Assembly (NCBI GenBank): GCA_023701205.1
Contig: JAMPXJ010000009.1
Span: 30,008 to 94,007 of the forward strand
Source of the DNA: Oligoflexia bacterium
Lineage (GTDB): Bacteria > Bdellovibrionota > UBA1018
Length of the DNA: 64,000 nt
Direction: 5' to 3'
Made by a program: the position numbers and the translations under genes
Notes under the pieces: model-generated
Databases searched by the model: none
Told to the model about the DNA's origin: nothing
The model's input: only the letters and a program-made list of their open reading frames with translations
Shown: positions 1-64,000 of the stretch, one piece after another
Position numbering within the stretch: position 1 is the stretch's first letter
Layout of the letters: each line of letters opens with the position of its first letter

Positions 1-580
1 CCGGGTCCTCCGGCGGAAGGCACGCCTGGAGAGCTTCGGACTGCGGCTCGCGAGCCCCATCGACGAAAGCCCGGTGGACGGCCTGATCCGGGTGACCTAT
101 GCGGACTACACGATCACCATCCGCGTCCTCGGAACCGCGGGCGCGCCCACGATCCGTCTGCTCAGCGATCCGCCGCTCCCCGAGGAGCAGCTCGTCGCGG
201 TGCTGCTCTTCGGCAAGCCGATCGAGGAGCTCGACCCGGATCAGAGCGAGTCCGTGGGCAGCGCCCGCTCGGCCTTCGCCGATGGCGCGCTCAGCCTCGC
301 TTCGCTCTATGTCCTGGCTTCCACCCCCATCCAGAGCATCGGCTATGATCCCCGATCGCGTGAGCTCTCAGTCAAGCTGCGCCTCGGTGCGGGGACCTCG
401 CTCACGCTGGGCTCCTCCGGAGGGGAGCTGCGCGAGATCGGCATTCGCAAGCGACTGGGACCTCATTGGACGATCACCACGGACCTCTCCCATCGCGCGC
501 AGACGCCGGGAGCGGCCGACCCTTCGGAGGCGCCCCAGAGAACCGCCTCCGCCTTCCTCGAATGGCATCACCGCTACTGA
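1..580 (+). CDS. TamB/DUF490-like translocation-and-assembly protein, C-terminal end (5' partial, enters from upstream of window)
   Basis: Frame is open from nt 2 with no stop. The C-terminal sequence (TIRLLSDPPLPEEQLVAVLLFGKP ... LEWHHRY) resembles the conserved DUF490 end of TamB-like proteins. Confidence 0.55.
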   Translation, partial: RVLRRKARLESFGLRLASPIDESPVDGLIRVTYADYTITIRVLGTAGAPTIRLLSDPPLPEEQLVAVLLFGKPIEELDPDQSESVGSARSAFADGALSLASLYVLASTPIQSIGYDPRSRELSVKLRLGAGTSLTLGSSGGELREIGIRKRLGPHWTITTDLSHRAQTPGAADPSEAPQRTASAFLEWHHRY

Positions 581-618
581 GATTTTGACTCGGAACGGGA
601 ATCGGATAAGATGCCCGC

Positions 619-927
619 GTGACGAAGTCCACGATCGTTTCCAAAGTACTGGCCGCCCACTGCGAGGACATCGCGCGGATCCTGAAATCCCTGGCGCATC
701 CGACCCGTTTGAAGATCCTCTGTCACCTTCTGGGTGGCGAGCGGACCGTGAACGAGATCATCGAGTTCACGGGAAGCTCGCAGTCAGGCGTGTCGCAGTA
801 CCTGGCGCGCATGAAGCTCGAAGGCATGGTCGCCTCGCGCCGCGAGGGCCAGTTCATCCGTTACCGCATCTCGGATCACCGCCTCGAGCGGCTGATGAAG
901 CTGCTCAAGGAAATCTACTGCGACTGA
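619..927 (+). CDS. ArsR/SmtB-family winged-helix transcriptional regulator
   Basis: 102-aa ORF with a GTG start. Core LAHPTRLKILCHLLGGERTVNEIIEFTGSSQSGVSQYLARMKLEGMV is a typical ArsR HTH. Confidence 0.85.
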   Translation: MTKSTIVSKVLAAHCEDIARILKSLAHPTRLKILCHLLGGERTVNEIIEFTGSSQSGVSQYLARMKLEGMVASRREGQFIRYRISDHRLERLMKLLKEIYCD

Positions 928-943
928 AACCGCGGCGCGCCGC

Positions 944-2389
944 TCACGCGTCGTGCGGCAGGCTTCCGCGGGGCGAACGCAGATAAACGAACGGCGTGAG
1001 GCCCAGGAAGTTCGATACTCGCGAGGTGTAGACGTCGGCGTAGCGCTCCACCTGGCGCGCGAGATGGCTCTTGTCGTTGCCTGCCCGCATGAGCGGCCCC
1101 CAAAGCGGATTGCCGAGCTCGGCCGAGGCGCGGGCGAGGGGCGCGATCTCCTGGTCCAGAGCCTCGATCCGAGCGCGCAGCGCGAGCGCCCGCGCCTGGA
1201 GCGCCTCCTCGGGCTCGCCCGAAGCCGCGGCGTAAGCGCCCCGTTGGCGCTGGATGTCCAGGCGGTTGCGGCAGGCTTCGGCCTCGAGCGCCTCTTTCTC
1301 GGCCATGAGCGCGGCGAGACGCTCTTCAGAATCCCGGAAAGCCTGGGCCGCCGCGATCTCGCCCTCGAGCTCCCGGAGCACGAGCGCCGTGCGCCAGCGC
1401 AGCACGTTCTTGGTGACCTTCACGTCCCCGAACATATGATCGCCGACGTAAAGGATCTCGTCGCCCGAAAGCCCCAGGCTCCTCTCCAGCTCCTGCGCGC
1501 TCCCTCCGAGGTAAGCCCGTCCCTCTCGAAGCGGCCCGACGACCGGCGAGAGCAGCCCCTCCTCGGTCACCACCTCGAAGAAGGGGCTCGGCGTGGTGAA
1601 GAAGCTCGGCTTCCGCGCCCCTACCACCACGTGGTCGAAAAGCGCGCGCCAGCCCATGTCTTTCGACAGAGATGGCGGCAGAAACGGATCGAAGGCGAAT
1701 TTCATCATCGAAACCGTGTAAGCCCAGTCCGAGTTCGTCACCAGCAGGAGCTTCTTGCCGGCCTGCTTCTGGTCCAGCAGGGTGAGCGCCATCTCCGGGT
1801 CCAGCTCCACGAAGCGCGCGGGATCGGCGACGATCTCGGCCTTGAGGCGCCCCTCCATGTGGGCGGCGTCCAGGGTCGAGCGCACGCTCGCGTAAAGATC
1901 CCGGTATCCCAGCACCTCCGGGAGCTCCCGGCGGTCGAGCAGCTCCACGAGCTGCGCGTACATGCAGCCTTCCGAAAGCGAGAAAAGCGTATTGAGAAAA
2001 ACCCAGCGCGGCTCCGCCAGATCCACGATCGTGCGGGCGTAGGTATCGCGCTGCTCCTCGTGCTCGAGCGGTCGCAGCCCGTGCGCCGCGCGCTTGACGA
2101 AGCCGAAGCGGTTGGCCTTCACGAGATTTCCCTTCTCGGTATCGACGATCAGGCCGCGGCACACCAGCGCGGGATCGAAGGCGAGATGCGCCACGGGCCA
2201 GCCGCGCGCGAGCAGCCGCTCCTGCAGATGTCCGTAAGCCCGGCGCTCCCACTCCTCGACGTGATACTGCACGAGAGTGTAATCCATGTCGTAACCGATC
2301 GCCCGGATCCCGCGCAGATTCAGGGTGCGGTTGCAGAAAACCCCGCGCAGCCCGGGATTGCTCGCTGCGTTAACGCCTTTATCAGCCAC
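944..2389 (-). CDS. HAD-IG family 5'-nucleotidase-like hydrolase
   Basis: The ORF-track start (2791) overlaps the divergent gene. An in-frame GTG at 2389 is preceded by AAGGAGG (reverse complement of 2391-2400). N-terminus FCNRTLNLRGIRAIGYDMDYTLVQY carries the DxDxT HAD motif in a cytosolic 5'-nucleotidase-like context. Confidence 0.8.
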   Translation of the reverse strand: MADKGVNAASNPGLRGVFCNRTLNLRGIRAIGYDMDYTLVQYHVEEWERRAYGHLQERLLARGWPVAHLAFDPALVCRGLIVDTEKGNLVKANRFGFVKRAAHGLRPLEHEEQRDTYARTIVDLAEPRWVFLNTLFSLSEGCMYAQLVELLDRRELPEVLGYRDLYASVRSTLDAAHMEGRLKAEIVADPARFVELDPEMALTLLDQKQAGKKLLLVTNSDWAYTVSMMKFAFDPFLPPSLSKDMGWRALFDHVVVGARKPSFFTTPSPFFEVVTEEGLLSPVVGPLREGRAYLGGSAQELERSLGLSGDEILYVGDHMFGDVKVTKNVLRWRTALVLRELEGEIAAAQAFRDSEERLAALMAEKEALEAEACRNRLDIQRQRGAYAAASGEPEEALQARALALRARIEALDQEIAPLARASAELGNPLWGPLMRAGNDKSHLARQVERYADVYTSRVSNFLGLTPFVYLRSPRGSLPHDA

Positions 2390-2470
2390 TGAGCCTCCTT
2401 CGGATGGACCCTGGACCCGGGCTAGACTCTGACTCCGGGGCCGGCTATAAAGTACCCTTTGGCAAGAGGG

Positions 2471-3682
2471 ATGAGAATGACAAATTCGAAATGGCGACAC
2501 GATCCGATCCAGGCGATCCGCGACACCCAGCATTTCGGTGAGGAGGGGGGCGTCGTTCCCGTCATCGATGTCGCCTCGACCTCGACCTTCATGCATCCGG
2601 AGGACATGGAAAAGGCCTTCCACGGCGAGATCCATGGCTGCTACCTGTACAGCCGCCATTCGAACCCGTCGGTGGTGATGCTCGGACAGAAGCTCGCCGC
2701 GCTCGAAGGAATGGAAGCCGCGCTCGGTGTCGCGAGCGGCATGGCCGCGGTCCACGCCGCGATCACGCAGCTGCTGCCGCAGGGCGGGCATATCGTCTCT
2801 TCACGCACCGTCTACGGCGGCACCTACGCGCTCTTCAACAACATCCTTCCGCGCTACGGGATCGAGGTCACGCTCGTCGACATGGATGACCTCGCGCAGG
2901 TCGAACGCGCCATCACTCCGAGGACGAAGATCCTCTACACCGAGACCATGAGCAACCCCGTGCTCCGGATCGCCGATCTGCCAGGACTCTCCGCGCTTTG
3001 CCGCAAGAGGAACCTGAAACTCGTCGTCGACAACACCTTCACGCCCCTCGTCGTCTCGCCCGCCCGGTACGGGGCCGACGTCATCATCCATTCGTGCACG
3101 AAATACATCTCCGGCGCGAGCGACCTCATCGGCGGCGCGATCGTCTCCAGCCAGGAGTTCATCGACTCGCTGATCGACGTGAACACGGGGATGGTCATGC
3201 TGACGGGGCCGGTCATGGACCCTCGCGTCGCGCACGAGCTCTACCACCGGCTCGATCATCTCCCGATCCGGATGGAAGCCCATTCGCGCTCCGCGGCTTT
3301 CATGGCCAAAGGCATGCGTGACGCGGGAATTCCCGTGGCGTATCCCGGGCTGCCGGAGCACCCGGATCATGCGCTGCTCAAGTCCCTCATGAATCCCGGG
3401 TTCGGTTTCGGCGGAATGATGGCCGTTGACTGCCGCACGCCGGAAAGAGCGGTGAAGCTCGCCAAGCTCCTCCAGGACCGCAAGTTCGGGCTTTACGCGG
3501 TCTCGCTCGGCTTCTCCCGAACGCTCATGAGCTGCTCCTCGGTGACGACCTCGAGCGAGATCCCGCCCGAGGAGCAGGAGAAGATGCATCTCTCGCCGGG
3601 TCTGCTGCGCCTGAGCATCGGCTTCACCGGGAACGACGGCGTCATGCTCGAGCGTTTCCTTTCCTGCTATCGCGAAGTCTGA
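2471..3682 (+). CDS. PLP-dependent Cys/Met-metabolism enzyme (methionine gamma-lyase / cystathionine gamma-synthase family)
   Basis: Motifs YSRHSNPS, VVDNTFTP and HSCTKYISGASD (PLP-lysine). The start is uncertain (TTG 2459, ATG 2471 or ATG 2477). AAGAGGG at 2464-2470 favours 2477. Confidence 0.85.
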   Translation: MRMTNSKWRHDPIQAIRDTQHFGEEGGVVPVIDVASTSTFMHPEDMEKAFHGEIHGCYLYSRHSNPSVVMLGQKLAALEGMEAALGVASGMAAVHAAITQLLPQGGHIVSSRTVYGGTYALFNNILPRYGIEVTLVDMDDLAQVERAITPRTKILYTETMSNPVLRIADLPGLSALCRKRNLKLVVDNTFTPLVVSPARYGADVIIHSCTKYISGASDLIGGAIVSSQEFIDSLIDVNTGMVMLTGPVMDPRVAHELYHRLDHLPIRMEAHSRSAAFMAKGMRDAGIPVAYPGLPEHPDHALLKSLMNPGFGFGGMMAVDCRTPERAVKLAKLLQDRKFGLYAVSLGFSRTLMSCSSVTTSSEIPPEEQEKMHLSPGLLRLSIGFTGNDGVMLERFLSCYREV

Positions 3683-3760
3683 TACCGCGGGAGCTTTCGC
3701 CGCATCGATCCGGCGGACCGCGAATTGACCCTTTCCCATTCCGGGGATTAAACCTCGGCC

Positions 3761-4708
3761 ATGCGAAGGACCCCGCTCGTTTCCCTGCTCGTCCCGGTGA
3801 TCGCTCTCTTCCTCCCGCTTCCGAAAGCCTCGGCGAAGCCGCTCCTGATGGCGGTGCTGGGCGACTCCATCTCCGCCGCCACGCTCGCGGATGTGCCCTT
3901 CCCCCCGCCCGCGACGTCCGAGGAGGGCATCAAGCGCCTGTCCGAAGACGGCGTGAAAGCCGATGTCCTGCTCGAGAACAAGTTCCGCTACTCCTGGGCC
4001 TCGGGACGGCTGATCCGCTCGCAGTACCGGCTGCTGAAAAGACATCTCCGGCGAAGTGGCGAGCGGCGGGCGCTGCTGGTTTACAACGTCGCTGTCCCGG
4101 GCGCCGAAACCGGGGATCTGCCCAAGCAGGCGAAGCGGATCGCCGAGGAGATGGAGAAAGGCGAGCATGACGAGCTTGCCTACGTCACGATCCTGATCGG
4201 CTCGAACGACTCCTGCGCGCGACGCCCCGGCGGGGAGACGCCGATCGCGACGATGCGGGCGAATCTCCTGCGCACCTTCGCCATCCTCGCCTCGGTGAAG
4301 CAGCGGAAGCGGATCCCGATCCTGCTCGTGGGAATTCCCCGGATCCCGGATCTCGGCGAGGAGGCCATCCGCAACTCCCGGACCCTCTTGGGCCTGACCT
4401 GCGAGAAAGTCCGCAATGACATCCTCAACCTCTGCAACTCCATGCTTCGCTGGAAAACCCCGGAGGAATACGACCGCAACATGCTCGTCGTCGAGGACCG
4501 CAACCGGCTGCTGCGCCTCCTGGCGCGCGAGGTGAGCCTGCTCTATCCCCAGCTCGATGTCTTCTACAGCAACCGACTTTATCACCTGGGGATCTCCACC
4601 GGCGTGCTCGCGGCGGACTGCTTCCACCCCAACAAGGACGCGCAGGAAATCATCTCGCTCCAGGTCTGGAGCGATCAACCCTGGTTCAAGGAAAGGAAAC
4701 CCCGATGA
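3761..4708 (+). CDS. Secreted SGNH/GDSL-family hydrolase (lipase/esterase-like)
   Basis: N-terminal signal peptide, block I VLGDSISAA, block V DCFHPNKDAQ. Confidence 0.75.
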   Translation: MRRTPLVSLLVPVIALFLPLPKASAKPLLMAVLGDSISAATLADVPFPPPATSEEGIKRLSEDGVKADVLLENKFRYSWASGRLIRSQYRLLKRHLRRSGERRALLVYNVAVPGAETGDLPKQAKRIAEEMEKGEHDELAYVTILIGSNDSCARRPGGETPIATMRANLLRTFAILASVKQRKRIPILLVGIPRIPDLGEEAIRNSRTLLGLTCEKVRNDILNLCNSMLRWKTPEEYDRNMLVVEDRNRLLRLLAREVSLLYPQLDVFYSNRLYHLGISTGVLAADCFHPNKDAQEIISLQVWSDQPWFKERKPR

Positions 4709-5226
4709 GACTCGCCATTCTGCTGTCCGTTTTTCTTCTCGCGCCGGCGACCGCGCTCTCCGCGTCGGCGGAACGCGCCGAAGCCCCTTGCGAAGGCATC
4801 CTGATCCATCAGGACGGCCCGTTCACGGCCGCCCCCGGGGAGACCGCCGTCTACTCCATCCGCATCGCCAACGTCGGTCCCTGCGCGATGGAAGGAGTGA
4901 GCCTGATCGACTACATCCCGCGACGAACGTCCTATCTCGAGGCGCTTCCGCCGCCCGCGAGCGCCGGCCCGGCGCCGCTTCCGACGAATCCGCCGCGGGG
5001 GCGGCTCTCGCCGGCGGACACGGCCACGCTCGCTCCGGAACCCCTCGCCGTCGAGCGCGTCGAGTGGTCGCCGATCGCGCTCAAGCCCGGCAGCGCCGAA
5101 GCGGAGCGCTACGTGCTCAAGGTGCGGATCGAAGGCCCGGGTAGCCGCACGATCACCAACACGGCGTGCCTCGAACATGAGCGGATCGGGCGGATCTGCG
5201 ACGTGTTCGACACTTACGTCAAGTAG
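4705..5226 (+). CDS. Secreted DUF11-like repeat-domain protein
   Basis: ATGA start/stop overlap with the upstream gene, and a signal peptide. APGETAVYSIRIANVGPCAMEGVSLIDYIP resembles the DUF11 conserved-repeat domain. Confidence 0.5.
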   Translation: MRLAILLSVFLLAPATALSASAERAEAPCEGILIHQDGPFTAAPGETAVYSIRIANVGPCAMEGVSLIDYIPRRTSYLEALPPPASAGPAPLPTNPPRGRLSPADTATLAPEPLAVERVEWSPIALKPGSAEAERYVLKVRIEGPGSRTITNTACLEHERIGRICDVFDTYVK

Positions 5227-5512
5227 CTCCGGTGCCGGGCCCGGGCCAGATTGAGCTCCTCCTTGGCCTGCCGGACCTGAAGGACGGCGACAGTCCCGGG
5301 ACAGCGCGAGCGAATCCTGCTCGCAGGCGCGGACCCTCGATCGACGCGTCCAGGGTGGCGACCTCCGAGACATCGTTCCGTCCCGGATTCTGCACGATCA
5401 GGAGCATGGGCACGAGCACCAGCGAGACCCGTCGGGGATTCCGGCCACCCTCCACCGCAAGCGTTCCTTCATATGTCCCGACCAGCGGACCGAATTTTTT
5501 CCTCATTTCCAT
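5219..5512 (-). CDS. Hypothetical small protein
   Basis: ATG preceded by AGGAGGAG. No recognisable domain, and the C-terminal third looks like low-complexity GC-rich translation. Confidence 0.3.
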   Translation of the reverse strand: MEMRKKFGPLVGTYEGTLAVEGGRNPRRVSLVLVPMLLIVQNPGRNDVSEVATLDASIEGPRLRAGFARAVPGLSPSFRSGRPRRSSIWPGPGTGAT

Positions 5513-5589
5513 ATCCTCCTCCTTTTTCGTTCCCCCCCGGCACTTCGCTCCCGCATGGGGCGGTCGCTTCGGTTTTACGTAACCTCACT

Positions 5590-5609
5590 ATTCAAGTATT
5601 TACTTGAAT
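5590..5609. promoter_or_regulatory. Perfect 9-2-9 palindrome (candidate operator) in the AT-rich divergent promoter region upstream of the efflux operon
   Basis: ATTCAAGTA-TT-TACTTGAAT, followed by a TATATATATA tract (about 5622-5631) and then the ATG at 5641. Confidence 0.4.
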
Positions 5610-5640
5610 TAGGATTTACTCATATATATATAAGGTCATC

Positions 5641-6996
5641 ATGTGCTCCTATCGCTTCTGCTTCATTCTGATCCTTGCGCTCGCGCCCCTGGCACCCGGT
5701 GCGGGCACCCGCGCCCTCGCGCAAACCAATAGGCTGGCGTTTCCCGAGATCTGGCTGGCGACCCGGAGCGGCTCCCCAGCCATCGCCTCGGCAGACGCCG
5801 CGCGCGAGGCGGCCGAAATCGCTCAACACCGCGCCGCCCGTCATTGGCTTCCCCGGCTCTACGCCGGCGGCAGAACACTCTCGACCAACGACGCGGGCAT
5901 GGCGCTCATCTCGAAGCTCGCCGAGCGCAACGTGACGGGAATGGACCTCGCTCCCCTGCCGCTGAACGAGCCGGGCCCGCAAACCCACTCGCGGCTGAGC
6001 CTGGGCGCGGAGCTGCCTCTGTTCGAAGGCGGAAGTCGCGTCGCTCTCCGCGCGGCGGCGGCAAAAAACGCCGAAGCCACGAAGCTTGAGCGAGCGCTCG
6101 CCGAGCGCCTGGAATATGCCCGCGCGGCGACCGCTCACGGCTCCCTGATCCTGCTCGAGGAGCAGCGAGAGGCGCTCGCGCTGCTCAAACGCCTGACCGA
6201 AGGCACGCTCGAGCGCTATGAGCTCGGGGGACGCGCCAATCCGCTGGGCCATTCGGGCTACCTCGGGCTGCGCAGCCTGAAGCTCCGACTCGAAGGAGAG
6301 CTCTCGATGAACCAGGCGAAACATCAGGCCGCACACGCCCTGCTCCGCACGCTCGCACCACTCCCGGGGAGCTGGTCGCCCGCCGAAAGCCGGCTTCAGG
6401 AGCACCTCTCGACGGCGATCGACCCTTACCTGGGCGAGACCCCTGAATCCCTCCGCGTGCGCTCTCAGACGCTGCTCGCGGAGGGCCTCGAGAGCCTCGC
6501 CGGAGCGGAACGGGCCCGTTTCCTCCCGCGGATCGCGCTTTTTGGCGAGGGCACCACGTCCTTCGGGCAGGGGGCCCGCGCGACCTCCTACCAGGCGGGG
6601 ATCGAGATCCAGTGGTCGCTGCTGAACTTCGCCGATCACGGCGCCCTCGGCGAGGCACGAGCCCGCGCTCGAGGCCAAGAACGCCTCGCTGCGGCCACCC
6701 GGGCGACCGAAGCCGCCGATCGCGCCGCGCTCCTCGAGAGCGGCCGCGCCCTCGCCGCGCAGCTCAAGCTCGCGCGCGAAAGCCTGCAGCTCCTCGAGCA
6801 GCAGTCGGAGATCGCGCGCAAGCTCTTCCAGAACGGCCAGATCAATGCCCTGCAGCTGACGGAGGTCTTCGCCCGCCGCGTGGACCTGATCACGGCCAAG
6901 ACCCAGATGGAAGAAGGGCTCCTTCAGGCCAAGACCCGCTTGCTCACCCTTTCCACCGGAGCGCTTCCCGCTCTCGCAAACGAGGTCTCCCGATGA
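5641..6996 (+). CDS. TolC-like outer-membrane efflux protein (OEP family)
   Basis: Signal peptide. Two-repeat helical OEP-like sequence (for example LQLLEQQSEIARKLFQNGQINALQLTEV). The stop overlaps the RND start (ATGA at 6993-6996). Confidence 0.8.
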   Translation: MCSYRFCFILILALAPLAPGAGTRALAQTNRLAFPEIWLATRSGSPAIASADAAREAAEIAQHRAARHWLPRLYAGGRTLSTNDAGMALISKLAERNVTGMDLAPLPLNEPGPQTHSRLSLGAELPLFEGGSRVALRAAAAKNAEATKLERALAERLEYARAATAHGSLILLEEQREALALLKRLTEGTLERYELGGRANPLGHSGYLGLRSLKLRLEGELSMNQAKHQAAHALLRTLAPLPGSWSPAESRLQEHLSTAIDPYLGETPESLRVRSQTLLAEGLESLAGAERARFLPRIALFGEGTTSFGQGARATSYQAGIEIQWSLLNFADHGALGEARARARGQERLAAATRATEAADRAALLESGRALAAQLKLARESLQLLEQQSEIARKLFQNGQINALQLTEVFARRVDLITAKTQMEEGLLQAKTRLLTLSTGALPALANEVSR

Positions 6997-9900
6997 CTCC
7001 CGTCAACGACAAAGACGCCCACGGCTTCGCCGGAAGGCTCGCCCTGGCGTTCGTGAACTCCAAGCTCACCCTGGTCCTCGCGATCGCAAGCCTCCTGCTC
7101 GGCGTCGGCGCGGTCTGGCTCACGCCCAAGGAGGAGGAGCCGCAGATCAGCGTTCCGATAATCGACGTCATGACCCTGGACCCCGGCTCCGAGCCCGCCG
7201 AGATCGAACGACGGGTGACCGAGCCGATCGAGCGCGCTCTCTGGGGAATCGAGGGCGTCGAATACGTCTACTCGGCAAGCTCGCCGGGCGTGAGCCTGGT
7301 GACCGCGCGCTTCCGCGTGGGCGAGCCGATGGAGCCGAGCCTCATCAAGATCCACCACAAGCTCCTCGAGGCCCGCGCGCTCCTGCCCGCGTCCGCGCAG
7401 CCGCCGTCGGTCAAGTCTCATTCGATCGACGACGTTCCTTTCCTGACCCTGACCTTCAGCTCTCGAGACCGCGACGACCACTCGCTCAGGACCCTCGTCG
7501 CCCCGCTCGCGCGCGAGCTCTCGAGCACCCCGGACCTGAGCCGCGTGGAGCTTCTGGGCGGGCTCAGGCGCGCGATTCGCGTCATCGTCGATCCCGCGCG
7601 CCTTGCGGCCCGCGGCGTGGCGCTCCGGGAAGTCGCCGACGCGCTCCGGGCCAACGATGCCAAAGGGCCCGCCGGCAAGAACTGGAGCTCGGAGCAGGTA
7701 CTGGATATCGAGGTCGGTGCCCATCTCCGCTCGGCCGAGGACATCCGCGAGATCGCCATCGCGCAGAAGGGCGGGCGCCTCGTGCAGCTCCGGGATGTCG
7801 CCACCGTGGTCGACGGACCGGAGGAGCGCACGCGCGCCTCTATCCTGGTTTCGCATGGCTCGGTGGACTCGCCCGAGAGGGCGGTTTCGATCGCCTTCGC
7901 CAAGCGCAAGGGCACCAACGTGGTCCTGCTGGCGGATGAGCTGCTCAAGCACGCGCGCACCTTCGGCAAGAACCTCCCGGCCGACGTGCGCGTTTCCGTG
8001 CTGCGCAACTACGGCGACACCGCGGCCGAAAAAGCCAAGGAGCTCATCGAGCACCTGCTGCTGGCCACGCTCTCGGTTTCGGTGCTGATCGCGCTGGCGA
8101 TGGGCTGGCGCGCCTCACTCGTCGTGGCGATCGCGATCCCGGTGACGCTCGCGCTGACGATCGCGATCTACTACTTCCTGGGCTACACCTTGAACCGAGT
8201 GACGCTTTTCGCGCTCATTTTTTCGATCGGCATCCTGGTCGACGACGCGATCGTGGTGGTCGAGAACATCGAGCGCCACCTGCACCTGGACCGCCGCTCG
8301 GGCATCCTGCGCGCGACCCTGCGCGCGGTGAGCGAGGTGGGCAATCCCACGATTCTCGCGACCTTCACCGTGATCGCCGCCATCCTGCCCATGGCGTTCG
8401 TCCGCGGCCTCATGGGCCCGTACATGAAGCCCATTCCCGTGGGCGCAAGCCTGGCGATGGTGCTCTCGCTCTTCGTCGCGTTCATCGTGACCCCCTGGGC
8501 GGCCGTGCGGCTGCTGCGCGCGCCGGAGTCCACCGATCCCTCCGCCCCGGGCCACACGGAGAGTGGCCTGGACCGGATCTACCGGCGGATCACGGGGCGG
8601 CTGCTCGCGCGCAAGCGCCCGGCGCTGCTCTTCGGCGCCGGCACGCTCCTGCTGCTCCTGACCGCGACGTCGTTGCTGTATTTCAAGGCCGTGAAGGTGA
8701 AGATGCTTCCGTTCGACAACAAGGACGAGTTCCAGGTGCTCGTCGACTATCCGCCAACCACCCCGCTCGCGCGGAACGTGGAGTGGTCCACCGCGCTCGC
8801 GCGCGAGCTGGCCGCGGACCCGCGCGTGGAGCACGTCCAGGTTTTCGCGGGCGAGCCCGCCCCCTACTCGTTCTCGGGAATGGTCAAGCACACCTATCTC
8901 CGGCAGGCCGACCATCTGGCCGACCTCCAGGTCAAGCTGACTTCCAAAGAGCACCGTGACGAGGGCTCGCACGCGATCATCTCGGCGCTCCACGCCCGCA
9001 TCACGCGGTTTGGCGAGTCCCACGGCGCCATCACCAAGGTGCTTGAGATCCCGCCCGGCCCGCCGGTGCTGGCCACGATGGTCGCCGAAGTCTACGGACC
9101 GAACGAAGCGACGCGCATCGAAGTCGCCGGCCAGGTCCGGGACATCTTCGCGCGCGAGAAGAGCCTGGTCGACCTGGACACCTCGCTGCGGGAGGCTCGC
9201 CCGCGCCGGATCTATCCGTACGATCAGGCCCGTGGGGGGCAGCTAGGCACCAAGTCCGCGCGGGCACTTGAGGAGAGCCAGCTCCTTTTCGGCGAGGTGC
9301 CGGTCATCGGCCTCGCGGATGTCTCCGGGCCAGAGGATGTCAACGTGATGGCCTCGGTGAAGCAATCCTCCCGCTCCGGCGAGGAGCCCTTCCGCAACCT
9401 GAACGTCCCTTCGTTCGAAGCGGGTGTCGTTCCCCTCGAACGCGTCCTGCTGCCCGCGCGCACGGAAGCCACCCGGACGCTCCATCGCAAGAACCTCAAG
9501 CCCGTCTCCTACGTGACCGCCGAACTCTCGGGCGAGGAAGAAGCCCCGGTCTACGCGATCCTCAAGCTCGATCCCGCGCTCGCCAAAGCGGGCTACGCCA
9601 CGCAGACTGCCGAGGTCCCCTGGAACACCCAGGCTCCGGTCGTGAAGTGGGATGGCGAGTGGTTCATCACCTACGAGGTCTTCCGCGACCTGGGCGGCGC
9701 CTTCGCCGTGGTCCTGGTGCTCATCTACATCCTGGTGCTGGGCTGGTTTCGCAGCTACTCGGTCCCGCTCATCATCATGGCCCCGATCCCCATCAGCCTC
9801 ATCGGGATCATTCCCGGCCACGCGCTCTTTGGCGCCTACTTCACCGCCACGTCGATGATCGGCTTCATCGCGGGCGCCGGCATCATCGTGCGCAACTCGA

Positions 9901-10172
9901 TCATCCTCGTGGACTTCATCGAGCATCAGCTGCGCGAGGGCCTGCCCTTGAAGGAAGCCGTGATCTCAGCCGGGGTACTGCGCTTCCGCCCCATGCTGAT
10001 GACCGCCGCCGCAGTCGTGGTCGGCAGCTCCGTGATGCTCTTTGACCCGATCTTCCAGGGCCTCGCGCTGAGCCTGATCTTCGGTGAGATCGCGGCCACG
10101 CTCCTGAGCCGCATGGCCGTGCCGCTGCTTTACTTCTGGTTCATCGGGCGGAGCCGATTGCGGGCGATGTGA
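6993..10172 (+). CDS. RND-superfamily efflux transporter permease (AcrB/AcrD/AcrF-like)
   Basis: 1059-aa product starting MTPVNDKDAHGFAGRLALAFVNSKLTLVLA, with 12-TM RND architecture and large periplasmic loops. The ORF-track N-terminal extension (6612) is Arg/Pro-rich shadow sequence inside the TolC gene. Confidence 0.9.
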   Translation: MTPVNDKDAHGFAGRLALAFVNSKLTLVLAIASLLLGVGAVWLTPKEEEPQISVPIIDVMTLDPGSEPAEIERRVTEPIERALWGIEGVEYVYSASSPGVSLVTARFRVGEPMEPSLIKIHHKLLEARALLPASAQPPSVKSHSIDDVPFLTLTFSSRDRDDHSLRTLVAPLARELSSTPDLSRVELLGGLRRAIRVIVDPARLAARGVALREVADALRANDAKGPAGKNWSSEQVLDIEVGAHLRSAEDIREIAIAQKGGRLVQLRDVATVVDGPEERTRASILVSHGSVDSPERAVSIAFAKRKGTNVVLLADELLKHARTFGKNLPADVRVSVLRNYGDTAAEKAKELIEHLLLATLSVSVLIALAMGWRASLVVAIAIPVTLALTIAIYYFLGYTLNRVTLFALIFSIGILVDDAIVVVENIERHLHLDRRSGILRATLRAVSEVGNPTILATFTVIAAILPMAFVRGLMGPYMKPIPVGASLAMVLSLFVAFIVTPWAAVRLLRAPESTDPSAPGHTESGLDRIYRRITGRLLARKRPALLFGAGTLLLLLTATSLLYFKAVKVKMLPFDNKDEFQVLVDYPPTTPLARNVEWSTALARELAADPRVEHVQVFAGEPAPYSFSGMVKHTYLRQADHLADLQVKLTSKEHRDEGSHAIISALHARITRFGESHGAITKVLEIPPGPPVLATMVAEVYGPNEATRIEVAGQVRDIFAREKSLVDLDTSLREARPRRIYPYDQARGGQLGTKSARALEESQLLFGEVPVIGLADVSGPEDVNVMASVKQSSRSGEEPFRNLNVPSFEAGVVPLERVLLPARTEATRTLHRKNLKPVSYVTAELSGEEEAPVYAILKLDPALAKAGYATQTAEVPWNTQAPVVKWDGEWFITYEVFRDLGGAFAVVLVLIYILVLGWFRSYSVPLIIMAPIPISLIGIIPGHALFGAYFTATSMIGFIAGAGIIVRNSIILVDFIEHQLREGLPLKEAVISAGVLRFRPMLMTAAAVVVGSSVMLFDPIFQGLALSLIFGEIAATLLSRMAVPLLYFWFIGRSRLRAM

Positions 10173-10402
10173 GGGTGGAACAACACCGCGTTGATACACA
10201 CACGGGGAGAGTCTTGGCGCTCGCCGAACAGATTTTCCGGATCGGATTCGATAAAATTGAGGTCGATCGGCAATTCGTGACGGTTTACAAGGAGACTCAC
10301 ACCATTTCCGAAGAAGCTGTCGCGCCGCTCGCATCCCTGATTGCCCAGGTCCTGCCGCTGTTGCTCCAGATCCAAAAACACGCTCCGCCGGCGGAGTCGT
10401 AG
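10169..10402 (+). CDS. Hypothetical 77-aa protein, possibly translationally coupled to the RND gene
   Basis: GTG overlaps the RND stop (GTGA at 10169-10172). Third-position G+C looks coding-like. No recognisable domain and not hydrophobic. Confidence 0.3.
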   Translation: MRVEQHRVDTHTGRVLALAEQIFRIGFDKIEVDRQFVTVYKETHTISEEAVAPLASLIAQVLPLLLQIQKHAPPAES

Positions 10403-10560
10403 GTTATTATCTCTTTCCAATTTAGTCCTATCTTGACACGTCCTCGTGAGATTCTCGCATTCCTAGAGGAGCGGCGACTCACCACCAAGATCCTTTGGCA
10501 TCTTTACGAGATCCAGAAGCGCGGCCATAGCTGCGAGATCATCCGCCGGATGAAACAGCC

Positions 10561-12708
10561 CTACCCCTTGTTCTTCTCCAGCAGCGCCTTGATCCCCGAA
10601 AGATAGCTCGAGACCTTCTCCTCGTGCGCCTTGCGCGCCTCGGCCGAGTCCGAATCGTCAGGTCCGTGCGACTCGTCGCGGGTGAGCAATAGTTCCAGCG
10701 GGATATCCTGCAGGAAGCGGCTCCGCAATCGCGGCACCGGCTTGCCGTACCGGATGCGGTTGCGCGCGCGCGTGAGCACCAGGTGATCCTTCGCGCGGGT
10801 GATGCCGACATAGCAGAGACGGCGCTCCTCGCTGAAGTCCGTCGCCTCCTCGATCGTGCGCTTGTGAGGGAGGAAGCCCTCCTCCGCGCCCACGAGAAAA
10901 ACCACCGGGAACTCCAATCCCTTCGAGCCATGCAGCGTGAGCAGCGTGACCTGATCGCCCTCCGAATCCTTGCGTTCGTCCTTGGAGTCCTCCTCCTGCT
11001 CGCGCACGTCGAGCGTCATACGGTTGAGGAACTCCTGCAGCAGCTGCGGTCCCTGCAGAGCCTCACCCTCGGGCGGATCGGGCAACGTCAGCTGGCCGAT
11101 CGAGTGAACGAGCTCCTCGACGTTGTCCCATTTGCGCGCGAACTCCGCGGGCTCGTCGCATTCCTCCTCGACGGCCTTTTTCGCGCCCATGAGCTCGATC
11201 GAGCGGCGCGCCCACTCGACGATCCCCTCGCGCGAGGCCGGGGTCTGCTCGAGCGACTGCCGCAGGCCCAGGATCAGCGCGCGGAACGCGGCGATCCCCT
11301 GCTCGCTGCGCGAGGGACCCTTGGCTCCCGAGACGATCACGGGCGCGCGCTCGAGCGCCTCGAAGATCGGCAGGTGATTCTCGAACGCATAGGTACCCAG
11401 CGCCTCGATCGTGGCCTTGCCGATCCCGCGCGCGGGCCAGTTGAGCACGCGCCGAAGCGAGGCGTCGTCCTTGAGATTGGCCACGAGCCGCCAGTACGAG
11501 AGGACGTCCTTGACCTCCTTGCGGTCCAGGAAGGACATCCCGCCCACGATCTTGTAAGGCACGGCGTAGCGGCGGAGCGCTTCCTCGAACGAACGCGACT
11601 GCGCGTTCGAGCGGTAGAGAATCGCGAAATCCTTCCAGGGCCGGTGCTGCTCCCGGGCGCGGTCGAAGATCTCGCGCGCGACCCACTCGGCCTCGGCGCG
11701 ATCCTCCTCGAGGATCACCTCGGACAGGGGGGCCCCGTCGCCGCGCTCGGACCAAAGGCTCTTGGGGTGGCGCTTGGAATTCTTGGAAATGACCTCGTTG
11801 GCGGCGCGCAGGATGAGGTTCGTGCTGCGGTAGTTCTGGTCGAGCAGGATCGTGCGCGCACCCGGATAGTGCCGCGCGAACTCCAGGATGTGCGCGGCAT
11901 CCGCCCCGCGCCAGGAGTAGATCGACTGATCGTCGTCGCCCACGACGCAAAGATTCTGCTGTCGGCGCGTGAGCAGCGAGAGGAGCCTGAACTGGGTGGG
12001 ATTGGTATCCTGATATTCATCGACAAGGACGTAGCGGAAGCGCTGGTTGTAATGCTCGCGCACGTCCTCGTGGTTCTCGAGCAGCGCCACGGCATGGTAC
12101 AGCAGGTCGTCGAAATCCATCGCGTTCAGGAGCCGGAGCTGCTCCTGGTATTTCGCGAAGCTCGAGGCCGTCGCGAGCGCGTAGTCCGTCGTGAGCCGCT
12201 TGCTCTCGAGAAAATACGCCTCGGCCTCGGCTGGCTTAAGGAGCTTGCTTTTGGCCTGGCCGATCTCGAAAAGCACGCGATCAGCGTCGAACTTGCGGTC
12301 ATCGATTCGGATATTGCGGAAGATCTGCTTGAGCACGTCCTTCTGGTCGTTCTCGTCGAGGATCGTGAAGTTGGGCTGGAAGCCGAGCTTCCCTCCATGT
12401 GCGCGCAGGATCCGCACGCAAAGGCTGTGAAACGTCGAGATCGTGAGCCCCCGGCATGCCCGCGCGCCCGCGACCTGCGTGACGAGCTTGCTCACGCGCT
12501 CCTTGAGCTCGCCGGCCGCCTTGTTGGTGAAGGAAAGGCCCAGAATTGCGAGGGCCGGAACGTGGCGCTCCGCGATCAGATGCGCAATGCGATACGCCAT
12601 GGTGCTGGTCTTGCCGCTGCCCGCGCCAGCCAGGACCAGGAGAGGTCCGTCGCGATGCAGCACGGCCTCCCTTTGGTTGGGATTGAGTCGATTCAAGTTG
12701 AGGGACAT
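10561..12708 (-). CDS. uvrD: UvrD/PcrA/Rep-family ATP-dependent DNA helicase
   Basis: Walker A AGAGSGKTS, motifs LSFTNKAAGEL, VDEYQDTN, QNYRS, TLHGSKGLEF and YVGITRAK. Confidence 0.9.
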   Translation of the reverse strand: MSLNLNRLNPNQREAVLHRDGPLLVLAGAGSGKTSTMAYRIAHLIAERHVPALAILGLSFTNKAAGELKERVSKLVTQVAGARACRGLTISTFHSLCVRILRAHGGKLGFQPNFTILDENDQKDVLKQIFRNIRIDDRKFDADRVLFEIGQAKSKLLKPAEAEAYFLESKRLTTDYALATASSFAKYQEQLRLLNAMDFDDLLYHAVALLENHEDVREHYNQRFRYVLVDEYQDTNPTQFRLLSLLTRRQQNLCVVGDDDQSIYSWRGADAAHILEFARHYPGARTILLDQNYRSTNLILRAANEVISKNSKRHPKSLWSERGDGAPLSEVILEEDRAEAEWVAREIFDRAREQHRPWKDFAILYRSNAQSRSFEEALRRYAVPYKIVGGMSFLDRKEVKDVLSYWRLVANLKDDASLRRVLNWPARGIGKATIEALGTYAFENHLPIFEALERAPVIVSGAKGPSRSEQGIAAFRALILGLRQSLEQTPASREGIVEWARRSIELMGAKKAVEEECDEPAEFARKWDNVEELVHSIGQLTLPDPPEGEALQGPQLLQEFLNRMTLDVREQEEDSKDERKDSEGDQVTLLTLHGSKGLEFPVVFLVGAEEGFLPHKRTIEEATDFSEERRLCYVGITRAKDHLVLTRARNRIRYGKPVPRLRSRFLQDIPLELLLTRDESHGPDDSDSAEARKAHEEKVSSYLSGIKALLEKNKG

Positions 12709-12739
12709 CAGAATCGGTTAAGCGAAATCCGTCCGCTTG

Positions 12740-13333
12740 TCAAACCCGCCCGAGCACCTGGACGGTCGCGCTCCGCCCCCCATGGCCTTTGCCTTCGTGG
12801 ATCTCTCTTTCGACTTCCCTTCCGACGAGAATTTCAAGACCCGCAAGCTCTTCCCGCAGCTCCTCGAGCGTCATGAGGAGTTCCACAACCGGTGGCCCAC
12901 CTGTTTTGTATTCCAGCTGCTTGGGACGATAAGCCTCCAGAAGAAAGACGCCCCCGGGCCGCAGCGCGCGGATGCTGTCGCGATGCACGCGCGCTCGCAA
13001 GGGCTTGGGCAGGTGCGCCCAGATGGAGACGATGCCATCCCAGGCACCGGCCTCGATCCGGAACTCCGCGAGATCCGCGACCACAGTCTTGACCTGCACG
13101 CCTTTCTCGCGCGCCAGGCGCTCAAGCTTCCTGAGTCCTACCGCCGAGCCGTCGACCGCGGTGACCTCAAAGCCCTTTTGCGCCAGGAAAACCGCGTTGC
13201 GCCCTTCGCCTTCGGCAAGACAAAGGATCTTTCCGCCCGGCTTGAATTCGCCAGCCTGCTCCCGCAGGAAATCATTCGGCTCCGTTCCGTAAAAATACTC
13301 TTCGCCCTGATAACGCTCATCCCACTGGTTCAT
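12740..13333 (-). CDS. Class I SAM-dependent methyltransferase (TehB-like size)
   Basis: Motif I ILCLAEGEGRNAVFLA; 197 aa. Confidence 0.8.
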   Translation of the reverse strand: MNQWDERYQGEEYFYGTEPNDFLREQAGEFKPGGKILCLAEGEGRNAVFLAQKGFEVTAVDGSAVGLRKLERLAREKGVQVKTVVADLAEFRIEAGAWDGIVSIWAHLPKPLRARVHRDSIRALRPGGVFLLEAYRPKQLEYKTGGPPVVELLMTLEELREELAGLEILVGREVEREIHEGKGHGGRSATVQVLGRV

Positions 13334-13348
13334 CTCGCCGCTCCCTTA

Positions 13349-14449
13349 TCAACACGCCTTGCCCACGCTGCAGGCCTGCTCCTGTTTCAAATCGGGCGCC
13401 GGAAGCGCTTCGCCGCGCTCCGTTCGCGCGCAAAGCAGCCCTGCCGTCGAGCGCGCCGCATCCCGCAGCCGTCCTTCGGTCTGATAGCCCACGAGCCGGA
13501 GCAGCTCGCTCCCGTCCGGCGCGAGAAGGCTCACGGTGGGCACCGCGCGGACCTTGAACCGGTCCGCGATCGCGGCGTTCTCCGGCGCGCCGACATCGAT
13601 CCTCGAGAAGCGGAACGCCTCGGAGGCGCAGTCCCTCTCCAAGCCGGGCAGGAACGGCTCCATCGCATGACAGATCGGGCAGCTCTGGGTGTAGAAAAAG
13701 TGCATCCGGGTGGCGACCGCCGCGCCGGCACCGAGCTCGAAGCGCTCGCCATGATGATCCACGGCCATGACCGCGCCCGCTTCGTCGGGCTTGGCCGAAA
13801 ACCGCGCCGCATTGATCATGAGCGCGGCGAAGATCACCAGGCCCATCCCCGTGGCATACTCGATCCTGGGCAGCCAGGCCTTGAGCCTTGCCAAACCGGG
13901 CCGCACGCGCTCGAAACCCGCTGAGAGCAGCAGGAGCGGGAGCGCGATCCCTTGCGCGAAGACAAAAAGCATCAGCGCCCCGCGCGCGGGCGACGCCTGC
14001 TGCGCGGCCACGTAGGTCAGCACCGCGCCCAGCACCGGTCCCACGCACGGTGTCCAGCTCAACCCGAAGATCAGGCCGAAGACCAGCCCGCTGAGACCGC
14101 GAGGAAACCTGCGCGAGATGTCCGGCGCATGGAAGGAGCGCTCCAGCCACCCGAGCGAGATCACGCCCATCATGCGCAACCCGAAGACGCCCAGAATCAG
14201 CGCGCCAACCGCGAGAAGCACGGGCTTCCACGCCAGCAGGACGCCCGAAATGAGCGACGCGCCCGCGCCCATCGCGACGAAGGTGAGCGTGAAACCCAGC
14301 GCGAACCAGGCCGTCGCGAGCATCCGCGAAAACCGCGGCGCGCCGGCCGTGGCCCAGCTCGCCACGAGAATGGGCATCAGCGGCAGCACGCAGGGCGAGA
14401 CGAAGGTGGCCAGGCCAGCACCGAAGAGTCCGATCCAGCTCAGGTCCAT
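13349..14449 (-). CDS. CcdA/DsbD-type thiol:disulfide transmembrane domain fused to a C-terminal thioredoxin-like domain
   Basis: Membrane Cys motifs VSPCVLPL and WTPCVGPV. C-terminal FFYTQSCPICH thioredoxin-like CxxC. Confidence 0.75.
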   Translation of the reverse strand: MDLSWIGLFGAGLATFVSPCVLPLMPILVASWATAGAPRFSRMLATAWFALGFTLTFVAMGAGASLISGVLLAWKPVLLAVGALILGVFGLRMMGVISLGWLERSFHAPDISRRFPRGLSGLVFGLIFGLSWTPCVGPVLGAVLTYVAAQQASPARGALMLFVFAQGIALPLLLLSAGFERVRPGLARLKAWLPRIEYATGMGLVIFAALMINAARFSAKPDEAGAVMAVDHHGERFELGAGAAVATRMHFFYTQSCPICHAMEPFLPGLERDCASEAFRFSRIDVGAPENAAIADRFKVRAVPTVSLLAPDGSELLRLVGYQTEGRLRDAARSTAGLLCARTERGEALPAPDLKQEQACSVGKAC

Positions 14450-14584
14450 GGCGAGCTCCGGGAAGGTTTTCGCGCGCGCATCAGCTTGGGTTCGCCGGAG
14501 CCGCTTGAGAATCTGCCAGGCCGGGGTTTATAGTAGATAAGCATCTATGATACATTATTCAATAGATAACTTGAGGATGTCAAG

Positions 14585-15028
14585 ATGAAACTCACTGCGA
14601 CCTGGAACGACAAGATGCGCTTCACCGCCCACGCGGATCAGCACTCCGTCCCGATGGACTCGCGCTCCCCGCTGGGCAGCGACTCCGCGCTGACACCCAA
14701 GCAGCTGGTCGTGGCGGGCCTCACCGGGTGCACGGGCATGGACGTGGCCGCCCTGCTGCGCAAATACAAGCAGCCGCTCGAGAGCTTGAGCATCGACGCC
14801 GAGGTCACGATGACCGAGGGCGGCTATCCCGTGGTCTTCAAGTCCGTTCATCTCATCTTCCGGCTCACGGGAGCGCTCGAGCGCGAGCGGGTGCTCGAGG
14901 CGGTGAAGCTCTCCCAGACCCGCTACTGCGGCGTGAGCGCGATGCTCGCCAAGGCCGTGCCCATGACCTATTCCATCGAGCTCAACGGCGAGGAGGTCGG
15001 AAGAGGCGCGCCGGAGTTCGGGGGGTGA
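14585..15028 (+). CDS. OsmC-family peroxiredoxin-like protein
   Basis: LAGLTGCTGMDV and TRYCGVSAML are the two conserved Cys motifs of OsmC/Ohr. Confidence 0.85.
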   Translation: MKLTATWNDKMRFTAHADQHSVPMDSRSPLGSDSALTPKQLVVAGLTGCTGMDVAALLRKYKQPLESLSIDAEVTMTEGGYPVVFKSVHLIFRLTGALERERVLEAVKLSQTRYCGVSAMLAKAVPMTYSIELNGEEVGRGAPEFGG

Positions 15029-15355
15029 CGCTTTCGTCCGCACTTCGGAATCGCAGAGTGCTGGTTTCGAGCGGGTGCGGCGGCGAGAGAGCTGCTTCGC
15101 TAAGGGTCATCCCAGAGAGACAAAATCCGTCTCAAAACCCCGTGATAATCAGACCGAATGTCACTCACACCTCTGTCGGATACGGATCCGCTCGCTGCCT
15201 CGCGCCCAGCTCGGCCACCGCTCGATTCCCGCGAACTCAGACCCGCGCAGCTGTCTAAAACCTAGACACCCATTGGACGGCGTCACCCATCTGATCGCGG
15301 CAGCGCCTCGCCCCCCCGCGGCATGGGCATTGCTTTCCTTTAGGAGGACCGAGGA

Positions 15356-17968
15356 GTGCTTATGCTTCGTTTCAAGAGGAAGACCCCGTTTTTCGTTGCC
15401 GGCTTCACGCTGATCGGACTGGCCTTCGTCCTCGCCGAAGGGCGGAAGATCCCGGCCTCTTACGAGTCGCTCCCGGCGGAAATCGCCGAGGCCGCCAATA
15501 AGGGGCGCGAGAAGCTCGGGCACCGCATCTCCAACGCCTTCTTCGAGCGCATCAGCGATTTCGATCTGCTCGACGGAGACCTCAAGGCGAGCCGCTCCGT
15601 CTTCGACAACAACGACATCGAGGAAAGCTTCACGGTGGTCGACCGCCTGCGACTCCCGGTTTCGCTCACGGTCGCCACTCTTCCGCTGGGATCGGGCTTC
15701 GCCACCTTCAACATCGGCCTGGGCGGCTCGCTGGACGTCACGAATCTCCGGATCGTGAAGCCTTCGAATTCCCTTTATTCCAAGCGACTGCTCGAAGAGC
15801 TGCTCGAGAGCCGCGACCTGGAGCGGCGCTCGCGGGAGCTTGACGACTCCGACTGGCTCGCGGTCGCGCGCAGCGAGTTCGCGCACGCCTCCCCCGAGAC
15901 CCCCGACTACTACTCCGCGCCCGCGGAGAAAGAAGGCGAAAAGCCGGTCTTCCTCCTCGACTCGCTCCGCAAGGCCCGCTATGGTCGCCTCTGGAATCTC
16001 GTCGCCTCTCCCCTGCGCCTGCCCTTGCGCGCCGAATGGCTCTCTCGACTGGAGGACGACGAGGTGATGACCTATGCCGGCACGGGCCTGATCGAAGTCG
16101 GCCCCTCCCTCGGCTTGACCTTGCAGACTTCTTCCGGCGTTCTCTCCGACCTCGGCCTGAATGCCTCGATTCGCGCCTATCTCAAGGGCGAGTTTCGCGT
16201 CTCCGTCATGAGAATCGGCGAAAAACGGGCGAAGGTGAAAGTCACCCGCCGCGTGGAAAAAGGCATCCGCGGCAGCGCGGGCTCGCAGACGCGCGCCGAG
16301 ATCTACGACGGCTTCCTCCTCGCGGGCAGCACGCTCGGAAAGATCCGCCCGAGCCTCGTCCCCATCTCCTTCTCCGCGGACCGCGCCTTCGGCCGGACCT
16401 TCGAGGTGGGCTATGAGTACGACCTGAACGACGAGCGCGGGATCGAGGCCTACGAGCAGGCCGTGATCGGGCAGATGGGGCTTTCGGACGAGCTCGCGCT
16501 GGCTACGCTTTCGGACGGCGCCGCCGCGCCCGTGCGACGCGCCTTCGGCCGCGACGGCGAGGATCGCCGGAGCTCGCGGGCGATCGGCGTGAAGCTGGCC
16601 CTCCTCAAGCACACGGGCGATTCGACTTATACCGTCGAAGAAGCCACGATCAGCTTCCCCGACGGCACCTCCAAGGTCTTCAAGGCCCGTACCGACGCCC
16701 TGTTCAAGCGGACCACCGGGGTCGGCATCTGGCGCTCGAGCGAGTCGGCCCGTTACTCGATCCGCACCGATCTCATCGAGAACGAGGACGGCGCTCCCGG
16801 CGCCTACGGCTGGATCGCCGAAGCGCGCATCGAGGACAACAGCGCGAGCGGCTTCGAGCTCAATCGCTACGCCTCGATGATCGAATCGGTCTTCGGCAAT
16901 GACCGGATCTTTCCCGAGGTCCCGCTTTTCCTTCCGCCTGACGAGAATCTCAACAGCTACCGATGGAACGAGGCCACCAGCGCCAACGAGCCGGCGCCGC
17001 CCGAGCCCACGCGCTACGGCTACACGAGCTTTTATTTCCGCATCGGCCTGACCGCCGCGCAGCTCCGCCGCTTCGCGACCGTCCAGCCGGAGCGGATGTG
17101 GGAGTTGCTCGAACTCGGCTTCGAGCGTCCCGCGGGTTTCTGGACCACCTCGGGCGGGCGCGCCGCCTCGGGCGTCGGCGGCTGGCTTTACAACCTGCTG
17201 GGCTGGAGCACGCATTTCACGGATGTCGACGAGCGGCTGGGGCCGAAGTTCGCCCATGCCCGCGACTTCCAGGAGCGCTGGGCGGGGCTCGCGCCGCTCG
17301 CCGCGAATGCCGGAACGCTCGAGGGCCAGCGCGCCTTCGCGCGCAGGATCGGCGAGATGTACGGCGACAAGATCTTCGCATACGAGCTCATCAAGACCAC
17401 CCTGCTCGCGCTGCGGGACCTGCGCGAGGAGGAGATCTCCTTCCAGATCAACGCGCGCTCGGCGGCCTTCGGCACGCGCGATCTGCGCGGCGGCACGATC
17501 ACCGAGATCGAGAAGCTCACTCAGCGCTACGCGGACGAGACCGATTTCGATCGGCCGATCCTGCGCCAGGATCCCGGCCTCGAGCTCTCCAGGCTCAAGG
17601 CCGAAGCGCTCGAAGGCACCGGTGCCGTCAAGGTCGCCTTCACGGCGGCGCGCGCCCCGGGCCTTCTCATGATCAAGCTCGACGAGCTTTCCTCGACCCT
17701 GCGGATCGCCACGCCGGTCCGGCGGATGCTGATCCCCAACCGCGGAGGCTTCCAAGCGGGGCGCAACGAGCTCCTGCTCGAGCGCTCGGAGATCCCGGGC
17801 TTCCGGCGCGAGCTGGCGTGCGCCCTCCGCCCGGGCCGCAACTACCGGCTCACCCTCGCGCTGATCGACGGCGGCAACGCCGGCCCGGCGCAGTCGACGG
17901 AGTTCTTCGTCAATCCCGTCAGTTCGGGAGCGCGAGACGGGGGCTGCCCGGATAATAGCGCTCGCTGA
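15356..17968 (+). CDS. Large (870 aa) N-terminally membrane-anchored protein of unknown function
   Basis: Long ORF with a coding-like sequence and an N-terminal TM/signal anchor FFVAGFTLIGLAFVLA. No motif I can assign. Confidence 0.6.
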   Translation: MLMLRFKRKTPFFVAGFTLIGLAFVLAEGRKIPASYESLPAEIAEAANKGREKLGHRISNAFFERISDFDLLDGDLKASRSVFDNNDIEESFTVVDRLRLPVSLTVATLPLGSGFATFNIGLGGSLDVTNLRIVKPSNSLYSKRLLEELLESRDLERRSRELDDSDWLAVARSEFAHASPETPDYYSAPAEKEGEKPVFLLDSLRKARYGRLWNLVASPLRLPLRAEWLSRLEDDEVMTYAGTGLIEVGPSLGLTLQTSSGVLSDLGLNASIRAYLKGEFRVSVMRIGEKRAKVKVTRRVEKGIRGSAGSQTRAEIYDGFLLAGSTLGKIRPSLVPISFSADRAFGRTFEVGYEYDLNDERGIEAYEQAVIGQMGLSDELALATLSDGAAAPVRRAFGRDGEDRRSSRAIGVKLALLKHTGDSTYTVEEATISFPDGTSKVFKARTDALFKRTTGVGIWRSSESARYSIRTDLIENEDGAPGAYGWIAEARIEDNSASGFELNRYASMIESVFGNDRIFPEVPLFLPPDENLNSYRWNEATSANEPAPPEPTRYGYTSFYFRIGLTAAQLRRFATVQPERMWELLELGFERPAGFWTTSGGRAASGVGGWLYNLLGWSTHFTDVDERLGPKFAHARDFQERWAGLAPLAANAGTLEGQRAFARRIGEMYGDKIFAYELIKTTLLALRDLREEEISFQINARSAAFGTRDLRGGTITEIEKLTQRYADETDFDRPILRQDPGLELSRLKAEALEGTGAVKVAFTAARAPGLLMIKLDELSSTLRIATPVRRMLIPNRGGFQAGRNELLLERSEIPGFRRELACALRPGRNYRLTLALIDGGNAGPAQSTEFFVNPVSSGARDGGCPDNSAR

Positions 17969-18494
17969 AGCGGCGATAAGCCGCGGCGGCCTGGCGCAGG
18001 TAGCTTCCGTCCTCGAAATCGACCTCGAAGACGCGCGCGAGATGCGTGAGGAAAGAGAAGCGATCGAGCGCGCCCGGAGGAACGGCATCGCCGAGCCCGG
18101 GCTCCGCCAAATCCTCTCCGAGAAGCTCCTGGAGCGCGAGGAGCTGGGCGTAGAAACACCAGTGATAGTGCTCCCGGCGTGCCCGCACGTGCTCGGGAAA
18201 GGCGCTGAAAAGCTCCTCTTTGGTCCGGGCGATGCTCTTTTCCGCCTGGTAATCGGAGCCGCAGCCCTCCTGGAACTCCCGGAATCCCGGATCGGCCAGC
18301 CTGATCGGCGCACCCCCGCGCTCGAAAAGCAGCCGCGTTTCCTGCGCCGAATAGCCTTGCGGATGAAGGGCGCGGAATCGCGACGCTTCCGCCGCGGGCG
18401 CGGCCACGGCTTCCGGCGATCTGGGAGCGCTCGCGCACGAAAACGCCGCAAGGATACCCAGCAGGACCGCCACTCTCCGGATCGTGCTCCCCAT
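17919..18494 (-). CDS. Hypothetical lipoprotein
   Basis: Lipobox-like LAAFSC after a basic N-terminus. The 3' end overlaps the convergent 870-aa gene by 50 nt. Confidence 0.5.
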   Translation of the reverse strand: MGSTIRRVAVLLGILAAFSCASAPRSPEAVAAPAAEASRFRALHPQGYSAQETRLLFERGGAPIRLADPGFREFQEGCGSDYQAEKSIARTKEELFSAFPEHVRARREHYHWCFYAQLLALQELLGEDLAEPGLGDAVPPGALDRFSFLTHLARVFEVDFEDGSYLRQAAAAYRRFSERYYPGSPRLALPN

Positions 18495-18544
18495 ATCCAG
18501 AGGATAGCCGCAAACGGGAACTGGCGAAAGCCCGCGCGGAGCGT

Positions 18545-18982
18545 TCAGGCCGCCTCGGAAATCTCGTCGCGCAGCTCGCCCATGCGCCGCCCCAGCTCCT
18601 CGAGCTCGGGGAAGCTGAGCCGCTCCGCCACCTCGACGAAGAACTCGTCCTCCTCGGCCTCGACGTGGCGCTCCGCCGTGTCGATCAGCTCATCCATCAG
18701 ATCGATGAAATCCTCGTCCTCCTCGGCATCGTCGATCTCGTCGAGGATGTCGCGCATCTCCTGATGATCCTCGAGCGCATCGGCGATCAGCTCCGAGAAG
18801 TCCTCGTCGTCGTTGAAGGCCGGATAGAAGACCCCCTCCTCGACAGTGGTATGCGACTCCAGTTCGCGCTTGATCTTCCGGTGGAACTCCCTTTTCTCGG
18901 GAACCCCCGCGCTCTCCCGGAACGCCACGAAAAGATCCCTCAACCTCTGGTGGTCGGCCTTCAACAGATCGAGTGCGTTCAT
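18545..18982 (-). CDS. Hemerythrin (HHE cation-binding) domain protein
   Basis: LLKADHQRL, HTTVEE, EDHQEMR and ERHVEAEEDEFF give the His/Glu ligand pattern. Confidence 0.8.
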   Translation of the reverse strand: MNALDLLKADHQRLRDLFVAFRESAGVPEKREFHRKIKRELESHTTVEEGVFYPAFNDDEDFSELIADALEDHQEMRDILDEIDDAEEDEDFIDLMDELIDTAERHVEAEEDEFFVEVAERLSFPELEELGRRMGELRDEISEAA

Positions 18983-19050
18983 GAAAACCTCCCCGCCGGG
19001 AATTGCAAGAGACGTGCGCGGCCGCGGCGCGGCGCCCGCTCTGCGACGCC

Positions 19051-19755
19051 TCAGCCCTCGCTGGGAGTGAGCAGGGAGCCCAGGCTTGCGGCGAGGCGGG
19101 AGTCCAGTCCATCGATGTTCGAAAGGAGCCGCTGCGCGGTGAGCAGGAGCTCCGGCGAGATGCGGCCGCTCCGGAGCTCACCGCCCCAAAGCTCGCCCTC
19201 GCCAGTTCCTTCGATCTGGTTTCCGAAAAACGAAAGGGTGAAACGGACGAGCTCGCCCGACCCCTCGGCGCTCTCGATGACGTACAGCTCGCAGCCGTTC
19301 TCGCCGACGTAGAGGCTGGGGAAGCCGTCCTCCGGGCGCTGCAGGACGTCGGGATTCACGCGCACCATGCGCAAGGCCGCGAGCTCCGTCAGGAAGGACT
19401 GCAGGATCCGCTCGCGGAACCCCGGACCGGTCTCCACGAAGCGACAGCCCACGAGGTTTCCGCCCTGGTGGCGCACCTCGGCCTTGACCTCCTGAAAGAA
19501 CTCGCCGATCCGCAACGTGCCCGAGATCGTCGCGCCCGGCTCGGGCCAGGCGCGCAAGTCCTTGACGAAGCCGATGCCCTCAGCCGAGAGATTGGCGATC
19601 CGGAGCTCCCCGCCTTCGGCGACTCCGGCCGGCTCGCGCGCTTTGAACGAAACGGAATGAAGCTCACCGAGCCTGACCCGCGGCGGTCGCGGCGGCAGCG
19701 GCTTGGCCGCCTCGCCTCCGAGCTTCAGCATCTTCCTCAACAACGTCAGGCTCAT
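19051..19755 (-). CDS. PilZ-domain protein (putative c-di-GMP receptor)
   Basis: Start ATG at 19755 overlaps the upstream stop (ATGA). RxxxR-like PRPPRVR and NLSAEGIG (D/NxSxxG) motifs. Confidence 0.65.
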   Translation of the reverse strand: MSLTLLRKMLKLGGEAAKPLPPRPPRVRLGELHSVSFKAREPAGVAEGGELRIANLSAEGIGFVKDLRAWPEPGATISGTLRIGEFFQEVKAEVRHQGGNLVGCRFVETGPGFRERILQSFLTELAALRMVRVNPDVLQRPEDGFPSLYVGENGCELYVIESAEGSGELVRFTLSFFGNQIEGTGEGELWGGELRSGRISPELLLTAQRLLSNIDGLDSRLAASLGSLLTPSEG

Positions 19756-20162
19756 GATCCGGATCTCTCCCTCGGGCTCAGCCGCTCGACACGCTCCTCG
19801 ACGGCCGCGCGGAGCTCCTTGAGCGTGAAAGGCTTGGAGATCACCCGTCCGGGCGGCAGCGCCGCCAGGAACTCCTGCGAGGCGGCGCCCACGGCTCCGC
19901 CGGACATGAAAACCATCCGCTCCGCCGCGGCCGGGAGCTCCTGCCGGAGCCTCTCGAACAGCTCCATTCCGTTCATCCCGGGCATCATCAGGTCGCAGAG
20001 AATCACGTCGTAGGCTTCCCCCTGCCGTGCCCGCCCCCGGATCCATTCCAGCGCCTCGGCTCCGTCTCCCAGCGCGAGCGCGTCATGCCGCGACGCCAAC
20101 GCGAACTGGATCGAGTCGCGGAGCCCTTCCTCGTCGTCCACGATCAGGATCCGCGCCATCAT
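19752..20162 (-). CDS. Single-domain CheY-like response regulator
   Basis: ILIVDDEEGL, ILCDLMMPGMNG, FMSGG and SKPF. The start overlaps the upstream stop. Confidence 0.8.
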   Translation of the reverse strand: MMARILIVDDEEGLRDSIQFALASRHDALALGDGAEALEWIRGRARQGEAYDVILCDLMMPGMNGMELFERLRQELPAAAERMVFMSGGAVGAASQEFLAALPPGRVISKPFTLKELRAAVEERVERLSPRERSGS

Positions 20163-20899
20163 CGATCCTCGCGGTCTTCCGAAGGGGCTTCCGAAGAGCT
20201 CGCCGGCGCCGCCTCGGAGCTCCGGGGTGCCGTGCGTACCATGTAGCCTGCCCGGAAAATCGTCTTGATCTCCCCGCTGAAGCCCTTGAGCTTGCGCCGC
20301 AGATGAGCGACGTGCGTATCGATCGTGCGGCTCGAGACGACCGCATCGGGCCAAAGATCGCCCAGGAGCCGCTCCCGGCTGATCAGCTCGTTGGCGTGTT
20401 CCAGGAAATACTGCAGCAGGCGCACCTCGATCTGCGTGAGCTCCACGCTCGCGCCGCCGACGGTCACCTCGGAGGATTTCGGATCGAAGACGAGATTGCC
20501 CGCCTCGAGGCGCTCGCCGAGCTTGCGGTCGCTTTCGGAGCGGCGTAGCCGCGCGTTGATCCGCGCGATCAGCTCGCGCGCCTCGAAGGGCTTGGTCACG
20601 TAATCGTCCGCTCCGAGCTCCAGGCCCATGACGCGGCTCTCGGTCTCGCCTTCGCCCGTAAGCATGATGATGGGAATATCGCGGGTGATCAGCTTGCCGC
20701 GCAGCCTGCGACAGACCTCGAAGCCGTCGATTTCAGGCATCCGCAGGTCGACGAGGATCAGATGCGGCTTGTGCTCGCACGCCAGCCGGATCCCCTCGGC
20801 GCCCGAAGAGGCCGCGATCGGCTCGAAATGCGCGGAAAGCAGCTGGGAAACCGATTGGAGAAATGCCGGATCGTCCTCGATGATCAGAACCCGTTTCAT
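20159..20899 (-). CDS. OmpR/PhoB-family DNA-binding response regulator
   Basis: VLIIEDDP, ILVDLRMPEIDG, YVTKPF, and a winged-helix C-terminus RTIDTHVAHLRRKL ... GYM. Confidence 0.9.
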   Translation of the reverse strand: MKRVLIIEDDPAFLQSVSQLLSAHFEPIAASSGAEGIRLACEHKPHLILVDLRMPEIDGFEVCRRLRGKLITRDIPIIMLTGEGETESRVMGLELGADDYVTKPFEARELIARINARLRRSESDRKLGERLEAGNLVFDPKSSEVTVGGASVELTQIEVRLLQYFLEHANELISRERLLGDLWPDAVVSSRTIDTHVAHLRRKLKGFSGEIKTIFRAGYMVRTAPRSSEAAPASSSEAPSEDREDR

Positions 20900-20972
20900 A
20901 CCGTCTAGCCAGTATAAGCCCGGGGATGAGCGGCTCAAACCGGAAACGTTCCCTCCCGGCTCAAAAAGCGCT

Positions 20973-22289
20973 ATGTTGCCCCTCATGCGGTTTCCCATTC
21001 TGCTCGCTCTCGCCAGTTTCTTGACGCTGAACCCGGCCGCGCGCGCCACTCCGGTGGTGCGGCTCGCGGAGATCCGCGGCGGGATCAATCCTGCCACGGC
21101 AAGCTATCTGAGATCCGCGCTGACCCGAGCCGAGGCCGAGGACGCGCAGGCGCTGCTCATCGAGCTGGACACCCCGGGCGGACTGCTTTCGAGCGTGCGG
21201 GACATGGCACAGGCAATGGACCAGGCCCGACTTCCGGTGATCGTCTTCGTGACCCCGGCCGGCGCTTCGGCCACCTCGGCGGGCGCCCTGCTCATGCTCG
21301 CCTCGCATGTCGCCGCCATGGCTCCCGGAACGAATATCGGCGCCGCGCATCCGGTGGGTCCGCAGGGCGAGGACATCCAGGGCGACCTCGGGACCAAGGC
21401 ACTCAACGACACGGCCGCTTTCGCGCGGGGCCTCGCCGAGCAGCACGGCCGCAACCGCGAGCTCGCCGACGCGATCGTGGCGCGGAGCCGAAGCCTCAGC
21501 GCGCGCGAGGCGCTCGACCAGAAGCTCATCGAGCTCCTGGCCACCGACCGCGCCGAGCTGCTGTCGCGCCTCGAAGGGCGCGAGGTCCGCCTGGCCCAGG
21601 GCCGGACGCACACCCTGCGGCTCCGGGGCGCCGAGCTTCGCCCCACCGAGATGAGCGCCGGCCAAAGGCTGCTGAGCCTCCTGGCCCACCCCAATATCGC
21701 GGCGATCCTCATGTCCCTCGGAATCTTCCTGATCTACCTCGAGCTTTCCAATCCGGGCATCACGCTGGCCGGGATCTCCGGCGCGATCTGCCTCCTGATC
21801 GCGCTCATGTCCCTCCAGCTGCTGCCCATCCACGCCGGCGGACTCGCCCTGCTCCTGCTGGGGGCGGCCTTGATCCTGGCCGAGCCGTTCATCGTTTCCC
21901 ATGGCGTCCTCGGCGTCGGCGGCGCCATCTCGTTCGCGCTCGGCCTGCTGTGGATCATGGATCGCTCCTCCTCCTCCCTGCGCGTGAGCCCGGAAGTCTG
22001 GGTCCCCATCGCGCTCGGGCTGGTCTCGGGCGTGCTGCTCATCGCCTTCGCCGCGGCCCGCATGAAACGGCTTACGCGCGAGACGCTGGCGAAAATCGGC
22101 GGCGGGGGCCTCGCGGGGCTCGCGGGTTACGAGGGTCATGTGGAAACCGTCGAGCCCGACGGACGAAGCGGAAGAGTCGCCTTCCGCGGCGAGCTCTGGG
22201 CCTTCCGGAGCGAGATCCCGCTCAAGCCGGGAGACGCCGTCCGGGCGATCCGGAGCGATGGCCTCGTCGTCGAGGTCACCCGCCGCTAG
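20973..22289 (+). CDS. NfeD-family membrane-bound serine protease (ClpP-class N-domain plus C-terminal OB-fold)
   Basis: Signal peptide, LIELDTPGGLL, ASATSAGALL, multi-TM middle, C-terminal GRVAFRGELWAFRS. An alternative start is at 20985. Confidence 0.85.
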   Translation: MLPLMRFPILLALASFLTLNPAARATPVVRLAEIRGGINPATASYLRSALTRAEAEDAQALLIELDTPGGLLSSVRDMAQAMDQARLPVIVFVTPAGASATSAGALLMLASHVAAMAPGTNIGAAHPVGPQGEDIQGDLGTKALNDTAAFARGLAEQHGRNRELADAIVARSRSLSAREALDQKLIELLATDRAELLSRLEGREVRLAQGRTHTLRLRGAELRPTEMSAGQRLLSLLAHPNIAAILMSLGIFLIYLELSNPGITLAGISGAICLLIALMSLQLLPIHAGGLALLLLGAALILAEPFIVSHGVLGVGGAISFALGLLWIMDRSSSSLRVSPEVWVPIALGLVSGVLLIAFAAARMKRLTRETLAKIGGGGLAGLAGYEGHVETVEPDGRSGRVAFRGELWAFRSEIPLKPGDAVRAIRSDGLVVEVTRR

Positions 22290-22499
22290 CGGCGCTTTCG
22301 TGCAACCTGCAAGCGCCCGCAACCGGTCCGCGCGAGTCTCCCGCGAGAGAGCGCGAAGGCGCGGTCCCCGCAAGGGTCCTCGAAAAACCCGGAAATCCCG
22401 CGCCAAACGCGGCCGCGCGCGCGAACACTTTCCGTCCGAAGTCCTTCGAGCGGGAATTGGTACAGCAGTTGCTCTCCGCTTCCGGCAGGAGGATTTAAA

Positions 22500-22736
22500 A
22501 TGGCCAAGAGCAATCCGAGACAGTCATCGTCCAGCAGTCGCAGGCAGGTGTTGGGTACCAGCAAACGCCGGCCGTCCCAGAGCCGTTCCCAAAGCATGAG
22601 CGTCACCAAGTCGCCGTCCTCGCGCCTCACGTCTTCGCGTTCGAAGACGACCTCGAAGCGGGGCTTCGCCGCGATGAGTCCGCAGAAGCGCAAGCAGATC
22701 GCCGCCAAAGGAGGTCGCGCGCGCCGCGCCGCCTGA
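22500..22736 (+). CDS. KGG-motif general-stress-type small protein, Ser/Arg-rich
   Basis: GGAGG 8 nt upstream of the ATG. C-terminal GFAAMSPQKRKQIAAKGG matches the stress-induced KGG repeat. Confidence 0.6.
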   Translation: MAKSNPRQSSSSSRRQVLGTSKRRPSQSRSQSMSVTKSPSSRLTSSRSKTTSKRGFAAMSPQKRKQIAAKGGRARRAA

Positions 22737-22971
22737 TCTCTCCCGTTCTCGCGTGACCCCTCCGGGACCGGAAGAACCCGCCGTTCCCGGAGGGCCTTAG
22801 GAGCTTTCTCCCCGGTCTTCCGGTTACCTTCCGGTACCTACTTTTCTTCCGCGACTCTTTTCCCTACTATTTTCACTCCGCAGGAATTTCCCGTCGTTTC
22901 GGCGCCGCCAATGCGCGTCGCCCGACAGCGCGGGACTGAAACGCCCTGGAACAACGAAAAAGGAGACTCCG

Positions 22972-23562
22972 ATGAAAACCATTCTGATCACGACCCTGGC
23001 GGCCTTCGCCGGCGCTACGGCGCTGGCTGCCGATTACTCCGTTGACCCCTCTCATTCCCGCATCGGCTTCTCGGTGCGCCACCTCATGAGCAAGGTGCCG
23101 GGGGAGTTCAAGGAGTTCGAAGGGAGCTTCAACTTCGACGAGAAGAAGCCCGAGGCCTCGAAGGTGAAGTTCTCCGCGAAGGCCGCGAGTGTCTTTACCA
23201 ATAACGAGAAGCGCGACGAGCATCTTCGCAGCGGCGACTTCTTCGACGCCGAAAAGACCCCGCTCGTGACGTTCGAAAGCAGGAAGGTCAAGCCCGCGGG
23301 CAAGGGCAAGTTCAAGCTCGAAGGCGATCTCACGATCCGCGGTATCGCCAAACCCGTCGTCCTCGACGTCGTTTACCACGGCATGGGCAAAGACCCCTGG
23401 GGCGGCAACCGCACGGGCTTCAACCTGACTTCCAAGATCAACCGCAAGGACTTCGGGATGGTCTTCAACAAGTCGCTCGACAACGGCGGCGTCCTCCTCG
23501 GCGACGACGTCATGCTGGATATCGACGTCGAGGCGCTCGAGAAGGCCGCCGAAAAGAAGTAA
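22972..23562 (+). CDS. YceI-family periplasmic polyisoprenoid-binding protein
   Basis: Signal peptide, YSVDPSHSRIGFSVRHLMSKVPGEF, RDEHLRSGDFFD. Confidence 0.9.
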   Translation: MKTILITTLAAFAGATALAADYSVDPSHSRIGFSVRHLMSKVPGEFKEFEGSFNFDEKKPEASKVKFSAKAASVFTNNEKRDEHLRSGDFFDAEKTPLVTFESRKVKPAGKGKFKLEGDLTIRGIAKPVVLDVVYHGMGKDPWGGNRTGFNLTSKINRKDFGMVFNKSLDNGGVLLGDDVMLDIDVEALEKAAEKK

Positions 23563-23594
23563 CCGTTCTCCTCCGGCCGGATCTCTTCAGTGCG

Positions 23595-24086
23595 CTAACC
23601 CGCGCGCTTGGAGAGGTCCGGCGCCTTCACCGCCACCTTGAGCGGATCCTTGCTCACGCCGACTTTCCCCTTGTCGTTCTTCGCGTAGATATTGGCCTCA
23701 TAGGTCGTCGTCTGGTTGCCGACGGCGAGCTTCTTGACGAGGTTGTCCGGCAGCGCCGCGCTCCAGGTCGAGCCGGCGACGTTCTTCATCGGCACCTCGA
23801 TGGGCACGTCGACGAAGCGCAGGCGGACATCCTTCACCTGCCCGCTGAAATCCTTCACCTCGGCGAGCACCTCGACCGGCTGGCGCGGCTTCAGATCGCG
23901 CGTCAGCTCGATCGTGCCCGGCTCGACGCGCGAGTTGAGCACGGTGGGACCCGCGGCTTTCATCTCTTCGGCCGACTTCTCCTGCCCGGTGATCTTCTTG
24001 ACGGTGGAGCACGAACTGAGCGGGGCAGCCCCGAACGCGACCAGCAAGGCCGCGATCGCCCCGGCATGGTTTCTATGGATTCTCAT
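23595..24086 (-). CDS. Hypothetical lipoprotein (163 aa)
   Basis: ATG at 24086 preceded by GGAGG. Lipobox LSSC. The longer ORF-track version is a fusion with antisense sequence of the MFS gene. Confidence 0.55.
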   Translation of the reverse strand: MRIHRNHAGAIAALLVAFGAAPLSSCSTVKKITGQEKSAEEMKAAGPTVLNSRVEPGTIELTRDLKPRQPVEVLAEVKDFSGQVKDVRLRFVDVPIEVPMKNVAGSTWSAALPDNLVKKLAVGNQTTTYEANIYAKNDKGKVGVSKDPLKVAVKAPDLSKRAG

Positions 24087-24121
24087 GGGAATTCCTCCGA
24101 TACCGGAGGTCACTGCAGCAG

Positions 24122-25426
24122 TCATTCCACCTTGAAAGCCGGCTTGAAACGACGGAAGCGCCAGAAGCCCCTGCTGCGTTCCTCCCCCGGCGACAGCGCG
24201 ACAAGCACGGCGAGCCGGACGAGCACCGCCGTACCCCAGAGCGCGCGGAAACCGCCGACCGGCTCGAGCCAGACGGCCAGCCGCCCTCCCAGCAGCGCCG
24301 CCAGCGCGCCCGCGATCCCGCAGCCGGCCGTGAACACCGAGAAATAAGCCGCGTTCCGCTCCCGCGGCACGACCGCGAAAAGAACGTTCGCGAGGCCCAG
24401 GACATAACCTGAAAAGGCGACGCCGCTCACGAAGTACTCCAGAGGCCCGGCCCAAGCGAGCAGCCCGCGACCGGCAAAGACGTAGAGCAGCGGGGCCACC
24501 GCCATCCAGCTTGCCGTGATCCGGAGCACCCGCGAAGGATCGCGCGACCGGTCGATCTTCCTCCCCCAGAAGCCCGCAGCCACCAGACAGCCGAAGCTGG
24601 TGAGCAGGCTCCACACCGCGACGGTTCGCATCGGGAAATCCAGCTCTCGCGTCAGGAAGTAAGGGAAGTACGAGCCAGCGAGCTGAAGGGCCCCGTGAAA
24701 GGCGGCTCCGAAAAAAAGCACGCGCCGGAACGCGGGGTCCCGCAGCGGCTCCCGCACGGCTTCCCCGAAGCGCTGCGGGCTCGCGGACGCGGCGCGCGAC
24801 TCGGGCACGCGCGAAAGCAGCCAGGTCGAAAGCGTCGCCGCCACGATCGCCAGCAGCGCGAGCGCCGCGAAGCCGGCGTAATAGCCGCCCGGGCGCCAGC
24901 CCACCCAGTAGGAGGCCAGCAGGTGCGCCAGGATGATCGCGCCCATCACGAAGCGCTGCCGGAAGCCATAGAATCTCCCGCGGAACCGCGCCGGCACGAG
25001 GCTGAGCGTCCAGGATTGCCAGGCCGCCGCGCTGGAGGTCGCCAGGAGCGAATAGGCGCAGGCGATTCCCGCCGTGATCGCGAACCAGGTGTTCACCGGG
25101 AACGCCGCTCCCTCGCGGTACTGGCGAAGCGCGAAGAAGCCCGCAAAGAACATCGGCACGAGCCAGAGCGAACGCGCGGCCGTCGCGACGCGCAAGGTGT
25201 AGCTCTTGAGGGAAGGCACCCGGCCCAGGAACCACAGCCCGAGCAGCTGTCCGACCGAGCCGATCCATGGCGCCGCGGCGAGCAGGCTTACGAGGCCCAC
25301 GTCGATCCGGAGCTCGCCGGCGAGTCCGGCAAGATAGGTCGGGCCCACCCACGTTTCCAGCGCGAGCGCGAAGGCCCCTTCCCAGCAAAGGAGCTGAAAG
25401 ATTCTCCTGAAACCCTTGGACTTCAT
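24122..25426 (-). CDS. MFS-type transporter
   Basis: About 12 hydrophobic segments over 434 aa. Confidence 0.7.
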   Translation of the reverse strand: MKSKGFRRIFQLLCWEGAFALALETWVGPTYLAGLAGELRIDVGLVSLLAAAPWIGSVGQLLGLWFLGRVPSLKSYTLRVATAARSLWLVPMFFAGFFALRQYREGAAFPVNTWFAITAGIACAYSLLATSSAAAWQSWTLSLVPARFRGRFYGFRQRFVMGAIILAHLLASYWVGWRPGGYYAGFAALALLAIVAATLSTWLLSRVPESRAASASPQRFGEAVREPLRDPAFRRVLFFGAAFHGALQLAGSYFPYFLTRELDFPMRTVAVWSLLTSFGCLVAAGFWGRKIDRSRDPSRVLRITASWMAVAPLLYVFAGRGLLAWAGPLEYFVSGVAFSGYVLGLANVLFAVVPRERNAAYFSVFTAGCGIAGALAALLGGRLAVWLEPVGGFRALWGTAVLVRLAVLVALSPGEERSRGFWRFRRFKPAFKVE

Positions 25427-25455
25427 CTGTGTACCGCCTCGCGCCGCCTACCGGC

Positions 25456-26103
25456 TCATGCCGGCTCGGAAACTTTCGCCGACCTCGCCTTGAACCAGAG
25501 CACGAACCCGTAAAGCGCGCCGAAGAGCACCACGGCCACGACGAACCACAGGAGCTTGGCCTTGATGACCGACATCATCGCCTCAGGCGACTGCAGGAGC
25601 TCGGGGTGGCCACCGATGACCTCCTGGCCGAACCAGGCCAGCACCCAGCACCACAGCCCGGCCCCCACGATCGTCGCGGCGCTGAAGGCCCAGAAGGGCA
25701 TCCGGAGGATTCCCGCCGGAATCGAGATCAGGTGCCGGACGACGGGCAGGAGCCTCGCCACGAAGATCCCGGGCACGCCGTAGCGGGAAACCCACGCCTG
25801 CGCCATCTCGAGCTTCTTTTCGGGAACGAGGAAATACTTGCCATAGCGCCGCAGCAGCGGCAAGCCGATCGCCATCGAAAACCAGTAATTGAGCACCGAC
25901 CCCACGTAGCTTCCCACGGTACCGGCCAGGACCACGCCCGCGAAGCTCATCTTCCCCTGTGCCGCCCAGAAGGCCGCCGGAGGCATGACGATCTCGGAGG
26001 GGACCGGGATGATCGTGCTTTCCATGGCCATGAGGAGGAAGACTCCCCAGTAACCCCAATTCTCGACCCAGCCGAACCAGATCCGTACGAGCTCATGAAG
26101 CAT
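25456..26103 (-). CDS. DedA-family membrane protein
   Basis: ESTIIPVPSEIVMP and ARLLPVVRHLISIPAG motifs. Confidence 0.85.
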   Translation of the reverse strand: MLHELVRIWFGWVENWGYWGVFLLMAMESTIIPVPSEIVMPPAAFWAAQGKMSFAGVVLAGTVGSYVGSVLNYWFSMAIGLPLLRRYGKYFLVPEKKLEMAQAWVSRYGVPGIFVARLLPVVRHLISIPAGILRMPFWAFSAATIVGAGLWCWVLAWFGQEVIGGHPELLQSPEAMMSVIKAKLLWFVVAVVLFGALYGFVLWFKARSAKVSEPA

Positions 26104-26166
26104 GAGCCGGATTTTAGCGCAAAAATGTTTAAAGAAAATATCAATTCCTGGTTATAATCGCCCTTA

Positions 26167-27003
26167 ATGCCCAAGATCCTCGTCGCCACCCCCGATGCCG
26201 AAGAGCTCGAGCTGATCCTGCAGACGCTCGCCCGCGAGAAGCACGCGGTCACCCGCGCGACCAACGCGCAGGAGGCATTGTCGCGGCTGCGCACCGAGAA
26301 GTTCGACGCCATCTTCTCGGACACGCGCATGCCCCGGCTGAGCGGCACGGACCTGGTGAACGCGCTGATGACCCTGACGATCAACACCGAGACGCCGGTC
26401 GTCGCCATGAGTGCCCACGAGGAGGACTTCCAGCTCCTGCTCATCACGCATGCCAAGGAGAAGATCCACTTCCTCACCAAGCCGCTCACGATCGAAGCGA
26501 TCGTCAAGAGCCTGCGCGCCGCGCTCCCCTCGAAGCTGAACGTCGATTTCGTCAATCCGGTGCTCGACGCCACGATCCATACGATCAGCTCGATGACCGG
26601 CCTCGCGGTCAATCCCGGCAAGCCCTATGTGAAGAAACGCGGCGAGCCCAGCGGCGATATCAGCGGAATCGTCGGCGTGACGAGCGCGGGCTTCAAGGGT
26701 ACGATCGCCCTCACCTTCCCGTCGACGACTTTCCTGACGGTCGTCTCCAAGATGCTCGGAATGGAATTCACCGAGATCAACGAGGAGAACAAGGACGCGG
26801 TCACCGAGCTGCTCAACATCATCTTCGGGCAGGCCAGAAAGACCCTGAACGCCCGCGGCCTCGGGATCCAGTCGGCCATCCCCACCATCATCACCGGCGT
26901 GGGCCATGCCGTGGACCACAAGTCCACCTACCCCTGCCTCTGCCTGGAGTTCGAGATCCCCGACGTCGGCCGCTTCAAGGTCGAGGTCTGCGTCCGGGCC
27001 TGA
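26167..27003 (+). CDS. Response-regulator receiver domain fused to a CheX-like domain
   Basis: REC motifs (FSDTRMP, VVAMSAH, LTKP). The C-terminal half (VNPVLDATIHTISSMTG ... ELLNIIFGQA) resembles the CheX phosphatase fold. Confidence 0.65.
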   Translation: MPKILVATPDAEELELILQTLAREKHAVTRATNAQEALSRLRTEKFDAIFSDTRMPRLSGTDLVNALMTLTINTETPVVAMSAHEEDFQLLLITHAKEKIHFLTKPLTIEAIVKSLRAALPSKLNVDFVNPVLDATIHTISSMTGLAVNPGKPYVKKRGEPSGDISGIVGVTSAGFKGTIALTFPSTTFLTVVSKMLGMEFTEINEENKDAVTELLNIIFGQARKTLNARGLGIQSAIPTIITGVGHAVDHKSTYPCLCLEFEIPDVGRFKVEVCVRA

Positions 27004-27074
27004 TCTTCAGCCTTGCAAAAGCCCCCCGCCTGGCCTATACCCAAATTCCCGCCGCATCCTCATGCGCCATCAGT

Positions 27075-27149
27075 GCGAGTGTAGCTCAGCGGGAGAGCAC
27101 GCCCTTCACACGGGCGGGGTCACAGGTTCAATCCCTGTCACTCGCACCA
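27075..27149 (+). tRNA. tRNA-Val (anticodon CAC), CCA encoded
   Basis: Hand-folded cloverleaf: acceptor GCGAGTG/CACTCGC, D arm GCTC-AGCGGGA-GAGC, anticodon arm CGCCC-TTCACAC-GGGCG, variable GGGTC, T arm ACAGG-TTCAATC-CCTGT, then A-CCA. Confidence 0.9.
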
Positions 27150-27445
27150 TTTCAAAAATCCAACCCAACCAGAAAATAACGTTACACCCACAAACGAGAC
27201 CCCTCCCTACCCGAGGCGGAAAACTCGTTTGAAATGGTGCGCCTTGAGCGAAGCGCCGCAGGCGCGGAGCGGAAGATAAAACAGTCCAGCGGACTGTTTT
27301 GTACCTTATGACAGGGATAGCGGAGGCCAGGATGGCCGAAGCGGTGAAAGGCGGAAGACGCGGGGAGCCCGCTTGCGGGCCGCGTCTGAGCCCGGGCTGC
27401 AGCCCGAGCACGGCAGTGCGAGGAGCGGAAGCCAATCCCTGTCAC
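27129..27445. repeat. Cluster of tRNA-end repeats: 13-nt direct repeat of the T-arm and 14-nt inverted repeat of the acceptor end plus trailer
   Basis: CAATCCCTGTCAC occurs at 27129-27141 and 27433-27445. CGCACCATTTCAAA at 27143-27156 has its reverse complement TTTGAAATGGTGCG at 27228-27241. TGACAGGGAT (27308-27317) pairs with ATCCCTGTCA (27435-27444). Confidence 0.6.
27277..27299. terminator. Intrinsic-terminator-like hairpin (A-tract / stem-loop / T-tract, potentially bidirectional)
   Basis: AAAACAGTCC-AGC-GGACTGTTTT is a perfect 10-bp stem including the A/T tracts. Confidence 0.45.
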
Positions 27446-27601
27446 GGCATCCTGGGAAAGGGAGAGATTTTGAAATCAATTCGGCCGCGAACCGAGACAG
27501 TTCAGCCCTGCAGCAGCCGGATATTATTAGTTAGTTCTATTGCAGAACGAAAATAGGAGCCAATCGTTCTACGGGAGAACGAAATCTTAACTCGTTGTTA
27601 T

Positions 27602-28675
27602 TCAAGCCGCGCCGTCACAAAGATCGGCGGCAACCTCTACACCACGAGCTCGAAACTGCACGCTCAGGTCCTTGCACCAAGCTGTAGACACTAAACTCGC
27701 CTGCCTCAATACCTCGGAGGCTAAATCCGAATAGCCAGAGAATTCCGGCAGCCCGGCAATTGCCTTGAGATAAACCATTTCAACCAGTCCAAACCCTAGA
27801 GAAACAGCCGAGCCCCAAAGAGGCTGATTAACCGCCGCCGAGGCCAAGTACGGATCAGGCAGTTCCATTGCCTCAGGCATCAGTGGATTCGCAAGCCATC
27901 CCTGCAGAAGCGCGACCGTAGCCGGATAGTGTTTCGAGTAAATGCTCGATTTCACCTTTCGTTCGAACTGGTACCGCAACGTAGGGGCATCCTCGACGAG
28001 GTTAACGTACCGGTTCACGTCAATTGAAGCGTCGAACCAGTCATATTTGCCGATCAGCGGCTCTCCCAGGTAAAGAGCGGCAAGCAAATTGGCCGTCCCC
28101 TCTAGGACACCGCTCTGCCCGGCTAACTTCCGCCAGTCCTTCGGCGGGTACTCAATGAGTTCCGAAACACTCTTTTTGAGAAGATGCAAATGCAAGGCAT
28201 GCCCGATCTCATGCGCAATTATAGTTGGATCAAGTGCAGGCTGCGCAAAACTAAGGGCAACCTCCGCTGAACTCATAGTCCCACCGCCCGGCTCACCTTG
28301 CGAGTCACCTTTTGCGAGATGAATCACCACCCCGCGGAGCTCGGGCTGCCCCAAACCCTTCAAAATTGAGTTGTAATGTCGAACCTGGGCCGTCGCATAA
28401 TAATAGGTATGCACCCAGGCCATCCGATCGTCCTGGGTCGGAAAACAGAAACAGCCACTCTCGTCAGGAGTAAATTCGGTCGGGATGTTAACTATGGAAA
28501 CGGCCTCGTTCCTCAAGACACCACCTTGGAATTCCGGAAGCCTGACCTTGGTCGTTGTCGCCCCCTCAGTTTTCCACACACCGATCATGCCCATTGGGCT
28601 ATCGAGTGCCATGATCTCTTGGGTGCTCAAGACCAAACTGCATACGAAAAGCGCAAAAGCTCGTACAAAGCTCAT
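27602..28675 (-). CDS. Secreted HExxH zinc-metalloprotease-like protein (gluzincin-like)
   Basis: Signal peptide. IIAHEIGHALHLH is followed by GVLEGTANLLA, a candidate third-ligand Glu. G+C looks lower than in the flanks. Confidence 0.6.
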   Translation of the reverse strand: MSFVRAFALFVCSLVLSTQEIMALDSPMGMIGVWKTEGATTTKVRLPEFQGGVLRNEAVSIVNIPTEFTPDESGCFCFPTQDDRMAWVHTYYYATAQVRHYNSILKGLGQPELRGVVIHLAKGDSQGEPGGGTMSSAEVALSFAQPALDPTIIAHEIGHALHLHLLKKSVSELIEYPPKDWRKLAGQSGVLEGTANLLAALYLGEPLIGKYDWFDASIDVNRYVNLVEDAPTLRYQFERKVKSSIYSKHYPATVALLQGWLANPLMPEAMELPDPYLASAAVNQPLWGSAVSLGFGLVEMVYLKAIAGLPEFSGYSDLASEVLRQASLVSTAWCKDLSVQFRARGVEVAADLCDGAA

Positions 28676-28916
28676 GGAGAGGATTCCTAACAGAAGGGAA
28701 ACCGTTCAACAATCCAATCAGCTCCCCCGAAATATTTTGAACTCAAATCTAAAAACTGCTACCTCCCGCCCAAGTTCAAAGGAGGTCCGCCATGAAAAAC
28801 ATCTCCATCGGTTCCGACGCGGCCTTCCTGTCTTTCGCGGGCTGAGGCAGCGCGGAATCCTCCAAAATTCGCCGATATTCCATACCTGAGACCAGATCAT
28901 CTGGGTCGCGCAGCCC

Positions 28917-29303
28917 GTGGATCGGCATTACCCAGGAAACCAAATGAATCTCGTACCTCATGAGGGCGGCGTTTCCGCCTTCGTCCATGAAGAGCTCGCT
29001 GGAAAACTGACCGGGAAACTTGTGCAGCCGAAGCTCTATCTCGTACTGAGAATGGAGATCCCTGCGGGTGACCCGCGACAAATCGGAAACCGACTGCTCG
29101 ATTGGATCTCTTGCACGCACCCAGCCTGTGAAATCTTGCCGCTCAGCTGGGCCAATCCCGACGATGCCGCTTATGCCCGGATCCTGCAAGGCTTGGGCTA
29201 CTCAGTCCACGAGGAGAGGGCCTATTTCTCCCGATCGCTCACGGATTGGAGATCGCCCTATTCAGATCCGTTTCAGCCGCAGGCAGTTTATCCACCTGCT
29301 TGA
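28917..29303 (+). CDS. Hypothetical protein, possibly a remnant of a decayed gene (weak GNAT-like C-terminal resemblance)
   Basis: GTG-start ORF with moderate third-position G+C. LLDWISCTHPACEILPLSWANPDDAAYARILQGLGYSV is only vaguely GNAT-like. Competing ORFs lie on the opposite strand and in other frames. Confidence 0.25.
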   Translation: MDRHYPGNQMNLVPHEGGVSAFVHEELAGKLTGKLVQPKLYLVLRMEIPAGDPRQIGNRLLDWISCTHPACEILPLSWANPDDAAYARILQGLGYSVHEERAYFSRSLTDWRSPYSDPFQPQAVYPPA

Positions 29304-29472
29304 GGAGCTACGGGTGGGTGATCCCGACAGCCCGCCCGAGCAATCTCTGGAGGAGTGTTTTGCCTACATCCTCGCGCAATGGCCGGACTATGTCATTCGT
29401 GACGATCTCGAGTTCCCTGCCCCTCGCCAGATCCCACTTTGGGTCATGGGCCTGAGATGACAATTCGAAGAT

Positions 29473-30011
29473 TCATCGCCGCTCAGTCGGCCTCAACCTC
29501 CGAATGCGTATCCAAAGAAGCGCCTTCGGCAGGCCATTGATATTCAGCGCGGCCATGCATTCGTCCAGTCGTCCCGGCCTCTCGCCGAGGCGCTGGACGG
29601 CGCGGCCGAGATCGCGCTCGATGCTCTCACCGTAGGCGGCGGCGGCTTTCGCGATCGCGCGGGTCAGCAACGGGCGCGAAGGCTCGAGCATCGCAAGATC
29701 GATGAGATCCCGGCTGAAGACTGAATCGTCCGACCAGCGATCCGAGTTCGCGAGAAGCTTGATTGCGGCCATATCGAGCGCGGCCAGCGTCACGACCCCG
29801 CAAATACGATCTTTCGGTCCTGGTCTTTCCAGCTCGATCCTGGCCTCCAGGACGATCTCAAACTTGATTTGGGTTTTCGCCACCTGCAGCATCGTGCGAA
29901 TCCCATACTGGTCGGAGCGCAGCTCGCCCGCTGCGCTCAGCTCCGCGCCGTCTCAGCATCGAGCGCCTGAAGGATCGTGGCGATTCGGACGTGGTGGTCT
30001 CGACTAAACAA
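29473..30011 (-). pseudogene. Possible frameshifted AbiEii/DUF1814-like nucleotidyltransferase toxin remnant downstream of the XRE gene
   Basis: The intact 139-aa ORF (29473-29892) carries AAIKLLANSDRWSDDSVFSRDLIDLAML, like the K...A...R...RDlyDl segment of AbiEii. Upstream coding-like sequence (LFSRDHHVRIATILQALDAETA from TTG 30011) lies in another frame and ends at the TGA at 29937-29939, suggesting a frameshift. Confidence 0.35.
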
Positions 30012-30489
30012 GGAGTCGCTCCCGCCCAAACGCCGCGAGGAGCGCCTCCAGGAATTCCCTTTCCCGGGAATCCATTTTCTTGAGCTCCACGTGTCGCCAG
30101 TTGCGTTCGTAAATCTTCAGCGCTTCTTCGGGACTGATTACGGTCGTTTTCTTGAGCTGCCAGGCCAGCCGCCTCAGCTGCGGATAATCGGCCAGGCGGA
30201 TTTCTGGTGGAACTGCGGCGGCCCGTGCGCCCCGCTTGCGCTTGCGGCCGCGCGGATCCACGAGCTCCAGTTCCAACCCCAGCGCGAAGATCACGCTTAC
30301 GTAGGCGCCGCCCGTCACCGATGGCTCACCCCGCTCGATTCGGTGGAGCGTGACCCGTGACATTCCGGCGGCCTCCGCGGTTGCGACCGCGCTGATGCCA
30401 AGCTGCTTCCGCCGGGCGCGCAGCCGCTCGCCCAGTTCACGAAGCCGATTTTCGATCACGGTACCGATGTGAGGAGCTGCGGCCGGCAT
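30004..30489 (-). CDS. XRE-family helix-turn-helix regulator (antitoxin-like, with C-terminal extension)
   Basis: LGERLRARRKQLGISAVATAEAAGMSRVTLHRIERGE is a canonical Cro/C1 HTH. An AT-rich upstream region with short inverted repeats lies at 30502-30537. Confidence 0.8.
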   Translation of the reverse strand: MPAAAPHIGTVIENRLRELGERLRARRKQLGISAVATAEAAGMSRVTLHRIERGEPSVTGGAYVSVIFALGLELELVDPRGRKRKRGARAAAVPPEIRLADYPQLRRLAWQLKKTTVISPEEALKIYERNWRHVELKKMDSREREFLEALLAAFGRERLLV

Positions 30490-30568
30490 ATGTATCCCAT
30501 TATAGACTATATCTCTATTTTGTCTAGTATGAGATACACTTTCGTCTTGACTCTAGCCCACCGCGCGG

Positions 30569-31477
30569 TCACTGATTGCCGCAAGAGCGAAGCTCGGCGG
30601 CCAGGAGCGGCAGCACGCGTTCATCGATCAATCGACGATGGACTTGCTCCGCATCCGAGACCAGCTGCCTCGGGAGCGGCTGGCCCCGCTCTTCGTAGGA
30701 ACTGCCCCCGTACTTGAAGCTGGACATCTGCGAGCTGACCTCACTGAGGCGATCCGTCAGGCAGGCTGAAACCTGGCAGGGCTCACCGCGCGCACGGCGA
30801 CGGGGACTCCGTTGGGCCGCGCCGCTCAGGGGGCAACTGTCCCGGGACGCCCGGATCAGCCCATTCAACGCCTTCGCATAGTAGCTGAACCAACGGACAT
30901 CGCGCCGAAGCTCATGCATCCCCAGCTCCGCCTTCGTGAGGTCATAGGTCTTGCCATGATACTCCTCGAGTTCCTCGGCAATGCGCCGAACCACGAAGTC
31001 CAGATCGCCCTCCGCATCGGGCCACCGGGTGCTGATCAGATCCTGCCGAAGCTCTTCCATCCGCGAAGGGGTCGCGAGAATGAGCCTCTCCTCGATGAGA
31101 AAGGCCTTGAACTCCTCATTCAGCTTCTGTGCCTCCGGGCCTCCATGACCTCGATCCAGGGTGTGGGAGATATAGTCCTCGAACCCTTTGATGAGCTTCT
31201 TGTACTTCTTGAACCTCTTCTCATCGATGTCCTTGTAAATCCTCAGCAACGACTCCAGCGTGAAGAGCGGGCCTCGCAGCTGCATGGCCACTTGCACGCC
31301 ATGCTCCTTGTTGCGGACCTCCTTCAGGGCCGCCGAAACACGGTCAACGGAAGGGAGAAACAGGTCGAGGGGAGTCAGGGGCTCGGCTCGCCCACCCTGG
31401 GTGGCGAAAACCAGGGACCCGCCGAGCACCGCGCCGGAAATCACGAACGTCGACAAAAACAACTTCAACTTCTTCAT
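30569..31477 (-). CDS. Exported helical protein, paralogue 1 (CHAD-like His/Arg motifs)
   Basis: Signal peptide. Motifs LRGPLFTLESLLRIY, LIKGFEDY and MHELRRDVRWFSYYAKALNGLI. Four conserved C-terminal Cys. Clearly alignable with the adjacent 327-aa protein. Confidence 0.6.
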   Translation of the reverse strand: MKKLKLFLSTFVISGAVLGGSLVFATQGGRAEPLTPLDLFLPSVDRVSAALKEVRNKEHGVQVAMQLRGPLFTLESLLRIYKDIDEKRFKKYKKLIKGFEDYISHTLDRGHGGPEAQKLNEEFKAFLIEERLILATPSRMEELRQDLISTRWPDAEGDLDFVVRRIAEELEEYHGKTYDLTKAELGMHELRRDVRWFSYYAKALNGLIRASRDSCPLSGAAQRSPRRRARGEPCQVSACLTDRLSEVSSQMSSFKYGGSSYEERGQPLPRQLVSDAEQVHRRLIDERVLPLLAAELRSCGNQ

Positions 31478-31498
31478 AATATTCCACTCGCTTCCGGA

Positions 31499-32482
31499 TT
31501 ATCTCACGCAGCTTTGAAGGCTCTCGACCAGAGCCGGGAGAAGGTTCGTATCTCGCATCTCTTTGTAAAGCCGATGCGCTTCGGCGTAGAGCTGACGATC
31601 GCCGTGACCACCATCGATCGCCTCGCCGCCCTGGCCTTCGTCCTTGATATTGCCCAGGTCACTCACGAGCTTCGCGACGCCATTGTACACGCAGGCGGGA
31701 ATGGCGCAGGGACTTGGCTCATTGCCGGTGGCGAGGGGCGCGCCGTACTTGCCTTCGATGCGAGCGCTGCCGCGCGGACCCCGCAGCGTGCAACTCATCG
31801 CATCGGAGACCTGGATCAGGCCTCCCAGCGCCTTCACCTCGTAGGGAAACCAGCGGAGCTCCTTTCGAAGGTCATGGATGCCTCTTTCCAGCTGATTCAT
31901 GTCCCAGGCGGTGTCGTTGATCTTCTGGAAGTCCCTCGCGATCTCATTCAGAACCATCGCGCGGTCCTCCTCGTAGCTCATCCAGCGCGCGTCCTGCAGA
32001 TCGCGCTTGAGGCGCTCGATGGCCGGCAGGCCAGGCGTCAGCCATTCGCGAGACGAGAGAAAACCGCTGAATCGGTGACTCGCCTCCCGCTGTCTCCTCC
32101 TGAGCTCTTCGAGCTTCGCCGGACTCGCACCCCGCTGGTGGGCGAAATCGATCATCTCCCTGCTGTAGGCGTAAGCGCCGACGGCATCTTCGAATTCCTT
32201 GATCAGCCGGCGATTCCTCTCGAACTCATTCCCGTAGTGCCGACTATAGATATTGAAGAGCACTTCGAGCCTGAAAAGCTGGCTCCGAATATCGGATGCC
32301 GTAAGGCGGTCCGGCGCCGATGCCGGATCATCCTGGGACCGAAGGGTCGCCTCCACCCTTCGAAGCGGCTCCAGAAACCTTTCAGCGGGACTCGGCAGCG
32401 GAGCTGCCTGGCCCGGCATCAGCTGCGCTGCGATCGCTCCCACTACACAAAAAAATCCACCCGTAATGACTCCGCGTCTCAT
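31499..32482 (-). CDS. Exported helical protein, paralogue 2 (CHAD-like His/Arg motifs)
   Basis: N-terminal hydrophobic segment. Motifs IRSQLFRLEVLFNIY, LIKEFEDA and IHDLRKELRWFPYEVKALGGLI. The C-terminal Cys pattern is conserved with paralogue 1. Confidence 0.6.
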   Translation of the reverse strand: MRRGVITGGFFCVVGAIAAQLMPGQAAPLPSPAERFLEPLRRVEATLRSQDDPASAPDRLTASDIRSQLFRLEVLFNIYSRHYGNEFERNRRLIKEFEDAVGAYAYSREMIDFAHQRGASPAKLEELRRRQREASHRFSGFLSSREWLTPGLPAIERLKRDLQDARWMSYEEDRAMVLNEIARDFQKINDTAWDMNQLERGIHDLRKELRWFPYEVKALGGLIQVSDAMSCTLRGPRGSARIEGKYGAPLATGNEPSPCAIPACVYNGVAKLVSDLGNIKDEGQGGEAIDGGHGDRQLYAEAHRLYKEMRDTNLLPALVESLQSCVR

Positions 32483-32706
32483 AAGACCTAGTGTGAACGT
32501 GACACACTAAATAGTCAACTCTTTTTGTCTGGTATTTTGTCGAGTATTATTGAAGAACTTATTCTTTTTATTTCAAGTATTTAGCTTCCGAAAAGAGGGT
32601 GTTCCCCTCGGTTCGGCGCAACCGGGCTGCCTTAGATTTAACAACTGGGCCACTGATTCCGAAGAGAATCCGAGGTGCTCGTCGCAACGAAACTCACAAG
32701 GAATCC

Positions 32707-35064
32707 ATGATCAGCCTATTGCTCCTGTCGCTTTCGATCGCTCATGCTTCCGCGCAAGCGGCCGGTCCCATCCAGGGCACCGACTGCCCCTATTTCTACC
32801 GCTTGATCGCTCCCATCGTCGAAAACGGCAACACCACCACGCTCCGGCAGGAAAAGAAGTGGGTGGTCACCCAAGGCGAGCTCGACAAGTTCATGAGCTC
32901 CCTGCGCACCGACTTCGGGGAGGTCCCCCTGCGCGACACCCCTGCGCCCGGCACGGTGAATGTCACGATCACTGACTATGCTCGGGATGTCGTCCTGGGA
33001 AGAAACGCCGACGGGAAAAAGCTTTCCGCGAAGATCCGCGTACGCCGCTACGGCAGTCGGCCGGAAAATGGCTCGCCCGACGACATCACCATCGGCGAGC
33101 AATACCGAACCCGTTCCAAGGTCGAGTTCAAGATCCAGCACCCCGAGCACGATGGCGTGGTCTTCAAGCCCGGCATCGTCATGGAAAACGCCGACATCGA
33201 CCTTCTCCTGGGCGGAAAGGACTCGTTCTACGCGAACATCGCCGAAGTCCGGAAGCGCACCCAGGCCCTCGCCAAACCCGACGGCCAGGGAGGCACGAAG
33301 CTCGTCAACGCGGACTCCCGGGAAGTCGATGAGATGTTCGATGCGATGCGCTCGCTGTACGACGACATGTCCCGGCCCGGAAGCCTCGGAGAATTTCCCG
33401 AAGGCCTGAACCGCATCCACCGGGTCCGTTACGAGCGCGACGCCTACCAGCTCGACGTACCGGACCTGCTCAGCGGCAAGAAAATCAAGGTGCAGATCAC
33501 CGTGGACAGAAACGTCAACTTCTTTCATCCCGCGGCTCCCGACGAGGCCATCAGCTCTTACCCTGCCGACTGGCGGGTCATCGAGGTCAAGATTCCGCTG
33601 CAATACTCCATTATGAGCGACGAGCAGCTGGGCAAGGCGGCTCCGAAACTGCTCGAGCTCCGCCGGCACACCCAGGCCCTCAAGCAGGTTGCCGACATGC
33701 CGGAGGGCAAGGGCAAAGCCGGAGGCTCGAAGCTGATCATCCGCGACAAGCTCGAGCGCGAAGGAATCGCCCTGAACGAGGACGATGTCGCCGATATGTT
33801 CAGGAACGCCGAGGGATACCTTCCGCCAGGCACCCTTGGCGAGATCAAGCACACGCTCAAGCTGACGCTCATGGAAAAGCCCGTCAGCGACTACTTCCCG
33901 ACGCACGGCCAGGAGCTCCGACGCATCCGCGACACCGTGATCAACAGACCGATCCCGACAAAAGAGGGGCTGGCTGCGCTCCGGGACGACATCAATACGC
34001 TGGTCGACCTGCACTTCAACGAGCTCTCGCGGATGAAACAGCGGGGAGTCCTGTCGGAAGACGGAAAGAAGTACTTCGAGCTCCTGAAGGCCTTCAAGAC
34101 CTTCAACCGGAAGTACCAGAACAGCTGGCTCACCCACGTCATCCAGGAACATTACTCCGCCTTCATCTCCGCCAAGCCCGGAAACTACACGGTGGACGAC
34201 CTGTATCGCTCCATCATCGATCAATTCGTCTTCGAGCAAGGCGCACTTATCAAGACCGATATCGCCTTGAAGGAGAGGCTCCGAAAGTGGATTGAGCCCC
34301 GCGAGTGGGCGAAGCGCCGCCGGGCGGTAACGGATTTCGCCCGGGAGCGAGCCGCGAAAACCTATATGAGCCACCTGGTGGCGATCCCACTGAATATCGG
34401 CGGACTGATGGGGTACGCCGCTCTGTGTGCCCACATGGAGTGGAAATGTCCGATCGTCAACCAAACCCCCAATCCCGAAAAACGCAGCCAGGCGAGGGAA
34501 TCCTGGAAAGAGAGCCGGGAGAAGATCACGACCCTGCATGCCGAGCTCCAAGCCATGCAGGGCCGCCTGAAAGACGACCTCCCCGCCGGTGACGACGCGG
34601 CGGAACGATGGAGGTCCACCGCTCCGAAGATCCGGGAGCTCGGCCTGCGGTATCAACAGGCCATGGACCCGGTGATCCTGAAGGATCAGCATCTGGCCGA
34701 CGAGATGAAGCTCGAGGTCTCGAACGCCCAGCGGATCTTCCAGGTCGCCAAGACCAACCTGCAGGAAGCCAAGAGAGCTCACGCCGAAGCCCTGAAGGCA
34801 AAGAAGCCCCGGAATGCCGAACTGGAACGCAGGGCCGAAGCGGTCGCGGCGCGCGAGGAAGAGTACGCTATCGCCCTCGCCGGGCTTGCGGCCATGGACA
34901 TCTTTCTTCCCAAATTCAGGGGCCTCGAGGAAATTTCCGAGAAGGATTTCGCCCCCCTTTCGAATTTCACCTCGTTCAACAGGCACTTCACCGACTCGTT
35001 GCAATCCGTCACGACCAATGTCGGACGCTTCATCAATCAGGCTGACAAGGAGCTATGGAAATGA
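32707..35064 (+). CDS. Exported VTC/CYTH-like (triphosphate tunnel metalloenzyme) domain protein with a long helical C-terminal region
   Basis: ATG at 32707 gives signal peptide MISLLLLSLSIAHASA. Tunnel-strand-like motifs QEKKWVV, VNVTITDYARD, KIRVRRYG, SKVEFKIQ, RVRYERDAYQLD, KVQITVDRNVNFF and WRVIEVKIP. The C-terminal roughly 450 aa are helical with one hydrophobic segment (VAIPLNIGGLMGYAALCA) and a coiled-coil tail. Confidence 0.6.
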   Translation: MISLLLLSLSIAHASAQAAGPIQGTDCPYFYRLIAPIVENGNTTTLRQEKKWVVTQGELDKFMSSLRTDFGEVPLRDTPAPGTVNVTITDYARDVVLGRNADGKKLSAKIRVRRYGSRPENGSPDDITIGEQYRTRSKVEFKIQHPEHDGVVFKPGIVMENADIDLLLGGKDSFYANIAEVRKRTQALAKPDGQGGTKLVNADSREVDEMFDAMRSLYDDMSRPGSLGEFPEGLNRIHRVRYERDAYQLDVPDLLSGKKIKVQITVDRNVNFFHPAAPDEAISSYPADWRVIEVKIPLQYSIMSDEQLGKAAPKLLELRRHTQALKQVADMPEGKGKAGGSKLIIRDKLEREGIALNEDDVADMFRNAEGYLPPGTLGEIKHTLKLTLMEKPVSDYFPTHGQELRRIRDTVINRPIPTKEGLAALRDDINTLVDLHFNELSRMKQRGVLSEDGKKYFELLKAFKTFNRKYQNSWLTHVIQEHYSAFISAKPGNYTVDDLYRSIIDQFVFEQGALIKTDIALKERLRKWIEPREWAKRRRAVTDFARERAAKTYMSHLVAIPLNIGGLMGYAALCAHMEWKCPIVNQTPNPEKRSQARESWKESREKITTLHAELQAMQGRLKDDLPAGDDAAERWRSTAPKIRELGLRYQQAMDPVILKDQHLADEMKLEVSNAQRIFQVAKTNLQEAKRAHAEALKAKKPRNAELERRAEAVAAREEEYAIALAGLAAMDIFLPKFRGLEEISEKDFAPLSNFTSFNRHFTDSLQSVTTNVGRFINQADKELWK

Positions 35065-36218
35065 ACCACTGGCTATTCACTGTTTCAATGCTTCTTCCTG
35101 CTCTCGCGATGTCCACTTTCGCGGATGACAACTGGAATCCGGAGACCGGCCCGGCGGACGTCGCCGCGTTGACGAAGAGTCTCGAGGAGGTCAAAAAAGG
35201 GATGAACGAGCTCAAGCCCGTCAAGCCCGACTGCGACTCGCAAAGCGACAACACGCCACCCTCGAAGGTCCCTCTCTTCCAATCCGATGAGATTCTCAAG
35301 GTCGAGATGCGAGGCATCTTCCCGATTCGTGATACCATCCAGCCGCGACCCGGAAAAATCATCGTCGGACATAACGGCCAGGAGCATACGACCTCTGCCG
35401 ATTTCGTCGGTCGCGGCCAATATCGAAGGAGCTTGTGCTCTGAATTCCCGCCTTTCAAGATCATCCTGCCCGCAAGTGATCAAAAAGGATCGCTCTTCAA
35501 AGGCGGAGACCGGGACCTCAAGTTCGTTACCCATTGCGGCAGTAAACCCGAGAATGCCGAGCGGGTCCGGGAGGAATACACCATTTACAAAGTGCTCTCG
35601 GCTGCCGGCCTCCTGAGCCTCAAAGTCAGGCTGGCCGAGGTCACCTACACCAATTCGCAGGGAACCCAGACCGCGACAGGACCTGGATTTTTCATCGAGA
35701 ATCTCAAGGATGCCGCCAAGCGCTGGGAGGGCAGAGAACCCAAGGCGCTTTCCGCTGAGCAAGATGGAAACTACTTCGGCGGCGTCGCTCGAGTGAGCGA
35801 GCTGATCGCTACGAACAATGACTTTAGCGTCGAAGCCGAACACAACACCAGGATCGTCCGGGATGCCAAGGGAAATCGCCGCTATGCCATCCCTTATGAC
35901 TTTGATCTCACGGATCTGATCGTGGGCAAGAACTACGGGAAAAACACCTGGGATTCCCAGGACGTTGAGAAGAAAATCCGCAACCTGCTGCTCGAAAACG
36001 GCTCGGCAAGCGCCCGCGAGGCGCTCGAGACCGCTACCCGTAATCGCAAATCCGTTCACAGAGCCATCGACGAAAGCCCGATCTCCGAGGCGAACAAGCG
36101 GAAATTCCACGGCCGAATGGACTTCTTCTTCGATGCCGCCGAAGCGGTGCTCCAGGGTGCCCCTCCTCAAGTGAGAGTCGTTCCTGATGAGCTGCGTGGG
36201 ACAGCCAAGTTCCAATGA
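35061..36218 (+). CDS. Exported CotH-like atypical kinase-fold protein
   Basis: AAGGAG 8 nt upstream of ATG 35061; overlaps the VTC gene end. Signal peptide. CotH-like segments FVGRGQYRRSLCSEFPPFKIIL, EEYTIYKVLSAAGLLSLKVRLAEVTYTN, GFFIENL and AEHNTRIVRDAKGNRRYAIPYDFDLTD. Confidence 0.5.
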   Translation: MNHWLFTVSMLLPALAMSTFADDNWNPETGPADVAALTKSLEEVKKGMNELKPVKPDCDSQSDNTPPSKVPLFQSDEILKVEMRGIFPIRDTIQPRPGKIIVGHNGQEHTTSADFVGRGQYRRSLCSEFPPFKIILPASDQKGSLFKGGDRDLKFVTHCGSKPENAERVREEYTIYKVLSAAGLLSLKVRLAEVTYTNSQGTQTATGPGFFIENLKDAAKRWEGREPKALSAEQDGNYFGGVARVSELIATNNDFSVEAEHNTRIVRDAKGNRRYAIPYDFDLTDLIVGKNYGKNTWDSQDVEKKIRNLLLENGSASAREALETATRNRKSVHRAIDESPISEANKRKFHGRMDFFFDAAEAVLQGAPPQVRVVPDELRGTAKFQ

Positions 36219-36229
36219 CGGAGGGCATT

Positions 36230-37429
36230 ATGAAAAGGAAGAGCGCTACCTTGAAGGCCCTGTTTCTTGGGCTGCTGTGGATCGCCGCACCCGCATGGGC
36301 GGAAGCCCCGGCCAGCATCACCGCGGAGCCCCCCGTCGTGGCGGTCGGCGATATCCACGGAGATTTGAGCGCACTCGTCACCATCCTTGGCGGCCAAGGG
36401 CTGATCGATGCCGAGGGCAACTGGAAAGGGGGTTCCAGCCAGTTGGTATTCGTGGGGGATCTCAACGATCGCGGGCCTGATACCCGCTACATCATGGACT
36501 ATGTGATGGATCTGGAAAAGCAGGCCCAGGCCGCCGGAGGCAAGATCCAAACCCTTCTGGGCAATCATGAGGTGATGGTCGCGAGCGGAGATGTGCGCTA
36601 TGTGGCTCCCGAAGAGCTCAAGCCCTTCGAGGGCTTCCAGCCCATGGGCGTGACTTCCGTGGCCCTGAAAAGAATGAGGCAAGCGCATCGCAATAGCATC
36701 GCGAACAACGAAATCGCCGCGAAGGTTTCGATGCACGAGGAAAAGTGCCTGGAAATGCGTCGAAAGGGCCTTGCCGATTGCGAGCCTTTGCGGAAATCGG
36801 AGCTAGAACCCAGGGTCATTCCCGACGAGGAGATCAAGCCTTACGCGGGAATCGGCGCCGCGATGATCGGCAACTCGCCTTATGCCAAGTGGCTGCGCGG
36901 GCGCCAGGCGATCACGAAAGTGGGAGATACGCTCTTCGTGCACGCGGGTATCAGCGAGGACTTCCTGAAAACCAATGCGAATGAGCTCAACAAAATGGTC
37001 GCGAACTGGGTGAAATACCACCAAGGCGTGGGACCGCGACCCAAGAAGCACACGAGCTGGGTCCTGGAGGAGCAGGGTCCGCTCTGGGATCGTCAGCTGG
37101 CCATGGGAAAACTTCCCGAAGAAACACTCGACGCAGTACTGAAGGCTTACGGAGCCAAACGCCTCGTGATCGGCCATACGGTCCAGACAAGAGGGATCAT
37201 GCTCCGCTATGATGGAAAGGTGATCCTGATCGATACGGGCAATTCCGCTGTCTATAACGGCCCCCTCTCCGCGCTGGAGATCCGGGGAGAACAGCTGAGA
37301 GGCAAGTACTTCCCGCGCCCGGATGGGCCTGCGGCGCTGAGAGACCAGCTGATCGCGCGCTACAACCTGGAAAAGACAATGACTCCGGCCTTGAAGTCCG
37401 TCCCACAGCTGAGTCCGCCTTGTCGATGA
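36230..37429 (+). CDS. Exported PPP-family metallophosphoesterase (Ser/Thr-phosphatase-like)
   Basis: GGAGGG upstream of ATG 36230 (an alternative ATG at 36215 overlaps the previous stop as ATGA). Signal peptide ending AWA. GDIHGD, GDLNDRG and GNHE motifs. Confidence 0.8.
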   Translation: MKRKSATLKALFLGLLWIAAPAWAEAPASITAEPPVVAVGDIHGDLSALVTILGGQGLIDAEGNWKGGSSQLVFVGDLNDRGPDTRYIMDYVMDLEKQAQAAGGKIQTLLGNHEVMVASGDVRYVAPEELKPFEGFQPMGVTSVALKRMRQAHRNSIANNEIAAKVSMHEEKCLEMRRKGLADCEPLRKSELEPRVIPDEEIKPYAGIGAAMIGNSPYAKWLRGRQAITKVGDTLFVHAGISEDFLKTNANELNKMVANWVKYHQGVGPRPKKHTSWVLEEQGPLWDRQLAMGKLPEETLDAVLKAYGAKRLVIGHTVQTRGIMLRYDGKVILIDTGNSAVYNGPLSALEIRGEQLRGKYFPRPDGPAALRDQLIARYNLEKTMTPALKSVPQLSPPCR

Positions 37430-37456
37430 CTCGGCGGCCCGAAAGAGCGCCGGCGG

Positions 37457-37469
37457 CCCCCCCCCCCCC
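37457..37469. repeat. Homopolymeric C13 tract (G13 on minus strand) between convergent gene ends
   Basis: 13 consecutive C read directly, abutting the pepN stop codon (TAG, reverse complement of 37469-37471). Confidence 0.9.
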
Positions 37470-40099
37470 TACTTCAAAGCCTTCGAAACGATCTCAAACA
37501 CGCCCGCCGAAAGCCCCTCGTGCGCCACCATCCGCTCGAGCTCCTTGCGCATGAGCGCCTGGCGGGCGGGATCGAACTTCCTCCACTGGTTGAAGAGCCC
37601 CGCGAGCCGCGCCGAGACGTTGGCGTTGCGGCGATCGATATCGAGGATCTGATCCGCCATGAAGCGATAGGCCGAGCCATCGGCCGCATGGAAGTTGACT
37701 AGGTTCTCCTGACCGAAGACCGTGAACACCGACCGCACCTTGTTGGGGTTGTTGATGTTGAAGACCGGATCCTTGATCAGGGCCTTGATCCGGTCAAGCC
37801 CGCCCGGGGCGCTCGAGACAGCCTGGGTCTGGAGCCACTTGTTGATCGTGAGCGAGTCGTCCTTCCATTTGTCGTAGAAATGCCGGAAGGCTTCCTCGCG
37901 CTGGGGTGACGGCACATCGGTGAGCGCGAGAAGCGCCGCGACCTCCTCGGTCATGTTGCGCCCTTCTTTGACCTGCGCTGCCGCGAGGTCGAGGTACCGG
38001 GGCTCACCGAGCGCCGTGAGGAACCTCAGGCAGCTGCGGCGCAGGGCTCGCCGGCCAACGGCCGCGGGCTGATAGCGATAGGTCCGATCCTCTTCGCCGA
38101 GCGCCTGATAAAGCTCGCGGAAGGTCGTTTCGCCGTGCCGGGCCACCGCACGCACGAGGAAATCGCGAGCCGTGTGGATCGCGTCGACGTCGATCGCCGA
38201 CTGGAGCTGGCCGATGTACGACTCGGAGGGGATCTCCAAAAGAAGGGCCCGGAAGGCCGCCTCGAGCGAGCGATCGCGGGCGAGGCTCATGAGCGCGTCG
38301 AGATAAGCCGCATCGACCGAAAGCGGCTTCTTTTCCTGCTCGGCGCGGATCAGTCCGCCCAGCACGCGGAGCGCGAGCTTTTGGCCGGCTTCGAAGCGCG
38401 CGAACGCATCCCCGTCGCGCGAGAGCAAGAAAAGCAGCTCCGCATCCGTGTACTCGAACTCCAGATGCACGGGCGCTGAGAAGCCGCGAAGGAGCGAGGG
38501 AACCGGCTTTTCCTGCACGCCGTTGAACTCGAAGGTCTCCTCCTCCTTCTTGAGTGGCAGGACCCGGCTTGCGAGCTCGCCACCCGACTGATCGAGCAGC
38601 GCCATCGACAGCGGCAGGTGATAAGGCCGTTTAGTCGGCTGCCCGGGCGTCGGAGGGCACGCCTGCGCGACCTCGAGCGTATAGCGCTTGGCCGCGGCAT
38701 CGTAGACGCCTTTGACCCGCAGGCGCGGCGTGCCGCTCTGCTCGTACCAGGTCTCGCGGAACTGGGTGAGATCCGCTCCATTAGCCAGCTCCATGGCGCG
38801 CACGAAGTCATCCGTCGTCACGGCCTGGCCGTCGAAGAGCTCGAAGTACTTGTCCATCCCCTTGCGGAAGCCCTCGCGCCCGAGCAATGTGGCGATCATG
38901 CGGATGACCTCGGCGCCCTTGGAATACACCGTGGCCGTGTAGAAGTTATTGATCTCGATGTAGCTCGAGGGCCGGATCGGATGCGCCATGGGGCCGGCGT
39001 CTTCGGAGAACTGCTGGTTGCGGAGCCCGATGACCTCCTCGATACGATGGACCGCGCGCGAGGTGACGTCGGCGGAGAACTCCTGGTCGCGGTAGACCGT
39101 CAGGCCCTCTTTGAGCGAAAGCTGGAACCAGTCGCGGCAGGTCACCCGGTTGCCCGTCCAGTTGTGGAAGTACTCGTGCGCGACCACGCCTTCGATGCGC
39201 TGGTAATCGCTGTCGGTGGCGGTCGAAGGCTTGGCCAGGATCGCCGCCGCGTTGAAAACGTTGAGGCCTTTATTCTCCATCGCGCCGAAGTTGAAGTCGG
39301 CGACCGCGACGATCATGAAGATATCGAGGTCATACTCGAGGCCGAAGACCTCCTCGTCCCAGCGCATGGCCTTCTTGAGCGAGTCCATGCCGTGGCCGGC
39401 CCGGTCCTCGTTGCCCTTATCGGTATAGATCTCGAGCTTCACCTTGCGGCCGGACTTCGTGACGAACTGATCGTCCACGCGCCCGAGATCGCCCGCCACG
39501 AGCGCGAAAAGGTAAGCGGGTTTTTTGAAAGGATCGCGCCAACGCGCCAGGTGGCGGCCGCCCGGCTGCTCGGAGACCTCGATGCGGTTGCCGTTGGAAA
39601 GCAGGACCGGGTACCTCGCCCTGTCCGCGATGATCGTGGTCGTGAAGGCCGCCATGACGTCGGGGCGATCCGGGTAGTAGGTGATCTTGCGGAACCCCTG
39701 GGCCTCGCACTGCGTGCAGAACATGCCGCCGGACTTGTAGAGTCCCTCGAGCGCGAGGTTCTCCTGCGGCTTGATCCGGGTCACCGTCTCCAGCGTGAAG
39801 CTCCGGGGCACGCTCTCGATGTGCAGCTCGGTCAGAGTCACCCGGTATTCGCCCGCGGCGAGCGGGCGGCCATCGAGCTTCAGGGAGCGCAGCTCGAGTC
39901 GTTCGCCATCCAGAACGAGCGGGGCGCTCGGGTTCGTGCTCGCGGGATTGCGGAGGAATCTCACCGTCGCGGTGACATCCGTGTGCTCCTCACTCAGCTC
40001 GAAGCGCAGGTCGATGGTCTCCACTAGGAATTCCGGAACTCGGTAGTCCTTCAGAAACACGGTTTGCGGCTGGCTCGGGGTCGATGAGGGTGCGGACAT
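37469..40099 (-). CDS. pepN: Aminopeptidase N (M1 family)
   Basis: GAMENKGLNVF exopeptidase motif and HEYFHNWTGNRVT ... LSLKEGLTV zinc-binding motif; 876 aa. Confidence 0.95.
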   Translation of the reverse strand: MSAPSSTPSQPQTVFLKDYRVPEFLVETIDLRFELSEEHTDVTATVRFLRNPASTNPSAPLVLDGERLELRSLKLDGRPLAAGEYRVTLTELHIESVPRSFTLETVTRIKPQENLALEGLYKSGGMFCTQCEAQGFRKITYYPDRPDVMAAFTTTIIADRARYPVLLSNGNRIEVSEQPGGRHLARWRDPFKKPAYLFALVAGDLGRVDDQFVTKSGRKVKLEIYTDKGNEDRAGHGMDSLKKAMRWDEEVFGLEYDLDIFMIVAVADFNFGAMENKGLNVFNAAAILAKPSTATDSDYQRIEGVVAHEYFHNWTGNRVTCRDWFQLSLKEGLTVYRDQEFSADVTSRAVHRIEEVIGLRNQQFSEDAGPMAHPIRPSSYIEINNFYTATVYSKGAEVIRMIATLLGREGFRKGMDKYFELFDGQAVTTDDFVRAMELANGADLTQFRETWYEQSGTPRLRVKGVYDAAAKRYTLEVAQACPPTPGQPTKRPYHLPLSMALLDQSGGELASRVLPLKKEEETFEFNGVQEKPVPSLLRGFSAPVHLEFEYTDAELLFLLSRDGDAFARFEAGQKLALRVLGGLIRAEQEKKPLSVDAAYLDALMSLARDRSLEAAFRALLLEIPSESYIGQLQSAIDVDAIHTARDFLVRAVARHGETTFRELYQALGEEDRTYRYQPAAVGRRALRRSCLRFLTALGEPRYLDLAAAQVKEGRNMTEEVAALLALTDVPSPQREEAFRHFYDKWKDDSLTINKWLQTQAVSSAPGGLDRIKALIKDPVFNINNPNKVRSVFTVFGQENLVNFHAADGSAYRFMADQILDIDRRNANVSARLAGLFNQWRKFDPARQALMRKELERMVAHEGLSAGVFEIVSKALK

Positions 40100-40233
40100 G
40101 GATAGACTCTCCTGGATAGGTGACTATCCCTCCCCTACCACGGACCGCGGCCGTGAGGCACTCCTCATTTAGAGTGAGTTTTTTAAACTGCTACCTTAAA
40201 TTACTCAAACATGAGAATGCGCCAGCGCGGCGC

Positions 40234-41598
40234 TTACCTCGCCGCCGCGACATTCCCGGCCGCAGCCTCGCGAGAAGGCGTCTCGGCGGCTGGTTCCGCC
40301 ACCGCGGCTTTGGCCTCGGCGCCGCTCACCTGCGGCAGCTCGCCAGCAGGAGCCTGCGCGCCCAGCGTGGAGGCCGCCGCTGCGCCTTCGATCGCCTTCT
40401 CGAGCGCGGCCTTGGCATCCGGATTCGCCTGCAGGAATTTGAAGGAATCCCCGAGCGTCGCGCGAACGTCCCCCACCGTCTTGACCTTGAAGCACAGGAC
40501 ATTCGCCTCAAGCACTCCGGCGCCGGGCAGCGGCGTCTTGACCTTCAGGTCGATGCTCCGAGCGGACTCGCCCAGGAAAGCCTTGTTCTCCGTGATCTCA
40601 TAGGCTCCCACCGGCATCGGCAAGGAGCTATCCAGCAGGCTGGAGCGATAGCGCGTGGGCGAGATCGTGCAGCGCGGCTTCTCGGCATCCAGGCTCTCGC
40701 CTTTGTAGGTGTACTGAGTCAGGAGCACATCGCTCGCTCCGATGCGCTTGCCGCCCTGGTAGAGCGAGCCGGTGAAATTCCCGTTGGGCTTGATGATCTG
40801 AAAGTCGGGCGCCGTGATCTGAACGCCATCCGAGGTGGTGAGCGAGGAAAGAGCGGCCTCCGACGAAGCTTCCACTCCGATCTCTCGGGCCTCGTCCTCC
40901 AGGCGCTTCTTCTCGGCTTCGAGCTTGAGCCGCTTCTCCTCTTCCTCTTTAGCGGCCTTTTTGGCGGCTTCCTGCTTGAAGGTATCGGACTGACGGATGG
41001 ATTTAAAGATATCGAGCGGACCTTCGTTCTTCTTGAGGACAAAAAGCCCTTCGCCCAGCGTCTGCCGGAACTGCTCGATCGAAGGCTCGCCCTTGAAATT
41101 CTTGCAATCCATATTCAGATGCAGCGAAAGCGGGCTCAGCTCCATGGTCGACTGGGGCATCTTGCTGTCGCGCTTGGTTGCGCTCGCGTTCTGGATCGAG
41201 GTGGACGCCTTGATCTTGATGCCCGTCTTCTTGAAGCCGAAGAGCGAGAAATCACTGAACTCGATCTCCATGAGGGGGACTTCCTGATCCTTCTGGAAAG
41301 GCGCGAATTCGAGATAGTCCTGAAACATGGAGCTCGCCATCAGCTTGCAATAGGGATCCCCGCTCAAGGCGTTCTCCGCGACTGACCTGCCGTTCTGCAG
41401 GAAAAGCGCGCCGGAATCCCCGAACTTCATGGGAAGGGAGTCCTTCATCACCAGCGTGTGCCCGGAATTGACCGCGGCTCGCACGCTCTGCGGGCTCTCC
41501 GGGCCGGCCAGGCCCACCGAAGGCCAGATGAGGCACACGACCGTCAGGGAGGAGGGAAGGAGGGACCGGGACAAAGACGACAGGGATTTCTCTCTCAT
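40234..41598 (-). CDS. Hypothetical exported protein with internal duplication and a central Lys/Glu-rich coiled-coil
   Basis: Start taken at MREKSLSS (41598). Signal-like LTVVCLIWPSVGLAG. Its two halves share NMDCKNFKGEPSIEQFRQTLGEGLFVLKK and NVLCFKVKTVGDVRATLGDSFKFLQ. Confidence 0.5.
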   Translation of the reverse strand: MREKSLSSLSRSLLPSSLTVVCLIWPSVGLAGPESPQSVRAAVNSGHTLVMKDSLPMKFGDSGALFLQNGRSVAENALSGDPYCKLMASSMFQDYLEFAPFQKDQEVPLMEIEFSDFSLFGFKKTGIKIKASTSIQNASATKRDSKMPQSTMELSPLSLHLNMDCKNFKGEPSIEQFRQTLGEGLFVLKKNEGPLDIFKSIRQSDTFKQEAAKKAAKEEEEKRLKLEAEKKRLEDEAREIGVEASSEAALSSLTTSDGVQITAPDFQIIKPNGNFTGSLYQGGKRIGASDVLLTQYTYKGESLDAEKPRCTISPTRYRSSLLDSSLPMPVGAYEITENKAFLGESARSIDLKVKTPLPGAGVLEANVLCFKVKTVGDVRATLGDSFKFLQANPDAKAALEKAIEGAAAASTLGAQAPAGELPQVSGAEAKAAVAEPAAETPSREAAAGNVAAAR

Positions 41599-41689
41599 GC
41601 CTCTTCGAATTGCAGGCGGCATACCGAGCCATGGTTCCGTTGGGATCCTATTAGCTTCAGCTCAGGCAATAACCCTGTCTAAAGATTAG

Positions 41690-42748
41690 TCAGAGGAAAA
41701 GCTGACGTGCCGCCCCGCCCTTGAAGTACCGAGCGCTTTCGCCGAACTGCAGGAAGGAGACCCGCCGGTGGTGATTGGGACAAAGAAATCTCAAGTTCTC
41801 CAGGCTCGTTATCCCTCCTAACGACCAAGGTGTTTGATGATCCACCTGCAACGCGTGTTTTGACTGACAGCGTTTGTGAGTGCTCGGGTCGATATACGCG
41901 CCTTGGTAGCCGTGCTTCCGGATCAGCTCGTGCTGCAGCGGCTGTGAAGGCGCGCGACGCACGAGAACCTTGGGTGCCGTGGGTGTTTTGATCATTTCAG
42001 TCGGCTGCCTTTCCGCCAGCTCTGTCGGCTGCATCCCAAGCTTCGCATCCTTCCTGGCCTTCGCCCGCCGGGCCTTCTCTTCGGGATGATGGCGCTCACG
42101 GTACTCGGTCGCCAGAACGTCGATGAGCTCCCCCATCGAAAGCCCCGGATGAGAATGCGCGAGAAGCCCCCGGACATCCTGGAGCTTTTCAAGCAGCTCT
42201 TCGGTAGCGACGAAGCGCACTTCAGAGAGATTCTCCGTCAGAGGCCGAATCCGGTCTCGAGGCACTTTCACCGAATCAGGAAAACGCCGCGCGGTCTCCC
42301 GCTCAGCCTGGGAGCAGCTCATTCCGCAAATCTCCGCCAAAAGCTCCGCCAGCTCCGGATCAGAAAGCTTCTCCCGGCAAGCGCAGCCCTGAGCGATCTC
42401 AAGAAGCGTGAAATTGAGCTTCCCGCTTTCCAATCCGATTTTGATTTCCGGAATGCGTTTAAGTAACCGTGCCGCGCGAACCCGCTGCTCCGCCCGCCAT
42501 TCTTCCATCCGATACTGACCGACCAGAAAAGATCGGAGAGAGGAGTACTCAAAGAAAAGCTTCCGGCGATCCAGCTCCACCAGATACTCAAGCTGGCGGA
42601 CGAGGCTCTCGCGCTCGTCGATGAACTGCGCTCCGGCGCCGGCTCGAACATCAGCCAGCCTCCCTAAGTCAAACCAAGCCGTTTTAAGGCATTTCCCGAG
42701 GCAGTTTCGAAAACGAAGACTCCTCTGTCGAAAATAAATTAGACCCAT
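41690..42748 (-). CDS. HNH endonuclease-domain protein (DUF222-like N-terminal region)
   Basis: C-terminal HALQVDHQTPWSLGGITSLENLRFLCPNHHRRV. Start chosen at MGLIYF (42748). The region looks lower in G+C. Confidence 0.65.
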   Translation of the reverse strand: MGLIYFRQRSLRFRNCLGKCLKTAWFDLGRLADVRAGAGAQFIDERESLVRQLEYLVELDRRKLFFEYSSLRSFLVGQYRMEEWRAEQRVRAARLLKRIPEIKIGLESGKLNFTLLEIAQGCACREKLSDPELAELLAEICGMSCSQAERETARRFPDSVKVPRDRIRPLTENLSEVRFVATEELLEKLQDVRGLLAHSHPGLSMGELIDVLATEYRERHHPEEKARRAKARKDAKLGMQPTELAERQPTEMIKTPTAPKVLVRRAPSQPLQHELIRKHGYQGAYIDPSTHKRCQSKHALQVDHQTPWSLGGITSLENLRFLCPNHHRRVSFLQFGESARYFKGGAARQLFL

Positions 42749-43166
42749 GTCAAGAACATGTTCGGGAAATCCCGATCCCGCCCCTTCGCCGCGAAGAGAC
42801 CGGACCGAGCAGAGAACCGCCACCACCGAAACACGCAGAAGCGCCTCACCCGCCGCGAGGTCTTCACCAGACGTCGGAAGAACGCCATGACAGTAGCACT
42901 GACGAGAGCTAAACCCGTCAATAGCCGACGGCGCGCACGTAGGTCCTCCTCGACACATTGTGAGACGCGCACGCTTGAACGACAATCAAGGCATGTTGAG
43001 ACTGGCTACCTTGACGCTGCTCTTTCTGATCCTCGGAACGCTGAACAGCCGCGCCGACGAGCAGCGCGCCGAAGGCGCCTCCGGGTCATCCGCGGTCGCC
43101 GCGCGCGCTTGATCCCTTCGCGATCACTTCGCCGCTTCCGAGGCGATGCCACCACCTCGGGCGGCT

Positions 43167-44345
43167 TCACGGATAAAAGTGCAGGCTCAGGTAAAGCCAG
43201 TCGAAATACGCCTGCGAAAGCGCCACCGTCCGCCGCCGTTCCCAGCCGGCCAGGAGCTCGAAGTGCGGGCGCGGGAAAAACTGCACGCCCGCGCCGTAGG
43301 CATCCTTCTGCGTGGCGACACGGCTGAAGTTGAGCTTCGAGAACTGCTGAATCAGAAAGACATGCAGCCCCTGCGTGACCTCGTAATCCAGGCGCTGATA
43401 GTTGACGAAGCCCCACTCCGGCCTGACCGCCGTCCGCGCGAAGCTCCGCTGGAAGTCGAGCTCCGAAAGCAGGAAGAATCTCGGCGTGAAGCCCATGACG
43501 AGGAAAGGCCCGAAGACGTGGCGATTGGCATTGTAGCTGGTGCCATAAAAATAACTCGCCCCGAGCTTGTAGCGGTTCCCGAGGAAGACGCTCGCCGAGC
43601 CGGAGCCGCCTTTCTCGCGAAGACGGGAGTCGATGTCGGGGCGGCTCAGGACGCCCGTCACGTACAGGTTGTACCGCTCGCCCAGATAGGAGACTTCCAC
43701 GTTGTAGCTCTCGGAGCCCTGGTCCCAGCCCAGCCCCTGCCGGGTGAAGATCGCATGATCCGGAACGTTGATCCCGAACGCCTGCATGAAGCGCCCGGCG
43801 CGCAGCGAGACCTCGTCATTGAACCGGAATACCCCGTAATGCCGGCGGCTGAGAAACCGGTCTTCGGGATAAACCGCCTGATCCTGGATGCCATAGGTCC
43901 CGACCAGCGAAAGCGCCTTGTAGGAAATCGCCGCCTCGAGATCGGCCTGCATGAGCACGGTGCGGCCGCGGGTGCCGGTGGAAGACTCCTGCTTCAGATT
44001 GAGCGTCCGAAAATCCCCGCCGAGCTCCAGCCATTCCGGCGGCTTGACCCGGCCCCAGAGAAAACGCCCCTCGCCTTCCCGGCCCCACTTGCTCAGCACC
44101 TCATTGGAAAGCTCGCGCCCGTACGCCGTCAGCACGCCGCCACCGGTCGGGCTCACGTGGCAGGCCGTGCAGTTGGCGTAATTGTGCCGGACCAGCTCGG
44201 GAAACGCGAACGCTCCCCGCGGGGCAAGGAACGAAAGCGCCACGAGGTGAAACGCGAGCCCCGCGCGGGCGAGCGCACGAGGTAGGAGCCGGTCAATGCC
44301 GCTGCGTGATCGGAGCCTTCGAACGAACCTGGACCTGAACCTCAT
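43167..44345 (-). CDS. Predicted outer-membrane beta-barrel-like protein with an N-terminal CxxCH motif
   Basis: NYANCTACHVSPTGGG lies near the mature N-terminus. The rest shows alternating aromatic/Gly-rich strand-like patterns. The start is uncertain (44345 or 44381, both overlapping the upstream gene). Confidence 0.45.
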   Translation of the reverse strand: MRFRSRFVRRLRSRSGIDRLLPRALARAGLAFHLVALSFLAPRGAFAFPELVRHNYANCTACHVSPTGGGVLTAYGRELSNEVLSKWGREGEGRFLWGRVKPPEWLELGGDFRTLNLKQESSTGTRGRTVLMQADLEAAISYKALSLVGTYGIQDQAVYPEDRFLSRRHYGVFRFNDEVSLRAGRFMQAFGINVPDHAIFTRQGLGWDQGSESYNVEVSYLGERYNLYVTGVLSRPDIDSRLREKGGSGSASVFLGNRYKLGASYFYGTSYNANRHVFGPFLVMGFTPRFFLLSELDFQRSFARTAVRPEWGFVNYQRLDYEVTQGLHVFLIQQFSKLNFSRVATQKDAYGAGVQFFPRPHFELLAGWERRRTVALSQAYFDWLYLSLHFYP

Positions 44346-44895
44346 TGGCCACCGTGATCCCCATGTAAGAGGGAACTTCAATCCTGAAGTCGGTGATTTT
44401 TATTTCAAACTCGGAATCGATTTGCAAATCATTCCCATCGCGAACGAGACTGGCGCGGCCCTGCACCGGCCGGGTCACCCCGTGGAGCGTGAGCTGCCCA
44501 GTGAAAGGAACCTTTTCCACCGAGAAGGACCCGTTTGCCCTGGCGGGAGGAATGCCGACCGACGCGATCTGCAGCAGCGCCTCGGGATATCTCGCGGTCT
44601 CGAGATATCTCTTTTTCATGTGCTCGTCGCGGAGCCGGATCCCGGTGTCGAGCGAATCGAGGGCAAAGCTGATTTTCCCCGAGCCTTTGCCCTGGTCCCA
44701 GTGGAGCTGCCCTTTGGCCGCGCTCCCTTTGCCCAGGATCTTGATCGCCTTGGGCTTGCCGACCGCGACGAACTCGATCGAGGACTCCCCTTGGTCGAGA
44801 CTCACCGTCCAGCCCCTGGCTTTGGCGGCGTCCGCGGCTTCCGCGCTTCCGGAAAGGGCAATCACCGCGAGAAAAGCGAGAATACGTTCAATCAT
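44293..44895 (-). CDS. YceI-like domain protein, exported
   Basis: Signal peptide. SSIEFVAVGKP, DTGIRLRDEHMKKRYLE and LTLHGVTRPV. The start overlaps the upstream stop (ATGATTGA). Confidence 0.7.
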   Translation of the reverse strand: MIERILAFLAVIALSGSAEAADAAKARGWTVSLDQGESSIEFVAVGKPKAIKILGKGSAAKGQLHWDQGKGSGKISFALDSLDTGIRLRDEHMKKRYLETARYPEALLQIASVGIPPARANGSFSVEKVPFTGQLTLHGVTRPVQGRASLVRDGNDLQIDSEFEIKITDFRIEVPSYMGITVANEVQVQVRSKAPITQRH

Positions 44896-46084
44896 TGAGC
44901 GCTCCGTTGTTGATCCAGGTCTGGATCGTGGTCTCCTCGGCCGCCGAAAGCGGCGAGGCGTTCTTGGGCATCGTCCCGTCGATCGTCCTGAGATACAGCT
45001 TGCTGCTGGCCGCGTTCCCCGCAAGCACCGAGCCCGTGGACATGGTTTTCGCATAGGTGGAATAGTCTACGCCCTTGGGAGCGCCGTTGCCAGCGTGGCA
45101 GGAATTGCACTTGGGCTGGAGGATATTCTGGAAGATGGAGGAAAAGGTCGCGCTGACGGCATAGGTGAAGCCCGAAGCGAGCGTTCCCGATTGCCCGCTG
45201 ACGTTCGCCACGCGCACGTCGACCGCGCCGGCGGCATGCGCCGGCGTCGTGCAGGTGATCCGCGTCGCGCTCACGACGGTCACGCCGGTGCAGCTCGCGC
45301 CCCCCAGGATCACCGTCGCGCCCGCCTCGAAGTTCGCTCCGTCGACGGTCAGCGCCGTGCCGCCCGCGGTCGTCCCAGAGCCGGGCGATACCGAGCCGAT
45401 CGTCGGCGTGGCGAGGACGACATCGTTGTAAGTGAAAGCTCCCGCAAGGGAGCCGGTCTGGCCATCCGGGTTCGTCACGGTAATGTCGACCACGCCCGCC
45501 CCATGGGCCGGCGTCACACAGCTCAGGGTGCCGGCCGAAGACACCATCACGCCCGTACAATCGCTTCCGCCGACGCTGACGGCGATTCCCGAGCTGAAGC
45601 CCGTACCCGAAAGCGTGATCGTGGTTCCGCCGTTCTTGGGTCCGGAGACAGGGGTGACGGCGCTCACCACGGGCGCCGCCGCGGGCACCACGACGGCCGT
45701 GTCGTCCTCGGCCCCGGCGCGGATCCACGCCTCGATAGCTTCGATCTCGGCATCCGACAGCCGGGCCGCTCCTTTGGGCATGAGTCCCGAAAACGCCTGG
45801 GTGTACAGCGTGCTCCTGGCCGGATCCCCCGCGACGACCGACCCCGTGACCTGCAACCGCGCGTAGGAAGAGAGATCCACGCCGTAAGCGGCATTCCCGG
45901 TCGCATGGCAGCCCAGGCACTTTGCCTGGAAGACGTTCCTGTCGAGCCACGAGTAAACGGGCTGTGGAATGTCCGCACCGTCACCGGGACGGCCGCAACC
46001 CGGCCCGACCGCCAGGACCGCAAGCGCGAACACCAAGATCCGCCGCGGGAGTCGGAGCGCCCTCATGAAAAGCAACTCACGCAA
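44888..46084 (-). CDS. Lipoprotein with two CxxCH cytochrome-c-like modules flanking two IPT/TIG-like domains
   Basis: Lipobox AVGPGC. FQAKCLGCHATGNA ... LMPKGAARLSDAEIEAIEAWIRAGA and LQPKCNSCHAGNGA ... TMPKNASPLSAAEETTIQTWINNGA. Two copies of the pattern SVSPxSGxxxGGTxxTLxGxxF ... CT. Confidence 0.6.
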   Translation of the reverse strand: MRELLFMRALRLPRRILVFALAVLAVGPGCGRPGDGADIPQPVYSWLDRNVFQAKCLGCHATGNAAYGVDLSSYARLQVTGSVVAGDPARSTLYTQAFSGLMPKGAARLSDAEIEAIEAWIRAGAEDDTAVVVPAAAPVVSAVTPVSGPKNGGTTITLSGTGFSSGIAVSVGGSDCTGVMVSSAGTLSCVTPAHGAGVVDITVTNPDGQTGSLAGAFTYNDVVLATPTIGSVSPGSGTTAGGTALTVDGANFEAGATVILGGASCTGVTVVSATRITCTTPAHAAGAVDVRVANVSGQSGTLASGFTYAVSATFSSIFQNILQPKCNSCHAGNGAPKGVDYSTYAKTMSTGSVLAGNAASSKLYLRTIDGTMPKNASPLSAAEETTIQTWINNGALND

Positions 46085-46089
46085 GCCGG

Positions 46090-46560
46090 CTAGGAAACCT
46101 TCCGCCGCTCTTCCCGCGAGCGAAGGCGCTCGATGCTGTCGTTGATCAGCGGTGGGAGATCCCGGCAGTAATCCCCGTCACGGAAGCTCAGCTCGGGCAC
46201 CGGGTCCGCGCCGTCGCGGATCGCGCGGAAGAAGCTCCTCAGCCGCAGCAGCGGGCCAGCCAGGCGATGCGAGACGAAGAGGGTGACGAGCACGGAGAAC
46301 GCGCTTCCGGCTCCGAGCGCCAGAAGCAGCGCCGACTGAAAGCTACTCATCTGGTAATCCAGGTAATTCTGGTAAAAGGCGACTTCCATTCCCGAAAGCC
46401 CCGACACCGGCTCCAGTTCCGCGAAGGTATTTCGCACGCTCAGCCAGATCACTCCACCGATGAGCGCCACGATCGCGAGGTTGATCCCGATCAGCAGAAG
46501 CTGGAATCGAGGAAAAATCAGCAACTTGCGCCGCAGCAGGAACTTCTTTGTCGTCTTCAC
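46090..46560 (-). CDS. Hypothetical two-TM membrane protein (HAMP-like linker)
   Basis: Two hydrophobic segments followed by SHRLAGPLLRLRSFFRAI. First gene of the same-strand cluster. Confidence 0.5.
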   Translation of the reverse strand: MKTTKKFLLRRKLLIFPRFQLLLIGINLAIVALIGGVIWLSVRNTFAELEPVSGLSGMEVAFYQNYLDYQMSSFQSALLLALGAGSAFSVLVTLFVSHRLAGPLLRLRSFFRAIRDGADPVPELSFRDGDYCRDLPPLINDSIERLRSREERRKVS

Positions 46561-46710
46561 GCAATCAGCCCTCCCGTAATAATTAATATTATTGAATAAT
46601 CTTAAAGGAAATTCAAACTATAATTTCTGAAACTATAAAGTGACGTAATTTCAAAGAGTTTAAAAATAATAACCGGGTTGATTGAGTTGTAGGACGGGAA
46701 AGCCGATCCC

Positions 46711-48258
46711 ATGGACAAGGTGTTCCACGCAATAGAGCTTGAGCATCTCTCGATCGGAATGATGATGGGAATGGGCCTGTTCGCAGGCCTCTACCCTTGG
46801 GCCGCCCGCCGTCATCTTCGCCGGTCCACGCACAAGACCCTCGAGGAGCTTCCCATCGCGGCCATCCAGCGGATCGGGGATCGCCTCATACTCAACTCGG
46901 CGGCGGAAAGACTTACCGGCTTCGAGGCCCGGGAGCTCGAGACGTCGTCGGAATTCTTCAACCATCTCTTCGGTCTCAAGGCGGCCGAGACCCGCGCGCT
47001 GTATGATGCCTATCGCGAGCACGACTTCCCCGGCCGCATCACCCTGACGCTCACCCGCAAGAACGGCGAAGCCCGCATCGTCGAGCTGATCGCCTCGCGG
47101 GGCCGCGACGTGGAAATCTGGCTGCTCTTCAACATCACCGAGCGCATCCGCGCCGAGGAGCGCTTCCGGGTCCTGTTCGAGAACTCCCAGGACGGCTATC
47201 TCCTTTTCGACCAGGAAACCCTGATCGACTGCAATCCCGCCGCCGCCACCCTCATGGGCCTTTCCGGCAAGGAGGAGCTGCTGAGCTGCAACTTCGATCG
47301 CCATTCGCCCGAATTCCAGCCAGACGGGACCCGTTCGGCCGAAAAATCCCTGCTCATGACCGAAGAAGCGCAGAGAAAGGGCTTCCATCGTTTCGAATGG
47401 CTCCACCGCAAGCTCGATGGCACCGAGTTCCCGGTCGAAGTCACGCTGATCTCCGTGAAGATCGCCTCAAAGCCCGCCCTGATCGCGATCTGGCACGACC
47501 TGACCGAGCAGCGATTCGCCCAGACGCAGCTGCTGCAGTCCTCGAAGATGGCCTCTCTCGGCGAGATGGCCAGCGGACTGGCTCATGAGATCAACAATCC
47601 CCTTTCCATCATCCGCACCCGCGCCGAGGCGCTCGAGATGCTCTTCGAGAACGGGACCCCCACGCTCGCCGAGCTTCAGCGCTTCACCCAGGGGATCAGC
47701 GCGACCGTCGACCGGATCGCCAAGATCGTCCAAGGCCTGCGCAACATCGCCCGGGACTCGAGCCGCGAGCCGCGCGTGCCGACGGAGCTCCGGCGCCTTT
47801 TCGAGGAGACGCTGAGCTTCTGCGAGGCGCGCTTCCGCCAGCACGGCATCGCGCTCGAAGTCTGCCTGCCCGAGCCGGAGCTCCTGCTCGAATGTCAGCC
47901 GGTGCAGATCTCCCAGGTATTGCTCAATCTCCTGAACAACGCCTTGGATGCGGTCCAGGAGCTTCCCGTACGGTGGGTCCGGGTCGAAACACGGAAGATC
48001 GACAACGAGCTCCACATCGCCGTGACCGACAGCGGCCAGGGCATCCCTCCCGAAATCCTCAAGCACCTCATGCAGCCCTACTTCTCGACGAAGTCCTTCG
48101 GCAAAGGGACGGGCCTCGGACTGAGCATCAGCCGCAACATCCTGCGCGCGCATCAGGGCTCGCTCGAGATCGACTCCACCTGCCCGAATACCCGCTTCGT
48201 CATCCGTCTCCCGCTGCGGCAGGCCTCTTCCGTGCCGAAACACACGCAGGCGGCGTAG
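46711..48258 (+). CDS. PAS-domain sensor histidine kinase
   Basis: H-box GLAHEINNPLS, N-box LLNLLNNALDA, G1 DSGQGI, G2 GTGLGLS. PAS-like repeats lie upstream. Confidence 0.85.
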   Translation: MDKVFHAIELEHLSIGMMMGMGLFAGLYPWAARRHLRRSTHKTLEELPIAAIQRIGDRLILNSAAERLTGFEARELETSSEFFNHLFGLKAAETRALYDAYREHDFPGRITLTLTRKNGEARIVELIASRGRDVEIWLLFNITERIRAEERFRVLFENSQDGYLLFDQETLIDCNPAAATLMGLSGKEELLSCNFDRHSPEFQPDGTRSAEKSLLMTEEAQRKGFHRFEWLHRKLDGTEFPVEVTLISVKIASKPALIAIWHDLTEQRFAQTQLLQSSKMASLGEMASGLAHEINNPLSIIRTRAEALEMLFENGTPTLAELQRFTQGISATVDRIAKIVQGLRNIARDSSREPRVPTELRRLFEETLSFCEARFRQHGIALEVCLPEPELLLECQPVQISQVLLNLLNNALDAVQELPVRWVRVETRKIDNELHIAVTDSGQGIPPEILKHLMQPYFSTKSFGKGTGLGLSISRNILRAHQGSLEIDSTCPNTRFVIRLPLRQASSVPKHTQAA

Positions 48259-48273
48259 CCGGAGGCGCCGCGG

Positions 48274-49239
48274 TCAGCGCCGGATCAACCGCAGGAACCA
48301 AAGCTCCACTTGCTGGATGCCGAGCTCCCGGTAGCCATCCTGCCGGTAAAGCGTCTGATTGAAGCGGTCATTGAGCCGGCGCCGATCCTCGATCTTCCAG
48401 AGCCTGGGATCGATCCGCTCGAAGAGCACCCCGCGCCCGTCGAGGAGGATCGGGTTCGTCAGGTTGCAGAAAACCTCGCCCCCCGCGCGAAGATGCCGGG
48501 CCGCGCAGTCGAGGAACGCTAGCGGAATCTCGATCCCGAGCGCGCCGCCGTCGCGGTGCGGACGGTCCGAGCTCGGGGAAGGCACCGCGAGCGGCGGATT
48601 GAAAACCGCGCGATCCCAGCCCGCGAGCTCCTCACCGAGCGCGAGCGTCGCTTCGTCTTTGGGTCCGAGCGCGCCGATCCGGGCCGCGTGGAAACGCACG
48701 TTCCCGAGATCCTGAGCCGCCGCCGCGGCACGCGCCCACGCGACCGCCTCCGCGGAAAGCTCCAGCCCGAGCGCCTTGCGCGCCCGCGAGGCCAGCTGAA
48801 AGCTCAGGACTCCGCAGCCGCTGCCGAGATCGAGCACGCTTCTTCCCTCAAAATCCGCGAGCCAGGGTTCGAGCTGCCGGAGCAAGGTCAGCGACTCCTC
48901 GCCCAGATAGATCCGGGGCTCCGGCCAGTGCGTGTATGGGAGAAAGAGCCCGTCCAGAAAACTGATCGCCGGCCGGAGCCGGAGCGTGTCAGGCAGGAGC
49001 TCCGGCGGCAGCCCCGCCGCGAGCAGCTCCTCGGGCGCGACCGCGACTCCCAGCCCGAAGTATCTCGCCAGCGGGTCCAGGCCGGCGGCCGATCGCCTGA
49101 GCTTGAGCAGGCGATCCGGCGAAACGACCTGCCAGGAGTAACCCTGCTGCCGGAGAAACGCGAAGAGGCGGCGAAAGAAGACTTCAAGCGTCATGCGACT
49201 CACAGGGGGAAATCTAAGATTGACTCGAAACGCCGTCAA
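48274..49239 (-). CDS. SAM-dependent methyltransferase with NPPx motif (PrmC/RsmC-like small-domain MTase)
   Basis: VLDLGSGCGVLS (motif I) and VFNPPL (motif IV). The start may be the internal ATG at 49194. Confidence 0.7.
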   Translation of the reverse strand: MTAFRVNLRFPPVSRMTLEVFFRRLFAFLRQQGYSWQVVSPDRLLKLRRSAAGLDPLARYFGLGVAVAPEELLAAGLPPELLPDTLRLRPAISFLDGLFLPYTHWPEPRIYLGEESLTLLRQLEPWLADFEGRSVLDLGSGCGVLSFQLASRARKALGLELSAEAVAWARAAAAAQDLGNVRFHAARIGALGPKDEATLALGEELAGWDRAVFNPPLAVPSPSSDRPHRDGGALGIEIPLAFLDCAARHLRAGGEVFCNLTNPILLDGRGVLFERIDPRLWKIEDRRRLNDRFNQTLYRQDGYRELGIQQVELWFLRLIRR

Positions 49240-49262
49240 TGGTGTCTTAGGCCGACCGAAGT

Positions 49263-50309
49263 ATGATCACGACCACCCTGATTATTTTCATCTGCATCGC
49301 CCTGCTGTTCGATTTCCTGAACGGCTTCAACGACAGCGCCAACATCGTGTCGACCATGATCTCCTCGCGCGCCCTCTCGCCGCGCAAGGCGCTCACCATC
49401 ACCGCCATCGCGGAGTTCCTGGGACCTTTCATCTTCGGGGTGGCCATCGCCAAGACCATCGGGGCCGAGATCCTCATCCTCCCGCCGAATCCCGCCGAGT
49501 CGTTGCCGCTGATCCTCGCGGCGCTCATGGCCGCCGTATGCTGGAACCTGACGACCTGGTATTTCGGAATCCCCTCGAGCTCATCTCATGCCCTGATCGG
49601 CGGGATGGTCGGCGCCGGGATCGCCGACAGCCTGGCGCGGCAGCTGTCGATCGGATTCGTCACGGCTCACGACTTCTGGAACATCTTCCGCGTCATTCGG
49701 CCCGCGGGCCTGATCAAGACGATCACCGCGTTGCTCATCTCGCCGCTCCTGGGGTTTTTCGCGGGGTTCCTCGTGCTGAGGCTCTGGCGCTTTCTCGCGC
49801 GGGGATCGGGCCCGGGCATCAACTTCTTTTTCCGCAAGGGTCAGGTCGCCACCGCCATCGGCCTGGCGCTTTCCCATGGCACAAACGACGCCCAGAAGAC
49901 GATGGGCGTGATCACCATGGGTCTGGTCGCCTCCGGAGTCCTGACGGAGTTCCAGGTGCCCTTCTGGGTCGTCGCGCTCAGCGCGGGAGCGATTTCGGCG
50001 GGGACCGCCGTCGGCGGCTGGCGCCTGATCCGGACCCTCGGGGGGAAGTTCTACAAGATCCGGCCTATCGACGGCTTCAGCACCCAGATCGCCGCGGGCT
50101 CGGTCATCCTGGGAGCCGCCCTTCTGGGCGGCCCGGTCAGCACCACTCAGGTGGTCACCGCCGGAATCATGGGCGTGGGCAGCGCCGAGCGCCTTTCGAA
50201 GGTCCGCTGGGGCGTCAGCCGGCAGATCGTGCTCACCTGGATCATCACCATTCCCGCGACCTCGACCGTCGCGGCATTGATTTTCTTTCTGATCAGGAGG
50301 TTCGTATGA
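49263..50309 (+). CDS. PiT-family inorganic phosphate transporter
   Basis: FDFLNGFNDSAN and HGTNDAQKTMG signature repeats. Confidence 0.9.
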   Translation: MITTTLIIFICIALLFDFLNGFNDSANIVSTMISSRALSPRKALTITAIAEFLGPFIFGVAIAKTIGAEILILPPNPAESLPLILAALMAAVCWNLTTWYFGIPSSSSHALIGGMVGAGIADSLARQLSIGFVTAHDFWNIFRVIRPAGLIKTITALLISPLLGFFAGFLVLRLWRFLARGSGPGINFFFRKGQVATAIGLALSHGTNDAQKTMGVITMGLVASGVLTEFQVPFWVVALSAGAISAGTAVGGWRLIRTLGGKFYKIRPIDGFSTQIAAGSVILGAALLGGPVSTTQVVTAGIMGVGSAERLSKVRWGVSRQIVLTWIITIPATSTVAALIFFLIRRFV

Positions 50310-50935
50310 GCTGGTTCCAGGATTTCCTCACCCCCCGCCAGGATAACTTCATGAAGTACCTGCAGCAGCAGGCGCAGCTCGGCGTCGAGGGGCTGGAAGG
50401 CCTGGCCGCCTACATGAAGTCCCCCACGCCCGAGAACGAGGCCCGCGTCAACCGCGCCGAAAAGGAAGCCGACGAGGTCCGCCGCATCCTCATCGACGAC
50501 CTCAACCGGACCTTCGTCACCCCGATCGATCGCGAGGACATCTTCATGCTCTCGCGCACGGTGGACGACATCCTGGACTATGCGCATTCGACGGTCGAGG
50601 AGATGATGGAGCTCAAGGTCGAACCCAACGAGTTCCTGATCTCCATGGCCCAACTGCTGCTCGACGCCTCCAAGGAGATCCTGCTCGCGCTCCAGCGGCT
50701 CGAAAACCATCCGAACGTCGCCAGCGAGCATGCCCGCCAGGCCAAACGGATCGAGAACAGCATCGAAAAGGCCTACCGCAAGGCGATAGCCGAGCTTTTC
50801 TCGGGACCGGCCGAGCCCCGGGAAATCGTCAAGATGCTCAAGCTGCGCGAGATCTACCGTCATGTTTCCAACGCCGGCGATCGCGCCGACGAAGCGGCCA
50901 ACGTGATCACCGATATCGTCGTCAAAACGACCTGA
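50306..50935 (+). CDS. DUF47/PhoU-like phosphate-transport regulator (TIGR00153-type)
   Basis: ATGA overlap with the PiT stop. EKEADEVRR, TPIDREDI and REIYRHVSNAGDRADEAANV. Confidence 0.85.
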   Translation: MSWFQDFLTPRQDNFMKYLQQQAQLGVEGLEGLAAYMKSPTPENEARVNRAEKEADEVRRILIDDLNRTFVTPIDREDIFMLSRTVDDILDYAHSTVEEMMELKVEPNEFLISMAQLLLDASKEILLALQRLENHPNVASEHARQAKRIENSIEKAYRKAIAELFSGPAEPREIVKMLKLREIYRHVSNAGDRADEAANVITDIVVKTT

Positions 50936-50990
50936 CTCCCGGATCGTTCCGGGAGCCAGGCTTCAGCCGCCTCGTCTTGCCTGCCCTGCG

Positions 50991-51788
50991 TCAGCTCGGG
51001 GTCGCCTCCGGAGAGGGAGATTCCGTCGGAGACGGCGACTCCGTGGGGGATGGCGTCGGCGATTGAGTCGGAGACACCGTTGGAGACGGCGATGGCGACG
51101 GCGACGGCGACGGCGACGGCGACTCCGTCGGGGAGGCCGTCGGGGTCGGAGACACACCCGGAGCCGGGCCCGCGCAGGCCGCCGCCGACGCGCCCGGATT
51201 GAGCTGACCCCGGATCTCGCCGCCCGGATTGATGCTCGTATGGACGTTCACGTAGGTCCGGCCCGAAAGGACGGCCTCGATCCCCTGCTCGAAGGTCGTG
51301 ATGCCCGCGTCGGGGGCCGGAGTGAAATTCGCAACCGTCAACGCGCCGGTGAGCGAGTCACCGAAGAAGCCGTTCGCCAGGGTGAAGATGATGGGGCCGG
51401 CCACGCAGGGACCGCCCGCATGGATATGGGCAGCGACCACGTTATTGAGATCGCTGACGGTCAACGCATAGCTGACCTCCGTCCGGTCGTTGTCGATGCT
51501 CACGACCATCGCGCCCCGGCCATCGCTGGCCACGGCCGGCACTTCCTGATCGCCGCCCAGGAAAGCCCAGGCGCCCGTTGCCGCGATCCCCGGCGCGAGC
51601 GTCCCGGTCGCGGCGGGCGACGGACTCTCGGTCGGGCTGGACGTCGGGACGACGCCCGGTGCGCCCGGACTGCCATCGTCATCTCCGTTGTATTGAGCGA
51701 ATAACGATCCCGCGGCGCCGATGACGAGAACCACGGTCCCCGCGCTCAGCGCCCCCTTCAGACTCTTTTGTTTTTTTGGTGAATTCAT
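50991..51788 (-). CDS. CHRD-domain protein with Ser/Pro-rich N- and C-terminal low-complexity regions
   Basis: GGDQEVPAV ... AAHIHAGG ... YVNVHTSINPGGEIRGQL. The C-terminus is an (SP)n / TESPSP repeat. Confidence 0.75.
   Translation of the reverse strand: MNSPKKQKSLKGALSAGTVVLVIGAAGSLFAQYNGDDDGSPGAPGVVPTSSPTESPSPAATGTLAPGIAATGAWAFLGGDQEVPAVASDGRGAMVVSIDNDRTEVSYALTVSDLNNVVAAHIHAGGPCVAGPIIFTLANGFFGDSLTGALTVANFTPAPDAGITTFEQGIEAVLSGRTYVNVHTSINPGGEIRGQLNPGASAAACAGPAPGVSPTPTASPTESPSPSPSPSPSPSPTVSPTQSPTPSPTESPSPTESPSPEATPS
51088..51123. repeat. Tandem hexanucleotide repeat, GGCGAT followed by five GGCGAC units, encoding the (SP)n tract of the CHRD protein
   Basis: Six consecutive in-frame hexamers read directly from the sequence. 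Confidence 0.85.
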
Positions 51789-52015
51789 GCCCAGTCCGTA
51801 TTGCCAGTTTCAGGCCCATTGCGCGGCAAAAAGAGCGGTTCGATTTTTTCTGCCCGCGGGAGGCCGTCCGGCCCTAAAGATCCTCGAGCCCGCTTCCGAT
51901 CCCCTCACTGGCGGAGCGATTTCGGAGAGAGAGAACGAAAAAACCGCGCGTGCCATCGCTGACACAGTTGTCCCGCCGGCGAGATGCCGGTTAGACTCGG
52001 AAGAGGAGAACCCGC

Positions 52016-52219
52016 GTGCCCATCGCAGGAAGCGAGAAAAAAGAAACCCTGACCTGGATCGGACAGTTCCTCTGGACGGCGCTCGTCGCCGTCGGCGTGG
52101 GGCTGCTTGCGCTTCGCCAGACCACCGCAGGTCCCGAGCTGCTTCAGAAAAGAGACCCCCAGACGCTGGTCACGGGCAAGCCCATCCCGCTCAGCGAGCG
52201 CGTGCCCGCCTCGCGCTGA
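52016..52219 (+). CDS. Hypothetical small single-TM protein (67 aa)
   Basis: GTG start with GAGGAG 7 nt upstream. Hydrophobic WIGQFLWTALVAVGVGLLAL. Confidence 0.3.
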   Translation: MPIAGSEKKETLTWIGQFLWTALVAVGVGLLALRQTTAGPELLQKRDPQTLVTGKPIPLSERVPASR

Positions 52220-52255
52220 GCTCGTGACCCTTGCCCGAAGCGCCATCGCCGGGGT

Positions 52256-52687
52256 ATGCCCTCGCGCATGACGAAACCGACATACTGGCTGCTCAAGACC
52301 GAACCTCAAACCTATTCCTTCGAACAGCTCCTGGCAGAGGGCCGGACCGCGTGGAACGGCGTGCGCAATTTCCAGGCGCGGAACTTCCTTCGCGAGATCT
52401 CCCGGGGAGACCTGGCGATCATCTATCACAGCGGCGAACAGCGCTCCGCGATAGGAATCGCCCGCATCATCCGCGAGCATTACCCCGACCCCGATCCGGC
52501 CAAACCAGGAGACTGGGTGCAGCTCGACCTGGCCGCTGAAAAGAAGCTGCCCCGTCCCGTGAGCCTGGCGGAGATGAAAGCGGAGCGCGCCCTCGCGGAT
52601 CTCCCGCTCCTCCGGCAGTCCCGCCTCTCGGTGATGCCGATCAGCGCCGCGCATTTCGAGGCGATCCTGAAACTGGCGGGAGCCTGA
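52256..52687 (+). CDS. EVE (PUA-like) domain protein
   Basis: YWLLKTEPQTYSFEQL ... WNGVRNFQARNFLREISRGDLAIIYHSG. An alternative start is at 52268. Confidence 0.85.
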   Translation: MPSRMTKPTYWLLKTEPQTYSFEQLLAEGRTAWNGVRNFQARNFLREISRGDLAIIYHSGEQRSAIGIARIIREHYPDPDPAKPGDWVQLDLAAEKKLPRPVSLAEMKAERALADLPLLRQSRLSVMPISAAHFEAILKLAGA

Positions 52688-52790
52688 GCCCCGCGAACGG
52701 CCTGGCGATTGCACGATCAAGCGGCGTGGAACAGGGTTCCACGCCGTGGCCCGAAGGTTTAACAGGTTCGCCCTTCGGGCCACACCTTAT

Positions 52791-53261
52791 TCAGCGTCCC
52801 GAGCTTCCGAAACCTTTCTCCCCCCGCGCAGTCCCGTCAAGCGAGCTCACCTCGACCACGGCGGGCGTTCCCACCGGCAGGATCAGCAGCTGCGCGATCC
52901 GCTCATGGCGCCTCAGCGCGACATGCGCGTTGGAGATGTTCCACAGCACGATATGAACCTGCCCGCGGTAGCCGGCATCGATGATCCCGCCGGCGGTCTT
53001 CACTCCGCGCTTGGCCAGGGATGACCGGTCCGCGACCAGCCCCACATAGCCTTCCGGCAGCGCCAGGGCAATCCCGGTCTTGACGACCTGCCCTTGCCCC
53101 GGCACGAGCTCCACGTCCTCGAGGCTGTAGAGGTCCATTCCCGCGTCGTCAGGATGCGCGCGCGTCGGCAGCACCGCGCCCTCTTCCACCCTCAGGATCC
53201 GGACAGTCTCGGGACGCAGCCAGTGGGCTGGCTTTTTCTTGACGTTCTTGCGGTTGGCCAT
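52791..53261 (-). CDS. dut: dUTP diphosphatase
   Basis: Start at MANRKN (53261). AGMDLY, GLVADRSSLA, IDAGYRG and C-terminal RGEKGFGSSG. Confidence 0.9.
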   Translation of the reverse strand: MANRKNVKKKPAHWLRPETVRILRVEEGAVLPTRAHPDDAGMDLYSLEDVELVPGQGQVVKTGIALALPEGYVGLVADRSSLAKRGVKTAGGIIDAGYRGQVHIVLWNISNAHVALRRHERIAQLLILPVGTPAVVEVSSLDGTARGEKGFGSSGR

Positions 53262-53279
53262 GATATCCCTGTTTCGCAG

Positions 53280-53996
53280 ATGAAAACGCCTCGCGCTATC
53301 CTTTTCGACAATGACGGAGTGCTCATCGCCAGCGAAGCGCTGCATTGGCGGGCTTGGGAAACGCTCCTGCACGAGCTCAAGGTGCCGTACGATCCCGCGG
53401 AGATCCGTGCCTCCGTGGGAAGCACTGCTCCTCGCATCCTGGCCGGGATCCTTGACCGGCATGTCCCGGGCTGGAGCGCCCGGGAATACGATCTCGATGC
53501 GCTGGCCCAGCGCAAGAATGACCACTATCTCCGGCTCGCGCAGACCGAGCTGCATGCCTATCCGGGCGTTCGCGAGGGTCTGGAATGGCTGCGTAAAAAG
53601 GGCATCGCGACCGCGGTGGTTTCGAATGCCAAGCGGCGCGAGCTCGAGATGGCGCTGACCCGCCTAGGCCTGATCGGGCTTTTCGACGCGGTCGTTTCGC
53701 GCGACGACGTGCGGCCGCCCAAGCCCGATCCGGCGCCTTATCTTTTCGCGGCGGCCTGTGTCGGCGCGGAGCCGGCCGACTGCCTGGCGATCGAAGATTC
53801 CCCGCCCGGACTGGAGTCCGCGCTTTTGGCCCGCATTCCTGCGGCCGCGGTCGCGACGAACTTCCCCCGCGAGATTCTGGGACAGCCCGTGCCAGGCCGG
53901 CCCGACCTCAAGCCCGTGTGGATCGGCGGCTCGATGCTGGAGTTCTTCGACTGGCTCAAAGCCGAAGCTCCTCCCGAACCTCAGACTTTGAAATAA
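53280..53996 (+). CDS. HAD-superfamily hydrolase (beta-phosphoglucomutase-like subfamily IA)
   Basis: ILFDNDGVLI (DxD), VVSNA, KPDPAPY and LAIEDSPPG. Confidence 0.85.
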   Translation: MKTPRAILFDNDGVLIASEALHWRAWETLLHELKVPYDPAEIRASVGSTAPRILAGILDRHVPGWSAREYDLDALAQRKNDHYLRLAQTELHAYPGVREGLEWLRKKGIATAVVSNAKRRELEMALTRLGLIGLFDAVVSRDDVRPPKPDPAPYLFAAACVGAEPADCLAIEDSPPGLESALLARIPAAAVATNFPREILGQPVPGRPDLKPVWIGGSMLEFFDWLKAEAPPEPQTLK

Positions 53997-54799
53997 TCGC
54001 ACGCAATACAGGCCAACTCCTCCTCGGGACTGGGTTCGACTATTTTTTTGGCTTTCTGGAAGCTTTCCAGGAGAACCTCGCGAACCCGGAGAAAATCCGC
54101 CTGACTCAGGCTATGCACGGCCGTGAAATGGAGCCCATCGCCTCCGGGCACCCGCGCCGCGGCGACGGCCCGGTCCCGCCAGTTCGCATGGTGGATCATC
54201 GCCATGGGCGACTCCCTCGGCAAGTGCAGCTGAGGACTGCTCGATTTCCAAGCGCCTTTGCGCTCCGAGACCAGCCCGAGCTGGGCCAGAAGCTCCAGCT
54301 CCCGGGCAACCAGGGCTCGGGGGAGCTGCAGGCGCTCGGCAATATCCTCGACCGCGCCAGCCTTCGGGAAGCCGCACAGCAGATGGATCGCCACTGTATG
54401 CCAGCTCGCATAATAACGCAGCTCCTGCCCGGCTTCCAGGCCCGGTGGATCCTGCAGCCGCCCTCCCACGGAATTCAGCCGCTTGCGAAGGGAGGAAAGC
54501 CGGGTCTCCAGCCTTCTCCTCAGGCGCGGGGTCGCGGCTCGCGCATGCTCGACCAAAAGCATGAAATATTCCGTCTCGTTTTCGCTCAGCTCCCAGAACT
54601 CGCAAAGCCCGATGGCGTGATCCGGCGTCAGATGCGCGGAACCGCGGATCATCTGGGAAAAGTAACTTCGCTGGCAGCCTGCGGCTTGCGCCAAGGCGGC
54701 GATATACCCGCGCCTGCCGGCATTCTGGCGCACGCGTTCCTTCAGATAGTCCTTATAGTCCCGCTGGGGAGCCACGATGTCGGAAATTCTCATCGGCAT
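53981..54799 (-). CDS. TIGR02147/DUF4423-like protein
   Basis: DYKDYLKERV ... GYIAALAQAAGCQRSYFSQMIRGSAHLT (HTH-like N-terminus), and a length of about 270 aa typical of this family. The 3' end overlaps the HAD gene by 16 nt. Confidence 0.65.
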   Translation of the reverse strand: MPMRISDIVAPQRDYKDYLKERVRQNAGRRGYIAALAQAAGCQRSYFSQMIRGSAHLTPDHAIGLCEFWELSENETEYFMLLVEHARAATPRLRRRLETRLSSLRKRLNSVGGRLQDPPGLEAGQELRYYASWHTVAIHLLCGFPKAGAVEDIAERLQLPRALVARELELLAQLGLVSERKGAWKSSSPQLHLPRESPMAMIHHANWRDRAVAAARVPGGDGLHFTAVHSLSQADFLRVREVLLESFQKAKKIVEPSPEEELACIACDYFKV

Positions 54800-54898
54800 T
54801 GGTAATAATACATAAATTATCTCCGATCAAATTTATAAACCTACAGTTGTTTCACCCGCTGCCTCCTCCCTACTCTCAGGAGCTGAGGAAGACGCCTG

Positions 54899-56473
54899 AT
54901 GCAAAACCGCTTCGATGCGATTGTCGTGGGAACCGGAATGGGCGGCGGCGCCGCGGGTTACCTCCTTTCGCAAGCGGGACTCAAGGTGCTCTTCCTGGAA
55001 CGGGGAACGGCGCCCGACCGGATCGAGGCCTCCCTGACCGAATCCTATGCCGAGAAGTCGATCCACGCGCTCAAGCTCGATCGGATCAAGACTTACGAGA
55101 AGACCGCGCGCGCGACCTATTCGGTCAATGGCTGGATCCCCGTGCTGGGCGCGGGTTTGGGCGGATCCTCCGCTGTTTATGGGGCGGTACTGCTCCGGCT
55201 GCAGCCGCACGAATTCGCGCAATGGCCGTACGGATACGACGACCTGCTCCCCTTTTATGACGAATGCGACAGGCTGTTCAGCCCCCGCGGCACGCACGAT
55301 CCGCTGGCCACCGAGCCTCGGGCGCTTCGACCGCCTGAGCCCATGGCCGCGGCCCAGCAGGAATTCTTCGCGCTGCTGGCCCGACAAGGCAAACACCCGT
55401 TCCGTAGCCCCATCGGCTATGACGCCGTTCCCAGCTGCCAACGCTGTTTCGGGCGCTTCTGCTCGCGCGGCTGCAAGCGCACCTCGGGGAATGTCTTCGT
55501 GCAGCCCGCCCTGGAGCGCCATCGGGCCGAGATCCGCTATGAGACGATCGTGGAATCCCTGGAAATGTCCGGTGAACGTTTTGTCGCCGTGCGCGGGCGG
55601 GACCCTGGCGGGGCGATCCGCATCGAGGCGAACCACGTTTTTCTCGCCGCCGGAGCGTTAGTCACGCCCGCGATCCTCGGCAACTCCCGTTCCGCACGCT
55701 ACCCGACAGGGGTGGGAAACGACTCGGACCAGCTCGGCCGCAACCTCATGCGGCACCTCATCGACTTCTATTTCCTTCGCACCGCCCATCCGCACGATCG
55801 GGGAGGCCCCCTCAATCAGGTCACCTGTACCGATTACGTCAGGCCCGGGAGCCATGGCGGGATCATCGCCAGCGCCGGGGAGCTCATGCCTCCCGAGCTC
55901 ATGGCCACGGAATTCCTCGCGCGGACCCTGGGCCGGCGCCGCCTACTCACCCCGCTCGAGCCCCTTGCGCGCGTCCTTTTGCGGGGCGCCTTCCGCAGGC
56001 TGCTCGGCGGAAGGATCATCGCTCCCTGCATCCTGGAAGACCAGGCCGATCCGGGGAACAGGGTCCTGCCCGATTCGACCGTCGATGCCGTGCGCCTGCA
56101 TTACCGGATCACGCGGCAGGACCGGAAAAATCTCGCGGCCTTCCGTTCCGAGCTCCTGCGCCTTTTCGCCCCCATGCATCCTCGCCTCATCAAGGTGGCC
56201 GAAGACAACTCCTTCCTGGCCCACGCGTGCGGCACGTGCCGAATGGGCCCGGATCCCAGGCGGTCAGTCACGGATCCGCGGGGCCGCGTGCACGGCACCG
56301 AGAACGTGCACGTCGTGGACGCGTCGCTCTTCCCCTCGAGCGGAGCGGCCAACCCATCGCTGACCGTGGCCGCCTGCGCGATGAAGGCCGCCAAGGATTT
56401 TCTGGAGCTTCAACGGGAGAACACCGGGCGGGCGAGACGCAGCCCAATCCCCTCCTTCACGAGAAATCTATGA
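54899..56473 (+). CDS. GMC-family FAD-dependent oxidoreductase
   Basis: FDAIVVGTGMGGGAAGYLLSQAGLKVLFLERG (Rossmann fold), and C-terminal HACGTCRMG ... VHVVDASLFPSSGAANP. Confidence 0.85.
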   Translation: MQNRFDAIVVGTGMGGGAAGYLLSQAGLKVLFLERGTAPDRIEASLTESYAEKSIHALKLDRIKTYEKTARATYSVNGWIPVLGAGLGGSSAVYGAVLLRLQPHEFAQWPYGYDDLLPFYDECDRLFSPRGTHDPLATEPRALRPPEPMAAAQQEFFALLARQGKHPFRSPIGYDAVPSCQRCFGRFCSRGCKRTSGNVFVQPALERHRAEIRYETIVESLEMSGERFVAVRGRDPGGAIRIEANHVFLAAGALVTPAILGNSRSARYPTGVGNDSDQLGRNLMRHLIDFYFLRTAHPHDRGGPLNQVTCTDYVRPGSHGGIIASAGELMPPELMATEFLARTLGRRRLLTPLEPLARVLLRGAFRRLLGGRIIAPCILEDQADPGNRVLPDSTVDAVRLHYRITRQDRKNLAAFRSELLRLFAPMHPRLIKVAEDNSFLAHACGTCRMGPDPRRSVTDPRGRVHGTENVHVVDASLFPSSGAANPSLTVAACAMKAAKDFLELQRENTGRARRSPIPSFTRNL

Positions 56474-56518
56474 GCGATTTCCCAGGAAAAAAATGAGCAC
56501 TCGTCATCGGCAGCTCAC

Positions 56519-57598
56519 TCAGCGCGAACAGGCATCGAGCCGGCAGGCGTCCTGATTCCGAAAGACGGTCCGGATCCTCCCTTGCTCCAACGAGCGCACC
56601 TCGAGAAAACCCGGCCCCGAGCGAACGGTGAAAGGCCGGTCCTCTCCTTCGAGACTTCGGGACACTCCGCTCCATTCCTCGATCAGCGCGCTGGGCGCCG
56701 AAACATAGGACAGCAAGGGAAACACCTTCTGAGTCCCGTTGGCCTTGATGAGGATGCCATGATCGAAGGTTTGCTCGAGCTCGCAGCCTCGGACGGTGCC
56801 GATGGACAGTAGCCGGCGCGCCTCCGCGGGCAGGCTGCAAGGGGAATCCGACGTTTTGGGCAGAAGCGGCGATTCCAGAGTTTCGGGTAGCGACAGCGAC
56901 GGTGCCCCATCCCGGGCAAGAATCAGCTCAGGGTAGGCTGCCATCATCAAGCCCGACTCCGCATGAGGAAGGCCGAAGACATGGCCCAGCTCATGCGCCA
57001 GAACCCGAAGCAGGAGTCCCGTCCGCCTCCAGGGATCCGCGACTTTATTGCTCAACTCCCCGCCAATCCCGTTGGAACCCCGATCCGAAGCCAGGAAGAT
57101 GAACCCCTTTGCCTTGAGGCGCTCTTCATCGTAGGCGGTGCGTACCGCGATGCCGACGTATTTGCGGAAGTCCCCGAGGTAGCGCTTCTGTTCGGCATCG
57201 AGCGCGCCCCAGCCGAAGACAAAGCGGAGCTCCTCGGTGCCGTCGCAAGGTTTCTCCGAAAATTCCTGCGTCCCGATCGCGGCAACCACCGGCAGCGGTG
57301 CCTGATCTCCGAAATACCGCTCCCGCAGGGTACGAAACCCTTTCAGCCAAAAATCGATCGCGTTGGAAACGCCTTCCCGCAACTCGGCTTCGGAAGCGGA
57401 AACCCCCCCGGCATCCCGAACGATGCAGTAGCTCACCCGTCGCGTATTGGAAACAAACCAGGGATTCTGCCCATCCCGAAAATTCTCGCCTCCGCTCGAT
57501 ACCCAGCCGCCCGCCCAGGTCTTTTCGGCCGCAAGCGGCAGGGCCGCCAGCAAGAGTAAAAGGAGCGCGCAAAAAACTCTCTTCAAGGAAGTCCTCAT
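56519..57598 (-). CDS. Secreted metzincin-like zinc metalloprotease
   Basis: Start at MRTSLKRVF (57598; GGAGTGG upstream). Signal peptide. LAHELGHVFGLPH matches HExxHxxGxxH. Confidence 0.7.
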   Translation of the reverse strand: MRTSLKRVFCALLLLLLAALPLAAEKTWAGGWVSSGGENFRDGQNPWFVSNTRRVSYCIVRDAGGVSASEAELREGVSNAIDFWLKGFRTLRERYFGDQAPLPVVAAIGTQEFSEKPCDGTEELRFVFGWGALDAEQKRYLGDFRKYVGIAVRTAYDEERLKAKGFIFLASDRGSNGIGGELSNKVADPWRRTGLLLRVLAHELGHVFGLPHAESGLMMAAYPELILARDGAPSLSLPETLESPLLPKTSDSPCSLPAEARRLLSIGTVRGCELEQTFDHGILIKANGTQKVFPLLSYVSAPSALIEEWSGVSRSLEGEDRPFTVRSGPGFLEVRSLEQGRIRTVFRNQDACRLDACSR

Positions 57599-58062
57599 GG
57601 AGCCACTCCTGAGGCTTCGCATAAGGGATATCGCTCTTCCCCTCTTTGTTCTTTCCACTGGAGCGCAACCTCGAACTTACCCGAAATCCCATCCCGCCAG
57701 GCCTCTCGCGGACTGACCAAAATGAAAGATTCGCTCACATCGAGGTGCTCACAAAGATGTTGCCGGACGCGCTGGGAACCGCGGAGGCTCTCGCCCTGGG
57801 GAATGCACTCGTAACCCGAATCGATTTCGACCCCACTCCAGGTAACCACCGCCCGAAGACCCTCGCGCTCGCCAAGAACCAGGAAACGCGTGTCCTTGTC
57901 CAGAAAGCACTCCAGCTTGAACGCCGAGGCAGCAATCGTGGACCTGATGCCTTCGTCCGGCTCCATCGTGCCGGAGGCATAGCCACGATGCACCAGGGCC
58001 AAGGCTCCGATCAAACTGGCCGCGACGACAATTCCTCTGAAAATACGGGATCGATGTGCCAT
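57595..58062 (-). CDS. Hypothetical exported protein (155 aa)
   Basis: Signal-like IVVAASLIGALALV. The stop overlaps the start of the metzincin gene by 4 nt. Confidence 0.45.
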   Translation of the reverse strand: MAHRSRIFRGIVVAASLIGALALVHRGYASGTMEPDEGIRSTIAASAFKLECFLDKDTRFLVLGEREGLRAVVTWSGVEIDSGYECIPQGESLRGSQRVRQHLCEHLDVSESFILVSPREAWRDGISGKFEVALQWKEQRGEERYPLCEASGVAP

Positions 58063-58154
58063 GCGGCTTTTCTATTGCGAAACCCCGTACTAGCCAACTG
58101 AAAAAGCGGAACGTTCCGCGCAAGCCGGGCCAGGATCCTCTACCCGCCTGGCCC

Positions 58155-59279
58155 TCAGAAGCGGCGCATCGCAAACCGCTCGGAGAGGAATTTCACGACC
58201 GCGGAATTCCGGTCGAGGCCCATGGCGCCCACGCCATCCCGCTCGGAAAAGGAGATCGAGACCGCGCCCAGACCGCCAGAAACCACGGCCTTGCGATCCG
58301 CTTTGCTCGTGACCAGCTCGTCCGGGAAGAAGTCAAAGGTACCGTTCATCGCATTCTTCGTGAAGCTGTCCAGGATCCCGGAGAGGAAGCGGGCCTCCGG
58401 CACGACCGAAGCGCTCACCTCGGGGATCGTGAGATGAGCCTGGATACCCTTGAAGCCATGGACCTTGAGCACGGCATCGCCATCGGCGTCGGGCTCGATC
58501 GCGATGTTGAGCTTGACCCGCGGCTCGAGCTCGATGCTCTGAAAATCCCAGTAAGGAGAGCTCTTGAATCGCTCCGCGAGCTCCCGTACCTTTTCCGAGC
58601 GCGACTGCGGGCCCGGGCCCAACTCCCGCAGGCCCGGCCTGAGACCTGGAAGGAGCTCCTCCGCGGCATTGCCGGAGCTTTCACAAGGGGCTCCCGCCTG
58701 CGCTCCCGGGTTGCGAAGCAGCTCGTGCGCTCGCGCCAGCTGCTCGAAAACGGGCTGCTTGGAGAGCGGGAAATAAATGCGGTCCTTCTCGCAGCTCGCG
58801 TCGTCCATGCGGCTCAGCTTGCAATGCTGGGGCTTGAGGGTGAAGTCCACCTCGAACGTCTGCGCGCCCGTTCTCCTGATATCCACATGATCGAGAACCT
58901 TCAGGAGCTGCTGGGGATCGATCGAGGCGCCGCCGAACTCCGAGACCATGAGCGGCAGCCGGCTGAAGCTCACGCCGAGGGCGGACTCCAGCTTGCCGAG
59001 ATCGCGGGCGGAAACGCGAATGGTCCGGATCCGATCCGGAAACGGCCACTTGAGCGAGGAAAACGGAACCGCACGCCGGCTCTGGCCGAGTTTCTCATAG
59101 GTTCTCAATCTCTCGCGGCTCAGCTCCCCGAAATCGTCGTCCTCCTGAAGCAGCTCGAGCGCCTGCGCTCCGGAAATCATCGAAGGATCTTTCGAGGATT
59201 CCTTCGATTCGGCCCAGGCGGCCGCGGGAACGAAACTGATCAGCATCAGGAACGCGATTCCAGACTCAAAGCGCATCAT
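58155..59279 (-). CDS. Hypothetical exported protein
   Basis: Start at MMRFESGIAFLMLISFVPAAAWA (59279). No recognisable domain. Confidence 0.5.
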   Translation of the reverse strand: MMRFESGIAFLMLISFVPAAAWAESKESSKDPSMISGAQALELLQEDDDFGELSRERLRTYEKLGQSRRAVPFSSLKWPFPDRIRTIRVSARDLGKLESALGVSFSRLPLMVSEFGGASIDPQQLLKVLDHVDIRRTGAQTFEVDFTLKPQHCKLSRMDDASCEKDRIYFPLSKQPVFEQLARAHELLRNPGAQAGAPCESSGNAAEELLPGLRPGLRELGPGPQSRSEKVRELAERFKSSPYWDFQSIELEPRVKLNIAIEPDADGDAVLKVHGFKGIQAHLTIPEVSASVVPEARFLSGILDSFTKNAMNGTFDFFPDELVTSKADRKAVVSGGLGAVSISFSERDGVGAMGLDRNSAVVKFLSERFAMRRF

Positions 59280-59491
59280 GCGGGGAATAGTTGCAAGGCC
59301 TGCGCCTCCCCGCTTCGAAAAGTGTCCTCGAACTTCCGGCCTTTTCCGGTCGCGGAGGCCCTGAACGCTGTCGAAACCTTCGACAGCCAGCGGAGCGCTG
59401 AGCGGTTTCCTGGCGTCGATCCGGGCACTCCGCTCGACAGACGACGTTTTCAATGGGAGAATCGATTTCACCCGGTCTGAAAGAGAGCGCC

Positions 59492-60181
59492 ATGCGTAAG
59501 ATCACGCTACTCCCCATTCTGATCTCAATATTCACCTTCCTGCTGGTGCCGGCTTCCTTGAGTCTTGCGCTCGCCAAGGCCACGTTTGACCTGCTCCCGG
59601 TCTCGGGCTTTCGGGAGCTCCCAAGCCTCCTGATCGCGCTGATCGCGTTTTTCGCCCTAGTGTTTCTGGAGTACCGGGCGTTCCTCGCTTTCTTCCCGAT
59701 CCCCGAGGGCGAAATCGCGCCGGGCTCCCGGGCGGAGTTCCGCTGGATGGTTTATGTCGCGGTTTCTCTTTTCCTCTTCCGTCCGCTCATGCATTCCGAT
59801 CTCATCCCGACCCCGTTGACCCGCGTCTTCTATCTCGCCTTGGGTGCACGTGCGGGAAAAGGAAGCTACTTCGCCGGCGTCCTCAGCGACCCGCAGTTCA
59901 CTCGGGTGGGATCCGAAACCTACACCGGATTGCGCTCCGTCCTGATCTCTCATGTCATGGAAGGAAATCGACTGGCCCACTACCCGATCGAGCTCGGGGA
60001 CCGGGTCACGATCGGAGCGGGTGCGATCGTGCTTCCGGGAGTCAGGATCGGCGATGACGCGATCGTCGCGGCGCTTTCGGTGGTTCCTAAAAACACCGTG
60101 ATCGGCCCGGGAGAGATCTGGGGCGGAAACCCCGCGCGGCTTCTCAGGAGCGCCCCGGTATCGCCCCTGCCGCCTCGCTAA
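59492..60181 (+). CDS. Membrane-anchored hexapeptide-repeat (left-handed beta-helix) acyltransferase-like protein
   Basis: Several N-terminal TM segments. C-terminal IELGDRVTIGAGAIVLPGVRIGDDAIVAALSVV. Overlaps the hisS 3' end by 38 nt. Confidence 0.6.
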   Translation: MRKITLLPILISIFTFLLVPASLSLALAKATFDLLPVSGFRELPSLLIALIAFFALVFLEYRAFLAFFPIPEGEIAPGSRAEFRWMVYVAVSLFLFRPLMHSDLIPTPLTRVFYLALGARAGKGSYFAGVLSDPQFTRVGSETYTGLRSVLISHVMEGNRLAHYPIELGDRVTIGAGAIVLPGVRIGDDAIVAALSVVPKNTVIGPGEIWGGNPARLLRSAPVSPLPPR

Positions 60182-61430
60182 GCGGATGCAGCAGCTGCTC
60201 TCCCGTCGCGAGATTCTTGACGATGACCTTGCCTTCAGCCAGCTCGCGCTCGCCCAGCAGCACGGCGAAGCGCGCCCCGTGTTTTGAAGCCTGCTTGAGC
60301 TGCGCCCCGAAGCCATCGGCCGTGAGCGGCGTCATCACGTTGAGTCCGCGCTCACGACACGCGCGCGCGATCCCTTCCGCAGTGGCCCGCAGCTCCAGGC
60401 GCGGCAAGCCGACGAAAACATCGATCGTCCCTTCGAGCTTGGGAAGGAGTCCATGGATCTCCAGGAAATTCCGGAGCGTCACGTCGCCCATCCCCAAGCC
60501 CACGCCGGGGAGCCGCTCCTTGCCGAAGAGGCCGACGAGATTGTCGTAACGACCGCCGCCGAACATGGCCCGGCGATTTTCGGGCGAGACGTCGTACATC
60601 TCGAAGACGGTCCCGGTGTAATAATCCAAGCCCCGCATCACGGTCGGGTCATAAACCACGGCCTCGCCCACGCCCGACTCGGCCATGAGGCGGAAGAGCG
60701 TCCTGAGCTCCTCGACGCCCGCGCACGGGTATTTCTCCGCGGTCTTTTCGAAGGGCGCGTGGAAGAACTCTTCCATTTGCCCCTGCTGTTCGGGCGTGAT
60801 GCCCAGATCAGTGAGCCACTGGCGGTAGGCTTCCTCCCCGATCTTCGCGCGCGCATCGATGGCCTTGGTCGCCTTCAGCACGTTTTCGGGAGATAGCCCC
60901 AGGACGGTTCCGAAGAAATGATCCATGAGCCGCCGGTTGTTGAGCTTGATCGAAACATGCTCTTCGCCCTTGAAGGCGCGCATCAAGTCATAGGAGAGCG
61001 AAAGGATCTCGGCGTCCGCGAGCAGCGGATCGCCACCCAGCACATCGACGTTGAGCTGCCAGAACTCGCGCAGCCGCCCGCGCTGGGGCCGCTCGTAACG
61101 CCAGAAGTTCGGGATGCAGTACCAGCGCACCGGCCGCGGCAGCTCATGCACCTTGCCCGCCACCATGCGCGCGAGCGTCGGGGTCATCTCCGGGCGGATG
61201 GCGAGCTTGCGTTCCCCGCGGTCGATGAGCCAGTAAAGCTGCTGATTGACGATCTCCTCGCCCGTCTTGGCCGCGTAAAGCTCGAAAGGCTCGATCATCG
61301 GGCCGTCGTATTCCTGGTAGCCGTAGCGCTCGACCACCTCGCGCATGCGGGCGAACATCCAGTTCTGGATGCGCTTGTCCTCGGGGTAGAAATCACGGGT
61401 GCCTTTGTAAGGCTGGGTACTGAGCGCCAT
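60144..61430 (-). CDS. hisS: Histidine--tRNA ligase
   Basis: KGTRDFYP, LAIRPEMT, RYERPQRGRLREFWQ and GGGRYD. Confidence 0.92.
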   Translation of the reverse strand: MALSTQPYKGTRDFYPEDKRIQNWMFARMREVVERYGYQEYDGPMIEPFELYAAKTGEEIVNQQLYWLIDRGERKLAIRPEMTPTLARMVAGKVHELPRPVRWYCIPNFWRYERPQRGRLREFWQLNVDVLGGDPLLADAEILSLSYDLMRAFKGEEHVSIKLNNRRLMDHFFGTVLGLSPENVLKATKAIDARAKIGEEAYRQWLTDLGITPEQQGQMEEFFHAPFEKTAEKYPCAGVEELRTLFRLMAESGVGEAVVYDPTVMRGLDYYTGTVFEMYDVSPENRRAMFGGGRYDNLVGLFGKERLPGVGLGMGDVTLRNFLEIHGLLPKLEGTIDVFVGLPRLELRATAEGIARACRERGLNVMTPLTADGFGAQLKQASKHGARFAVLLGERELAEGKVIVKNLATGEQLLHPLSEAAGAIPGRS

Positions 61431-61491
61431 AGGCCTCACCATAGTCGATTACCGGACAAAATAAAACGGCACCCTGGGGACTCGCGGCGCG

Positions 61492-63252
61492 TCAGAGCTG
61501 ATCATACATCAGCTGCTGGCCGATATCGGCCAGGTCGCCTTCGGGAAGCTGGAGTGGTTCCGTGATCCGGGCCGCCTGGCCGATCTCCTGCGTGAAGATC
61601 TTCGACAGCCCCTGGGCAGTCTCGCGATCGCGAATCGGCTCGATGATCTCCCCTTCATACCGGAAGGAACGAGGATGAAGGTTGTGGCTTCCGACCCAGG
61701 CGTAGGAGCCGTCGACCACCATCAACTTGCTGTGGAGGGTATCCCCCTTTTTGAGATAGACCTCGATGCCTTTCGCGGCGAGGCGATTCACGCTCTTGAG
61801 GATGGGGATGCTGATGGCCGGCTCGTCGATGCTCTCGGCCGAGTTCGTGAAAACGCGCACCTTCACTCCGCGGGCCTTGGCGCGCAGGAGCGCCCGATAC
61901 AAAGCCGGGTCGAGGATGAAATACGCGTTGGCGATATCGATCGAATCGCGCGCCGCCTCGATCGCGAGCAGCGTCGCGCGCTGGATGTTCTCGTCCCGTC
62001 CCGGCACATGGTTCACGACCGAGATCCGCGCGCCGCCCTTCGCCGCCGGTCCGGGCACGGGTGCGGACTCGGCGATCTCGTGCACCTCGAAACCGTCGAG
62101 CAGCCGCTTTCCGTCCGTCGCCGGCGCGCGGGCGCGCACCTGATCGTTCCAGATTTCCGCGAAAAGCCGGTTGGAATCGGCCGAAGCGCTCCCCCGGATG
62201 TGGATCTCGCTATCGGTCCATTTGGGTGCGTCCGCCGGGCCGGTATGGAAGTAAGGATCGCCTGGATTGCGCCCGCCGGTGATCGATTCGATGCCGTCCA
62301 CGATCATGACCTTGCGATGCTGGCCATCGTACCGCCGCAGCGGATCCGTGCTGCGCCAACGGACCACCTCGACGCCGTTTTCGGCCATCTCCTTGAGAAT
62401 GGCCGAATGATCCCCTTTCATCGCGATCTGGCCGTCGACGATCACGCGCACCTTCACGCCCTGCTTCGCCTTGGCGATGAGCTCGCGACCGATGAGCCTC
62501 CCGCCCTCGTCGTCATAGAAGGCCCAGGTCATGAAGTTGATCTCCGACTTCGCGCCGCGGATCAGCTCGAGCCGGCGCGCAAGCGCCGCGGGTGCGTCCG
62601 CGAGCAGCTTCACCGTATTGCCGGAGGTGAACGTGGCGCCGGTCTCCCGTTCATAGGCTTTCAGGAACTCGGGATCATCGAAAAGATCCCGCTTTCCCTT
62701 GAAAGGCGCCATCACCTTGTCGACGTCGCGGTTGAGGCGATGCGAGAGCGCGACCCAGTCCTCGTAATGCGCGCCCTTGCCCGCCTGGGTGAGGCCCCGG
62801 GCCGAAAGCTCGGCGTCGATCGCGCCGGCGAGCTGCACCACCATTTCATCGACTTTTTCGGGAGGGACTTCCGCGGGGAGTTTTCCCGCTTTCCGCGCGA
62901 GCCCGGCGGCCGTCTTGAGAAGCCCGGGCAGCTCGCCCGAATCCTGGAGCACGACTCCAAGCTCCAGGACCGTTTTCTGCGCCTCGGGCTCCCGCAAGAA
63001 GAGCGTCCCGCCGCTTTGATAACCCGCGAAGAGCGCGGATACGCGCGCCTTGAGGCCGGGATTCTTCTTGAGAATCCTCGAGAGCCGCAGCGCGGTGCCG
63101 AGCTCGCCGGAGCTCGCCAGATGCTGCAGCAGCGCGAAGCCGCTCGGGCAGGGCGGCGCCGCGGCCGGCCCTTCCGCCAGGACCGGAATGGTCCAAAGCA
63201 GAAACGAAGCGACGAGGAAGCGGAGCGGCCTTTTGTTAAGGGGCTTGACCAT
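61492..63252 (-). CDS. Exported phospholipase D / cardiolipin-synthase-family protein with two HKD motifs and a roughly 200-aa N-terminal extension
   Basis: HRKVMIVDGIESITGGRN and HSKLMVVDGSYAWVGSHN. Signal peptide. Confidence 0.85.
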   Translation of the reverse strand: MVKPLNKRPLRFLVASFLLWTIPVLAEGPAAAPPCPSGFALLQHLASSGELGTALRLSRILKKNPGLKARVSALFAGYQSGGTLFLREPEAQKTVLELGVVLQDSGELPGLLKTAAGLARKAGKLPAEVPPEKVDEMVVQLAGAIDAELSARGLTQAGKGAHYEDWVALSHRLNRDVDKVMAPFKGKRDLFDDPEFLKAYERETGATFTSGNTVKLLADAPAALARRLELIRGAKSEINFMTWAFYDDEGGRLIGRELIAKAKQGVKVRVIVDGQIAMKGDHSAILKEMAENGVEVVRWRSTDPLRRYDGQHRKVMIVDGIESITGGRNPGDPYFHTGPADAPKWTDSEIHIRGSASADSNRLFAEIWNDQVRARAPATDGKRLLDGFEVHEIAESAPVPGPAAKGGARISVVNHVPGRDENIQRATLLAIEAARDSIDIANAYFILDPALYRALLRAKARGVKVRVFTNSAESIDEPAISIPILKSVNRLAAKGIEVYLKKGDTLHSKLMVVDGSYAWVGSHNLHPRSFRYEGEIIEPIRDRETAQGLSKIFTQEIGQAARITEPLQLPEGDLADIGQQLMYDQL

Positions 63253-63305
63253 AAGGTCGAGTTTCGCACCTTATGACGCAGCCCTCAACCAAAAGGTGGG
63301 CCCGA

Positions 63306-63827
63306 CTATCGGCAGTAGGCGTCGAGCGCGTGCATGAGCAGCGGCGCGGCCGGCGCGGCGAGAACCTTCTCGGTCTTGGCGCCATCCGCCACTTCGTAAA
63401 GAGCGAAGGTCAGCTCTTCGCCTTTTTTCGCGCCGAGAACCGTGGCGGAATAGCTCACTGTCTGGAACGCCCGGAAAAGGCGCTCGCGCTTCTGGAGCTT
63501 CGCGTCTTTCGTCTGGCGGACCAGCTCCTGAAGCTGGGCGACCTGGAACTCGAAAACAAGCGGCAGCGTGGACTCGAGCACCGGTCCCACGGGCTCCGTC
63601 TTCTTGCCCTCGTGCCGCAGGAGCTCCGTGCGCGTGAAGACGTTTCCGTCTTCGCGCAACGCGCACTCGAACTTCTTCAGGACATGATCACCCTCGTAGT
63701 CGCCCGAGACGAGCGACACCTCGGATTTCGCAAGCAGCGTTCGCGGCGTCGGGGCCGCTTCGGCAAAGGCGAGCGGAGGAAGGATCAGGCCAAGTCCCAG
63801 GACGAACGTCGAAAGTTTCTTTTTCAT
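63306..63827 (-). CDS. Hypothetical exported protein (173 aa)
   Basis: Signal peptide MKKKLSTFVLGLGLILPPLAFA. No recognisable domain. Confidence 0.5.
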   Translation of the reverse strand: MKKKLSTFVLGLGLILPPLAFAEAAPTPRTLLAKSEVSLVSGDYEGDHVLKKFECALREDGNVFTRTELLRHEGKKTEPVGPVLESTLPLVFEFQVAQLQELVRQTKDAKLQKRERLFRAFQTVSYSATVLGAKKGEELTFALYEVADGAKTEKVLAAPAAPLLMHALDAYCR

Positions 63828-64000
63828 TTTTCGAATTCCTTTCTGGCTTTCGGAATAGCGGCGGCGCCCTCGGCAGGCAATCGGACAAACCGATTGCCTG
63901 AGCTGGGGTACCTCGGCCGTACCGCCAGTTCCCAGACCGGGAACTCTTCTGAGGAACCAATATCAACCCCGGGGGCCTGGTTTTTCCGTTTTCCTTGGAA

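Follow-up and report, generated by a model that had tools for sequence, protein, structure and literature searches.

Here we asked whether five neighbouring genes, each beginning with a signal-peptide-like N-terminus, encode a phospho-transfer system that operates outside the cytoplasm, and how such a system compares with the known VTC/DUF4956/CotH gene arrangement. The genes lie within a 64,000-nucleotide stretch of DNA, referred to here as the window. All five open reading frames were recovered as originally predicted, and every motif quoted in that prediction is present in the translations. The paralogues parA (30569-31477, 302 aa) and parB (31499-32482, 327 aa) are on the minus strand, and P3 (32707-35064, 785 aa), P4 (35061-36218, 385 aa), and P5 (36230-37429, 399 aa) follow on the plus strand. 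The divergent 224-nt spacer between parB and P3 (32483-32706) is AT-rich, with a GC content of 0.44 overall, falling to 0.33 over the first 120 nt, compared to 0.635 for the whole window, and presumably contains both promoters; a consensus promoter scan of this spacer was uninformative. The ATG of P3 at 32707 is preceded by AAGGA, its stop codon (TGA) occupies 35062-35064, and an independent gene call also returned 785 aa. P4 can be read from either of two ATG codons. A start at 35055 gives 387 aa and a 10-nt overlap with P3, and a start at 35061, which is used by the independent gene call (385 aa), gives an ATGA overlap and has AAGGAG 7 nt upstream. We confirmed the ATGA at the P4/P5 junction (36215-36218). 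Judged by the GGAGGG ahead of it and by the independent gene call (399 aa), ATG 36230 is the likelier start of P5 over 36215 (404 aa). The tight packing of P3, P4, and P5 holds whichever starts are chosen.

The region had been described as compositionally atypical and adjacent to a tRNA gene. Its composition bears this out: GC content falls to 0.55-0.61 across approximately 27-37 kb of the window, and the five genes have a GC3 of 0.69-0.81 compared to 0.86-0.93 for neighbouring genes. A tRNA-Val gene is present upstream of the five genes in the window (27075-27149), and searches for an integrase and for an att-like repeat of the tRNA end found neither; the description holds for composition only. 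An AbiEi/AbiEii pair, in which AbiEii is truncated, is located directly upstream (29473-30489).

P3 was originally assigned to the VTC/TTM proteins, and our data support this assignment. The AF2 model of P3 has a mean pLDDT of 79, and its N-terminal tunnel domain (approximately aa 40-335; 32824-33711) is mostly above 90 and adopts a closed beta-tunnel fold like that of Vtc4. Foldseek comparison with the PDB at E<=1e-3 returned only the yeast VTC complex and Vtc4 (9umg_E, E 3.4e-6; 7ytj_D; 3g3r_B; prob 1.0). P3 alone scores 15.9 bits (E 0.0095) against Pfam VTC (PF09359), for which the cut-off is 23 bits; 17 of 78 P3 homologues match this model (best E 1.9e-8), and the consensus of the 78 family members passes it with 36.2 bits (E 6e-9). 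Vtc4 and Vtc2 rank first when the P3-family profile is compared with the PDB, and the YxR motifs are aligned (Y-N-R in Vtc4). Within the tunnel, R113, E140, K142, K154, Y242, R244, D267, and K295 are invariant and R47, E49, K51, R111, and E293 are conserved in at least 90%, and P3 contains the conserved motif set RxExK, RxR, ExK, YxR, ExK. Together, the fold model and the conserved residues indicate that P3 carries, downstream of its predicted signal peptide, a triphosphate tunnel of the Vtc4 type with catalytic residues that appear intact. P3 shares the tunnel fold and the conserved RxR, YxR, and ExK-type residues with yeast Vtc4 (3G3Q/3G3R, 7YTJ, 9UMG), although sequence identity is approximately 12-13%. 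Furthermore, Vtc4 faces the cytosol, is coupled to a membrane channel, and is SPX-regulated, whereas P3 is predicted to be exported and contains neither an SPX domain nor a multi-pass membrane domain.

The C-terminal half of P3 (aa 336-785; 33712-35064) consists entirely of helices in the AF2 model, with pLDDT <50 at aa 513-565. It contains a hydrophobic segment (aa 557-575; 34375-34431; mean KD 1.71) followed by C-x6-C. Both features are kept in the homologues P0023 and P0024, and P0034 has C-x7-C without a scored hydrophobic segment. Residues 403-608 are conserved in the related loci L014 and L015 (32-37% identity), and the counterpart of this half in locus L024 is a separate 410-aa gene. 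Foldseek similarity of the C-terminal half to the ClyA-family pore-forming toxin AhlC was weak (prob 0.44-0.63, E 0.27-0.67, TM 0.26).

The AF2 model of P4 (pLDDT 81) has a protein-kinase-like fold. In the PDB, Foldseek ranks HipT and further kinases first (E only 3e-3, prob up to 1.0), and CotH-labelled phage models are among its best matches in BFVD (E 3.7e-5, prob 0.99-1.0). P4 scanned as a single sequence did not match Pfam CotH (PF08757), and two of 21 homologues gave sub-threshold matches (E 0.021 and 0.15) on the catalytic motifs. Consensus sequences of the P4 family pass this model with 38.7 and 33.2 bits (cut-off 23.8), and the next-best model, HipA_2, reached 24.6 bits, which is under its own cut-off. 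Direct comparison of the P4 profile with the Bacillus CotH structure 5JD9 was non-significant (6.7 bits; hhalign prob 1.8%), and 5JD9 is absent from the top 50 PDB structural matches of P4. P4 contains the catalytic Lys/Glu pair, the catalytic Asp, and the metal-binding Asn and Asp; K154, E172, D254, N262, D280, D282, and the cysteines C126/C159 are invariant in 21 homologues. The same positions are kept in 18 further paralogues with the exception of D282, which is N in four and gapped in one; the K/E/D/N residues and the first Asp of the motif are present in all 19 P4-family proteins examined. P4 and Bacillus CotH have co-linear motifs (RG..R; GFFIE/GVYLQLE; N-x-D...HN; IP[WY]D[YF]D) in addition to the kinase-like fold, while P4 differs in its predicted export, in its conserved Cys pair, and in being amplified in tandem arrays. 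These data support the prediction that P4 is a CotH-like kinase with all catalytic residues, albeit on a divergent branch that single-sequence Pfam searches miss.

The original call of P5 as a PPP phosphatase can be narrowed. Its translation contains GDIHGD, GDLNDRG, and GNHE, all three PPP metal-binding motifs, and it matches Pfam Metallophos with 40.6 bits (cut-off 21.5). By sequence comparison, P5 is a Shewanella-like (SLP) PPP metallophosphatase, matching the Shewanella phosphatase 1V73/2Z72 with E 7e-34 compared to 9e-7 for RLPH2 and 0.02 for ApaH-type enzymes. It differs from other Shewanella-like phosphatases in sharing an operon with a gene for a CotH-like kinase and in an insert that splits the match into two stretches. 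Orthologue-like neighbours occur in L015/L016 (44%), L024 (46%), and L017 (34%).

parA and parB are paralogues (34% identity, four Cys aligned), and their only homologues are in L005 (12412-13482 and 13470-14876). parA is a helical-looking, exported-type protein with an N-terminal hydrophobic segment at aa 4-26, and it matched nothing in Pfam, a PDB profile search, or PADLOC. The two proteins had been described as CHAD-like, a description that our data do not support. Pfam CHAD (PF05235; threshold 25.6 bits) matched neither protein nor the family consensus, the PDB profile search was negative, and hhalign against E. coli YgiF gave a prob of 0.08%. The sole evidence for CHAD is one sub-threshold homologue match (L005:12412-13482; 16.9 bits, E 0.0063).

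We assessed signal peptides from hydropathy and by inspecting cleavage sites. In agreement with the original prediction, a single hydrophobic stretch at the N-terminus precedes an AxA-like site in all five proteins, and the same is found in 85 of 94 VTC-like and 25 of 26 P4-like homologues. Export is also consistent with the Cys pairs conserved in P4 and parA/parB. A Sec signal alone directs a protein to the periplasm of the producer and not to prey.

P3-like, P4-like, and P5-like genes are repeatedly found near one another, in several genomes. A long VTC-like gene is paired with 1-12 P4-like kinases in five of nine related loci, among which three contain a P5-like phosphatase and two contain the paralogues. 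L005 contains a long VTC-like gene, a P4-like gene, and two paralogue-like genes; in L014, the long VTC-like gene is divergent from two P4-like genes; L015/L016 contain it with a P5-like gene and 12 P4-like genes; and in L024, it is divergent from a P4-like and a P5-like gene that overlap by 4 nt. In the other four long-form loci (L004, L022, L023, L025), the VTC-like gene has no partner within about 5-10 kb. P4-like genes also stand alone (L001, L002, L019), and P4-like/P5-like pairs reach unrelated phyla, including a Bacteroidetes MAG of 27% GC (L018) and a 68%-GC genome in which the pair adjoins a DUF4956 gene (L017). The expectation that the five genes would co-occur elsewhere thus fails for the full set; the conserved core is the long VTC-like gene with one or more P4-like kinases, and the phosphatase or the paralogues are extra in some loci. 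Chance as the origin of this observation is excluded by the homologue families, by structure models of good confidence, and by gene neighbourhoods that recur. The VTC-like family was found in Bdellovibrionota in eight of eight named genomes, in line with the earlier guess of a predatory host; from this distribution alone, the host is probably a predatory bacterium. A caveat on this guess is that the window, with 63.5% GC, is considerably richer in GC than the related loci (50-55%). Separately, short secreted VTC-like genes adjoin secreted DUF2252/APH-like kinase-fold genes.

Linkage of VTC and CotH genes is known from C. perfringens NELoc-2 (PMC2879425), and CotH, VTC, and DUF4956 genes are accessory genes beside Gram-positive pel loci (PMC7112168). 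The window resembles this arrangement in that a VTC-type tunnel gene adjoins a CotH-family kinase gene, as it does in L005, L014, L015/16, and L024; the pair beside DUF4956 in L017 is a further likeness. The differences claimed originally also hold. Neither the VTC nor the CotH protein of C. perfringens has a predicted signal peptide (PMC2879425), whereas the VTC-like protein and the kinase described here both have one. A tblastn search with one query protein and Pfam scans of neighbouring genes found no DUF4956 in the window, and this membrane partner was seen only in L017. In addition, P3 joins its VTC domain to a helical half of 450 aa, single-sequence Pfam fails to detect the divergent kinase, and the window adds the Shewanella-like phosphatase and the two Cys-rich paralogues.

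Our tentative reading, to which we give somewhat less than even odds, is that the region encodes an exported phospho-transfer set, an undescribed and fully secreted variant of the VTC-CotH cluster with relatives in Bdellovibrionota-type genomes. P3, P4, and P5 would share one extracytoplasmic compartment with available phosphoanhydride substrates, which for a predator would most plausibly be the invaded or lysed prey. There, the tunnel enzyme P3 would build or cleave phosphoanhydride chains (ATP/NTP, triphosphate, or polyP), the CotH-like kinase would add phosphate to prey or envelope targets, and the phosphatase would remove it. The helical, hydrophobic-tipped half of P3 may tether or deliver the tunnel domain at the membrane, and the two Cys-rich paralogues may be accessory proteins. 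Counting against this reading are the four long-form loci without a partner gene, the P4-like genes that stand alone, and the periplasmic destination that a Sec signal by itself implies. Yeast Vtc4 requires cytosolic ATP, and ATP is not expected outside the cytoplasm, so the P3 reaction may run in either direction.

An alternative is that the locus serves phosphate scavenging; hydrolysis, being independent of ATP, would suit an extracytoplasmic site. P3 would then be an exported tri- or polyphosphatase (CYTH-like, e.g., YgiF) that, with P5, frees orthophosphate from polyP and phosphoesters of prey or environmental origin, with P4 as an accessory or binding protein. Some TTM enzymes are triphosphatases, and E. 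coli ygiF is annotated as an inorganic triphosphatase; every component carries an export signal; and one bacterial-type PPP enzyme (yeast Ppn2, ApaH-like) is an endopolyphosphatase (PMC8220851). However, P5 is Shewanella-like and not ApaH-like, and P3, in both structure and profile comparisons, specifically matches the Vtc4/Vtc2 polymerase branch and not the CYTH hydrolases. Scavenging also leaves unexplained why intact kinases, amplified up to 12-fold, are the most constant partner, and we regard it as unlikely. A similarly low likelihood applies to a housekeeping system of the producer's own envelope, of the kind proposed for the CotH/VTC/DUF4956 genes that accompany Gram-positive pel loci. 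It would (de)phosphorylate envelope proteins or glycans in the periplasm or at the surface and play no part in prey. The periplasm is where a Sec signal by itself would place these proteins, the known cluster is tied to exopolysaccharide loci (PMC7112168), and P4-like/P5-like pairs occur in the non-predatory-looking lineages of L017 and L018. Yet no polysaccharide genes adjoin the cluster in the window, the exported VTC-like family is confined to Bdellovibrionota among named genomes, and tandem amplification to 12 paralogues resembles an effector or variable repertoire more than a housekeeping enzyme. Such a system would also leave its periplasmic energy source unexplained.

The tRNA-Val gene, the reduced GC and GC3, and the AbiEi/AbiEii pair would fit a cluster carried by a mobile or defence island, for example an anti-phage system combining a kinase, a phosphatase, and a tunnel enzyme that processes nucleotides. 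We consider this very improbable: PADLOC models matched none of the five proteins, defence enzymes with cytoplasmic targets would not usually carry the export signals seen here on all five, and the cluster occupies different, non-island contexts in other genomes. The truncation of AbiEii and the lack of an integrase or att-like repeat also argue against it.

Returning to the exported phospho-transfer set, a bolder form of this reading is that the locus supports self-contained phosphorylation outside the cytoplasm. P3 would interconvert polyP + ADP and ATP, or supply another phosphoanhydride donor, in the periplasm or in prey; it would thereby fuel diversifying secreted CotH-like kinases, and the phosphatase would act as the eraser. 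We view this form as a long shot. If true, it would explain the linkage of VTC and CotH genes in Gram-positive bacteria as a general partnership in which a tunnel enzyme feeds an atypical kinase.

Our data indicate that positions 30569-37429 are filled by five open reading frames. Two minus-strand paralogues, parA (30569-31477, 302 aa) and parB (31499-32482, 327 aa), are oriented away from three tightly packed plus-strand genes encoding a VTC-like protein (P3, 32707-35064, 785 aa), a CotH-like kinase (P4, 35061-36218, 385 aa), and a PPP phosphatase (P5, 36230-37429, 399 aa). The divergent spacer is 224 nt long and has a GC content of 0.44, compared to 0.635 window-wide. A separate gene call, made on a different assembly of this DNA, gave 785, 385, and 399 aa for P3, P4, and P5. 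The proposed overlap of P3 and P4 is real; the originally chosen start, ATG 35061's in-frame neighbor at 35055, is possible too, yet ATG 35061 forms an ATGA overlap with the P3 stop, and AAGGAG precedes it by 7 nt. The ATGA proposed as the P4/P5 junction exists at 36215-36218, but ATG 36230, preceded by GGAGGG, is the likelier P5 start. Numbers of sites in a promoter and terminator scan were no higher than in shuffles.

Direct searches of Pfam, NCBIfam, and, with the single sequence, the PDB returned nothing for P3, and a word-index homologue search recovered P3 itself only. A full HMMER search with P3 residues 1-400 yielded 102 cluster representatives (E<=1e-3), mostly of approximately 350 aa. 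In the homologue alignment R113, E140, K142, K154, Y242, R244, D267, and K295 are invariant, and conservation reaches at least 90% at R47, E49, K51, R111, and E293. With Pfam VTC, the window P3 domain gives E 0.0095, 17 of 78 homologues are matched (best E 1.9e-8), and the family consensus, an artificial sequence that may inflate the score, obtains 36.2 bits against a cut-off of 23. The AlphaFold model of P3 averages a pLDDT of 79, and most of its tunnel domain exceeds 90; in a Foldseek search of the PDB, nothing but the yeast VTC complex and the Vtc4 polymerase domain matched the model at E<=1e-3. Furthermore, the top-ranked PDB entries in a family profile search were Vtc4 and Vtc2, whose YxR motifs align with those of the family. 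The structural matches, consensus score, and conserved tunnel residues bear out the original prediction of a VTC-type triphosphate-tunnel protein.

The C-terminal 450 residues of P3 are helical in the model and show a weak structural match to the alpha-pore-forming toxin AhlC. Residues 557-581 comprise a hydrophobic 19-mer (557-575, window 34375-34431) followed by C-x6-C, and both features are kept in the closest long-form relatives; the region may serve either to anchor the protein in a membrane or as a module for insertion. At one locus elsewhere (L024:8493-11470), the C-terminal half is encoded on its own as a secreted 410-aa protein (E 3e-10), immediately 3' of a 582-aa VTC-like gene.

P4 likewise had no match in direct Pfam and NCBIfam or single-sequence PDB searches. 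None of its 20 homologues carries a Pfam label, and a further search with the P4 alignment added few proteins, also unlabelled. Its model (pLDDT 81) resembles PDB kinase folds, HipT among them, at E of approximately 3e-3; in a viral model library it matches CotH kinase-labelled proteins (E 3.7e-5, prob 1.0) and a 'Spore coat protein H kinase fold' (prob 0.99), with CotH-labelled models ranking ahead of canonical kinases. Two homologues have sub-threshold Pfam CotH matches falling exactly on the N-x-D...HN...PYDFD segment. The family consensus, which as an artificial sequence may score too high, reaches 38.7 and 33.2 bits against Pfam CotH (cut-off 23.8), the runner-up being HipA_2 at 24.6 bits, under its own cut-off. 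Comparison of the P4 profile with B. cereus CotH (5JD9) was not significant, although both local alignments fell on co-linear motifs; the 5JD9 sequence was taken from a PDB alignment whose query was B. subtilis CotH. All 39 family members examined retain K154, E172, D254, N262, and D280. D282 does not vary among the first 21 but is N in four paralogues of locus L015 and gapped in one. Judged from these residues, P4-family enzymes look active, and the expectation of a CotH-like protein holds for P4 as a divergent branch. Searches of plasmids and phages by tblastn with P3, P4, and two P4 homologues gave nothing usable.

P5 is the only one of the five proteins with a match in direct Pfam and NCBIfam scans (Metallophos, 40.6 bits), in agreement with the predicted PPP phosphatase. 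More exactly it is Shewanella-like, matching the Shewanella phosphatases 1V73/2Z72 at E 7e-34, far ahead of Rhizobiales-like and ApaH-type enzymes. A link to yeast Ppn2, which had been taken as Shewanella-like, was rejected because the literature has Ppn2 as ApaH-like (PMC8220851).

The paralogues parA and parB share 34% identity with four cysteines aligned. Only two relatives were found, both at a locus in a Bdellovibrionales MAG (L005), and a metagenome scan with the parA/parB alignment found none. The suggestion that they are CHAD-like was not sustained: one L005 relative has a sub-threshold Pfam CHAD match (E 0.0063), but the window proteins, consensus Pfam search, PDB profile, and hhalign comparison with E. 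coli YgiF, a CYTH and CHAD protein, were all negative.

We judged export by heuristics, namely an N-terminal hydrophobic segment and a small-residue cleavage-type site. Indeed, all five proteins have one such segment followed by such a site (e.g., MKRKSATLKALFLGLLWIAAPAWA/EAPA in P5), as predicted from the first reading. The feature is family-wide: it occurs in 85 of 94 VTC-like representatives of full length and in 25 of 26 P4-like proteins, and several of the exceptions are truncated. The Cys pair C126/C159 of P4 is invariant; from sequence, this pair and the four paralogue cysteines are compatible with an oxidising compartment.

We questioned whether the gene set is conserved in nine inspected loci whose VTC-like gene is long or close; these loci are few and partly on short contigs. 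P4-like genes lie beside the VTC-like gene in five of nine loci, P5-like genes in three, and the paralogues in two; the full set, with P4, P5, parA, and parB, occurs only in the window, so in these loci the conserved core is the VTC-like gene with its P4-like partner, not the five-gene set. L005 has one P4-like and two paralogue-like genes, L014 two P4-like genes, L015/L016 twelve P4-like genes and one P5-like gene (44% identity), and L024 two P4-like genes and one P5-like gene (46%), with P4 then P5 as in the window and a 4-nt overlap. L004, L022, L023, and L025 have no partners. At L015:1-22319 (JGI 3300037420 Ga0395906_0000142), the P5-like phosphatase and a VTC-like gene of the long form are flanked by 12 tandem P4-like paralogues within 22 kb. 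Throughout the array K154, E172, D254, N262, and D280 are retained, as is the Cys pair, whereas D282 is N in four copies; the array looks like a diversifying set of effectors.

Secreted P4-like/Metallophos pairs also occur at L017:4964-7777 (GCA_030012885.1, 68% GC) and L018:6001-8293 (GCA_015222055.1, a 27%-GC Bacteroidetes MAG), both outside Bdellovibrionota-type GC ranges. The L017 pair adjoins a DUF4956 gene, a link between P4-like kinases and the classical VTC/DUF4956/CotH arrangement. In Bdellovibrio and Pseudobdellovibrio (L006-L011), short (approximately 345 aa) secreted VTC-like genes lie directly 3' of a secreted DUF2252/APH-like kinase-fold gene. Since long VTC-like genes accompany P4-like genes and short ones accompany DUF2252/APH-like genes, an exported tunnel enzyme accompanied by an exported kinase-fold protein is a recurrent theme. 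The L006-L011 operon (e.g., L008:4545-7894) is conserved and includes a secreted 410-460-aa protein without a family. All eight named genomes carrying the VTC-like family are Bdellovibrionota, in a pattern-based scan with a trimmed 10-sequence alignment that can miss divergent relatives outside this phylum. The metagenome scan with the VTC-like alignment found two loci, both without partners.

The surroundings of the cluster were predicted to be a compositionally atypical, tRNA-adjacent region. GC indeed dips to 0.55-0.61 over approximately 27-37 kb near tRNA-Val (27075-27149), and GC3 of the five genes is 0.69-0.81 compared to 0.86-0.93 in adjoining genes, but there is no integrase and no att-like repeat of the tRNA-Val end at the cluster. 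Directly upstream is an AbiEi (30004-30489)/AbiEii (29473-29892) toxin-antitoxin pair (29473-30489, minus strand), with AbiEii probably truncated because its ORF spans only profile positions 96-206 of 220. Between this pair and tRNA-Val, in the lowest-GC part of the window, lies a minus-strand 357-aa ORF (27602-28675) with a signal-peptide-like start, a HEIGH zinc-protease-like motif, and no match in Pfam or PADLOC. tRNA-Val is immediately preceded by a gene (26167-27003, plus strand) whose product joins a response-regulator receiver to a CheX phosphatase domain; a relative with 35% identity is located close to the VTC-like gene of a second locus (L010, 9672-10217). Just past pepN are a secreted-looking 462-aa ORFan without a Pfam match (40234-41622, minus) and, adjoining it, a 431-aa protein that carries an HNH nuclease domain at its C-terminus (41690-42985, minus).

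At the sequence level, our data establish P3, P4, and P5 as three genetically linked, predicted exported enzymes with intact catalytic residues, and we hold their family assignments with high confidence. We reasoned that the three might act jointly outside the producer's cytoplasm. For a predator, the site of action would most plausibly be prey, where ATP and polyP exist; the P3 tunnel enzyme would build or cleave phosphoanhydride chains, and prey or envelope targets would be modified by the P4 kinase/P5 phosphatase pair. Taken as a whole, this joint extracytoplasmic phospho-transfer reading is tentative, falling a little short of an even chance, and the proposed mechanism is doubtful. The same exported genes could be a purely hydrolytic set for phosphate scavenging or a housekeeping envelope system of the producer, each of which we consider unlikely. 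Cargo of a defence or mobile island is highly improbable, as none of the five proteins matches PADLOC models.

The known system nearest to this putative phospho-transfer set occurs in Gram-positive bacteria, namely the VTC-domain/DUF4956/CotH cluster (PMC2879425, PMC7112168). There, each VTC gene is adjoined by a small membrane-protein gene, and a signal peptide is predicted for neither the VTC nor the CotH protein of C. perfringens (PMC2879425). In contrast, every window component is exported by our heuristic call, the VTC domain continues into a helical half, the set is enlarged by a phosphatase and two Cys-rich proteins, and tblastn with one DUF4956 query detected no such partner in the window, as anticipated. 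DUF4956 is named in only five papers of the full-text literature, where we found nothing relevant on Bdellovibrio with CotH or a triphosphate tunnel; in the literature on the Gram-positive VTC-CotH linkage, we found no proposed mechanism.

Our data define two families that Pfam and NCBIfam miss from single sequences, a secreted VTC-like family of approximately 100 clusters at 50% identity and a secreted CotH-like branch. For the polyP field, this would be an unexpected case of a Vtc4-like enzyme outside the cytoplasm, and as the proteins are small and soluble, tunnel-kinase coupling could be tested directly. Bdellovibrionota-type lineages are known for digesting other bacteria from inside. With P4-like kinases amplified up to twelve-fold, these proteins may represent a candidate effector family for predator biology.

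Follow-up and report, generated by a model that had tools for sequence, protein, structure and literature searches.

To our knowledge, all characterized triphosphate tunnel metalloenzymes (TTMs; RNA triphosphatases, CyaB cyclases, thiamine and tripolyphosphatases, and Vtc4) act where NTPs are made, and a literature search yielded neither a description of an exported tunnel metalloenzyme nor biochemistry of any bacterial VTC protein. For Vtc4, a catalytically dead R264A/R266A/E426N mutant has been published (PMC9911596), and the association of VTC with DUF4956 and CotH is in print for C. perfringens NELoc-2 (PMC2879425 table) and for Gram-positive Pel loci (10.1101/768473). The product of the locus described here is of a type otherwise known only in the cytoplasm, yet it is predicted to be exported.

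The gene comes from a groundwater Bdellovibrionia bacterium and occupies positions 32707-35064 (forward strand) of the window, the whole 64,000-nucleotide stretch of DNA that was analyzed. Its uninterrupted 785-residue product consists, in order, of a Sec-type signal peptide, a TTM domain, a helical middle domain, and a marginal hydrophobic segment, associated with a C-x6-C pair, that leads into a helical-bundle tail (Table 1). An earlier note had reported an exported VTC-like triphosphate tunnel protein from the sequence alone, and our analyses confirm that it is real. Signal peptides were called by inspection and a hydrophobicity rule (n-h-c layout, small residues at -3/-1); MISLLLLSLSIAHASA, followed by QA, has an uncharged core of 10 residues and A-S-A at -3/-1. 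The note had called this peptide cleavable-looking, and that description withstood both a check of the start codon and a comparison with the family. The ATG at 32707 has a Shine-Dalgarno (SD)-like AAGGA 4-5 nt upstream, and the alternative, longer start is a GTG at 32599 whose AGAGG abuts it directly. Starting at the GTG would put 36 charged residues ahead of the hydrophobic core, and this extension is not Tat-like; homologues begin with short n-regions. A signal peptide-like core was present in 81 of the 84 relatives with a complete N-terminus and the N-terminal domain, A-x-A sites occurring among them, and in stand-alone relatives of ~350 residues this core is the sole hydrophobic segment. 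In most mature family proteins the equivalent of Cys27 is the only cysteine. A promoter and terminator scan gave no signal above shuffled sequences.

Table 1. Coordinates of the tunnel protein's parts and of neighboring genes in the window.
Feature	Position	Strand	Basis or note
Sec-type signal peptide, residues 1-16 (MISLLLLSLSIAHASA), predicted cleavage between ASA and QA	32707..32754	+	sequence reading; family conservation
Cys27, single family-conserved Cys shortly past the signal peptide	32785..32787	+	Cys between hydrophobic core and strand beta1 in 77/84 members
VTC-like triphosphate tunnel (TTM) domain, residues ~40-345	32824..33741	+	AF2 pLDDT 90.8; VIA-align; Pfam VTC E 0.007
Middle domain, residues ~375-511, helices and one beta-hairpin	33829..34239	+	AF2 pLDDT mostly 80-96
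Hydrophobic segment LVAIPLNIGGLMGYAALCA, residues 557-575, 19 aa	34375..34431	+	Kyte-Doolittle 1.71
C-x6-C pair, Cys574 and Cys581, at or just past the end of the hydrophobic segment	34426..34449	+	conserved pair
C-terminal helical bundle, residues ~590-784	34474..35058	+	five long helices, pLDDT ~77-94
Downstream gene 1, exported 387-aa protein, weakly CotH-like	35055..36218	+	start overlaps tunnel gene stop by 10 nt
Downstream gene 2, exported 404-aa Shewanella-type PPP metallophosphatase	36215..37429	+	4-nt overlap with gene 1; Pfam Metallophos 5e-10
Divergent pair of exported paralogues, 302 and 327 aa	30569..32482	-	alignment

When the N-terminal 364 residues alone were compared with Pfam VTC (PF09359), the score of 16.4 bits (E 0.007) fell below the gathering cut-off of 23 bits; the whole 785-residue protein gave no match to this model, nor did an NCBIfam search with it. 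Among relatives, 20 of 95 matched Pfam VTC at E 0.01 or better (best 5e-9), and current Pfam and NCBIfam models thus overlook an entire clade of the VTC domain. The AlphaFold2 (AF2) model of the domain (pLDDT 90.8, pTM 0.87) contains eight long strands (residues 46-55, 83-92, 105-119, 136-144, 151-160, 236-252, 259-274 and 289-297), and its top Foldseek match was Vtc4 (3g3q, E 6.8e-7). VTC entries filled ranks 1-8 of the VIA-align search (Z 12.0-14.6, 224-242 residues aligned), with Z 14.6 for chain 7ytj_E of the VTC complex, 14.2 for Vtc4 3g3r and 14.0 for Vtc2, whereas non-VTC TTMs reached Z 11.5 or less over 160-197 residues. At Z 8 and above, the search returned 64 PDB chains, comprising TTMs and the structurally related Mediator Med18/20 fold. 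As modeled, the domain therefore resembles VTC tunnels more closely than it does other TTMs, and the eight-stranded VTC/TTM tunnel proposed earlier for the N-terminal region is borne out by the AF2 model, Foldseek and VIA-align together.

The Glu, Lys and Arg residues expected of a catalytic tunnel, which the note had suggested inspecting, are conserved in the protein and throughout its family. R113, E140, K142 and K154 are invariant across 95 aligned sequences, and R47, E49, R111, Y115, Y242, R244, D267, E293, K295 and K337 are at least 90% conserved; K51 is also among the conserved residues of the domain. In these sequences, conservation is complete or at least 90% for the motifs R-x-E-x-K, R-x-R-x-Y, E-x-K, Y-x-R, Q-x-T-x-D and a further E-x-K; for the terminal G-K of the domain it is at least 90% across ~95 diverged sequences. 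Since conserved positions alternate along the strands, the basic and acidic residues probably face inward. The canonical VTC protein of the same genome shares these positions. In a profile alignment to 3g3q, for which the Vtc4 numbering offset was taken from the printed chain, K142, K154, Y242 and R244 pair with Vtc4 K281, K294, Y359 and R361. R111, R113 and E293 align with the genome's canonical VTC, and from the strand order they would be the counterparts of Vtc4 R264, R266 and E426, the residues changed in the dead mutant. The position of Vtc4 R373 is occupied by Gln263, and Gln is at least 90% conserved there across the family.

Beyond the tunnel, the AF2 model of the C-terminal half is helical save for one beta-hairpin, in agreement with the long helical extension described earlier. 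Among relatives, the middle domain is common only to P0005, P0006, P0011, P0013 and P0018. A basic helix, RRRAVTDFARERAAKTYMSH, precedes a hydrophobic segment at residues 557-575. The segment noted earlier is thus present, but its role as a membrane span is doubtful: its hydrophobicity is marginal, P, N and G occur within it, and in P0007 and P0009 it spans just 13-15 residues. The AF2 pLDDT is <50 over residues 513-586. It is flanked by six K/R residues on its N-terminal side versus three on its C-terminal side, and in 11 of 12 long forms the basic flank lies on the N-terminal, exported side; because basic residues are more numerous towards the tunnel, the segment is a poor fit to a simple N-out/C-in anchor. 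The cysteine pair near its end is found in P0001, P0005, P0006, P0011, P0013 and P0018, as C-x7-C in P0011. Of the coiled-coil tail proposed earlier, the Ala/Glu/Lys-rich stretch is there, but it is modeled as a five-helix bundle rather than a single extended coiled coil. Searches with the C-terminal half gave a best Foldseek E of 0.083 (Munc13 MUN domain), alpha-pore-forming toxin rows that were not significant (E 0.45-1.9), and, in wide and second-look VIA-align runs, only generic helical bundles at Z 7.6 or less, the middle domain being barely covered. The earlier suggestion of a CHAD domain in this half found no backing: Pfam gave no CHAD match at E 1 or better in residues 332-785, full-length relatives yielded none at E 0.01 or better, the PDB sequence search returned nothing, and no CHAD entry appeared among the fold matches, which barely covered the middle domain.

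A word-indexed homologue search with the whole protein returned the self-match alone, whereas an exhaustive phmmer search recovered 98 relatives, every one annotated "hypothetical"; a scan of metagenome contigs added just three loci. All family loci with an organism assignment belong to Bdellovibrionota, so that this family of ~100 exported relatives is, so far, confined to that phylum. The majority are plain secreted proteins of ~350 residues with no further hydrophobic segment. In P0012, P0084 and P0030 the tunnel domain is preceded by regions that carry a signal peptide and hydrophobic stretches rich in Gly and Ala. P0013 (413 residues), which matches the C-terminal half only, was considered as a free-standing C-terminal protein and is regarded as a fragment because it comes from a 1.7-kb contig and begins with Leu. 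Canonical VTC proteins, found in 20 of 151 sampled Bdellovibrionota genomes, are signal-less and 212-301 residues long, with Pfam VTC scores of 58-179 bits; one of 271 residues, also signal-less, is encoded in the same genome as the exported protein. The contrast drawn earlier with short, cytoplasmic bacterial VTC proteins therefore holds within this phylum and genome. In a quick tree search, one long branch (support 100) lay between the exported family and the canonical VTC proteins of the phylum, which lack a signal peptide.

The tunnel gene is the first of an overlapping operon that includes two further genes for exported proteins and lies within a 10-kb variable island beside tRNA-Val. The 387-residue product of the second gene carries an N-terminal leader and has no Pfam or PDB sequence match. 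It was considered as a CotH protein, and this assignment is not significant: 2 of the 11 members of its family match CotH at E 0.021 or better, and hhalign values are E 0.042-0.28 on one motif (E 0.042 against the genome's own CotH, on 24 columns covering only HN...PYDFD). The 404-residue phosphatase has an N-terminal hydrophobic leader and GDxHG, GDxxDRG and GNHE motifs, and matches the cold-active protein-tyrosine phosphatase 1V73/2Z72 at E 7e-34. The divergently encoded paralogues share four conserved cysteines and an H-x-L-R-K-x-x-R-W helix motif. Their assignment to CHAD is unproven, as a CHAD match occurred within their family only for the L006 homologue (E 0.0063, below the cut-off) and both a PDB profile search and a CHAD search of the own genome were empty. 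Kinase-like neighbors were found at 5 of 27 family loci: the weakly CotH-like 387-residue family adjoins the tunnel gene here and occurs at L006, and an exported DUF2252/APH-like protein adjoins it at L009, L010 and L035. Partner family A8 has no detectable kinship to the C-terminal half or to the 387-residue protein, and no copy in the window's own genome. Elsewhere in that genome, contig C29 carries a canonical cluster of a CotH lipoprotein, a phosphodiesterase lipoprotein, DUF4956 and VTC.

The explanation we tentatively favor, at somewhat less than an even chance, is that the protein is an exported, catalytically competent VTC-type triphosphate tunnel metalloenzyme that most likely cleaves phosphoanhydride bonds outside the producer's cytoplasm. 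After export, the tunnel domain would lie in the periplasm or be released, the basic helix and hydrophobic segment might hold the protein at a membrane, and the helical bundle could serve as a stalk or interaction module. Since the producer's extracytoplasmic space has no supply of ATP, the most likely reaction would be metal-dependent cleavage of phosphoanhydride bonds, with tripolyphosphate, putative extracytoplasmic polyphosphate, or NTPs released from other cells as candidate substrates. Cleavage of these compounds would feed phosphate scavenging, and the neighboring phosphatase may act downstream. In line with hydrolysis, TTMs that hydrolyze tripolyphosphate (ygiF 5a60, AtTTM3 and Sulfolobus TTM) are among the structural matches, and the operon with two other exported proteins, one of them a PPP phosphatase, is a point for phosphate chemistry. 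Against this, the closest structures to the model are those of a polymerase family and not of hydrolases, the sequence offers no feature by which to tell hydrolysis from polymerization, Gln replaces Arg at one Vtc4 position (R373), and the phosphatase neighbor resembles a protein phosphatase more than a polyphosphatase.

The likeness to polymerases would be accounted for directly if the protein were instead a secreted polymerase aimed at prey or competitors, its hydrophobic and helical part inserting into or crossing the other cell's membrane so that the victim's ATP is converted to polyphosphate, draining energy and locking phosphate in a non-diffusible store. Several observations speak for such a role: the protein retains every polymerase residue except one, its gene sits in a variable island, its relatives come so far only from a phylum in which predators are common, and P0012, P0084 and P0030 have the domain order described above. 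We nevertheless judge it unlikely, since we identified neither a translocation machinery nor a known delivery domain, most members are plain 350-residue secreted proteins that have no hydrophobic segment of this kind, and the tail's Foldseek rows to pore-forming toxins are at noise level. An improbable alternative, which the note had raised together with delivery into another cell in view of the question of substrate supply, is that the tunnel is not catalytic and clamps polyphosphate, triphosphate or another polyanion, tethering it at the envelope. The yeast Vtc2 and Vtc3 tunnels, which are inactive, provide a model; their chains score on a par with Vtc4 (Z 14.0-14.6), Gln replaces Vtc4 R373, and the long helical tail has a structural look. 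However, the conservation of E49, E140, E293, D267 and the terminal G-K is hard to reconcile with a pure anion clamp, and the conserved acidic residues favor metal catalysis over mere anion binding.

The recurrence of kinase-like neighbors raises the further possibility, quite improbable in our estimate, that the protein supplies a phosphoryl donor to exported kinases, either by a reversed Vtc4 reaction (polyphosphate + ADP -> ATP) or by phosphate transfer to co-exported atypical kinases, so that exported polyphosphate would enable phosphorylation outside the cytoplasm. This would fit the canonical cluster on contig C29, the published VTC-DUF4956-CotH association and the protein phosphatase-type gene nearby. 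Weighing against it are the non-significant CotH assignment of the 387-residue protein, the small share of loci with kinase-like neighbors, and the lack of any documented reversal of the Vtc4 reaction in the literature found. We also know of no CotH-fold kinase that uses polyphosphate. Finally, it is very improbable that the protein stays in the cytoplasm as a VTC with extra domains, its hydrophobic N-terminus being a start-call artefact or an uncleaved anchor. An upstream GTG exists, and a tunnel on the cytoplasmic side would agree with the basic residues flanking the second hydrophobic segment, but the SD sequence favors the ATG, the upstream extension is charged, signal peptide-like heads are found throughout the family (soluble 350-residue forms included), both operon neighbors have leaders, and the genome's canonical cytoplasmic VTC has no such head.

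The existence of ~100 exported, apparently catalytic VTC-like proteins implies that phosphoanhydrides are handled outside the cytoplasm or that these proteins act inside other cells, and the family bears on the role of bacterial VTC proteins and their CotH/DUF4956 partners. More speculatively, and unlikely on balance, a VTC-type polyphosphate enzyme may have been relocated in Bdellovibrionota from the cytoplasm to an extracytoplasmic or prey-directed phosphate-energy system. In such a system the victim's ATP would be converted to polyphosphate after delivery, or exported polyphosphate would be a phosphoryl currency for co-exported CotH-like and DUF2252-like kinases and the PPP phosphatase, with a shared "signal peptide - Cys-x-x-Leu-Phe" head marking the components for a common fate.

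Compared with known systems, the best structural match is yeast Vtc4 (3G3Q/3G3R, 7YTJ, 8I6V; Z up to 14.6), which has the same eight-stranded tunnel with a helical insertion, and counterparts of its R264, R266, K281, K294, Y359, R361, E426 and terminal Lys appear to be kept (PMC9911596). The two proteins are only ~13-17% identical, however, and Vtc4 has an N-terminal SPX domain where the exported protein has a signal peptide. The latter has no Vtc1-type membrane domain or partner, carries Gln at the R373 position, and has an added N-terminal helix that begins at the conserved Cys. Vtc4 acts at the cytoplasmic face with ATP, whereas the protein described here is predicted to be exported. Canonical bacterial VTC proteins (PF09359), most of them encoded next to DUF4956 and CotH, belong to the same domain superfamily, share the tunnel residues and are likewise associated with kinase-like and phosphoesterase genes. 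They differ in their shorter length, their missing signal peptide and their far higher Pfam scores, and the exported protein has 440 additional residues, no DUF4956 neighbor and a long branch of its own. The resemblance to the Shewanella PPP phosphatase, or Shelph (1V73, 2Z72), concerns the neighboring 404-residue protein only and not the tunnel protein. With the TTM hydrolases (E. coli YgiF 5A60, AtTTM3 5A5Y and Sulfolobus TTM 7NS9) it shares the tunnel fold (Z 9.7-11.5), and their metal-dependent triphosphate cleavage is the chemistry proposed for it. These enzymes are cytoplasmic and smaller, with tunnels of ~170-210 residues, and YgiF includes a CHAD domain of the kind not found here. The first strand also sets them apart: in CYTH-type TTM hydrolases it bears an E-x-E-x-K motif, whereas in the exported family it bears R-x-E-x-K.

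The reading frame of the target is uninterrupted over its 785 codons. A GTG at 32599 in the same open frame would add 36 mostly charged residues, and a purine run abuts this codon without spacing; the ATG at 32707, which has AAGGA upstream with normal spacing, yields the N-terminus MISLLLLSLSIAHASA-QA, which resembles the N-termini of homologues. The signal peptide proposed in the earlier note is therefore retained as a predicted head, and the three sequence strings quoted there were all found in the protein.

A word-indexed homologue search with the target returned no protein besides the target itself. Exhaustive phmmer recovered a further 98 representatives (E ≤1e-3), 67 of them with E ≤1e-10; most of the 98 are 340-400 aa long and match only query residues ~40-340. 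A signal-peptide-like core was present in 81 of the 84 relatives with a complete N-terminus and N-terminal domain, and in 77 of these 81 the core is separated from strand beta1 by a segment with a Cys, the sole Cys of most mature family proteins. Cys27 of the target (32785-32787) is this conserved Cys. Each of the ten relatives looked up forms a cluster by itself (the six named ones being "hypothetical protein"), and only 20 of 95 family members match Pfam VTC at E 0.01 or better. The target belongs to an unannotated family that is predicted to be exported.

The VTC/TTM fold assigned in the earlier note proved correct by structure and profile comparisons, although the target misses the Pfam VTC threshold: the whole protein had no Pfam match, and residues 1-364 alone matched VTC (PF09359) over residues 47-328 at E 0.007 and 16.4 bits (cutoff 23). 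An AlphaFold2 model built from 95 family sequences (mean pLDDT 90.8, pTM 0.87) has eight long strands, and Foldseek ranked the Vtc4 polymerase domain 3g3q first among its matches (E 6.8e-7), ahead of more VTC chains, YgiF and further TTMs. VIA-align ranks 1-8 were VTC entries only (Z 12.0-14.6, 224-242 residues, rmsd 3.7-4.5), followed by archaeal, plant, human and bacterial TTMs (Z 9.4-11.5), and Vtc4 also topped the search of the family profile against PDB sequences (E 0.0035). As modelled, the N-terminal domain forms a VTC-like tunnel.

Across 95 sequences with 23-42% identity to the target, the Glu, Lys and Arg residues that the earlier note had singled out for inspection are kept, either invariant or at ≥90%. 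R113, E140, K142 and K154 are invariant; T44, R47, E49, R76, D77, T87, T89, Y91, R111 and Y115, and later Y242, R244, Q263, T265, D267, E293, K295, P297, G336 and K337, are ≥90% conserved. These residues occupy alternating positions along the modelled strands, and the genome's own canonical VTC protein has R47, E49, R111, R113, Y115, E140, K142, K154, Y242, R244, E293 and K295 in common with the target. An HMM alignment to 3g3q, with Vtc4 numbering by an offset of 185 derived from the alignment itself, places K142, K154, Y242 and R244 opposite Vtc4 K281, K294, Y359 and R361, whose roles we take to be those described in the 2009 Vtc4 structure paper; Q263 lies opposite R373. The positions altered in the inactive Vtc4 mutant R264A/R266A/E426N (PMC9911596) correspond by strand order to R111, R113 and E293, all retained. 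By these residues, the tunnel looks catalytic.

The C-terminal 440 residues had no meaningful relative in sequence and fold searches, and CHAD, suggested in the earlier note, was undetected by Pfam, PDB sequence, Foldseek and VIA-align searches, the fold searches bearing mainly on parts outside the middle domain. Three relatives (P0005, P0006, P0011) align over the full length; four others (P0007, P0009, P0014, P0003) lack the middle part and retain the basic helix, short hydrophobic stretch and helical tail. In the AlphaFold model of residues 362-785 (pLDDT 77.7, from 12 sequences), the hydrophobic segment falls between two folded parts. It is marginal as a membrane span (KD 1.71, interrupted by Pro, Asn and Gly; only 13-15 residues in short-tail forms), its tunnel-side flank is richer in Lys/Arg in 11 of 12 long forms, and a C-x6-C pair follows it in six full-type sequences (C-x7-C in P0011). 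These three features together make a simple type I anchor doubtful; the protein may lie entirely outside the cytoplasm, its hydrophobic element being monotopic or inserting later. Elsewhere in the family, P0012 (L002:184-2397) has a long, glycine-zipper-like Gly/Ala-rich hydrophobic stretch N-terminal to its tunnel domain, and a similar stretch occurs in P0103 (L006:7710-9773), encoded directly downstream of the L006 tunnel gene; both may be membrane-inserting modules.

The target stop is overlapped by 10 nt by the start of a 387-aa gene, itself overlapped by 4 nt by a 404-aa gene, and both products have N-terminal leaders. The nearest match of the 404-aa phosphatase is the Shewanella cold-active protein-tyrosine phosphatase (E 7e-34), and NCBIfam gives it only weak ApaH/PrpE-type matches. 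The 387-aa family, which includes one sequence from a Bacteroidetes MAG, has invariant N-x-D, H-N and Y-D-F-D motifs; nine further relatives lack Pfam domains, and weak CotH matches (E 0.021 or better) occur in 2 of the 11 members. For the 387-aa protein, hhalign sets the invariant HN...PYDFD stretch opposite NN...PWDWD of the same genome's CotH at E 0.042; a CotH-like identity is at most suggested. The tandem paralogues, of which the genome has no further copy, share four conserved Cys and the helix motif G-[IM]-H-x-L-R-[KR]-x-x-R-W-x-x-Y; a CHAD-like reading is a lead from one sub-threshold homologue match (E 0.0063) at L006, the closest species-representative locus, where this family and the 387-aa family both lie within 6 kb. 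The target and these neighbours are in an accessory island between tRNA-Val and pepN, with a lower G+C (0.57-0.61 versus 0.64-0.69), in which no integrase was recognised. The island has no counterpart in a same-genus genome: homology there breaks off at the tRNA, and pepN, where it picks up again, is on another contig.

Features of the target, its island and related loci
Feature	Location	Strand	Remarks
tRNA-Val	27075-27149		
Accessory island	27157-37463		~10.3 kb
Exported 357-aa protein	27602-28675	-	HEIGHALH zinc-protease motif; island edge; weak M48/M3 matches only
Exported paralogues, 302 and 327 aa	30569-32482	-	tandem; upstream of and divergent from target
Target	32707-35064	+	
Target, middle domain	residues ~375-511		helices and beta-hairpin, confident (AlphaFold)
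Target, low-confidence stretch	residues 513-586		includes hydrophobic segment (AlphaFold)
Target, helical tail	residues 590-784		five long helices (AlphaFold)
Exported 387-aa protein	35055-36218	+	weakly CotH-like; family of 11 sequences
Exported PPP-family metallophosphatase, 404 aa	36215-37429	+	Pfam Metallophos; PDB 1V73/2Z72
Upstream partner genes	loci L009-L019 and L035, e.g. L011:4779-5939		
Exported DUF2252/APH-like (kinase-fold) protein	L009:4921-5988, L010:4895-5983, L035:7127-8317		
Predicted exported Cys-head proteins, own genome	C6:72909-74384, C20:56073-57677, C24:863-1903	-	C24 protein: HEIGH zinc-protease motif
Predicted exported Cys-head protein, own genome	C33:9844-10308	+	
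Canonical cluster, own genome (L005, L022)	C29:about 7000-10400		CotH lipoprotein (101.7 bits); type I phosphodiesterase/nucleotide pyrophosphatase lipoprotein; DUF4956-like membrane protein (weak, E 0.016); signal-less 271-aa VTC (111 bits)

At 10 of 27 loci, the tunnel gene is translationally coupled to an upstream partner of ~390-460 aa that has a signal peptide and, like the tunnel proteins, a C-x-x-L-F head, its Cys being invariant. In both proteins the signal peptide is followed after 2-12 residues by one conserved Cys, often in C-x-x-[LIV]-F and usually the only Cys of the mature form, a candidate for an intermolecular disulfide or sorting tag. Four further proteins of the target's genome have the head signal peptide-x2-4-C-[AP/R]-[RE]-L-[FY], only a lead since chance expects so loose a pattern several times per genome. 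In three loci a DUF2252/APH-like gene, whose product carries its own leader and Cys and a D-F-H-x-N-N motif resembling a catalytic loop, lies between the partner and tunnel genes.

A species-wide motif scan gave 14 loci, all titled Bdellovibrionales, Bdellovibrionia, Bdellovibrio, Pseudobdellovibrio or Pseudobdellovibrionaceae. One of them, L007, agrees in hit statistics and neighbouring ORFs with L003, whose genome is of the same family as the target's, so that the window probably belongs to Bdellovibrionia. The family is patchy, since within the phylum its profile matched 14 of the 301 genomes sampled, in 10 of 170 genera; canonical Pfam VTC (frames of 212-301 aa) was found in 20 of 151 by a scan blind to the exported clade. 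In a quick maximum-likelihood tree, 93 exported and 22 canonical domains are parted by one branch (~2.4 changes per site, SH-aLRT 100). Because each group owes its definition to the search that retrieved it, this split shows an absence of intermediates in this sample and says nothing on origin. The target clusters with P0005 and P0006 (support 99), beside P0007, P0009 and P0003, and this is the subclade bearing C-terminal tails.

A literature search turned up no description of a TTM or VTC protein that is exported. Our preferred reading, held tentatively and a little short of evenly balanced, is that the target would be a metal-dependent phosphoanhydride-cleaving enzyme outside the producer's cytoplasm, whose substrates would be polyphosphate, tripolyphosphate or released NTPs. 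Cleavage is favored because hydrolysis needs no energy supply outside the cytoplasm and because there are known TTM hydrolases of this sort. A polymerase delivered into a victim, turning its ATP into polyphosphate, seems unlikely. We consider a non-catalytic binder improbable, as the conserved acidic residues argue against a mere anion clamp, and a polyphosphate-linked phosphoryl-donor role for the recurrent exported kinase-like neighbors is quite improbable too. It is scarcely credible that a protein with this predicted head is not exported.

The canonical cluster on C29, apart from the target locus, runs parallel to the exported trio, and its VTC-DUF4956-CotH association is already in print (PMC2879425; 10.1101/768473). 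Judged from the model, the putative phosphoanhydride-cleaving target would work like a VTC/TTM tunnel while falling below Pfam VTC by score, and it stands outside the context that defines bacterial VTC proteins, namely a cytoplasmic location and pairing with DUF4956.
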